Under the pieces are notes generated by a model that saw only the letters and a list, made by a program, of their open reading frames with translations, searched no databases and was not told the origin of the DNA. A program made the position numbers and the translations under genes. A stretch of DNA of 64,000 bases from Octopus bimaculoides (lineage: Eukaryota). The DNA lies in the NCBI RefSeq assembly GCF_001194135.2, contig NC_068987.1:13339487-13403486 (forward strand), given 5' to 3'. Position 1 is the stretch's first letter, and every line of letters begins with the position of its first letter. This document shows positions 1 through 64,000 of the stretch, in pieces.

Positions 1-1126
1 TACTGAAGCATTTGTTAAACATTATTCGATAAAGGAAGCACTAAGCTAAAAAAAAAAAAAAAAAGAAATAACGAAGTGAAGGCGAGGGTTGTAAACCGTT
101 AGCCATAAATTTTCACTGACCTCAGCTTGCTGGAGTTATCTCCCCTACATAATGCCGCTTTTTGTTTTTTAAAGATTATTTTTTAAGTAGTTTTCTCAGT
201 GAGTGTTTGTCAATTAATTGCATTACATGTATGAGATAATCTGTGCCACCCACATGTTGTTATTCTAATTTTTTCATCTTTTATTGTTTCGCTTGTTTAT
301 GCGGCCGTGTGGGGTACCCCCTTGACAGGTTTTAGAGAAACAAATCAACCCTATTACTCATTTCTTAAGTCTGGTACTTATTCTATCAGTCACTTTTCCT
401 GAACTGCTATGTTATCGGGACATAAACAAACCAGCACCAGTTGTCAAGTCGTGGGAGAGACACACAACAAACATATATAAATATATTTCTGTTAAAATGT
501 CTTATTGACGAGTTTCATTTCTTCATTTCCCTGAAGAGAAGATTACATTGTTTTACACCATTTTATTCCTTTGGAATAATACCAGTGATATCTTCGACAC
601 ATGTGTCGGAAGTAAAAGAATTTGAATAACACCTGCGTTTAACTCCATAGTAATTTTGAAAGAAGTATCTATAAAACTAGTTTTTAAACAATTGCAGCAT
701 GGAAAGTTACTGTAAGCCATTTAAGAACACACAAAAAAACGTGAGATTCACTTCAACATTTAAATTTAATTTGTGTCAAAATATTTTCGTTGCTTTGAAA
801 CCACAACCTGTTCACTGACAAAACTTTATGCTGCACAAAGTTTTGTTGGTGAACAGGTCACAGTTTCAAAGCAACGAAAATATTTTGACACAAATTAAAT
901 TTAAATGTTGAAGTGAATGTAACGGTTTTTTGTGTGTTCTTAAATGGCTTACAAACATTTTCCACACTGCAATTGTTTTTGTTTCAGCACACGATCTCAT
1001 ATCAAGTCACTTGCTATGCAAGTACATCTCCGTAATAGTTTTTAAACATTGAACGGCTATGGGAGTCCACCAGAATAAAATAGGAATCAAGGGGGTGCAT
1101 AAATAAAAAATGGTTGAGAACCCCTG
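1..1126. mobile_element. End of a hAT/Charlie-like DNA element carrying a palindromic core and a SINE insertion
   Basis: Terminus ggttgagaacccctg (1112-1126) is the reverse complement of CAGGGGTTCTCAACC, a hAT-type TIR. The other end is presumably left of the window. Confidence 0.5.
686..978. repeat. Long imperfect palindrome (foldback/MITE core)
   Basis: aaacaattgcag...aaccacaacctgttcactgacaaaacttt pairs with aaagttttgttggtgaacagg...ctgcaattgttt; arms about 140 nt. Confidence 0.85.
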
Positions 1127-1240
1127 AACTAAACCATACAAAGAAATTTTAAAGCTGCTCCTCTTTCACTTCACTGTGTGCAATGCTAATAAATTCCCCT
1201 GTGTTTGTTTTCAATGGTTGTTTTTCAATTTCCATTTCAG

Positions 1241-1322
1241 TGTGACCTTGTCTATACTTTCTTTCACCCACTCATTCGAGATGAACAAAGTTCTGGTCTG
1301 AACATGAACAATGGTTTACAGG
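1241..1322 (+). CDS. PIK3C2A: Class II PI3-kinase exon, end of PX domain (CDLVYTFFHPLIRDEQSSGLNMNNGLQ)
   Basis: ttcag acceptor at 1236-1240 and gtgagt donor at 1323. Peptide resembles the human PIK3C2A PX end (CDLVCTFFHPLLRDE). Ends in phase 1, matching the next exon. Symbol is the closest vertebrate name; the invertebrate gene is probably a single class II ortholog. Confidence 0.9.
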
Positions 1323-1387
1323 GTGAGTAGATACTTGTGGAGTCTTATTTGTAATTCTATTGAGATTTATTATTTATTAAGACATGA

Positions 1388-1535
1388 TGGCAGCGAGCTA
1401 GCACAATCGTTAGCATGCTGAGCGAAATGCTTAGCATTGTTTCACCCATTGCTACATTCTGAGTTCAAATTCTGCCAAAGTCGACTTTGCCTTTCATCTT
1501 TTCGGGGTCAGTAAATTAAGTACCAGTGATGCAAT
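1388..1535 (+). mobile_element. tRNA-derived SINE, most abundant family here (family A), CpG-decayed copy
   Basis: ggcagcgagct...gagttcaaattc...gtcgactttgcctttcatc...aaattaagtaccag. Further copies at about 9600-9800, 26275-26625, 33236-33420, 39241-39445, 39775-40050, 42980-43152, 43530-43742, 44400-44582, 44915-45080, 51000-51195, 52663-52850, 57510-58030, 58929-59120 and 62280-62830. Confidence 0.85.
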
Positions 1536-2352
1536 GGGACTGAACCTGGAACCCATGTGGTTGGGAAGCAAGCTTCTTTATTTCATCAAGTTTTCCATAA
1601 AAGCATTACATAGATAGAAGCAAGTGCGGGCTGGACAACAACACAAATGAAATGAATGATGAGCAAAATAATGATATTGATGAAGGAAGCAGAGGATGCC
1701 TGCCAATCAATGCTTCCTAAAAACATTGTTCTTTTTTTCTCTTTTATAAAACCAATTGAGATTATAAACCTCTTACTATAGTTCATTGGGACACAATGTC
1801 CTTTGAAAAAAGGCACTAAGCCTCTTACATTTTTCGCAAATGGACTCCACGTCCTTACAAAATGAGGCACTAAGCCTCTTACCTTTTTTACAACTCTAGG
1901 CATTAAAGCCTCTTGCTTCTATGCCCGACTAGGCACACTGCCTCATGCAAGTACCTGGACGTTGCCAAGTCGAGACACTTTAGCATAAATTTAAATATAT
2001 CCCTGGGGAAGGAGTTCATTATCCTGCACAAGTCAGATTCCCCTATGGACCTCCGCAGCCACCTGCAGAGGCCAATCAGGGTCCTCAGTGCCGGACAGAA
2101 CCCCTTCCCTCCGGCCTTTTCTTTTCACCTTCTTTACAAAGTTTTCTAAAGCTCCTCCCTTGTGAAAAAGGATTACAAATCCCTCGTCTATCACATAGGA
2201 AGGGGCCACAGTTTCTTCCGTCGGTGGCGCAATTCACACTGACAGGGTTTCGGAACATGCCGGCAGTGTGTTAGAAAATATTAAAAAATTTTGGAGTAAA
2301 AAGAACAGTCTTGTTAAATTTTTTTTTTTTTTTGCTTGTTTCTTTTTCACAG

Positions 2353-2468
2353 ATACTGTTAATAATGTCCGGAATATGACTTCGACAGGAATCCGAGGAG
2401 AACTAAAAATATCAATTCAGTATCAAAAAGAACACCTCCAAGTTATGATCATGCATGCAAGAGGCTTG
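2353..2468 (+). CDS. PIK3C2A: Class II PI3-kinase exon, start of C-terminal C2 domain (DTVNNVRNMTSTGIRGELKISIQYQKEHLQVMIMHARGL)
   Basis: cacag acceptor ending 2352 and gtatgt donor at 2469; 116 nt, phase 1 to 0. GELKISIQY...LQVMIMHA is C2 strand 1-2. Confidence 0.93.
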
Positions 2469-2897
2469 GTATGTATACAGATGTTGTTATTGATGTTTCT
2501 ACACCTGTCTTCGTCTTCTGTTTTCTGTAAATTTGAACTATATAGATAGAGAGAGAGAGAGAGAGAGCATAGATAACATGCACATATCAGTTTATATCTA
2601 AATTTTTGCATTAAATATACTTCATGTAATGATTCGAGAAAGAGTTACGTCCCTTGGTAAAATTCCAGTATATAAATGGCGTTAAGTATTTAAATATTAG
2701 TGATGTACTAATATCGACAATGATTGTTTTATTTCAATCTTATATTCAATTTTCTGAAAGTCCTAGTTTTCACTCAATTGTCACGTGATTAAAACGACGA
2801 ATTTATGAATTTTATTGTTGTAATAATTTATATTAAAAAATACTAACGATTTACGGCTTTTTTTTTGTTGTTTTTTTTTTTACCTTTATATTCTCAG

Positions 2898-3023
2898 AGT
2901 TCATATGGAATTGAAAACCCCAGTCCTTATGTAAAACTCTACTTGCTACCAGATCCTGAAAAGCTAACGAAGCAAAAAACTAAAGTGGTTAAGCATTCAA
3001 CACACCCAACTTACAATGAAGTT
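2898..3023 (+). CDS. PIK3C2A: Class II PI3-kinase exon, C2 domain core (SSYGIENPSPYVKLYLLPDPEKLTKQKTKVVKHSTHPTYNEV)
   Basis: ctcag acceptor ending 2897 and gtaagt donor at 3024; 126 nt in frame. PYVKxYLLPD...KTK...PTYNE C2 signature. Confidence 0.95.
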
Positions 3024-3879
3024 GTAAGTACTCCCATTATTAAATTTATGTTTTCTTTTTCATTGTTTTTTAACAGCTACTTTTCTGTGCTTGGAGTTTT
3101 AGGCACATTTTCTATGGCTGGATGCTCTTCCTGTCAACCTTTCCCCCAACTTTCACCTGTTTCCATGGCCAGACATGTTTGCACTGATTATTGGAAATGA
3201 AGGACACCGCTTGTATAACAGTGATGTTCATTTACAATAGTTGCACAACATCAATATAAAGAGACAAAGATTCACATACATATATGTGGGGGGAAGGGTA
3301 TGTATGTGTGTGTGTGTGTATAAATATATATATATATACACGCACAAGCATATATCCCGCTTATTGGTGGGGGGTCTTATCTTGCAGGTACTTGGTGACC
3401 TCACCAGTGCTGATGTTAGGTGTGTTAGGAAGGGCATTCCAAGCCATAGAATGGTGGAGTCCCCTGGCTTGTCTGATTTTTTTCTTGATTTTTTAAAAAA
3501 TTATCTTCAACCCTGGAGGTAGTATCTTAATTACCAAATACCAAATTAAGGATAGAGAAGGATAGATAATTTCAAGAATCATGAATTCTTCCAGAATTGA
3601 CATGTCACTAAGGAAAAAGACAGGTTTATTGTCTAGAGATTAGAAGACCGTCATGGATGTGTGTTTCTGGCTCAATAACTGTCATAAGCCCAACAATTGT
3701 CTGACCTTAACTCCAGTATGAACTGGTCTTAATTGCCAATTGATAATTGCAATACATCCTGTAGAGTCAGACAATAATTGATAAAGTATGGACTGTATTG
3801 TTATAGAATAATAAACCTCATGCAAAATTGTGAAGCTATGAAATTAAGATAATATTAAAGTTTTTATTTGTCCTGACAG

Positions 3880-4077
3880 ATGCAGTACAAGATGTCTCTG
3901 GAAGATGTTAAGAAGCGAACTTTGCAAGTGACTGTTTGGAACCATGATGTCTTGAAAGAGAACCAGTTCATGGGTGCTATATATATCCATTTACGAAAAC
4001 TAGACCTCAGTCAAGAAAACACAGAATGGCGCTGCCTTGGTAACCTACAGATGTCAAGTACCAGCCATATTTCCTGA
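3880..4077 (+). CDS. PIK3C2A: Class II PI3-kinase terminal coding exon (MQYKMSLEDVKKRTLQVTVWNHDVLKENQFMGAIYIHLRKLDLSQENTEWRCLGNLQMSSTSHIS*)
   Basis: gacag acceptor ending 3879, phase 0; C2 C-terminal half (LQVTVW...ENxFMG...W); TGA stop at 4075-4077. Confidence 0.95.
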   Translation: MQYKMSLEDVKKRTLQVTVWNHDVLKENQFMGAIYIHLRKLDLSQENTEWRCLGNLQMSSTSHIS

Positions 4078-5388
4078 TGATGCCTTTTTTCCCCCACATA
4101 CAGCCTACCAGTTGGTGCCTTCATCATATTCAAATCATTCAAACAATGGAGGTTCCATTAAACTACCATTATTTTCATCATCACCATCATCACCATTGTA
4201 CAAATCATTGATAATTATATGATTCATTGACCGTAACTTTGTAAGTCCTTTTGGCAATGTTTAAAATTATTATACAAGACTGCTCTTTTACTCCAAAATT
4301 TAAAAATATTTTCTACAAAGCAAAAAATGAAAGATTTTTTTTTAAAAAAACTATCATCTCATGGGAATAATTTTTGAAAATGATTAATTATTATACAATG
4401 AAATATATTTAGCATCAGAGTTTTCTGCAAGAGAATTCACCACATTTTACATCAAGTGTTGCCTTAACTTAATCAAAGCATCAAATTCTTCATCACAAAA
4501 TACACTGCAGACACTAAAACTGCAAATGCTTATGTATATGTGATTGATATATATGTATGTATGTATATTTATGTCTATATACATATATGTATCCGCATGT
4601 GTGTGTGTGTGTGTATATGTGAGTATTATACATAAATTTGCATCTAATTTATCAAACAATATTTTTTTTTTTTTTTTGTCTTTTACCAAATTATTCTCAT
4701 TTTTCCCATTCCATTCAGCCATTTTAAATTCACTGCTGGATGAAGTCATGCTGACCAATTGCAGGCTGGATGTAGTGCTTATAGTGTCAGGTGATTAAAC
4801 TCTGGCCATTGCACGACTGAGCGGAATTCAAACTCAGAAGAGGTGAAACAGGTATGCAATATAAGGCATCTTATCTGATAGGCTAAAGAATTCCGTTAAG
4901 TTCCATCAATCCACTGCCCTGAACTGGTAGATTATTTATCAACTCTGACAAAAAGAGGAAAGGTCAAAATTTTCATCTGCTGTATTTAAGAAAAAACAAT
5001 TAGAAAATGACCTTATCTTCCAAAATCATTATTCTTCTAATTGCAGTGATATCTTAGCAAGGGACAGATCATATTTGATTGATTATTACCTAGCTGTTCT
5101 TTCTCCCAGGGTACCACNNNNNNNNNNNNNNNNNNNNNNNNNNNNNNNNNNNNNNNNNNNNNNNNNNNNNNNNNNNNNNNNNNNNNNNNNNNNNNNNNNN
5201 NNNNNNNNNNNNNNNNNNNNNNNNNNNNNNNNNNNNNNNNNNNNNNNNNNNNNNNNNNNNNNNNNNNNNNNNNNNNNNNNNNNNNNNNNNNNNNNNNNNN
5301 NNNNNNNNNNNNNNNNNNNNNNNNNNNNNNNNNNNNNNNNNNNNNNNNNNNNNNNNNNNNNNNNNNNNNNNNNNNNNNNNNNNNNNNN

Positions 5389-5436
<48 letters not shown>

Positions 5437-5586
5437 TGTGTATGTATGCATATATATATATGTATATGTTTACATGTATATATTATATGTAGTTACTGTA
5501 TCTATGAAGGTTCTTGTGAAACGTGTTTTACTGACTGATTGTAACTGCAGTCGTTTTAATGGTGCTGTTTTATCCACTAAAATTTC

Positions 5587-5592
5587 AATAAA
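5587..5592 (+). promoter_or_regulatory. Candidate polyadenylation signal of the PI3K-C2 transcript
   Basis: AATAAA at the end of an AT-rich, UTR-like stretch, followed by T-rich sequence; about 1.5 kb after the stop codon. Inference only. Confidence 0.35.
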
Positions 5593-7371
5593 CAATTAAA
5601 AAAACAACCCCTTTTGTTTAATGATGTTTTTGTAAATCATCACATTTATTTATTCATTTTAGAGAATTCTTGTTTTTTGTTTTTTTTTTGCTTTTTTTTT
5701 AACATAAATGTTTGGAACAATTCATTATACAACAATTGAATCTTTACAAGCTAAATATTAAATGGAATATTTAATAGTTTAAATGGAATTGAAAAATTTA
5801 TAAATTGTATATTTTTGAAATTATATACATTTTTGTGAGAAGAATATAATTTTGTTTTTTGGTTTTGTTTTAGTGGTGATGGGGACTGAGTATCTTTTAA
5901 TATTTCTCTTCAGGACTTCTCTTTAAATTGGAACAATATGATGTTTTCTATTTATTAAGAAAATAGTTTATGGTTGATTTACATTTCTTTAGAAGACAAA
6001 TCCTTAACCCTTTTTTACTATATTTTTTTATTGAAATACGCTGCCTTTTTTTAAAAATTAATTTTGAAAATAATGAAGAATTTAATTATTTTAGTAAAAT
6101 AGTTTCATCATTATCAAACTGGTGTTTGGAACATAAATTTATATAAAATTTTGATGGAAGGTTTTAATTTAGATCTCTTTAAAAAACATGAACCCTGTAT
6201 TATAGAACAAGGAACAGTCTAAGACAAGTTTATAACAAAAGAAATCACTAAAAGCCATGTAGTTCTTAACTCTGAAGTTTTCTTCTCTATCATTGAACAT
6301 TTATAATCATTTTTCTTTTTTTCTTTTTATTTTGTATTATACTTCTTAAGACGCTAGTCTAAAACATTAAAGATTTCCCCTTCTTTTTAAGCATTAAGCT
6401 GATACAATATTTGTTAAAATTTGTCCCTCCTGTGTTGTCTTCTGCCATTTTGTGTTCATTACTTTCATATATTTTCAGTACTTATACAACCTCCTTATAT
6501 TTATATATATATATGTGTGTATGTGTGGGCACATGTGATTGTCTGTGTGACTGTCTCATGATTATTTATCATGTTGATCATCATTGTAGTGCTACATCCA
6601 CTTCCCATACTAGCATGGGGTTGGAGGAGCTCTGGGCCAAGTTTAAGTCAGTTATTATTCAGAATTACTGCCTTCCTAACCAGATCAGAACACCACATCT
6701 TGTTTGTGCATTTCCTTTTTGGCTTGTTTTCTACAGGTGGATGCCTTTCTTATCACCAACCACTTTATATAATATACTGGCTGATTTTATCTAGCATCAA
6801 TATTTGACTGGTTGCTGTGTCTTTGTCAAGACCACAAGGTTTTCTCAATCTTGCATCATCTTCACTCATTTGCCTACTATTTCATAGAGTGTAATTGGTA
6901 TGTTTCATCGTGACATCAGGACTTCTTACAAGGATGTCTTGTATCCTCTAAAACAGAAGAGTCCTCATTATTCTGTGATGTGTTCAAGGTGGCAAACTGG
7001 CAGAATCGTTAGCATGCTGGGCAAAATGCATAGCAATATTTCATCTGCCACTATGTTCTGAGTTCAAATTAGTTGACATTTTCCTGACTACACATCATTC
7101 AGTAGCTCTGCTTTCAAAAACATCTGGAATTAAAATTCCTTATGCCGAAAAGCAGATTATGGTCACTAACAGGAAGGTTATCCAACTGTAGAAGCATAGT
7201 TCAATGAAATGTATTCATCTAACCCATGCAAACATGGAAAAATAGACATAAATAAACAACAAACAGACAAATATTGTCCCATCATTTTAAACATTTTGCT
7301 TGAAATTTCAAAATTCTATGCTGTGCATATGTGTGTGTATGTATGTATATATATATGTGTGTGTGTGTATG

Positions 7372-7410
<39 letters not shown>

Positions 7411-7649
7411 NNNNNNNNNNNNNNNNNNNNNNNNNNNNNNNNNNNNNNNNNNNNNNNNNNNNNNNNNNNNNNNNNNNNNNNNNNNNNNNNNNNNNNNNNN
7501 NNNNNNNNNNNATATATATGTACGTCTTGTATGTTTTTGTGTTGCCTGAAGAAACAACAAAGAATTTCTCTATTTAAGTAAAGCATTGATCAGTTGATAA
7601 ACTCATTTTAATCTGATATTAGATTTTTAATTTGTTTCATATTGGTTCT

Positions 7650-8040
7650 TTAACATTTTTGTTACCACGTTTCTGTTGAAATGCACTATCGTTGTTTCAA
7701 TTAATTTTGGAAGTAATGAAGAATTTAGTAAAATAACTTTGTCTTTAGAAAGCTGGTGTCTGGAATATAAATTAACATGAAATCTTGATGGAAAGTCTTG
7801 AGATCACTGTAACCTTTTAGCATTTAAACTGGCTGTGTCTGGCCTGTCACACCTACCTTACAATGTCATTTTAAAAATAGACTATCAGATCATCAAAATC
7901 TCAAAGCTATGAGATAATCCATGGTTAATTCAAGGATTACATTTGACAGAATAATCTTAATGCTAGTGGGATTAAAACAAGATATTTGTATCACAGAACC
8001 AGGGACAGTCTCATGCAGATTGGTCTCGAAAGGATTTTAA
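7650..8040. mobile_element. TTAA-flanked (piggyBac-like) MITE with a second TTAA-type MITE nested at 7810-7975
   Basis: The host matches the uninterrupted copy at about 6004-6250; the insert matches 8920-9090 and 22845-22952 (…tgctaaggggttaa). Confidence 0.7.
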
Positions 8041-9239
8041 AAAATTTATCATCATTTCCAAATATACTCTTTTACTTGTTTCAGTCATTTGACTGTGGCC
8101 ATGCTGGAGCACTGCCTTTAGTCGAGCAAATCGACCCCGGGACTTATTCTATCGGTCTCTTTTTGCCGAACCGCTAAGTGACGGGGACATAAGCACAGCA
8201 GCATCGGTTGTCATGCAATGCTAGGGGGACAAACACAGACACACAAACACACACACATCACACATATATATGTGGCACATAAAAGACACCATTTCGAGCG
8301 TGGCCGTTTTCGTGCGGGTGACACGTAAAAGCACCCACTACACTCTCTGAGTGGTTGGCGTTAGGAAGGGCATCCAGCTGTAGAAACTCTGCCAAATTAG
8401 ATTGGAGCCTGGTGTAGCCATCCGGTTGCACCAGTCCTCAGTCAAATCGTCCAACCCATGCTAGCATGGAAAGCAGACGTTAAACGATGATGATGATGAT
8501 GATATACATATATACGACGGGCTTCTTTCAGTTTCCGTCGACCAAATCCACACACAAGGCTTTGGTCGGCCTGAGGCTATAGTAGANNNNNNNNNNNNNN
8601 NNNNNNNNNNNNNNNNNNNNNNNNNNNNNNNNNNNNNNNNNNNNNNNNNNNNNNNNNNNNNNNNNNNNNNNNNNNNNNNNNNNNNNNNNNNNNNNNNNNN
8701 NNNNNNNNNNNNNNNNNNNNNNNNNNNNNNNNNNNNNNNNNNNNNNNNNNNNNNNNNNNNNNNNNNNNNNNNNNNNNNNNNNNNNNNNNNNNNNNNNNNN
8801 NNNNNNNNNNNNNNNNNNNNNNNNNNNNNNNNTTTTTTTTCCAAATTTCTATTGAAATACACTGCCTTTGTTTCGTTTTGTTTTGAAAGTAATGAAGAAT
8901 TAATGACAAAATGATTTATGTTCAAACCAGCCAGATCTGGCCTATCACACTTATTCTACAATGTGATTCTAAAAATAAGCAATCACCTCATAAAAATCTC
9001 AAAGCTATGAGATAATGCATGATTAATTCTAAACAATGTGAATAAATAAGCTTTACATTTGACAGAATAATTTGAATGCTAAATGGTTAAACTTGCCCGT
9101 TTTTCATTTTTCTTATCTAAGGGTCATTTTTTGCCTCTGTCTTTTGTGACTACATCATTTGCCATTTATAATTTCCAACTTTATCATTCTAATAAATTAA
9201 TTCTACCAATAACTTAGTTTATAAATCTATTATTATGCA

Positions 9240-9305
<66 letters not shown>

Positions 9306-9967
9306 GGCGTACATTTTCTACTAATCAACTTGCTAATTATTGCATATATATGTATCCAATTGGGAGCATCGTTTGAGCATTGGTAAAAAAAAAATGCCTT
9401 GCAGCACTTCTGGTTCTTTATGCCTCGAGTTCAAATATCAATACAGTAAACTTTGCCCTTCCAAAATCCTTTGAAGGTCTATAAAATAACGTATCAGTCA
9501 AATACTGGGATTTATGTAATTGACATGCTCCCTTCTCTAAAATTTCAAGCCCTGAGCTTGTTGTAGAAAGATTAGTAATAATAATAACGATAATGATAAG
9601 GTGACAAGCTAGCAGAATGATTAGCACACTGGGCGATATGCTAAGCGGCATTTTGTCCATCCTTATGTTCTGAGTTCAAATTCCACCAAGGTTGACTTTG
9701 CCTTTCGTCCTTTCAGGGTTGATAAATTAAGTACCAGTGAAACACAAATTGATGTAATCGACTTGACTCCTCCCCCAAAGTTTCAGGCCTTGTGCCTTTA
9801 GCAGAAAGGATTGTTATTGATAACTAAGCACATGGCTTAGTGGTTAGCATCCTTTCAGGATCAATAAAATAACCACTAAGGTTGGTGTAAATTGGATAGC
9901 ACTTGCCTCCAAAAATTTCAGGCCTTGTGTGTATACTAAAAAGAATTATCATTATTATTATTATTAT

Positions 9968-10475
9968 TGAGTGATAGAGCAATGTACACCATCAGAGCGA
10001 CACTGGGGTACAAATATATGAAGCCCAGTATACCCATCATGACAACTCATCTGATAAGGGTACATCAGGTACATGCATCACAACTATATGTGCATGACAT
10101 AGTGATCTCATATCAAGATTAACAGCACATGACCTTGCAGGTGGGGCCGTGTTAGAATTTTCTACAGGTTGAGTAGCCCATCCCACTCAAAAGGTCCCCG
10201 AATGAGAGTTATGGAGGATGAACGAAATGGCCGTTTCCAAAGGTGAATTATTCCTCTCAACACATGGCTATGATACTCTCCCACTACTGCTTGTGATCAG
10301 AGATGCACAATTCGTCAGTCGCTAAAGGACGTTCAGCTGGTTGCGGTCAAGCAGTTGTGATACTGAGCAGAATATTTCCTGTACCCATCTTTTTGTATAC
10401 CAAGACAAAACATGAACATGATACCATTTCAATCGGTTAAGATCAGAAGCCATGAGAGCCACTGCTGGGTACTTC
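9968..10475 (+). mobile_element. Interspersed repeat family D
   Basis: Homologous segment in reverse orientation at 23365-23575 (catcaaagtgacactgg...gataagggtacaccaggcacatgcatcacaacc...gcaggtggggcc). Confidence 0.7.
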
Positions 10476-11538
10476 CAATTATTGTTATTGGCAGAATCGC
10501 TAGAGCATTGAATAAAATATCTTGTATTCTTCCAGCTCTTTACGTTCTGAGTTCAAATCCCACTGAGGCCATCTTGGTCTTTCATCCACTTATAATAAAT
10601 AAAATAAAGTAGCATCAGGTACTCAATGAAATCAGCAGCTCATTTAGAATCCAAAGTTGGAACTGCTTAACAACCTCAATTCCCCCTTAGTAATAATACC
10701 CTAAAGAAAAGAATTTAACCCACCACATCTCTTTTCCAAGTCCTTAAATGTCATCAGCTTCTGTGTGAGAAAAGATTGGTGTTATCATCCCGAAACCTGT
10801 AATGAATTTACTAGTTGCTGCCTTCCACATGAGACCTTCAGGTTCTACTGTAGGTAAAGGTGCAGGGCCTAATGGTTAAGGTACTGGACTCAAGAGTTCA
10901 ATTCTTGGACCCGGTGGTGGTGTATTGCTTCCTTGAGCAAAGCACTTCGTTCTACATTGCCCCGGGAGGGGAGTTAGCTTTGCAATGGACTGGTGGCCCA
11001 TTCAGTGAGGTATCTTACGTCAGTACCAGTAGCACCTGGAGAAGGGAGTTAACTCTGTGTGGCACTGGTGCCTTGTAATGGTCAGTCATCTAAAGGTCTT
11101 GAAAATCTAGATACGCACTAACCATGACTCCCTAGGTTCACGACTGACTTTTTTCTTTGACAAAACACTTAAGGCTTTTACCTATTCAAAAAGTTATCAG
11201 TACTACTACTGCCTACACCACAACTGCTATAGTGTCTAATTTTGTAGTAATCAAAATAAAATTACCATTATGTGCACTTTATCTATTGAACTGTTAAGAA
11301 TTTGGGTACATTTTACTTTAGTATGATTAAAATCCAATGATAAGGAGAAGCCAAAACTATATATATATATATATAGACATATTACATACATATAAGAGGG
11401 ATGACCACTAAGTGGACATCCCTTTTGCCAGAAGAAGACCACCCACGGTCTGACCATATATAGATATATGTAAATGTCAAACAATGAGAACAAGTTCTCA
11501 ACACTGCATTGGTGGATAAAGATTCATTTTTGTATTAA

Positions 11539-11697
11539 GGCTACCATTGGTTTCATGTTAAGAAAATATCAAAATATCTTAACACTTTTTCAAGTCAATC
11601 ACATGGAGGAATTGGGATTCGTCAGTTCCTACATGTGATCAGCTTAAAAAATTGGTAAGACATTATGATATTTTTTAACATGAAACCAATGGTAACC
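11539..11697. mobile_element. 159-bp MITE with GG termini and TTAA target duplication (Kolobok-like)
   Basis: ttaa|ggctaccattggtttcatgttaa...ttaacatgaaaccaatggtaacc|ttaa, with an internal second stem tcacatg...catgtga. Confidence 0.75.
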
Positions 11698-11731
11698 TTA
11701 ATACAAATATACATGTTATTATTATTATTTT

Positions 11732-11774
<43 letters not shown>

Positions 11775-11784
11775 NNNNNNNNNN

Positions 11785-11823
<39 letters not shown>

Positions 11824-12710
11824 GCACTTCTTGGGGGCTGTGGGTTCGTCTCTCATGGGTATTTGTTGACAATTTCTTACCACCTTTTTCTACTGTTTTA
11901 ATGGCTATACTGCATTCAAATATATCACTTTCTCATTTGTATCATATGATACACATTTGGCGCTTCTAAAAAACAAATGTAAGTTTGTTTATATACACAC
12001 ATGATTGTTATATATTTAAATATATATATAAATCAACTTGGATGAGATTATGTTTAGTGCTGTGATAAATTTACGTGTATTTCTGTTAATAACCTCAATG
12101 TTATTTTCAGCAAAGTGAGATATCATATTTTAATATAAAACCATTTACTGGTGCTCAAAAGTGGTCTCACATTTCTTTTAATTAATTAGTTAAGTATTCT
12201 TTTTAAGACTGGATCACAACAACCAATATCTTTTCACTTTCTTTTTTACATAACTTCTCTATCTCTGGGCTCAGTTTTGTTTGTTTGTCTAATCCTTACA
12301 GTTTTAACAAAGAATATTTCTCATTGTTAACTAACAGAGCTATTCTCCATCAAAATGGTTCTTTCAAAGCTACAAGCTGACAAATACTTGATGAAATTGA
12401 AATGTATTTCAACCATGGCCACCGTGAATAAAGACATGGTGGCCATTGATATAGAATGTCATTTTCTAAGATTTTGAAGTTTAAAATGTGTGATCTCTGT
12501 TTTACAATAGCCAAGAACTTTATTGAGGGAGATTTCACTAACTCATTGAACAGATCAAGCAAATATGTCCAAATTGTCTTGTAAGGTCAATACGTACCAA
12601 TAATATACAGAGTCATGATTCCATCAACTATGGTCTCGTTCTTTTACAAAAGAAAATTGGCCTGATTTTACTTTAAAGAAATCGTCGCTATTTATATATA
12701 TATATATATA

Positions 12711-12898
12711 TATCTGTAAAAATATGGGACACTTATTCGGTAGCCATGATAAAACTCTGAGTTTCGGATGCCGGGGTGGAAGCCCACGCCAACATCTCTT
12801 CAGTTATCCGGCCATGTTGGCGTGGGCTCCCACCCTGGCATCCAAAACTCGGAGTTTTATCATGGCTACCAAATAAGTGTCACATATTTTTACAGATA
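12711..12898. repeat. Foldback with 85-nt arms and a hammerhead-ribozyme-like core on the - strand (12748-12808)
   Basis: Arms 12711-12795 and 12814-12898, about 90% complementary. Minus strand: GATAA CTGAAGA GATGTTGGCGTGG-gctt-CCACCCCGGCATC C GAAAC TCAGA GTT TTATC. Confidence 0.8.
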
Positions 12899-12957
12899 AA
12901 TTCCTCTATTTACATAATATCGAGGTCTCATTCTTTCTTTTGTCATCCTTCCTATTA

Positions 12958-12991
<34 letters not shown>

Positions 12992-13869
12992 ACTTGGGGA
13001 TGGTCATATTGCCAGTTTAGCCAATAAAAACACACGCACTGTATATTTGGTGTTAATTTGCTTCAGCTTTATATTATCTTAATCTTATTTCGGCCAGAGT
13101 TCTCTCGTCACACNNNNNNNNNNNNNNNNNNNNNNNNNNNNNNNNNNNNNNNNNNNNNNNNNNNNNNNNNNNNNNNNNNNNNNNNNNNNNNNNNNNNNNN
13201 NNNNNNNNNNNNNNNNNNNNNNNNNNNNNNNNNNNNNNNNNNNNNNNNNNNNNNNNNNNNNNNNNNNNNNNNNNNNNNNNNNNNNNNNNNNNNNNNNNNN
13301 NNNNNNNNNNNNNNNNNNNNNNNNNNNNNNNNNNNNNNNNNNNNNNNNNNNNNNNNNNNNNNNNNNNNNNNNNNNNNNNNNNNNNNNNNNNNNNNNNNNN
13401 NNNNNNNNNNNNNNNNNNNNNNNNNNNNNNNNNNNNNNNNNNNNNNNNNNNNNNNNNNNNNNNNNNNNNNNNNNNNNNNNNNNNNNNNNNNNNNNNNNNN
13501 NNNNNNNNNNNNNNNNNNNNNNNNNNNNNNNNNNNNNNNNNNNNNNNNNNNNNNNNNNNNNNNNNNNNNNNNNNNNNNNNNNNNNNNNNNNNNNNNNNNN
13601 NNNNNNNNNNNNNNNNNNNNNNNNNNNNNNNNNNNNNNNNNNNNNNNNNNNNNNNNNNNNNNNNNNNNNNNNNNNNNNNNNNNNNNNNNNNNNNNNNNNN
13701 NNNNNNNNNNNNNNNNNNNNNNNNNNNNNNNNNNNNNNNNNNNNNNNNNNNNNNNNNNNNNNNNNNNNNNNNNNNNNNNNNNNNNNNNNNNNNNNNNNNN
13801 NNNNNNNNNNNNNNNNNNNNNNNNNNNNNNNNNNNNNNNNNNNNNNNNNNNNNNNNNNNNNNNNNNNNN

Positions 13870-14294
13870 ATATATACACACACACACATACATGTATATA
13901 TAAATTATTCCCTATATATTATTACATGTATGCACACATATATATATATATGTGCATACATTTATATATACACACATACATTTATATATACATACATATA
14001 TATTTTCACATATATTTATACATGTGTATGCAGATATATGTACATATATATGTGTCTGTACATATCTACGTATGTATGTGCATGCATATGCATGCATGTA
14101 TGTGTATTTTATTCAGTAACCAAAAGAAATAACCGGAGATAACCTTGAAAAGTCACCTATTGTGTGTTCATCAAGATAATAGATTACTCTGCATGTGATA
14201 TCATGTTTTGTTTATCCTCTCTTTCTCATTGTTAAACTAGATATAATGACAGTGCAATGACTCTTTAGAAAGGTCTTCTTTCTTTCTTTCTTTT

Positions 14295-14345
<51 letters not shown>

Positions 14346-14774
14346 ACTGTCGAAAATTGCAAGCTGTATGGAAAAATAAAAATGAAACGGTAGTCTCAGA
14401 TTTTTCTAGAATTGTTCCAAATGTCTTTTGTTGTGAATATGCACTGCTACAAACTATGTTTACCATCTTTATCACAAATATCACTATGTATGTGTACGTG
14501 TACAAACCTATGTTGATATATATGTACATGTTCATATGTAAATGTACATCCATGTATATATATATATATATACGTAAATATATGCTTACACATATACACG
14601 TACATATATATATATATATATATATGTGTTACTATATATATAATAGAATGTATGTGTATATATGTATTTCTGTGTATGTTTGTATATATACGTGTATTTA
14701 TATGTATGTGTGTATGTATATATATGTGTATGTATTTATCTGTGTGTGTATATATATGTATGTACATATGTATG

Positions 14775-14815
<41 letters not shown>
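13870..14815. repeat. (AT)n/(ATAC)n/(ATGT)n low-complexity field with poly-T, between N gaps
   Basis: Directly visible. Similar tracts flank most N gaps (e.g. 5389, 7330, 22000-22200, 47330-47475, 58390-58487). Confidence 0.95.
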
Positions 14816-15867
14816 NNNNNNNNNNNNNNNNNNNNNNNNNNNNNNNNNNNNNNNNNNNNNNNNNNNNNNNNNNNNNNNNNNNNNNNNNNNNNNNNNNNNN
14901 NNNNNNNNNNNNNNNNNNNNNNNNNNNNNNNNNNNNNNNNNNNNNNNNNNNNNNNNNNNNNNNNNNNNNNNNNNNNNNNNNNNNNNNNNNNNNNNNNNNN
15001 NNNNNNNNNNNNNNNNNNNNNNNNNNNNNNNNNNNNNNNNNNNNNNNNNNNNNNNNNNNNNNNNNNNNNNNNNNNNNNNNNNNNNNNNNNNNNNNNNNNN
15101 NNNNNNNNNNNNNNNNNNNNNNNNNNNNNNNNNNNNNNNNNNNNNNNNNNNNNNNNNNNNNNNNNNNNNNNNNNNNNNNNNNNNNNNNNNNNNNNNNNNN
15201 NNNNNNNNNNNNNNNNNNNNNNNNNNNNNNNNNNNNNNNNNNNNNNNNNNNNNNNNNNNNNNNNNNNNNNNNNNNNNNNNNNNNNNNNNNNNNNNNNNNN
15301 NNNNNNNNTGTGTGTATATATATCATCATCATCATCGTTTAACGTCCGCTTTCCATGCTAGCATGGGTTGGATGATTTGACTGAGGACTGGTGAAACTGG
15401 ATGGCTACACCAGGGATACCAAATATATAAATCTATTGGAATATCAAAAAAAAAAAAAAAAAGCCCACAGTGATTAATCGTGTCCCACTCAATTTGAAAA
15501 ATGCGTCTTAAATTATTATATGACATATGACATTTTTTTTGATTAAATAAATTTTGTATTTCAACTATTGTGTGAAATATATTCTTTTTTATATATTTTT
15601 ACCTTTATACATTATCATTTTGCATCCATTTTATTTCCGTGCCTGCATTAGTTGGATCGTCTTTTCCAACACAGCGTCTTTGCATTTGTCATCTGTTTAG
15701 TAAGGTTCAGCCTCTTAAATTCAGCATTTACCACTCCTTCCTATGTCTTCTCTCCAGGTCTTTCTTCTTGGATTACTTAGCGCTTTTTTTACACATCATA
15801 CACATCATGTGTTTTCTCTACCAATCCACATTTCTATCTTGCCGGCAACAACAATATATATATAAAT

Positions 15868-16190
15868 GAAGGTGCATGGCTCAGTGGTTAGAGCGTTGAG
15901 CTTACGATCGTAAGGTTGTGAGTTTGATTCCCAGACCAGGCTGCATGTTATGTTCTTGAGCAAGACACTTTATTTCACGTTGCTCCAGTTTACTCAGCTG
16001 TAGAAATGAGTTGTGACATCACTGGTGCCAAGCTGTATCCGGCCTTTACCTTTCCCTTGGATAACATCAGTGGAGAGGGGAGGCTGGTATGCATGGGCGA
16101 TTGCTGGCCTTCCACAAACAACCTTGCCTGGACTTATACCTTGGAGGGTAACTTTCTAGGTGCAATCCCATGGTCATTCATGACTGAAGG
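15868..16190 (+). mobile_element. tRNA-derived SINE family E
   Basis: Head ggtgcatggctcagtggttagagcg...gtttgattccc (A/B-box-like). Reverse copies at about 19740-19910, 41277-41575 and 53890-54095. Confidence 0.75.
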
Positions 16191-17255
16191 AGGTCTCCCT
16201 CCTCCTCCTCATATATATGTGTGTGTATATATATCATCATCATCATCGTTTAACGTCCGCTTTCCATGCTAGCATGGGTTGGATGATTTGACTGAGGACT
16301 GGTGAAACTGGATGGCTACACCAGGCTCCAATCTGATTTGGCAGAGTTTCTACAGCTGGATGCCCTTCCTAACGCCAACCACTCAGAGAGTGTAGAGGGT
16401 GCTTAAAAAAAAATATCTGAACAAGAAACACAATACAACAACAAACAAAAAGAAAGAAAGCACAAAAACTGAAATAAAAAAATATTCTTTTATTTTTTTT
16501 ACTAATTTCTGAGACTGCTGGTTCAGGAAAAACATCTGGCTTTAGAAAATCTGCCTCAACAAATTCCATCTCATCCATGCAAGCATAGAAAAGGAGACAT
16601 TAAAATGATAATGAAGATGACAACAAGAATAATAATGGTGGTGGTGGTGGTGGTGAATATGATAATATGAGAGGAGCAGGTAGAAATCATTGGTGAAAGT
16701 TAGATGAGTATTAATAAAAAGTAAAAGAAAGATAGTTCAAACACACATACATGCAATTATTGATACCCTACGAAGCTTAGGTGTGATCCCCACAAAGGAG
16801 TAATGCTCTCACTCCTGGGATGGTGCTGCTGCTGGGGTGGTGCACTGCACACACAGGCAAGAGACTGTATCCAGAAAAGGCCCACCCAACTGATTTGCAT
16901 AATGTCAATCACCGACATATCTCCAGCTCACAGATTATCATATTAAATGATTGTCTCCTCTCTGCATTTTCTATATCTACTATAAAGGCTTGCTCATCAG
17001 ATCACATTGCATTCATTCTACCCCCACTCAGGCATTCTTTATCATACTTATCTCTCCTTCTCCCCTCAACCTTTCTTTCCTCCAACTCCCCGAGGCTTTA
17101 AACTAATCTCTATACCACCTGTAAGTAGGTTAAAATTATACCTACTGAAATTCATTTTCATTCTTCTTCACCCAGATCCAAATGGAACTCTTTTTAGCTT
17201 CTTCATCATCTAATATGCACACACACATACACACACACATATACACACCCATTTA

Positions 17256-18296
17256 TATTATTCATCAACAAGAACAGTATTGACAGTAACTTTGAAATTT
17301 CAACCTGTAAAGCCATCATCAGACTGTGGTACATTTGAGTTAATCTTGGTTTTGTATGGTCTCTGTTAAGTTAAAATTTACTGGGGTAGGTCAAACTCTA
17401 TTGAATGATAATTAGGAAATGTATAATGGAAAAGTTTTTAAGGGAAAGGTATTATAGAAGATTTTCTATTGATTAAATTTGGAGTTGTGTTCAGAATTCA
17501 GTCATGCTTGAAGAACTTTGTAATCAGGTGTATCTATTTAGGTGTGTCAGTTACAGATCTTGGGGTTGTTTTTTAGGGGCTCACAAAAGAATGTAGATAG
17601 GTGAAGAGGTTAGTTGATCAATAGATGTGTAATTAGGTTTAGTTGTTGATTAAACCTTTTGATTTGGGACTGTAAAGGATTGTTTAGAATTCAGTTCAGC
17701 ATTTAAACCATTGTAATTCTGTTTATTTAGGTGAGTCAGCTTTTTGGTCATGGAATTTTTTAGGGTCCACAAAAGAACGTCAGTGGGTGGAAAGATTAGT
17801 TGGTCAGCAGATGTCTTTATTTGTTGTTGGTATTACTTAGGAGATTTAAATTGTTTGTTTTGGAAAGGTGGAGGTTATCAGTCAAGTATGTAAAACTCTG
17901 ATTAGGTGTGTTGATTTAGGTCACAGCATTAGTACAGAAATTTGTTTATCTTGCGCTTTAATGCTCATAAAAGGATATAGGTAACTGTAAAGGTTAATTG
18001 GTCAGCAGATTTCTCACTAAGAATAAATTGTTATTTGATTACTATTTAGAAAATTTAGTGTTTGTGTTTTAGGGAATAAAAGTTTTCACAAATATTTTTT
18101 CTCTTCAGTGTTAAGTGGGGTTATTTTGTAATGTGTTATTTTAGACCTGTGAATATAAGTAGTGTGGGGCATTTTAAAAACGTGCGCATATAATATATAA
18201 AGCCAAGATGAACTCAAGTGTACCACAATCCAATGATGGCTCAGCAGATCAAAACTTCAAGGTCCCTGTCAATACTATTCTTGTTAATGAATAATA
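17256..18296 (-). mobile_element. Penelope-like relic: inverted terminal segments with degenerate hammerhead flanking a decayed ~186-200-bp tandem array
   Basis: 17256-17351 is the reverse complement of 18201-18296 at roughly 80% identity; the two copies retain complementary parts of CTGATGA...GAAAC...GTC. Confidence 0.65.
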
Positions 18297-18417
18297 AATA
18301 TAAACTATAAAAAAGATATTGAGTAATTCTTTAGTTTAATGTTAAATTGTTTTTATTCTAACTCAACATAAAACAAACTTTAGTGTATGTGTATGTGTAT
18401 ATATATATATAAACTTT

Positions 18418-18468
<51 letters not shown>

Positions 18469-18480
18469 GCCCTGACTTAC

Positions 18481-18862
18481 ACTTATTGAATCAACTATGA
18501 AGCTTCTATGTGGTTTCTTAACCTGCAAGAAATAGCAGTAAGATGTTCCTACATTCCACCAATCTTCAAAATTTCTTTGAAAAAAATGTAAAGGGCACAT
18601 TGCATAATGTAATCCTAGATAGACTACATTCAAAAGAAAGGCTATAATGCCTTCCATCATGGAGTTACTGACCTGGGGATAAACCAAGGCAACTAGACAT
18701 TTCTCTCTTCTCCAGTGGATTTTTCACAATCGATTGAATGAAGTCAGATTGTAATCACGGATCTTGGGAAATCCACGAGTTAACGTGACGTGTGATCTTC
18801 CCATGAGCCATGATTGCAATCAGCGTTAGTCTCCAACATTGGTTTGCTCTCGTCGGTCATCA
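18481..18862 (-). other. Putative exon hosting the miRNA hairpin
   Basis: Minus-strand tttttgtag acceptor at 18863 and gtaagt donor at 18480. The 5' part has stops in all three frames; the 3' part has an open frame MMEGIIAF...DSIS running to the donor. Confidence 0.45.
18754..18812 (-). ncRNA. mir-1986: Pre-miRNA hairpin, probable mir-1986 (mature 3p UGGAUUUCCCAAGAUCCGUGAU at 18754-18775)
   Basis: Minus strand reads CATGGCTCATGGGAAGATCACACGTCACGTTAACTCGTGGATTTCCCAAGATCCGTGAT, and the stem extends to 18747-18821. The 22-nt 3' arm matches the mollusc miR-1986 sequence as I recall it; not database-checked. Confidence 0.8.
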
Positions 18863-19196
18863 CTACAAAAATAAAAACAAAAATTTTGAAAGATTGACTG
18901 GTTTAGGTAGGTGGTTTGTAGCCAAGATATTATCATGGTTAACCATCAATCCTAGCACAAAAATCCATTCTTGAATTAGACACAATCATCGTAATCATCA
19001 TTTGACTGAGGACTGGTGAACCAGATGGCTGCACCAGGCTCCAATCTGATCTGGCAGAGTTTCTACAGCTGGATGCCCTTCCTAACGCCAACCACTCCGA
19101 GAGTGTAGTGGGTGCTTTTATGTGCCACCAGCACGAGGGCCAGTCAGGCGGTACTGGCAACGGCCATGCTCAAAATGGTATTTTTTACATGCCACC

Positions 19197-19227
<31 letters not shown>

Positions 19228-20964
19228 TTTCTTTAGAAACAGTTCATTGAAATCAATTATGTATATCTAGTGTTTGGAAATAAGAGGAAAGAAACTCACT
19301 TCAGGAGTGGAATATGAGACAGTCTCTGGTGTCTGTTTAGAATTGAACTCCTTGAGAAAGAAGTTTGTATAGTCCCAGGTGAGGCATGAGTACTCCATCA
19401 ACTCACATCTGGTTCATCTTATCATTGACAGCAACTCTTGTAAAAGGTGATTATTGTTCTGTTCCGAAAAAAGAAAAAAAAAATGGTTATGTGAGAGAGA
19501 AAGAGGAAAGAATGGTCGCAGTCAAATGAGTGAAATAAGTAAAAAGAAAATACAAAAAAAAAAAACAACAAGGCAAGAAGACTGAGATCTAACATAAGAT
19601 AATTGAAAGGTAAAGAGTTCAACTCTTGGCAAAATTTCCTATTAGAAACTTTTAGTTCTTGGGTAACTCAAATGAGGTTTAATAATATAATACAAAATGT
19701 GGCTCATGAGGCCTCCATTCAGGTGGTTTTCCTGAGTCACCATCTCACCTTTGTGTGTCAGTTTGTCACAAAGTTACCTATTTACAGCTGGGTGGACTGG
19801 TGTAACATGAAATGAAGTGTTTTGCTAAGAACACAATGCACAGCTGGTCTGGGAATTGAAATCACAATCTCACAATCATGACTGTGACACCCCTGGTCCA
19901 TGCGCCTTCACTATATAATTGTAACATGTAATGAACTAACTAAAGCCTTGTGAGTAGATTTGGTAGAGGGAAACTGAATGAAGCTTGTGTATATATCATC
20001 ATCATCACCGTAATTGTTTAACATCTCTTTTTTCCATGTTGGCATGGGTTGGATGGTTTGACAAGAACCGACAAGCCAGAGAGTTCCATCAGGTTCTATG
20101 TGTCTGTTCTGGCATTGCTTTTACAGCTGGATGTCCTTCCTAACACTAACCACTCAACAGAGTGTACTAGGTGATTTTTACATGACATCAGCACCAGTGG
20201 GGTTGCCAAGTGCCCAAAAGACAAGACCCCTTAACTAAGCAGAGTATAGACTGGAAGAACAAGCAACTATGATAGAGGAAGAGAATCATGTATCTTGCTG
20301 AAGAGGTGAAAACACAGACACACACACACACTTATAGATATATCATCGTCATTTAAAGTCCATTTTCTATATTGACATGATGATTGTAAATGAATGTTAC
20401 TCTTAATACAAGCAATGTATGTATATTTCCAATATCCTGCAAAAATATGTCTGGCCATGAAGAAACAGGTAACGGTTGGTGACAGGAAGGGCATCCAGCC
20501 ATAGAAAATCTACGTCAATAATCTTCATCTGACCCATGCAAGCATGGAAAAGTGGATGTTAAAACGATAGTAGAGGTGGTTGTGGTGGTCGTCGTCATCA
20601 TGGCAGTGGAGGGGGGGTTGAGATATATACACCACATTTTTAAAAATGCTTCTTCAAGGCGAGGGTTTGAAGAGTATAGGTTTTGTGAACATTGCAAATA
20701 CGAATATGAAGTTGTTTTTTCACAATAATTTAATCATTTAGTATCCAGACTTTAATATATTCTTTCTTCAAGCAAAAACTAATACCAACTATAAATACTC
20801 TAAATGAAACAAATGAGATTATTAGATAATTATGAATGTGATTATTAGATAATTATTAGATTATTAGATAATGGTGAGTAAAACTGGAAAGAGTTATTAT
20901 TCCCAAGATGTTTCTGGAAATAACGAAGATGATGGTCTTTGATAAAATTCTTTACGTATTCGTT

Positions 20965-21378
20965 GTGCGTGAGAAGACCCGGCAAGCCAAGTAAGATCGT
21001 TGCCAGTGCCCCTGGACTGGCTCTTGTGCGGGTGGCACATGAGATGCACCATTTTGAGCGTGGCCGTTGCCAGTACCGCCTGACTGGCTCCCGTAGGATT
21101 TTCGAGTGAGATCGTTGCCAGTGCCCCTGGGCTGGCTCTTGTGCGGGTGGCACATAAAAGACACCATTTCGAGCGTGGCCGTTTTTGTGCGGGTGACACG
21201 TAAAAGCACCCACTACACTCTCTGAGTGGTTGGCGTTAGGAAGGGCATCCAGCTGTAGAAACTCTGCCAAATTAAGATTGGAGCCTGGTGTTGCCATCCG
21301 GTTTTACCAGTCCTCAGTCAAATCGTCCAACCCATGCTAGCATGGAAAGCGGACGTTAAACGATGATGATGATGATGA
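20965..21378 (+). mobile_element. Retroposon family C ending in (GAT)n, with internal tandem subrepeats
   Basis: Repeated gttgccagtgcccctgg/gtgcgggtggcac blocks, then ttaggaagggcatccagctgtagaaactctgcc...ggacgttaaacgatgatg. Copies at about 8275-8500, 15325-15414, 16233-16405, 18990-19195, 19985-20200 and 20430-20570. Confidence 0.8.
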
Positions 21379-21449
21379 TTCCTGACTTTCACTAGTTTTG
21401 GCAAGAAACAATTAGTTATTGTAGCTATTAACCACTTCCATATATATAC

Positions 21450-21493
<44 letters not shown>

Positions 21494-21676
21494 ATATCAA
21501 CATCAAAATGAAAATCAAATGGAAATTGTAGTTGTGATACCCATGCCGGTGGCACGTTAAAAAGCACCATCCGAACGTGGCTGATGCCAATGTCGCCTTG
21601 ACTGGCTTCCGTGTCAGTGGCACGTAAAAAGCACCAACCGATCGTGGCTGTTGCCAGCCTCCTCTGNNNNNNNNNN

Positions 21677-21718
<42 letters not shown>

Positions 21719-21998
21719 TTGCGTGTACATACATCTGCCCTTTGACAGGTTTTGTTTTCCATCCATGAAAGGTGTCCAAACATCACCAAGCAAGTCCCAT
21801 GTCCCCCTCACCAAACAAGTCCTATGGATTTGTTGGTTTAGTCACTAATAGCCCAGCCATAGCTGGTTTGTACTGAATCACATGATTCACATGGTTACCA
21901 AGTAACAGACCACTGGTTATCAGATCTCTGACCTCACAGAAGTGCATGACAAAGAGTGTGTGAACTCATTAGAGTCAACAAACACCTAACAACCTATG

Positions 21999-22061
<63 letters not shown>

Positions 22062-22098
22062 ATAGATTAAGGATATCTTTTCCTCAGTTTGTTACTTC

Positions 22099-22185
<87 letters not shown>

Positions 22186-22596
22186 CATACATACATACAT
22201 ATACACACACCATATTTTAACGTGTTTAAGGAACCCTTTTTGTTAAAAATTAGGTTTAAAAAATATGGGAGTTTCTTATACATAGATAGTATTATAATCC
22301 CTTATGAAACCTTTTTTCCAAATTTTAAGCCCCCAAAATTAGGGGATTCCTAATACATGAGGATTCTTTATACACATTAAAATACAGTATATATATATAT
22401 ATACACAAGTACACATGTACATGTGCATGTATGTTTGTATGATTGTGTATATGTATATGTGCATGTATGTGTATGTATATGAGTATGTGTGTGTGCATAT
22501 GTGTGTGTGTTTGTAGTTGTGTGTGTGTGTATTTCTATGAGTGTATGTACATGTGCGCATATAAGTGTTTATGTGCTTCTATGAGTGTAAGTGCCT

Positions 22597-22630
<34 letters not shown>

Positions 22631-24249
22631 CCATGCATGTGCACAACAAGCTCTGTATCCCCTCTATTGCAAAGGCATCTGTTCTTGTCCCTCTATTCAT
22701 ACACTAACCTCTCATCACCCAGAACAAATCAACCCCACCTCAATACTGCTCCCTACTCAGTGTGTGTGTGTATCTGTGTGTGTGAGTGTGACCCAACAGC
22801 CAAATCCAACTTCTCACATCTACCCTCATTCAAAAAATAAACATTCACATCATCAAACTCTCAAAGCAATGAGATAATACATGATTAATTGAAAACAATA
22901 TGATTAAATAAGCATTACTTTTGACAGAGTAATCTGAATGCTAAGGGGTTAATACTAATATCAGTAGTCCTCAACATTTTGTGGTTCAGCACTTCCTGTT
23001 ACCAAATGGTGTTTTAAAATGCTCCCTTCCCTGGCTAAAGAGGAATAAGTACTGGGATCAATTTGTTCAGTTAAACCTTTAAAGGTGGTGCCCCAGCATG
23101 GCCACAGTTCAATTACTGGAACAAGTAAGAGAATAAAAGAATCTATGGAAGGTGTGCATGCTAATTAAGCACATCCAGGATACATGCACTCAAGTTAAAT
23201 ATAATCTGCTTAAGTCATGAAGATCAGAACCCCTAATAAAATATATAATACTATAACTTAGACATTCATTGAATAGATATTGATAAAATAGGTACTGGAG
23301 CGAGTCTAGGACATTTACCCCCCATGGACAATAAGCCCCAAAGGACAATTACCTTAGAGCATCATCCAACTCGACCTGAAGAAAATTCTAACTGGGCCCC
23401 ACCTGCGAGGTCATGCACTGTTAATTTTGATATGAGATCACCATGTCGCGCACATATGGTTGTGATGCATGTGCCTGGTGTACCCTTATCAGACGGGTAG
23501 TCATGATGGGTATAATGGGCTTTGTATATTTTACACCAGTGTCACTTTGATGGCATGCACTGCTCTCTCACTCAATAATAATAATAATGATGATGATGAT
23601 GATGATGATTTCAAATTTTGGAACAAGGCCAGCAACCTACCTCCTAAAATTACATTACCTCCTAAAAATACACTAAAAAAAAAAAAAAAAGTTGTTATGC
23701 ACATGCAGAAACAGCACAACATGGCAAAAGAAATAAAAGAAAACCTAGATGTGACATAAAACAAACAATTGTCACAAACTTGTAGCAGACTGTCGTAGAA
23801 CTTCTGACCATTGCTGATCAGTGGTTGTTAAGTGACTAATCAGTACAACATCTCTGAATACACAAGTTTCTGATGTTACGGAACAAAGTCCTTATGAAAC
23901 TATGTAATTACTGCATTCTGACAGCTGTCAAGATGTTGCTTACCAGACAAGGTCGGTATGCTCATGTGATCTTTAATAAGTTGTTGGTGGTGTACAGCCC
24001 TAGGTCAATCCTGGTCGAGCAGACATACTTATGATGTAAAGGTTGTTTCATATTGTGGCTGGGTGGTTAATAAGCTCACTTTGCAACCATGTGATCTTTG
24101 GGTTCCACTGTGCAGCGTCTTAGACAAGTGTATCTGCTATTATAGCCCTGGGCTGACTGATGCCTTGCAAATGAAACTGGTAGACAGAAACACTGTGGTA
24201 ACCAGTTATGTGTGCATATGGGGTTCCTTCAAAGGGTCTTTGGAGTAAT

Positions 24250-24610
24250 GTGACACAATAGAATGCATAGCCTGGAAATCAGAGAGGTGCTCCAAGTAAA
24301 GCCCATATTTGTTTGAATTGAGAAATCACAGTTCCAATATTACAGACATGTGGCAATAATGTCCCAAGAAGGAATCATTGGACAGGTTTTATGGGCAAAC
24401 CCAACCAGCAGGAGACCAAGGGAGGACCATGAACAAGATGGTTGGATAACATCCATGTCTTTGATTGAATTTTGCTTGGGGATCCAGTCAAATCAATTGA
24501 AGATGGTTGCTTTCTGACAGGGCCCAATGAAAGGCATGCTCTGAGGACTCTACTCCCATGACCCTTCCACAAATAAGTGGGTAAAGAAGACGAGATGAGA
24601 TATTCTGTCA
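24250..24610 (+). mobile_element. Degenerate RTE-like LINE 3' end
   Basis: Decayed peptide pattern (…RRPRGGP*TRWLDNI…) typical of the RTE ORF C-terminus; frameshifted. Confidence 0.45.
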
Positions 24611-24852
24611 TATGCATGGTATGTAGCAAATTATACTAACACCTGTTACACACACACACATACACATCTGTATACACATTAACAATCCCTCTTGGCTGTT
24701 GTCGGTTACTATGAGCCAGAACTGCAGGCATTCCTTTCATGGGATATGGTTAGATGTCCATGGTATTAAGTTTATATTTTGTTTTATCATTGTATCTTGA
24801 CAATCTTTTGTCAATATTCCTTTTGGTTTATGATTATACAGCTGTGCATGCA

Positions 24853-24900
<48 letters not shown>

Positions 24901-25104
24901 NNNNNNNNNNNNNNNNNNNNNNNNNNNNNNNNNNNNNNNNNNNNNNNNNNNNNNNNNNNNNNNNNNNNNNNNNNNNNNNNNNNNNNNNNNNNNNNNNNNN
25001 NNNNNNNNNNNNNNNNNNNNNNNNNNNNNNNNNNNNGGTGGTAGAAGAAATAAAACTATAGGCATTTTAAATAGTTTTCCAGCTTGTGGATTTTTACATC
25101 TGTT

Positions 25105-25172
<68 letters not shown>

Positions 25173-26649
25173 GAGAGAGGAAGAGTGTGCATGTGTGTTT
25201 GTGTGTAAGAGTGGTTGGAATAAGTTTCAAACAACAAAACCATATGCATGTTAAATAGTTTTCCAGCTTATGGATTTCCACATCTGGAGAGAGAAGAGGT
25301 GGGAGCGAGAAAGCGTGTGAGTGTGTAGTAGTAGTAGTAGTAGTAGTGTCAGAAAACAGTTTTCCCATCTTATGGATTTCTACATCTGTTGAATCTGTTT
25401 AGAGCATTCAAAAGTCTGTTTATTTTGCGAATATTCTTTACTTACTCCCCCCCCCCCCCCCCGATAGTGTTTTTGAAATGGCTAAAACACATGTGAAGTG
25501 CCAAATATAGATATACAGTTTGGGTAACAATGAAAGCTTTATGATTTTTCTTTTTTCCTGCCGACAAATTTTAGTTATTTTCCTTTCTCATAGACAATAC
25601 AAACCAATTTTTTCCCTTTTTCTTTCTTTCTTGTTTTTCTTTTTGTTTTTGCTTCATTGGGATCTTATTGGCTGTAGATATAAACTATTTAAAAAGCAAG
25701 GTGGAGTTTGATGGCATTTGTACAACCTGAAGTACTTTGGGTGACATCAGACCAAGATTATTCATAGCTATTGTAGCACTTCCCATTCTAAAACGATATC
25801 CACATTCTATTTTTTGTGGCTATGTGGTAAGAAGCTTGCTTCCCAACCTCATGGTTCAGAGTTCAGTCCCATTGCATTGGCACCTTGGGCATATGTCTTC
25901 TACTACAGCCTCAGGCCAACCAAAGCCTTGTGAGAGGATTTCGTAGACAGAAATTGAAAAGAAGTCTGGTGGTATTAGCCTGTCATATATATATATGCAT
26001 ATATTTATGTGTGTGTTTGCTGTCTTATAATAATAATAACAAGAGCACTCAGAGAGTGCAAACCTCCACCAAGGCAACACCAACGTCCTCTCAACAATTA
26101 GCCAGAGATGATTTTTAAAATGAGAATATCTGAAATAAACTCGACTTCTCTCACAAACAAGAATACTAAAAATGAACCCAACCACTCTCAAATATTAAGT
26201 AAAAAGACAAGAAAAATAATCCAAAATCCTTGTCCGGTACCGGATTGATCCCAAAATCTAATGAGACCTTATAAGGCAAGCTGGCAGAATCATTAGAGCA
26301 TCGGTAAAAACGCTTAGTGGCATATCTTCTGGATTTGCGTTTTTAGTTCAAATTCCTCCAAGGTCAACTTTGCCTTTCATTCTACAGGATAGGGGAACAT
26401 TTCACAGTGTAGTCCTTAATACACAAGAAGACAAACTGATCACTGCTTAAACGCCTTTTATCACAGACTAATCTGGAGCACCACAACTACAGCTAGCAGA
26501 TCGATCTGCAAAAATTAGCAGTCCAAACTCTGGTAATACGTAGCAGCAAGCACTGGGAGCAAGATAATCAATAAGACCCCCTCCCCTCAAAATTTCAGGC
26601 CTTGTGTCTATAGTAGAAAGAATTATGTATAGTTGGCAACACTACTTAT

Positions 26650-27480
26650 ACATTGAAACATTTATATTCATGGAGAACAGTGTTAGAACATGTATTATGT
26701 AGTTTTGCTCAGTTGTGTAGTATTTGCATAATATTTTCAGGTTTCTAGTAGTTGTTCAGTGTTGTGGGGGAATGTTTTGGATGTAGTGGAGGTCTTATGG
26801 GTTGTCACTGTGGCAGGTTTGGCATGTTGGTAAGTTTGGCGTGTTGGTAGATTTGACGTGTTGACATGCGTTTATTGTTGTAGTATAATGCAGTAACATA
26901 AAATGGTGAGCAGGTGGGAATGGGAAGTTTAGGAGTAGTGCATTGTAAAGATTTTGAACACTTTTAATAAGGGTGGATCCTGGGGTTAGTGTTGGGGTTG
27001 TAAAACTAGAGGTTTAGGAAGTAAGGGGAGAATAGCCAATTCAACTGGGTTGAGTTTCTGGTTCATTTCAGACAACAATTTTGTAGTTTGAAAAGTACTT
27101 TGTGAGTGGGTAATGAAAGAAGTTTCTTCCCTTAACGATGTTTGCTGACAAAGACAATATTTTTTGACTTCTCTTTGATGTAGAGAATATATTTAATACT
27201 CTATTCATAAAATTTAACGATTTCTGTAATAGTACTTCAGTTTATAAAAAGGTTGGTCACTCAGCAGTCTTTCAGGTTCCATATTAGCTGGGATAATGGG
27301 GTCACATTGCAATTGCTTTTGTTGCTGAATGACACCATATGTTGTACAAATCTTCTTTTTAAGGTATTTCTTGTTGGTTCCATGTAGGTCATTATTATGT
27401 CGTCTCCATTGGGGATGTCGGCTGTGTACACCAGTTTCTTCTCAACTATATTTGTTGTTTAAAGTGGGGGAAGGGTCTTC
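26650..27480 (-). mobile_element. Penelope-like element relic, GIY-YIG endonuclease fragment and 3' region
   Basis: Minus-strand translation 27450-27265: KLVYTADIPNGDDIIMTYMEPTRNTLKRRFVQHMVSFSNKSNCNVTPLSQLIWNLKD; stops and frameshifts follow. Confidence 0.75.
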
Positions 27481-27849
27481 GGTTACACTGATCATTATGA
27501 CAAAGTGAAAATGTCGCTGACGTAAGAAATGGTGTTTGTATGAATGTGTGTGAGTGCATATGTGTGTATGTGCATGTGTGTGTGTGCATGTGTACGAGTA
27601 TGTATTTATATTCATACACACACATATATTAATGTATATATGTATTTAAGCATATCTATTTTTACATACGTATATTATATAGATAGTAGATAGATCAGAT
27701 TAGTAGACAGACAGATAGACAGATGGTGTTAATGTGTGCGTGTACACGTGTGTGTAAATGCGAATGTGTGTCTGTTCACAAAAATCCCAAAGCACCTTCG
27801 TGCGAGCGTATATGTAAATACATATACAACACAAACTCTCTCTTTCTCT

Positions 27850-27884
<35 letters not shown>

Positions 27885-30800
27885 TGTCCGCAATCGTTTA
27901 GTGTATGTTTCATGTATCTAGTGTGTACCGATAGTGTAAATTTCCTCACACACACATACTTTCTCCCTCTCTCTCTCTCCCTATTTATATCTGGTATTAT
28001 TTCTCTCCCCCTTTCTCTCTCTCTATATACATTATATATAATAAACCACAAAGCCTCTGAACAATTGCTCGAAATAGCAACCAAATCTCCCTCAAATTAT
28101 CCCCTTACAATCTAAAAAAAAAAGTGGGTGGGAAGCACCTTTCAGTGTAGTCCTTAATACACAAAAAGACAAACTGGTCACTGCTTAAACGCCTTTTATC
28201 ACAGACTAATCTGGAGCACTACAACTACAGCTAAGGGTAACTGTACATAGAAGATCGATCTGCAAAAACTAGCAGTCCAAACTCCGGTAAAATACACCTC
28301 CCAGCCTTCGAACCGAATGAAGACGTAGCCCTTGGTATACACAAGGATTGGTAGAACGCGTTCGTGGAAGGTTTATTGACTCGAAACAACCAGCTAAATC
28401 TTTTTCAAAATATGTATCCTGTCGCCTTAACGAAGGCAGATCACCGTATACTAAAGTCAATGTTAATGCCAAATACGATATGTTTGAAATAGCGTGTCGA
28501 TAGAATGTCAGCAATAAAGTCGATATGATCTGCAGAATGTGTCCGTGGATGATTAAAAACTTTCCAGTTTAGAGATCTGGTAACTATTGTTTTTCTCTTC
28601 AGTACGCTTTAATATGGCTACCCACCACGGTTTCCCAACATCAAACAATACATTATGAGAACTGAAGCTGCCTAGAGATTGATCGCGAAAGTCTACCTGT
28701 TTATTCATAATTTACGCTTTAGTTTGTTAGAGAGAAAGAGGAGGTGGATTGAGAGAGAGGAAGAGAGAATGTGAGAGTGAGTGCGAGAGCAGATAACCAG
28801 TCGATGCATTATGCAGTGAAAGTGAGAGGTGAATAGAAAGAGAGAAATGTTAAAAACATGATGAGGGAAATTATATGGTTAAAAAGTTTGTTGAAGAGGT
28901 TGAGAGAAAGAGAGAGAAATAAAGTGCTTAACAGAGGGAGATTTCAAAATCATTTAATATATTATTGTAAAATAATTTAGTAAAATAAAAATAAAAATGC
29001 AAATCTTTTCTTTCATAAATAACTTTCCCTCATCGTTTTCGTTCTGTGGAATTTCCATGGGTTCCACTAGTAAATAAATAAACAGAATGACAAATTGGTT
29101 ACTGGAATCACATGAGGAAAAATTCAAACTTTAATCCAACGCCGCCACATAACAACATATGTACAGAACGGAAAATATCCCACCACCACTGTCTGGAACA
29201 AAAGAGCCATATAAGCCTTTCACAAAAATCGAGCTCTCATCACATACCATTGTGACAAATACTTGAATAATTAAATTAGTCCTACTTTATTCAACAATAT
29301 CCTGGAAGAAATCAAAGAAAAATACCCCAGTTACATTTCGGCCAACAACTCCCAGCTTAAATGGGCTCCGAGTCCCAAAACACAACGTAAAAGACTATTC
29401 CAAGTGGTATTATTAAGTTAGACAAAGCTCGGACCAGTAATAGCCAAAAGGTATCTAGAATATCTAAGTATTTAAGTCATTACACATCTATATTCATTTA
29501 TCAAAGATCCTTCTCTCACCACCACCACCACCACAAGAAAATCTACCGTGTTAAAGAGTCAGTAATAAATTAACAATAGAACATACGGGTACATGTACTT
29601 AAATCCGTATTTAAAAAAAAAAAAGGCTCGCGGTAAGGTAATGAAAACACGAGCGATAATCAGTGCTTCTGAGTAGCTGTGCATTGTGGGTGGTTGCCGG
29701 GACGCATTTTTGCGGACCAAGCAGAATCTTTGACTGATCGCCAACCTGTGTTATCATACATCAATCCGCGATAAGTGTAACGTGGTTCACAACTGAGAGT
29801 ACCGTGTAATCCAGAATCAGTGATAAACGAGGATAGATGCACTACGTAAAGCACCTAAAGATAACTTAATGCATTGTATTCATGTTTTAGAAAGTTTAAA
29901 CAGCTGAACTCAGATTCTATTGTTCGAAGTAACATGTAACTAACCCCAAATTACTTGGTTGTATTTCAGACAACGATTCCACCTTCCCTTCCACCATTTT
30001 CACAAGTTAATAATTTATCATGAACCGGATATTTTCATAATGGATTTTCAACTAATATAATTTAATTTCCCAAATAATAAATTCATTACGTTGGTTCTAA
30101 TGTATATGGAAAAGAAGAAACCATTAAAAATATATTCATATTTGCTACAATTATTACTGTTTCTATGCTGTCTGCCTGACTTTAATAATATCTTCTAGAT
30201 TATAATCATACAAGGCTGTCATTTAAAATAAACATTTATTTTATAAAATGATAATCCTATAACACTCTCTTTCTCCCCCCCCCCCCACTTGTGTGTATGC
30301 GCTCGTATACACATATATATGTATGTATGTATGAAATGTAAGGGCTGCGACGCTGATGCGCATAAGCAAATAGGTTTTATGCTATTTCCCCATATACCTC
30401 AAAATCAGCAATTTGAATTCGTTTCCAGGGCGACTCAAGTATACATTTCCGATGAGCTGAAATAACAGCGAAATGTCGAGGTCTACCGGTTTTGTTCACC
30501 TACGAGGCCAATTTCTTTCGCCTGGTTTTGAAGTATACAGTGTTTTTTTGTTGTTGTTTTTTAACTTGACATGTTAAAGGGACTTTCTCGGAACGAAAGA
30601 CCGCAGCTGAAAAGCATTTACACAGAACACATTCATTAAGTATGTATCATCAATAATGTTACCATTATTAGAACTTCTTCTAACTCAAAACGCCTTATTA
30701 GTCAGTCGAAAGACACCTGTAGTTATTCCCTTGTTTGTATTTGTAATCGTGCAACATTTTCTTTTTTGCTTTCTTCCAAAAATTTAATGCTCTTAGCTTA

Positions 30801-31063
30801 GATTTTTGGAGCCTACCAATTTTGAACAGACTCAAATATAACAGGCCGAAACTGTAATGATAATTAGAAGCTTGACTGATGAACAGAGGGCCACGAATGA
30901 TACAGGAGAAGCAGTTATGATTTTATTCAACAGATTCTCTTCTTTAATTCACACACTTATTGTATCGGCCCTTCAGTTTTTCTAAGACCTGCAAAAGAAC
31001 TCGGAAGACTGGGCCTCCAACCAAGCCTTTCATGACACCCTTAAAGCCAGGAACTTTTCAGTA

Positions 31064-31096
<33 letters not shown>

Positions 31097-31117
31097 ATAA
31101 ACATATATATATATATA

Positions 31118-31161
<44 letters not shown>

Positions 31162-31245
31162 TAATTTATAATCAAGGATAAAATCCATATAGAATGTTAT
31201 CAAGTAGCTAGCATGTAAAAAAAAAACATTTAGGTAAAAAATTAA

Positions 31246-31729
31246 TACAAAGTATTTAATTTCATAAATATAATTATAAAATTATAATACGGGCAACTAC
31301 TGAGAAACGCCACATGCTCGAAGAAGACGTCAAATGGCTCTAAGAATACCTTATTTATCATATAGGCACGAACTGAAAGCGAGGGAATGGACAAAAAAGA
31401 TTTTTTTTAATGTTTAAGCATAAATCGCTTTCTGGTTTAGGGATGTAGTACCTTTTAATGCATTGTGTTCGTATGATATGTATAAATGTTTATAATTATA
31501 TACTTTCGGTTATGCCATACTGTAAATGGTATTACATCCCTAAACCAGAAATCGATCTACGGCTAAACTTTAAAAAAATATTTTTTATTCATTCCCTCAC
31601 TTTCAGCCCGTGTCTATGTGATAAGGTAGTTTTAGAGCCATTTGGTGTCTTCTTCTAGCATGTGGCATAACTCAGTGGTTGCCTTTATTATAATTTTATC
31701 ATTATTTTTATAAAATTTAATACTTTGTA
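31246..31729. repeat. Large foldback element, ~205-nt arms, ~70-nt spacer
   Basis: tacaaagta...ctggtttagggatgtagtacc pairs with ggtattacatccctaaaccag...tactttgta at roughly 80% identity. Confidence 0.85.
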
Positions 31730-34159
31730 CACACACACACACACTGAAAAGTAAGGATGAGTGCTCAACACTGCATTGATGGATAAATATTCTTTCTTTG
31801 CTGGTTAACAAGGCTGCCATTGGTTTCATGCCGAGAATTCTCTGTCTTCCATCCTTTCGGGGTCGATAAAATAAGTACCAGTTGAACACTGGAAGTCGAT
31901 GTAATCGACTATTTTCTTCCCTCCAAAATTTCGAGCTTTGCGCCTATAGTAAAAAGGAACATTACATATAGTAAGTTAACACGCGTATTGTTGTTACCTG
32001 ACAACACCTAATCACTATTTGGTAGTTTTTGTATGTTTTTTTTTAACTGGTTTGTTTTTCAAAACTGGAAATATTTCCCAAAGGTAGAACATGACAAGCA
32101 ATAACATAGAATAACTAAATAAATAAATAAAATAAAACAAAATAAATGTCTGTAAATTAGTCGTCTGAATTCAAAGAAAACCTCTTATTTCTAAAGCGTC
32201 AGGAATGAAGGTAAAAGAAACACTTTTTAAAATATAGGTGGACATAATAACTGCTCCCGTCTTCATAATCTTTACTTCTGCATTTTATTTATTATTATCA
32301 TCATCATCATCATTATTATTTGTCATATACTTTTTAGTGGGGATGATATATTGTTTATTGAGTTTTCTATATATTGTTCTCTCCTCACGAGTAATCCAAG
32401 ACAATGGCGTCCACAAGGCGAAATTATAGAGAGCGATTTTATTGTGCGGACTAAACAGGAATGGAAGCACGTGACAACATAATGATATTGTAAGGCCATA
32501 ACACTATGGCTGTGTGTGCATGTGTGCGGTCATGAAGGTGAGGGAAGGGATTTTTCATAACGCGTGTGTATGTGTGCGTGAGAAAATGAGAGAACGTGTG
32601 TATATAAGTATGCNNNNNNNNNNNNNNNNNNNNNNNNNNNNNNNNNNNNNNNNNNNNNNNNNNNNNNNNNNNNNNNNNNNNNNNNNNNNNNNNNNNNNNN
32701 NNNNNNNNNNNNNNNNNNNNNNNNNNNNNNNNNNNNNNNNNNNNNNNNNNNNNNNNNNNNNNNNNNNNNNNNNNNNNNNNNNNNNNNNNNNNNNNNNNNN
32801 NNNNNNNNNNNNNNNNNNNNTATATATATATATATATGAATATAAAGTGTGTGATTTTATGGTGCGACTCTTATGGCGAATCATTAAACGCAATATGCGT
32901 GTGTACGTGACTAGCCGTGGATAATGTTTCAAGCCTCGCTGTCTTGAAATTAGTCGAGGCTTTACAATTTATTTTAATGGATGTGTCCGAACTTCAGCGA
33001 CTCTCTCGTTCGTGTCACGTACCTATAGTAACGCTTTTTTTCGTTTTTGATTTCGTTTTATGTAGAGTTATGCGCTGTTGATTTTGCTTGGTTATGTTTG
33101 TCATAAATATAGAAAAAGATGTGTAGATGTTTCGGCCGAAGGAAATCCAGTTTTCACATCTCAGTCATCCTCCTCACATATATGTATCATAAATAAGTCA
33201 TCCTTCGATCGATATTCTATCCGTATTGCCCATAAAAGGTGGCGAGCTGGCAGAGTCGTTATCACGCCGAGCAAAATACTTAACGGCATTTCGTCTGTCT
33301 TGACGTTCTGAGTTCAAATTCCGACGAGGTCGACTTTGCCTTTCAGGGTCGATAAAATAAGTACCATTTGAGTACTGACATTGATACAATCGACTTAACC
33401 ACTCCAACGAAATTGCTGGCAATATGAAACTTATACTAATACCTATTATAAATTGATCTCAAATATCTAACTATTTTGAAGTCAGTGTACAGCATTAGTT
33501 CGTAACTTGGACAGTAGCGTCCCCTCCATCCACACATACTTGGGGGTGGGGTTAACTCACAAAGGAGGCGGCTTAAGTAAAAAGAGTGGTGGGGCACTCT
33601 GGAAACTGCTGTGTGTTGAGAGGGGTCCTAATTTTTCTTAGAAATAAAATATATAAATTTCCTCCTAACTTTCAGAAAAATGAAAATTTCATTTAAAAAT
33701 ACCCATTTTTCTGAATGTTATGAATACACGAAGTCGAGGATGGGCGGGGGACACTTGTGCAAGTATAACAAAAAAGCAATATGTGTTTAAAGCTGATATT
33801 TTAATCATATTTTCAAAAACATTCTTTGTTTAGGATTACAATATGAGTCAGACAATGTGTTATCAGAGAGCGGAAACGTGGCTGATGTTATGCCAAGTTT
33901 CATTATAATTTTGTTTTATAAGTCCTCGCTTTCTTTAGTGATTTCCATAAAAATCTAACTAAAGATGCACTGGCCCACGCAAATATTTAAAAGGTGGACA
34001 TAATAGAGGGGACAAAAAATTAGTTTTTGTTTGATTAAGATCATTTGTCCCCCACCCCCGCCCCAACAAAAAAACATGTCAAGGGACGTTTGTAAAACGT
34101 CATTCGGTGAAAGAGGGCACTGAGCTACAAAAGGTTGAGAACCTGAGTCTAGATGAAGA

Positions 34160-34470
34160 GGCGGAACAATGGAGACAGTGCATATATCGGTATGACTGCT
34201 AGCTTATTTAAGAACAGATTGTATAAACATAATTACATATTTTTTAGCATTACAAAACTAGAAATACATATACATCCAGTTTTTGAAAAATAGCACTATA
34301 TCCCATATCATTAAATGGCGACACTAAGACAAAATAACTGACTTATATACAATTGAATGTTTGCCGTAGCCTTGCTATAGCCTTTGTGCTCTGGAAAGGC
34401 TGTCTATCCTGAAACAGCAAACCAAAGAATTGAATAAACACAGAGAATTAATCGCTTCATGCACTGGTGC
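34160..34470 (+). mobile_element. Penelope-like element relic, GIY-YIG endonuclease fragment
   Basis: YIGMTASLFKNRLYKHNYIF from 34183 and CYSLCALERLSILKQQTKELNKHRELIASC at 34373-34462; interrupted by stops. Confidence 0.8.
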
Positions 34471-34483
34471 GTTTAAATAACTA

Positions 34484-34701
34484 CCGTAATTGATGGCATA
34501 CAAGACGTACAAGCGTATTAGATGCACCTCAATTTCAGTAGCGCATATTCAGGGAAAATATTTTCAGTGTATTAAAGCATGTAATATAGGCTCAACTTCG
34601 AATATAGGACCGGGAGGGATTTTTTGAGACTTTTTCTTTATCTTTTTATTATATTTTTATTTTTTTTGAAAAAAATGCGTCTCAGACGTCATCAAATACG
34701 G
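34484..34701. mobile_element. Tc1/mariner (pogo/Tigger-like) MITE with TA TSD
   Basis: ta|ccgtaattgatggcatacaagacg...cgtctcagacgtcatcaaatacgg|ta. Confidence 0.7.
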
Positions 34702-34889
34702 TACTTAAAAACCATAATGGCAACACAATAGGCCGTGATATGAAATCCCCTTAACAAATTTTGTTTTCACTTTTCTCTTCAAATGGTATTTTGTACCTAA
34801 TTAAAAAGATAACGCTAAAGTAACTTCTCAAACAATTAAATGAACATACGGTATTTAAAAAACAAACTAGAATATTCCCTCCTTCTAAG

Positions 34890-35600
34890 AATAGCACGTT
34901 TTCAAAAACCTGTACAAGCACTGTCGATTTTATGGAGTTGGATGAGCTTAATGTACAGCATAAGCATTTGGTCACTATAAAACAGATATAAAGTAGAAGA
35001 ACTGAAAATAAAACCGCATAAATATGTCTTCGTACATGTGAGTATGTATATACGTATATGAGTGTACGTGTAGCCTCGTTTATCACTGGTTCGTTTATCA
35101 TTGGTCCGGTATAATACGGTACGCTTAATTGCGAACCATGTTACGCCTATCACGGACTGGTCTGTGATAACACGGGTCGGCGTGTACGCTCAATTGTGAA
35201 CCATGTCACGCTTATTACGGATTGATCTGATAACACGGGTCGGCGATCAGACGAAGATTCTGCTTGTACAGCAAAAAACGCGCACCAGCGACCACTTATG
35301 ATGCTCAGCTACCTAGATGCACTGACTATAACTTGTGTTTACATGACTGTGCTGTGAAGCTGAGTAGTTTTTACACGGGTTGGCGTATTTATTATAGCCA
35401 TCAACACAAGACCTGGGACTCGTGGTGCGTTTTCTAAAACCTGTACAGACAAAGTCGAGTTGATGAAGTTAGATGAGCTAATGTACAGCATAACCAAATG
35501 CAAAATGGAAGAACTAAAAACAAAAACAAAAAAACATAAATATATCTTCGTATATGTAAGTACGTGTGTGCAGAATTTTTTTAAGGAAAAAAGTGTATCT
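34890..35600 (+). repeat. Complex repeat: ~140-bp direct repeats 530 bp apart, with an internal ~64-bp tandem pair
   Basis: 34895-35045 resembles 35428-35560; units tacgc..aattg.gaaccatgt.acgc...gataacacgggtcggcg. A homologous reverse copy lies at about 29655-29850. Confidence 0.7.
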
Positions 35601-36082
35601 TATATGCAATGCTTGATTAATCATTGAGCAAAATAAGCATGTGTTTAGGGCATGAAGCTACGTTACTGGTTCGAACTCGAAATCCTGTCGCAACTGACTT
35701 TAGATTTCGGCCATAAATAGAACAAGTGTAGAAAACGTCCTAACTTCTTCCCATAAAAAAAAAAAACAGCAACAATAAAACTGTGACCTTGCCTGTCAAC
35801 GTCTCGATAATGATAAATAAATAATATATAAATAAATATGAAAAGGCTGGCAAAGAAAAGGCAGGATTCTGAAACGGGCAATGTTAAAATAAATGAGATA
35901 GTTGTGAAGTTTACAAGGTAAACAACTGCAGATAATGACCTTTAACAGAATACAACGTTTGTTGTTTTATTTTTAACCTTGTCACTGTGTGTATACATGG
36001 ATAGTCACTGAAGGGGCAGTGTGCAGCAGCTTAAACATTTGAAAAATGCACACACACACATACATATTTACGTACATACATG

Positions 36083-36258
36083 TAGTAACGTAGCTAGAGG
36101 TAGGTCGAGGGGCGGTCGACGCCGGGCGATGCCTTTTTGGTGGCAGCACTTTTCAGTTCGCTGTATAAACCTGAATAAGCTTCATTTGTCAACCCTGGGT
36201 GGAGGACAGCAAACTTAAGTGTTGTTCTGGGCACACACACACACTAGCCACACCACTG
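36083..36258. mobile_element. hAT-type MITE with 8-bp TSD
   Basis: catacatg|tagtaacgtagctag...ctagccacaccactg|tatacatg. Confidence 0.7.
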
Positions 36259-36527
36259 TATACATGCGTAGATTCATATATGCAAACATACGTGTATAGA
36301 AATGTGTGTGCATGTAAGGTTATGTTTACAGTACGACTGCAAAAAGTATACGTATCAATATGGTCTCTTTCGTTTTTATAATTTAGAGTAATTTTTGACC
36401 GGCCACGTACTTGGTAGCAAGGTTATGAAGGAAAGTATTTTGTTTTGCCTGTCATCCTTTAAATCTTAAGGTCTTGCAAACTTTTATGGTCCCAGCATCT
36501 TGTTTTAACCATCATCCTTTAAATATT

Positions 36528-36922
36528 GTGGAGGCGCAATGGCCCAGTGGTTAGGGCAGCGGACTCGCGGTCATAGGATCGCGTTTTCGATTCCCAGACC
36601 GGGCGTTATGAGTGCTTATTGAGCGAAAACACCTAAAAGCTCCACGAGGCTCCGGCAGGGGATGGTGGCGAACCCTGCTGTACTCTTTCACCACAACTTT
36701 CTCTCACTCTTACTTCCTGTTTCTGTTGTGCCTGTAATTCAAAAGGGCCAGCCTTGTCACACTGTGTCACGTTGAATATCCCCCCCCCCACCGAGAACTA
36801 CGTTAAGGGTACACGTGTCTGCGGAGTGCTCAGCCACTTGCACGTTAATTTCACGAGCAGGCTGTTCCGTTGATCGAATCAACTGGAACTCTCGACGTCG
36901 TAAGCGACGGAGTGCCAACAAA
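36528..36922 (+). mobile_element. Full-length young tRNA-derived SINE (family F) with 12-bp TSD
   Basis: Head ggcgcaatggcccagtggttagggcagcggactcgcgg...ttcgattccc; flanked by cctttaaatatt at 36516-36527 and 36923-36934. Confidence 0.9.
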
Positions 36923-37190
36923 CCTTTAAATATTAATAAGGTCTTGCAGAATTTTATGGTACCAGAGAAAGTGTTCATTTCTAGCAGATGAATTAAGGAT
37001 TTGAATTTTCTCTCCAATATCCCAGGCTTAGCCATACTTTTGTTCCGGACGGGTTTGAAGTATGTATCCTTTTGTTCTAATATCAATAGGTATGAAGTTG
37101 GAAGTGTATCTTGGATACTGGATTTCCAAACTCCTTATCAAAGATCTATATATGTCCTGCATGCATGTATACCTGTATGTATACATGAAA

Positions 37191-37326
37191 CAGGGGCGGA
37201 CTGAGAATATTAAGGGCCCTCGGGCATAACTGTTTACCGGGATGTGTTTTAATTAGAGTTAACATGTAGAGTGCGGGCCTCTCAGAGCTCCAGTGCATGA
37301 TTGACCGACGGCTTAGTCTGCCCCTG
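37191..37326. mobile_element. hAT-type MITE with 8-bp TSD
   Basis: acatgaaa|caggggcggactgag...cttagtctgcccctg|gcatgaaa. Confidence 0.75.
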
Positions 37327-37997
37327 GCATGAAATAAGCATGCCACTCTTTATATGCTCAACAAATTCAATAGCTACAAAGAACTAGCTCTACTAATTTG
37401 CATATCTCTTTATTTAATATCAGAAACTTGTCAACAGGACTCTCTTGTTATATTCGAATGTACGCGAGCCAAAGAATTTTACTTTTTTTTTTTCAGGATG
37501 ATCCTGATACAAAGTGGAGCAAAGAAATCCCTTAGACAAGCCACACAGTGATTTGTTTAAAGTGGTGATGACTTGTGTGGGGCCATCCACGTTTATTTGG
37601 TCTGCTGATAGCAGCAGTTAGTACAGGTATGCCACGAAACTGATGAACAGCAGACGTCACTTGGATGGTCATTGACTCTCATGAGTTCGTCTGCTCTTTG
37701 CTGGATGTTGCTTTTCACCCCGCAGGGTGTCCAATAATCATCATCCTCACCAAACAAGCTTGCTGGGGTTGGCGATTTTAAGCCGACGACCCGACCATGT
37801 ATGTGACAAGCAGCGGTGGGTTACATGTTACCAATAACACTGGGCAGCGACCTCAAATACGCGCGCGCGCACATAATTAAAATCTGTGCGGCACAGGGGA
37901 ACAACAAAGGAACATACGGAAATACAGGACAAAAAACACAAAAAAAACCCACAACGGACGCGAACATGTTCAATCCTTCTTCGGTTATCGACCAAAC

Positions 37998-38660
37998 GGA
38001 TCTATTTTAAAACGGGGGCGCCAGTATTTTCTTAACGAAACACTAACGAAACACTTTGAAACTTGGGACACTGGTAGAATGTGTCATATAAAACATCTTT
38101 TACTCTTAGTCTTCTTAACAAAAAAAAAAGGAATTCGCAAGTTATTCCATGTTAAAGTTGTCGTATTTCTGTAATTTCAACCAATCACTGACGTCTATTC
38201 AGCTCAATAGAGTTACTGTTGGGCGGTCATTAAAATGTTATTCCCTGTGACATATTTCATCCGGTTTAATCGTAATTTATACGCATATATTGTTTATATA
38301 ATAAATTACGCTGTGCGTATCTATGTGTGTAACAATTTTAGAGTTCGGATTCTAGAGTCAGGGTTAGTTTTAGGGTTAGGGTTAGGGTTACGGTTATGGT
38401 TAACAGTCTAGTTAGGGTTAGGGGATTAATACGATATACACCGTTACAGCGCTAACTGTTTTCAACTGAATAGACGTCAGTGATTAGTAGAAATTATCGA
38501 AATAAGACAATTTTTTACATGAAATAAATTCGAATACAACATTTTTTTTCTGTTCTATAACACAAAATAGATAAGTATACGAAGTTTGAAAGTCTTTCCG
38601 TACCAAAAACACTACATAAAACATAAATGAAAACTGGCGCCCCCGTTTTAAAATAGATCC
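37998..38660. mobile_element. 663-bp non-autonomous DNA transposon with perfect 28-bp TIRs and an internal (TTAGGG)n-like tract
   Basis: ggatctattttaaaacgggggcgccagt (37998-38025) and its exact reverse complement (38633-38660); internal inverted aatcactgacgtctattcag; telomere-like repeats at 38359-38424. Confidence 0.85.
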
Positions 38661-41121
38661 CACATACACATAATATAATTGTAATTATATTTATATTTAC
38701 ACAAATAGACATATTCACACACAGACGCGCGCGCGCACATTGTTTTCTTGTTTATTCAGCGTTATCGTCTCTTTGATGTCCTTATCTAACTCGAAATACT
38801 TATTATTCTACTACATTACCTTCATTATAGATTTCTTTGAAGTGTTTCTATAATTGTTAAAATAAGTTTAATACAATATATTATTTCTTTGAGACAGACA
38901 GTAACCGAGACAGCTAAGCAGCTTTGAGAAAAAAGAAAACCTATTCGGGATTTATTTTATTGTAAGAATACTCTCAAATTTGAATCACCAAATATGCATA
39001 CTCGCTTAAATGTGAGTATCTTAAAACTCCATATATAGATACACAAATTTTTTTTATTTTTCATTTTCCAAAAAAAAAAAAAAAAAAAAGGAATCAGAAT
39101 TAAAAGCAGGAGTGTGTATAATGCATGTTATAAGGCAGCTAATTTTCCCCTCATCCACATTTATTAAGCAAAAACAATAATGTAATAAAACTAATATATT
39201 TAAGATTATTTTATCATATATCAATATTTTGTTATCATTAAAGGCGGTGAGCTGGTAGAATCGAAATGCTTAGTGGCAATTCGTCCGGCTTTCGTTCTGA
39301 GTTCAAATTCCGCTGAGGTCGACTTAACCTTTCATTCTATCGAGGTCGATAAAATAAGTACCATTTGAGCATCGGGGTCGATGTAATCGACTTACCCCCT
39401 GCCCAGAAATTGCTGGCCTGAACCAAAAATTTGAAACTAATATCTATTATAAGATCAAGATCGTGAGATCGTGGTTTCGATTCTCGGACCGGATGATGCG
39501 TTGTGTTCTTGTGAAAAACACTTCATTTTCACGTTGTTCTGCAATCACTTTGACAACTAACGTGTGATACACTGTACACCTCTACAGGTAATATGGATTT
39601 GATGGAGGGAATGATCTAATATACAGCACAAGTCAACTGTGCAGATCAATCACTAAGAAATTGCGGAATCGCCTTTCTCAGATTCGAGAAACTACCAAGA
39701 AGAAGACGGCGATATCAATCCCACAAAACTATTATATTTTAGACATACAATGCTCTACGAGTCACTGTTCCGAAAGGATGAAAGGCAAAGTTGACCTTGG
39801 TGGAATTTGAACTCAGAACGTAAAAGACAGGCGAAATGTCGCTGCCTGGCGTGCTAACGATTTTGCCAGTACGCCACTAATAATGTTTCTAGCAAATGCA
39901 CAAGGCCTGAATTTTGGGGTATGGGGTTAGGAGATTGAATTGATACTGGTACTTTATCTTATTGACCCCCGAAGGGATGAAAAGGAAAGCTGACCTGGGT
40001 GAAATTTTAACTCAGAACTTTTAGGAGCCAAGACAGATACCGCAAAGCGTTTTGTCCATAATACAAAACATGCCACATACAAAAGAGGGTCAGAAAACAT
40101 AGGGGGATGTACGTATGTGTGGGTGTATGTTTTAGTACGCACGCGTGTGTATACATACAGAGACAGAGACAGGCAGAAATTAATGACAAAGAAGTTACAA
40201 ACATTTATAGTTATGTAATTTTAGCCAATCAAAAGCGTCCGTTGCCAACATATTGGTTGTCGTAAGTGTCTGTCATAATGGAAATCAGCAAAGACAAAGG
40301 TAAGACAGCGAAGACGAAACCTTTACGTCACTCGGCTGCTAGAAATAGCAGCAACATTTTCCCTAAGCTACATCATAACGTCTAAAAATTAAAAAGACGA
40401 CATATTATATAACATAGTTGGAGGTACTGGGTTTTTTTTTCATTCATAATTAGAGCAGCAATGTGTCATAATGTGCTCCTAAATTCATAGCGACAATAAA
40501 TATGTTTATTATATGTAATCATAAACACAATACTGAGCATGTGTTTGTTGTCAATACATACAATGTGTTTATGATTACATAAAACACACACATACACACA
40601 CACGACACATACGTTCTGTTCAATTCAAAGCACTTGATTAATCAAAAGTATAGGAGACGGGAAAAAATTGTCTGGGAACGAATAGACAAACGAACGTGCG
40701 TTACGTATCATCTATGAGCTGAAATTTCTACAGAAGATGTATTTATATAAACCACTCACTGATCAATCAATAACTCAATCAATGAATTTTGATAGAGAGA
40801 GACAGCTCTGTATTATATAATTGATCAGATCTACAAAAGAAAAATCGGTGATGAAGTGTACAACTAACTATGAACTGATGAATGGGTGAAATCGTTATAT
40901 AATACCTAGAAACAATGTAATATCAGGTACAGGCACAGGCGTAGTTGTGGCGTTAAGAAGCTTGCTTCCCAATCACGTAGCCTTGGGTTCGGACCCACAG
41001 TGTGGCAACTCGGTGTAATGAATGACCATGGGATTGCACTTAGAAGCTTGCTTCTCAACTACGTAACCTTGGGTTCGATCCCACTGTGTGACAACTCGGT
41101 ATAATGAATGACCATAGGATT

Positions 41122-41276
41122 CACTAGCGTGGCTGGGTGCGGTAGGGGCGATCCACCTCGGGCGGCACTTTTCCTCTTGTTGTAGGCTATTGCTGTGGGT
41201 TATGTGTTTTTTGTGGGGTCCGGGGCGGCAAACGGAAGGGCCACTCCTCGTGGGACACAATCTAGCTACGCTAGTG
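41122..41276. mobile_element. hAT-type MITE with 8-bp TSD, inserted in a SINE end
   Basis: ataggatt|cactagcgtggct...agctacgctagtg|atgggatt; it follows an ~84-bp tandem duplication (40957-41125). Confidence 0.75.
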
Positions 41277-42256
41277 ATGGGATTGCACTTAGAAAGTTAC
41301 CTTCCGAAACACAAGTCCGGGCAAGGTTGTTTATGGAAGACCAGCAGTCGCCCATGCATACCAGCCTCTCCTCTCCACACCACCCATGTCATCCAATGGA
41401 AAGGCAAAGGCCAATACAGTTTGGTACCAGCGAGACGTCACAACTCATTTCTACAGCTGAGTGAACTGGAACCACATGAAATAAAGTGTTTTGCTCAAGA
41501 ACACAACACACAGCCTGGTCTGGGAATCAAACTCACTACCTCATGATTGTGAGTGAGCTCAGTGCTCTTACAACTGAGTCATGTGCTAATAGCCTCAAGC
41601 CAACTAATGCCTTCTGAGTGGATTTGGCAGACGGAAATTGAAAGTAGTTTATCGTATGTGTGCGAGCGTGCGTGCGTGCATGTGTTTGTTCCCCGACTCC
41701 GCTTAACAACTGCTTCTTGATTTGTTTACATACTCATAACTTACTGGTTCAGCAAAAGAGACCAATAGAATAAATAACAGGCTTCAAAAAGAAAAGAAAA
41801 AAACAGTCCTGGGATCAATCTGTTCGACTAAAACCTTCTAGGCGATGCACCAGCATGGCCAGAGTCCAATGGTCGAAACAAGTAAAAGATAAAAAAGATA
41901 AAAACTGACCACGGCCAATTGAAAGCAATATTGAACTGAAACAAATTCAAAACTGAATTTAGTACAGTGAGGGACTCTACAAGTAGAACACTTAACAAAA
42001 TCCGCCGCCATGACAAAAGAGTTATTAAGCAAAGCTTGTCGTGTCATCATCATCATCGTTTATGGAGGCAGGTTTTTCTGTGGCCGGATGCGCTTCCTGT
42101 CACCAACCGTCACTTGTATTCAAGGAAGCTAATATTTTCTCACGGCCAGACATGTTTTCTCAGTTCATTGGAAAATTAATGGCATTCAATTACCACAATC
42201 ATGCGATTTCAATGCAAAGCAATACAATCACTGGTGCGCACACACACACACATACA

Positions 42257-42501
42257 CGAAGGGCTGCTGAAAAGTTCCTGACTTTGGGTAAAAGAAAATA
42301 CAGGAGGATCAGTTATTTATGATTTTATTGAACATATTCCCCTCTCAGATTCACACACTTATTGCAGTGGCCCTTAGAAAAACTGAAGGACCGCTGCAAA
42401 AAGTGTGTGAATCTGAGAGGAATGTGTTGTATAGAATCATACTTAACTGATCCTCCTGTATTTTCTTTTACCCAAAGTCAAGAACTTTTCAGCATCCCCT
42501 C
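42257..42501. mobile_element. Mariner-derived palindromic MITE
   Basis: cgaagggctgctgaaaagttcctgactttgggtaaaagaaaatacaggaggatcagtta and its inverse; related half-copy at about 30900-31070. Confidence 0.8.
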
Positions 42502-44399
42502 CAATTAGGCCTTTAAAATTTAGGATTTAAAATTTCAGATTTATGGAGAGTCGTGTGTGTGTTCGTTCACCACTGATTGACAACTCTAGGGACTGTAAGT
42601 CTAAAACTGCTATAGGTGATAGGTCCTCCTTAGCCGCATGGATTACTAGTGATAGATTAACTAATCCTCAGTAAGTGAGGCGCTTGAAGTATTTGTTATA
42701 TTTTTATCTAGAACATGATTTAGGGGGAGATAGTGACAAAGTCGTGTCGCTCTAATAAAACTCACATCTAAGTGCAGTTTAGTCATGGCCAGGACATATA
42801 GCAGCAAAGTATATGTGTACGTGTGTGTTAGAGACAGACAGAGAGAGAGTGTGTGTGTGATTATTATCGGAATAAGCATTTTGTATCTACACAAAAAAAA
42901 AATTATTGAGTGTAAAGGAACTAGCAAAGTGCTCGATAAAAGCGAAGACTAACAGATTTAGAGTAATAATGGTTTCAAATTTCTGCACAAGACCAGCAAT
43001 TTCGAGGATGGGCCATATCGATTTTATCGACCCCGACCTCACAAAGATGAAAAGTAAAAGTCGACCTCGGTGGAATTTGAACTCTGAACGAAAAACCGGA
43101 CGAAATACTGCTACGGTTTTTGCCCGGCGCGGTAACGATTCTGCCAGCTTGCCAACTTATTATATATATTTTTTTATATATATAAATATTATCAGTGATA
43201 GAAAGGATGAATAAGTAGGGGGCATTGTTTTTGTAAGTTCTGATCTAATATATAGATGTGCGCTACGGGGTAAATGTAAACATAGAAAGAATCAAAAGTG
43301 AACCATTACAAAAAGAAGTTAATTAGCACGACTATTCAGCAACAAAATAACACAAAAGGTCTCCCAAATTGGGGTACAACCATATAGGAAGATTTGGGGC
43401 ACACTGCTACACACACACACTTGTTCTCCCTTTCTATTGCAGACAATATTTATGTAAGGAAATAAGGTGGTGAATTATCAAAATACTTAGTGACATTTTG
43501 TGTTTTTTTACATTCTAAGCTCAAATTACCTCAAGGTCGATTTTTGCCTTTCATCATTTCGGGGTCGATAAAATATGTACCAGTTGAGCACTGGAGTCGA
43601 TGTTTCTGACTAAACCCCTCCGCCCAATTTGCTGCCTTTGTGCCAAAATTTGAAACCGGTAGGCATTTTGGACCTAGAACGTAAAATAGATGAAATGCTA
43701 TTGAGCATTTTGGCCGGCGAGCTAACGATTCTGCCAGCTCACAGCCTTGATTTGGAATAATAATAAAATTGATATGTATGTAAATCAATTTATGTATTGA
43801 AATAAATACATAATGTAATTTTCCCCACCACCACCACCACCACCCTGAACACAATACTATCTCTGGCAGTCGGACATTCATAGAACATTTGGCTGCTAGA
43901 ATCATGATTATGTATTATGGACATGTGACGCCTTCGTCAATGCGACTTTTAAGCTAGCTCCTGCGAAAAGCTAAAGGTAGCTAAATAGTATGACTTTAAT
44001 ACGTCTATAATGACTATATGCTCTGCTGATGTTTGATGAGAGGTAAGGATGGATGAGAATTACTTCTGTAATGCAATTATTCTATTGTTCCAGTCCCAAG
44101 TTGAATTCTAACTGTTGGCCAATTTGTCCCAAAGTTCTTATCTCGACGTAAAATTAATGAAGCAAACGTCATTTCTCTTCCCCTCCCTTGATCTCTGACG
44201 TTACCTAACAAACGCCAACCAAGATGGCGTGAATCAGTCAAGCTTTACTTGCTAGAAATAGCATTCCAAATGCTTTGAAATCAGATCCCAATGCTGGATG
44301 TTCAAGAACCAAATGAATGGCAGGTTTTCAATCCCGGGATCATCCTGATTCCAAAAGGGCATAATGTGTCTATGTAGAGCAAATGTAAACTAAGATACA

Positions 44400-44582
44400 G
44401 GGCGAAATGCTTAGCGGTATTTCGCCTGTCGCTACGTTCCGAGTTCAAATTCCGCCGAGGTCGACTTCGCCTTTCATTCTTTCGGGGTCAATAAATTAAG
44501 TACCAGTTGCGTACTAGGGTCGATATAATCGACACATCCCCTCCCCCCAAACTGTTGTCCTTGTGGCAAGATTTGAAACCAT
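44400..44582 (+). mobile_element. SINE family A, CpG-intact copy
   Basis: gggcgaaatgcttagcggtatttcgcctgtcgctacgttccgagttcaaattccgccgaggtcgacttcgcctttc; B-box-like GAGTTCAAATTCC. Confidence 0.85.
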
Positions 44583-47434
44583 TATTATTATTATATGCAA
44601 TCATGCATATATACATACATCATAAGCATATATATGGATATATACATACATATACTATTTCTTTTACTAGGAGTGTATAAGTGATTTCGTCGGACTTCGA
44701 AGTTACTGTCATTCCTCTCCTTGTAGTATATGAATGCATCTTACAAGAACTATTGAAAAGTTCTTCGGTTCGATGTAAATTTTTTTTTTTTTTTTTTTCA
44801 CAATTCTACTTAAAAACAGATAGACGGACAATAAATGTAGAGAGAAAGAGACAGACAGACAGATATGAAGCGGCTTATATACATCCATTATAATATTCTT
44901 TACTACTCTAGACACAAGGTCCGAAATTTTTTTGTGGGGGGGGGGCAGTCGATTAGATCGACCCCACTACGCAATTGGTACTTAATTTATCGACCCCGAA
45001 AGGATGAAAGGCAAAGTCGACCTCGGCAGAATTTGAACTCAGAACGTAAAGACAGACGAAATACTGCTAAGCATTTCGCACATCATTATAATATTGAAAC
45101 CTGAGATTTAAGGGCGGAGAGAAACTTCACGTTCGTTGAACCCGCTCGCTAATCGTTTTGCAAGCATTCAATAAAGAATACGCCTGCATATATTAAAAAC
45201 TAAATTAGAAGTTAGAGAAACTTTACAAAAGAGAATCAAGGAGTGAATACGTGGGCAAAACACAAACTTCGTCGTTTATATATATATATATATATATCGT
45301 TTTTATATCGTATCTGTATACATAAATTCAACATTCTTTGTGGCAAATGGTGTTCGGTTTTTTTTTTTGTTTTTTTCAAGTTGTTCTTTTTTTAATCTTT
45401 AAAAGTTTACTAAAAAAAGGGTAATATAACTGTAATTTAGATTAATTTTCCATTCCGATATGCTGACAGTTAATTCCCATAGTTAAAAGTATATAATCAA
45501 CCAAACACACACTATTATTATTATTATTATTATTATTATGAATAATAATAATAATATAACGTGTCGTACACACATGCATATCTGAAAAGTGACAATAATT
45601 ATGTCTGAAAAAAAAAAAACTAATCGTTATCATAAATAACTATTAACAACAACAACAATTGCTACTGCAAAGTATGGTGGATTTCCGTCGTTTCACGACG
45701 AGGATTCGGTGGTTCGAACAACTAAATAACCTGCTCTTGAATTAAACGTCTAAGTGACATACCCTAAATGCTTTTCTCAAGCAAGATCATAGCTTTGTGG
45801 GCAAACCTTCGGTATTGGTAGACGACATCATTTTATAGCATAGGCTGAAAAAGAACGTGAATTACGTCATCTCCTCATACCGACACTCTGGAGACCAATA
45901 CCGAAAGACCGCTAACTTGTGTGTCACGAAGCTGTAGCTTTTTAATTACAAGTACAATCCACTCAGCGGGCTTCAATACAGTTTCTGTCAACTCAGTTTC
46001 ACTCATAAGGTACGAGTCGATCAAGGGATATAGAAAATAACATAGCGGCATCGAACCTGGAACCTCAGGGAATGCGAAGTAGAAGCAACTGTTAATGTTA
46101 ATGTATGCCTACATAATACATACATACATACATACATATGTATATATAAAAATATATATAATGTACACACACACGTGTGTGTGTGTTTGCCCCCACCCCC
46201 CACCAATTAATAACCGGTGTTAGCGTATTTACAAATAGAATAAGTACCAGTGTTAAAAAATGTACTAAGGTCGATTTCATTCGACTAAAATTCTTCAAGG
46301 TGGTGCCACAGAATGGCCGCAGTCTAATGATTGAAACAAGTAAAAGAATTAAAAAATAGATACATACACATATATTTATATATATCTCTCACACATACAC
46401 AAAGTATATTTGATAAAGTAAAACAAAACTTACTTGACTTCCAGGAAAAAAGAAAAACGCAGGCTCAACCTCTTTTAAACGGCTTTCCGCTGTCGTTTGG
46501 ATAACAATGTCGCTTTTTGTTTAAGACCTCAAAAGTTATCAAAAGACTCTTGTTAACATTCCAGCTTTATGATTCCATCCGAGGTACGAGGGAGGAAGTG
46601 TCGACAGCTCTTTTCACATACGTACGTTTGCGTGAATATTGCTTTTCCAATGCACGTTGACAGCATCTATAGAGTGCAAGTGCAAGCTGATTGCATGCTC
46701 ATTCGAATCAGATTGAATGCGAAAATGCGAAACTCATTGAACCATTTGAATTCTCACGTCCTTGCAAGACTATGTTGGAAATGGTTCTTGTCCGTTACAT
46801 GTCGGCTTTGTTTTTAAAATACCGTTAGTTTCTCTGATGGCTGTAGATGGATTTAAATGAAGTTTTGTATGTAATATATCCACAGTTCGATCAACACGTA
46901 ACATGCATAATGCGTGTGTGCGTGAATTTGTGAGTGTGCATGTGTATGAAAGAGAGAGAGAGACAGAAGGAGAGGGTAAGAAGATGAAAGAAGGACTTAA
47001 AGAGATGAAAGGATGAAAGAAAAGAGAGAGGGAGGAGGGGGTAGAGACACAGGTAGATTAAAGCTGGCATCCGTGTTCACCTTGTCAAGTAAATATGTGT
47101 GTTTAGCGTGCTTGTGTGTGTGTGAGTGCGGTTGTGCGTGTAAGCCCATACGGTAGGACATTCATAATTTCACTGTCTCACAGAGATTTATGAACAATAA
47201 CCACGAAGAAGCGAGCTTAATTGAACATACTAATCTGTACACCTGTATACACGCATCAAGTTCTCTTTACTTATTATACCTCTCCTCCTCTCCTTTTTCT
47301 GATGACACGCACACAAATAATACATATATACACACACACAGGTGTATGCATATATAGATAGATAGATAGATAGATAGATAAATAGATAGATGTGTATATA
47401 CGTATAAATATACATATACATATAAGTATATATA

Positions 47435-47474
<40 letters not shown>

Positions 47475-48031
47475 NNNNNNNNNNNNNNNNNNNNNNNNNN
47501 NNNNNNNNNNNNNNNNNNNNNNNNNNNNNNNNNNNNNNNNNNNNNNNNNNNNNNNNNNNNNNNNNNNNNNNNNNNNNNNNNNNNNNNNNNNNNNNNNNNN
47601 NNNNNNNNNNNNNNNNNNNNNNNNNNNNNNNNNNNNNNNNNNNNNNNNNNNNNNNNNNNNNNNNNNNNNNNNNNNNNNNNNNNNNNNNNNNNNNNNNNNN
47701 NNNNNNNNNNNNNNNNNNNNNNNNNNNNNNNNNNNNNNNNNNNNNNNNNNNNNNNTATGTGTGTGTATGTGTATGTGTGTGTAATTATGTCTTTATGACA
47801 TATTCGAAATTCTTCTTGTCCTTTCTTTTTCCTACATATAGAGACATTGTTGCCACATCTCTAAATCTCTAATTCTTAATTAAAACAGACTACATTCGGT
47901 ATAAAAAAAAAAGAAATTAAATGATTTAAGATTAGTGCTAAAGAATACGTGTGTCAATGTATGTGTGTGAGTGTGTAGTATTGTTTTGTCGAGGAAAAGA
48001 AAAGAGGACTTGAGATTATAGTTGAGATTAA

Positions 48032-48153
48032 TATTTTATTTTGGCCGAGTTAGTCTCTTGCCACTTACTCTGAGTTTCGCAAATGTCTGAAGACCCTACG
48101 CGTCAACAGGCGAAGCTCGGAGAAGCAAGAGACTGACTCAACCAAAATAATAT
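48032..48153. repeat. Short foldback at a hammerhead-like motif (Penelope-like inversion junction)
   Basis: Arms 48032-48080 and 48110-48153. CTGAAGA at 48087-48093 followed by CCT...AGG C GAAG CTCGGAG; the left arm reads GAAACTCAGAGTA on the - strand. Confidence 0.65.
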
Positions 48154-48432
48154 ACATATATGGATATTTAGATGATTGGTTGGTCAGAGAGTGACCATTG
48201 GTTCCACATCTATAAAGCGCTTAGCTAGATAGGCGACTCGCCATACTCAAGTGGCCAGAGGCACATAACCTAGAGAGAGAGAGAGAGAGAGAGATCAGTT
48301 ACACGGTTCCTTAGAATCTAGGTATATCAACGTGAAGGAAGCCAGGAATAGCTGGGTGCTTAGTATTGATTGAGCCTACCGTACTTTAAAGCGACTCTTA
48401 GTTGTCGAAAGTTGGTAGTGTACTGTTGGTAG

Positions 48433-48495
<63 letters not shown>

Positions 48496-48629
48496 TTCTC
48501 GAGCTATATAAATATACTAATAAATATATACGTAGGTACCAGATCCAATATAAACCGTAGATTCAACACAGGACTGGTTCCACGTATGTGTAAAAGAAGA
48601 ACACAAGAGAGGTTCAAAATTCATTTGTG

Positions 48630-48660
<31 letters not shown>

Positions 48661-49684
48661 ACTGTTTGTATGCATAGAACGTATTAAAGATATTTGAGCC
48701 AAACTCAAGAACTCACACTGCAATAAGGCTTGATTCGTTGTTCCATTAAAAATTCCTGCTTTGGAAGCGATGATCGCTATTTTTTTTTTTTTTCACTTAG
48801 TTTGTTGCTATTATTAATGTTATCATTATTGCTACTGCTGTTGTTATTGGTGCTGTTTAACGATTATTATTCTATTTGCTTTCCTTTAAAAGTTTTGTTT
48901 GAGGTTCACGTATTTGCCGTTGATTTATTACCGATGGTGTCGTTGTTGTTAACCCCAGGTCAGCAATCTGCTCGAATAAACCTTCTAAAAGTCAAAGATG
49001 TTTCAACTGTGATCATCCCGTCATTTTTTCTGCAATATATTTATCCAGTTTCCGCTTCGTTTCATGTTTTTCTTCTTAACAAAAACCGAAAAACCGTACG
49101 GTATGTTTAGCTTGAGGGACATTTGGTTGCTATATCTAAGCAGGTCAAGGGACCACATTGTATCTCCCGTTGGGGGTCTCCGGTATATTTGACGTATAAA
49201 CTATTTTCTAGGTAGCTATAATCAACTTACCTCTTTTCTTTTTTCTTTAAATCTTATTCTTAGGCCTCTTACTCCGACTCAACTTCCCTTCACGCAAAAA
49301 ACTTTTAAACCAACCTGTAAAGTGTATATAGTGTGTGTGCGTGTATATGTTACGCACTGTGTGTGCGTGTATGCGTGTGTATGCGCTCGCGCGCGTGCGT
49401 GTTTTATACACACACGTATAATTATTTCTTATAGCCTCCAGTTGTTTTTTCTTATCACTTTCTCGACCTCAAATATTCGCACTTGTTCTGCCGCATTCTT
49501 TTCCATATACGTACGTATGAATATGTATGTATGTCCATATGTGTATGTATGGATGGATGGATGGAAGGATGTGTATAAATATGTGTGTGTATGTATATGT
49601 ATATATATATTAGAGAGAGAGCGCATGTTAAATTTGTGTTTAGGTATACATGTATATGTATGTATCTATCTATATGTGTGTGTG

Positions 49685-49753
<69 letters not shown>

Positions 49754-50271
49754 TAGGCCAGTTTATGTAGTACGTATGTGTGTGTGTGTGTATATATATA
49801 TATGTGTGTGTGTGTGTGTTAAACCAGTTTTTGTAGTACGTATGTATGCGTATATGTATGTGTGTATGTGTATATATTTGTGTGTGTGTGTATAGATAGA
49901 TATAATTATGTGTGTTTATACGTTTTCTGTGCTACTTTCCTCCTCACGCGTCTTTGATACATACACGCACATATACATATGCACACACACATACATATGC
50001 ACACACTTGTTCTTGTGGAGAAATGTCCTCTCAACACCTGTTCTAAGTCTGACAACGGTGTGACCCGTTCATCTCCCTCCCTGTCACCCCAATATCACCC
50101 ACCACCACCACCACCACTATCACCTCCGTCACAACCGCCACTATCACCGTACCACTATCACCGTACCACATCGCTACCATCGCCACCACTGCTGTTCTAT
50201 CTGTTTTCTATTATTGACATAACTATCTTTAAAAGCTTCCTCCCTTATGCCTATCATTGTGTGTGCTAATG

Positions 50272-50314
<43 letters not shown>

Positions 50315-50368
50315 TCTTGGTCACATTCACTTGGCAATATCAAGATTTGTGCACACACACATCTGATT

Positions 50369-50412
<44 letters not shown>

Positions 50413-50922
50413 CTACACATTCTGTCTTCCTGAACACACATACCACACAAACGCATATCTCACATACACATACAGTCACACGTTTTCTCTCTCTCTCTCT
50501 CACTCTGTCTTCCTTTCCCTATCTCACTCTTTACATATACATACTCTCTTTAAGACAAATTCTCTCTCTATGTTTACTCATTCTCTTCCCTCACTACTTC
50601 TTTTTTAATACACACACACACACTGTCTCTCTCTCTCTCTCTCTCTCTCTCTTTATCTATCTATCTAGCTACCTGTCTCTCTATCTATCTCTTTTCTCTC
50701 TCTTTGTCTTTTTGTCAACAAACAGTAATGTGAAAATAAGTAAAAACAAAAATAAAAAATAAGGCAAATACGTCCTTCCAAAATCCCTTAGTTAAGAAGC
50801 TCTCTTTGCAAGCACATGGTTTCAGGTTCAATCCCACTGTGCAGCCCCTTGAGCAAGTATCTACTATAGCCCCAGACTGACTAATGCATTGCAAATGGAC
50901 AGAAAATGTGTGAACACCCATC

Positions 50923-50960
<38 letters not shown>

Positions 50961-51239
50961 GCACAGCAGGCTTACACATACACACACACATATTGGTTTC
51001 AAATTTTAGCACAAGGCCAGCAATTTCAGGGATGAGGTAAGCCAATTACATCAACTCCAGTGCTCAACTGGTACTCATTTTATTGACCCTGAAAGGATGA
51101 AAAGCAGGGTCGACCTTTGTAGAATTTGAACTCAGAACATAAGAATGAAATGCCACTAAGCATTTTGCCTGGTATGCTAACAATTCTTATAGCTCACACA
51201 TAATAGTAACAGTTTGACTCAGTTCAATATGACATTTGA

Positions 51240-51790
51240 GTTTTGTGGGTGCATAGGAAACGTCCATCTTGTCAGATGGCAACATAAGAATAGGAGGTTT
51301 GAAATAAATTCAAGATGGCTTCTAAATGTTAGGCTTCTATTGGCCTCTATTGATCAATATTGCTTCAATGTTACACATTACAATAGACACAAATATCTGC
51401 CTACACAACCTCCAATCCACACCCCTGTCTGTAACTTCCAAAATCCTACCAGAGTCACTTACACCATGTAATGCCATTACAAGAAATTACATAGGCATGA
51501 CAGCCAATAATTTAAAGGGAAGATATATACAACACATACACTCCTTCGGATGCAGAGGTAGGGAAAATTCCACCTCTTTGTCTTGCTCCATCTGGAGATT
51601 TCACAAACATCAGAATGACTTCCTGAACATCTAATGGAATATCTTTGACTGGGCCCCCTCCCTTACTGACCTTTGAACTCACAACTGCCAACTCTGTCCC
51701 AGTGAGAGATGACACAAACTCCACCAGCCTCCTGTATCAAACAACAGGAAGAATGCAGTCTTAAGGCTGCCATCAGAGGTAAGCCATTGA
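51240..51790 (+). mobile_element. Penelope-like element relic, GIY-YIG endonuclease fragment
   Basis: ORF 51326-51634 contains NYIGMTANNLKGRYIQHIHSF...RENSTSLSCSIW; CQLCPSER follows downstream after a stop. Confidence 0.8.
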
Positions 51791-51815
51791 CTGCTGTTAA
51801 TACAGACATCCCCAA

Positions 51816-51849
<34 letters not shown>

Positions 51850-64000: not shown

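What the first reader, a model, noticed from the sequence alone, without database searches (positions are those of the whole stretch)
18481..18862. Probable mir-1986 inside an apparent spliced exon of an unannotated minus-strand transcript
The hairpin starts about 40 nt after a strong acceptor, and a gtaagt donor lies about 270 nt downstream. An exonic position would make Drosha cropping compete with mRNA production. After the hairpin an open frame (MMEGIIAFLLNVVYLGLHYAMCPLHFFQRNFEDWWNVGTSYCYFLQVKKPHRSFIVDSIS) with a hydrophobic start runs to the donor in phase 0. A phase-compatible but weak downstream exon is 12350-12577 (TIWTYLLDLFNELV...KEPF*). This is either a lncRNA host or a dual miRNA/small-protein locus. 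The segment keeps several CpGs inside a CpG-poor block, suggesting selection. The miRNA name is from recall.
Basis: partly seen in the sequence, partly recalled or inferred. Interest (0 to 1): 0.7.

Follow-up and report, generated by a model that had tools for sequence, protein, structure and literature searches.

The report
Known microRNA mir-1986; exon claim unsupported
The hairpin is a genuine copy of mir-1986, a microRNA already known from molluscs and annelids, but nothing in the sequence shows that it sits in a spliced exon or that the open frame behind it encodes a protein.

Summary
The microRNA call is correct. The minus-strand hairpin 18747-18821 folds at -35.3 kcal/mol (z -4.25). Its 3' arm (18775..18754) is 22/22 identical to published bgl-/hru-miR-1986-3p, and Rfam's mir-1986 model is the only non-microsatellite hit (32.4 bits, below the gathering score of 50). 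Two independent mir-1986 hairpins from marine metagenomes share the invariant 3' arm and the fold.

The exon and small-protein reading is not supported:
- Splice-like sites as good as the two proposed occur about twice per kb per strand.
- Stronger sites lie inside the proposed exon (18673/18672 and 18523/18522).
- Parses that put the hairpin in an intron score higher (up to 22.6 bits against 12.6).
- The 60-codon frame has no Pfam match and no credible homologue among 1.84 billion representative proteins. It is not conserved next to the other mir-1986 copies, and its length is ordinary for this AT-rich window.
- The retained CpGs lie in and just upstream of the hairpin, not in the open frame.

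RNA data are needed to settle the transcript structure. Verdict: an ordinary, already known microRNA gene of low interest.

The parts
18747..18821 (-). pri-miRNA stem-loop of mir-1986 (lower stem, duplex and 11-nt terminal loop at 18778-18788)
   Evidence: MFE -35.3 kcal/mol, z -4.25. The fold is shared with two independent mir-1986 hairpins: 30 consensus pairs, with changes almost all on the 5' arm and wobble-compatible.
18754..18812 (-). predicted pre-miRNA (Drosha product, 59 nt)
   Evidence: Inferred from the fold and the known 3p end by the 2-nt overhang rule. The Rfam mir-1986 match spans 18754-18815.
18754..18775 (-). mature miR-1986-3p, UGGAUUUCCCAAGAUCCGUGAU (seed GGAUUUC)
   Evidence: 22/22 identical to bgl-miR-1986-3p / hru-miR-1986 (PMC7328434). 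Unique in the window. Invariant in L001 and L002.
18791..18812 (-). predicted 5p (star) strand, CAUGGCUCAUGGGAAGAUCACA
   Evidence: Inferred from the pairing: 18 base pairs with the 3p arm and a 2-nt offset. No read data.
18863..18885 (-). acceptor-like motif (T-rich tract + AG); the proposed exon would start at 18862
   Evidence: Read. 6.5 bits on a rough PWM; 1.9 sites per kb per strand score at least as well.
18475..18480 (-). donor-like GTAAGT; the proposed exon would end at 18481
   Evidence: Read. 6.1 bits (T at -1); 2.2 sites per kb per strand score at least as well; 27 GTAAGT in the window on both strands.
18481..18660 (-). 60-codon ATG-initiated open frame (MMEGII...DSIS); most likely a chance open frame
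   Evidence: No Pfam match. No homologue. Not conserved in L001 or L002. Length ordinary for the window. CpG o/e 0.12.
18667..18690 (-). stronger splice-like site inside the proposed exon: ...TTTATCCCCAG|GTCAGT (junction 18673|18672), just upstream of the ATG
   Evidence: Scores 9.5 bits as a donor and 10.6 bits as an acceptor.
18522..18545 (-). strongest acceptor-like site within 1.5 kb either side, CTGCTATTTCTTGCAG|G (junction 18523|18522), in the middle of the open frame
   Evidence: 11.7 bits.
18397..18470 (.). (TA)n/(CA)n microsatellite directly after the donor-like site. It keeps the mechanical ORF open to 18358 and produces spurious mir-297/mir-466 Rfam matches.
18997..19203 (.). interspersed (SINE-like) repeat copy bounding the unique island that holds the hairpin
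   Evidence: 81-93% identical copies at 8264-8447, 16283-16404 and 21187-21323.

Best explanation
This is the window's copy of MIR-1986, a microRNA family conserved across lophotrochozoans.

Inferred from the standard animal microRNA pathway:
- The minus strand is transcribed by RNA polymerase II into a primary transcript of unknown extent.
- The Microprocessor (Drosha with its partner) crops the stem at about 18812 and 18754.
- Dicer removes the loop.
- The 3' arm, UGGAUUUCCCAAGAUCCGUGAU, is loaded into Argonaute. Through its seed GGAUUUC it represses mRNAs that carry complementary sites.

Shown here: the sequence identity of the guide arm, the hairpin geometry, and its conservation in independent genomes. 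Expression, the cleavage sites and the targets are inferred.

Context: the locus lies in a roughly 700-nt unique island between repeats. It is 14.7 kb beyond, and convergent with, the stop codon of a PI3K-C2-like gene, so it looks intergenic.

The proposed exon 18862-18481 and the 60-codon frame are most likely chance features of AT-rich sequence. The primary transcript may be unspliced here, or the hairpin may lie in an intron. The sequence cannot decide between these.
For: - Hairpin: -35.3 kcal/mol, z -4.25.
- Guide arm: 22/22 identical to bgl-miR-1986-3p / hru-miR-1986 (PMC7328434).
- Rfam: mir-1986 is the only non-microsatellite Rfam match in the region. It is a full-length match on the minus strand, E 3.8e-4 in the local scan and 0.035 window-wide.
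- Independent copies: two metagenome hairpins carry the same invariant 3' arm and the same fold, and score 40.2 and 31.8 bits.
- Family range: described as Lophotrochozoa-wide (PMC12257675).
- CpG: retained on the hairpin only, o/e about 1.0-1.2 against 0.12 in the open frame.
- Splice-like sites: as frequent as about 2 per kb per strand, and 5-6% of random positions are flanked in the same way.
- Competing sites: stronger sites lie inside the proposed exon, and intron parses sum to 19-22.6 bits against 12.6 for the proposed exon.
- Open frame: no Pfam match, no word-sharing homologue, and no real match in 1.84 billion representatives. The single hit is a 21-fold tandem-repeat translation whose score is the sum of 20 identical weak matches of 10/25 identities.
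- Open frame elsewhere: tblastn to L001 and L002 gives E > 2.
- Neighbouring gene: the PI3K-C2-like coding sequence ends at 4077 on the + strand.
Against: - The Rfam score (32.4) is below the curated gathering score (50).
- No small-RNA reads are available, so expression is not shown.
- The splice-site matrices were written from memory as generic metazoan approximations. They were not trained on this species.
- The proposed sites score as well as the real sites of the C2 exons in this window (acceptors 11.7 and 6.5, donors 5.5 and 5.6), so they are usable sites.
- If all three features had been specified in advance, the joint chance of acceptor, donor and open frame would be about 0.1-0.3%.
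- One of the two metagenome copies (L001) also has an acceptor-like site upstream and a strong CAG|GTGAGT about 190 nt downstream.
- Peptides encoded in microRNA primary transcripts are often not conserved (PMC9953219), so missing homologues do not exclude translation.
- No genome or transcriptome of a close relative could be reached, so selection on the frame and the sites was not tested.
Confidence: 0.72

Rival explanations
1. The hairpin lies in an internal exon (18862-18481, or 18862-18673) of a spliced, unannotated minus-strand non-coding host transcript. Microprocessor cropping would then destroy the spliced RNA, and the two outcomes would compete.
For: - The acceptor-like and donor-like motifs are present and score like the real sites of this window.
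- The acceptor lies 41 nt before the stem, so the lower stem would be intact in a spliced RNA.
- L001 shows a loosely similar arrangement.
- Exonic microRNAs in non-coding hosts are well known (PMC7566567, PMC6097652).
Against: - Equally good sites occur about twice per kb per strand.
- The exact exon ranks 7th of 10 exon parses and below many intron parses.
- It contains a better donor-like site at 18672 and the best acceptor-like site of the region at 18522.
- In L001 the acceptor-like AG lies inside the lower stem, and L002 has no such arrangement.
- There are no RNA data.
Confidence: 0.13
2. The hairpin lies in a short intron of an unannotated minus-strand transcript. The donor would be at 19748, 19406 or 19299 and the acceptor at 18673 or 18523. 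This is the ordinary intronic-microRNA arrangement.
For: These parses have the highest summed motif scores around the hairpin, 18.8-22.6 bits. The motifs were read. Intronic location is the commonest arrangement for hosted microRNAs (PMC8465124).
Against: - It rests on the same weak kind of evidence, motif scores from an untrained matrix.
- No flanking coding exon was recognised by eye among minus-strand open segments.
- The nearest identified gene is on the other strand.
Confidence: 0.2
3. A dual-function locus. The same spliced RNA yields miR-1986 or is translated into a small hydrophobic protein of at least 60 residues that continues in a downstream exon such as 12350-12577. This would be a peptide encoded in a microRNA primary transcript.
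For: - The ATG-initiated frame of 60 codons is open to the donor-like site in phase 0. Only 1.4% of shuffles of the segment give one as long.
- Such peptides exist in animals and are often poorly conserved (PMC9953219).
Against: - No Pfam match and no homologue.
- Four of 57 GTRAGT sites in the window have an equally long terminal frame.
- The ATG lies after a better donor-like site, and the frame is cut by the best acceptor-like site.
- CpG o/e is 0.12, like neutral flanks.
- The hydrophobic look follows from a T-rich sense strand: 37% T overall and 40% T at codon position 2.
- The proposed downstream exon has a weak acceptor and no domain.
- Six kb with two assembly gaps lie between the two proposed exons.
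Confidence: 0.03
4. The hairpin is a dead or chance copy that is not processed into a microRNA.
For: The Rfam score is below the gathering score. No expression data are available.
Against: - A perfect 22-nt match is not expected by chance.
- The arm is embedded in a stable hairpin of the right geometry, with the guide on the correct arm.
- CpGs are retained on the hairpin in a CpG-depleted neighbourhood.
- It is the only copy in the window.
Confidence: 0.03

Closest known systems
MIR-1986 / mir-1986 microRNA family (Rfam RF03753; hru-, lgi- and bgl-miR-1986)
   Same: The 22-nt guide and seed are identical. The guide is on the 3' arm. The precursor is about 60 nt with the same stem architecture. 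The family is reported as Lophotrochozoa-wide.
   Different: The 5' arm and loop diverge from the Rfam seed sequences, so the covariance score (32.4 bits) stays under the gathering score (50). The two metagenome copies are also under it.
Exonic microRNAs in spliced non-coding host genes, and splice-site-overlapping microRNAs, where Microprocessor and spliceosome compete (PMC7566567, PMC6097652)
   Different: Here there is no evidence of a host transcript or of splicing. The motifs are at chance density, and better competing sites exist.
Peptides encoded by microRNA primary transcripts (miPEPs; review PMC9953219)
   Same: A short ATG-initiated frame lies on the same strand near a microRNA hairpin.
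   Different: Known examples were shown by translation assays, and in plants the translated ORF is usually the first one after the transcription start, 5' of the hairpin. This frame is downstream of the hairpin and has no support from homology, composition or conservation.

Membership tests
MIR-1986 microRNA family | Guide (mature) sequence and seed identical or nearly identical to family members | tested here: met
   18775..18754 (-) is 22/22 identical to bgl-miR-1986-3p, which is listed with 0 mismatches to hru-miR-1986. It matches the conserved 3' arm of the Rfam consensus.
MIR-1986 microRNA family | Guide lies on the 3' arm of a stable hairpin, with at least 16 paired bases in the duplex and 2-nt offset geometry | tested here: met
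   The fold has 18 pairs between 18812-18791 and 18775-18754, an 11-nt loop, -35.3 kcal/mol and z -4.25. This was tested in silico only.
MIR-1986 microRNA family | Match to the curated covariance model at its gathering score | tested here: inconclusive
   32.4 bits against a gathering score of 50, with E 3.8e-4 over 701 nt and 0.035 over the window. Two independent hairpins with the identical guide also stay below it, at 40.2 and 31.8 bits. The threshold is a property of a small seed alignment, not of the family.
MIR-1986 microRNA family | Hairpin structure conserved among homologues | tested here: met
   RNAalifold on the window, L001 and L002 gives 30 pairs. The 3' arm is invariant, and the 5' arm changes are mostly G-U/A-U/G-C switches that keep the pairs. 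With only three sequences this is weak evidence by itself.
MIR-1986 microRNA family | Expression as roughly 22-nt RNAs with precise 5' ends from both arms | not testable with these tools
   No small-RNA read data are accessible.
Exonic microRNA in a spliced host transcript | Spliced transcripts whose exon contains the whole hairpin (junction reads on both sides) | not testable with these tools
   No transcript data are accessible. Exact-product look-ups for ORFs of the locus found nothing.
Exonic microRNA in a spliced host transcript | Flanking splice signals that stand out from background | tested here: not met
   Sites at least as good occur about twice per kb per strand, and 5-6% of random positions are flanked alike. 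The proposed exon ranks 7th of 10 exon parses and below the intron parses. The matrices are approximate.
Peptide encoded in a microRNA primary transcript (miPEP-like) | The ORF is translated | not testable with these tools
   No ribosome profiling or proteomics data are accessible.
Peptide encoded in a microRNA primary transcript (miPEP-like) | Sequence evidence of coding (homologues, domain, or conservation of the frame) | tested here: not met
   No Pfam match. No homologue. The only hit among 1.84 billion representatives is a tandem-repeat artefact. There is no similarity beside the other mir-1986 copies. The frame length is ordinary for the window. Known miPEPs are often unconserved, so this lowers the claim but does not exclude it.

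The most novel reading that the evidence does not exclude
The hairpin sits in an internal exon of a spliced minus-strand transcript that can also be translated into a lineage-specific small hydrophobic protein. Each primary transcript would then yield either miR-1986 or the protein. This would be the first miPEP-like dual locus in a mollusc, attached to an ancient lophotrochozoan microRNA.
Probability: 0.03. Interest if true: 0.55.

Novelty: already known. Interest (0 to 1): 0.12.

Why it matters
As it stands this is an annotation point. It places a conserved lophotrochozoan microRNA in an apparently intergenic stretch, tail to tail with a PI3K-C2-like gene. The family, its guide sequence and its phylogenetic range are already published. 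I could not check whether this particular locus is already catalogued in MirGeneDB or miRBase.

The result also shows that, in AT-rich and repeat-rich genomes like this one, splice-like motifs and 60-codon open frames are too frequent to be read as exons without RNA evidence. Only if the exon and the frame were confirmed experimentally would the locus gain interest, as an animal example of competition between microRNA cropping and translation.

Tried and rejected
1. Transcripts or orthologous DNA through the protein collections. Exact-product look-ups for six ORFs in and around the locus found nothing, and so did a look-up for the last C2 exon. The source genome and its close relatives seem to be absent from these collections, so cross-species conservation of the frame and the splice sites could not be tested.

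2. Homologues of the 69-residue frame.
- The word-indexed search gave none.
- The exhaustive search gave one hit, E 1e-34. It is a perfect 53-residue unit repeated 21 times, so the score is the sum of 20 identical weak matches of 10/25 identities. I rejected it as an artefact.

3. Naming the organism from the C2-domain exons. This returned only five weak, short hits, none from a cephalopod, and one Logan contig from an unnamed run. It is consistent with, but not shown by, the composition and repeats.

4. Whole-frame Pfam scan of 3-12 kb.

5. Supplements of the octopus microRNA paper (PMC9699675). They contain no entry for Mir-1986 in the files held. No paper in the library ties miR-1986 to a cephalopod.

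6. The bacterial promoter and terminator scan is irrelevant to a eukaryotic locus and was ignored.

7. RNY and G1 codon statistics. The frame lies within the null distribution of random open windows, but the test has little power at 60 codons. My concatenation of the real exons in that script was out of frame by one base, so the codon-position figures for the real exons are not used.

8. Other Rfam matches in the window (mir-297, mir-466, mir-1277 and others) all fall on (TA)n/(CA)n microsatellites and were rejected.

Full report
**What is in the sequence**

Read on the minus strand, the region contains the following, in order:
- a T-rich tract ending in AG at 18864-18863;
- 41 nt later, the base of a hairpin;
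- the hairpin itself;
- an ATG at 18660 that opens a 60-codon frame;
- GTAAGT at 18480-18475;
- a (TA)n/(CA)n microsatellite.

This includes the translation MMEGII...DSIS and the frame TIWTYLLDLFNELV...KEPF* at 12350-12577.

**The hairpin is mir-1986**

Window 18740-18840 (-) folds into a single long stem pairing 18821 to 18747. Its energy is -35.3 kcal/mol against -21.3 +/- 3.3 for dinucleotide shuffles (z -4.25), and none of 200 shuffles folds as well.

Identity of the 3' arm:
- It reads TGGATTTCCCAAGATCCGTGAT at 18775..18754.
- It occurs once in the window, where none is expected even with three mismatches.
- It is letter for letter the 22-nt bgl-miR-1986-3p of Biomphalaria glabrata, which PMC7328434 lists with zero mismatches to the abalone hru-miR-1986.

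Rfam evidence:
- Nothing in the window reaches a gathering score.
- In the permissive scan, the mir-1986 model RF03753 matches 18754-18815 (-) over its full length. The score is 32.4 bits, with E 3.8e-4 for the 701-nt scan and 0.035 for the whole window. The plus strand scores 18.7 bits.
- All other matches in the region or the window lie on microsatellites.

The family is described as Lophotrochozoa-level in PMC12257675.

**Independent copies**

One exact-match scan of the metagenome collection with the first 21 nt of the guide returned two contigs, L001 and L002. Both carry a hairpin with the same invariant 3' arm. They score 40.2 and 31.8 bits on the same Rfam model, also under its gathering score of 50. 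The threshold therefore reflects a narrow seed alignment, not a defect of the window's copy.

In a three-way alignment the consensus fold has 30 pairs. The 3' arm is invariant over more than 24 nt. Most changes on the 5' arm switch between G-U, A-U and G-C and keep the pair.

From the fold and the known 3p end, the predicted Drosha product is 18812-18754. The star strand is about 18812-18791, with 18 pairs in the duplex, and the loop is 11 nt.

**The exon is not supported**

I scored all GT and AG dinucleotides of the window with simple position-weight matrices. These were generic metazoan frequencies written from memory, so they are approximate.

How the proposed sites compare with the background:
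- The proposed acceptor scores 6.5 bits and the proposed donor 6.1 bits.
- The real splice sites of the C2-domain exons at 2.3-3.0 kb score similarly: acceptors 11.7 and 6.5, donors 5.5 and 5.6.
- Sites at least as good as the proposed ones occur 1.9 (acceptors) and 2.2 (donors) times per kb per strand.
- 5-6% of all positions in the window have such an acceptor within 60 nt upstream and such a donor within 300 nt downstream.

Competing sites:
- The proposed exon contains better sites. CCCCAG|GTCAGT at 18673|18672 scores 9.5 bits as a donor and 10.6 bits as an acceptor, and it lies 12 nt before the ATG. TTCTTGCAG|G at 18523|18522 scores 11.7 bits, the best acceptor-like site within 1.5 kb, and it lies in the middle of the frame.
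- Parses that make the hairpin intronic (donors at 19748, 19406 or 19299, acceptors at 18673 or 18523) sum to 18.8-22.6 bits.

The motifs therefore do not favour an exonic position. They do not exclude it either, and only RNA data can decide. Of the two metagenome copies, L001 has an acceptor-like AG, but inside the lower stem, and a strong CAG|GTGAGT about 190 nt downstream. L002 has neither.

**The open frame is most likely chance**

- A frame of at least 60 codons that starts at ATG and stays open to the 3' end arises in 1.4% of dinucleotide shuffles of the 382-nt segment.
- Empirically, 4 of the 57 GTRAGT sites in the window (the candidate included) have such a frame. The window holds 166 stop-free stretches of at least 70 codons.
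- There is no Pfam match for this frame or for the proposed downstream exon.
- No protein in the 5.8-billion collection shares enough words to be a candidate.
- The exhaustive search of 1.84 billion representatives returned one protein. It is a perfect 53-residue unit repeated 21 times, so its E-value is the sum of 20 identical matches of 10/25 identities. I treat it as an artefact.
- tblastn of the frame against L001 and L002 finds nothing (E > 2). Only 24-28 nt around the guide arm are shared between the window and those contigs.
- The hydrophobic start is what a T-rich sense strand gives: 37% T overall and 40% T at codon position 2.

Caveat: peptides encoded in microRNA primary transcripts are known in animals and are often unconserved (PMC9953219). 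Translation is made unlikely here, not excluded.

**The CpG argument**

The 382-nt segment has 8 CpGs, o/e 0.55, which equals the window mean of 0.57. The flanks are at 0.17-0.23. Seven of the eight CpGs lie between 18731 and 18854. The hairpin alone has o/e about 1.0-1.2, while 18481-18739 has one CpG (o/e 0.12). If this reflects selection, it acts on the hairpin and its immediate 5' flank, not on the frame.

**Surroundings**

- Positions 18297-18996 are unique in the window. They are bounded by interspersed repeats, including a SINE-like copy at 18997-19203 with relatives at 8.3, 16.3 and 21.2 kb.
- On the plus strand, three exons (2353-2468, 2898-3023 and 3880-4077 including the stop) encode a C2 domain. 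Its best solved relative is the C-terminal C2 domain of PI3K-C2 alpha (6bu0, E 2.5e-14).
- That gene ends 14.7 kb from the hairpin and converges on it.
- I recognised no minus-strand coding exon by eye among 323 open segments. This is a weak negative.
- The locus therefore looks intergenic.

**Comparison with what is known, and verdict**

The hairpin is a member of a known microRNA family. The membership features that can be tested in silico are met, and the one curated score threshold is not reached, for an understandable reason.

It corresponds to known classes: exonic microRNAs in non-coding hosts (PMC7566567), splice-site-overlapping microRNAs (PMC6097652) and miPEPs (PMC9953219). It would not be a new kind of system even if true.

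My probabilities are:
- about 0.95 that this is a real mir-1986 gene;
- about 0.13 that it lies in the proposed exon or a variant of it;
- about 0.2 that it is intronic in a short intron;
- about 0.03 that the frame is translated into a functional protein.

Interest is low.

Noticed in passing
window 2353-2468, 2898-3023, 3880-4077 (+): Three terminal coding exons of a PI3K class II (PI3K-C2 alpha-like) gene encode its C-terminal C2 domain, with the stop codon at 4075-4077. The gene converges on the microRNA 14.7 kb away.
   Followed up: partly
window 12692-12795 and 12814-12917: A large foldback: inverted repeat with 104-nt arms, 88% complementary, and an 18-nt spacer. The central 85 nt fold at -64.8 kcal/mol. 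It could be a foldback or MITE-like element, or a long-hairpin source of small RNAs.
   Followed up: partly
L001 1371-1446 (+) and L002 3425-3499 (-): In both metagenome contigs that carry mir-1986, a second conserved block (74% identity over 76 nt) lies about 500-600 nt upstream on the same strand. It folds as a hairpin with a compensatory change in the upper stem (CCUGAGGC/GCCUCGGG against CCUGGGGC/GCCCCGAG). It has no Rfam match and is absent from the window. It may be a clustered second microRNA or another structured RNA in those unidentified animals.
   Followed up: partly
window 18997-19203; also 8264-8447, 16283-16404, 21187-21323: Multiple copies (81-93% identity) of a SINE-like interspersed repeat. 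One copy lies directly upstream (in the minus sense) of the microRNA island.
   Followed up: no
window 54140-54469 (+): A 109-residue ORF whose motif (...WPSCSPDLTSPDFFLLGHLKGRVY...) recalls, from memory, the C-terminal part of a mariner/Tc1-type transposase. Pfam gave no significant match, so this is unconfirmed.
   Followed up: partly
window 11577-11661 (both strands) and 16025-16109 (+): Two further stable hairpins turned up in a 9-30 kb fold scan (-32.5 / -30.9 and -36.9 kcal/mol). The second lies in sequence that recurs elsewhere in the window, so it is probably repeat-derived. Neither matches an Rfam family.
   Followed up: no
window-wide, e.g. 5.1-5.4, 7.4, 8.6-8.8, 13.1-13.9, 14.8-15.3, 56.0-56.2, 58.5-58.9 kb: There are 3,324 N in many assembly gaps, usually next to (TA)n or (CA)n microsatellites, so this is a draft assembly. 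Two gaps lie between the microRNA and the proposed downstream exon.
   Followed up: no
window, many sites (e.g. 14744-14814, 7343-7413, 27564-27632): Sub-threshold Rfam matches to mir-297, mir-466, mir-1277, mir-3149 and others all fall on microsatellites and are artefacts of low-complexity sequence.
   Followed up: yes
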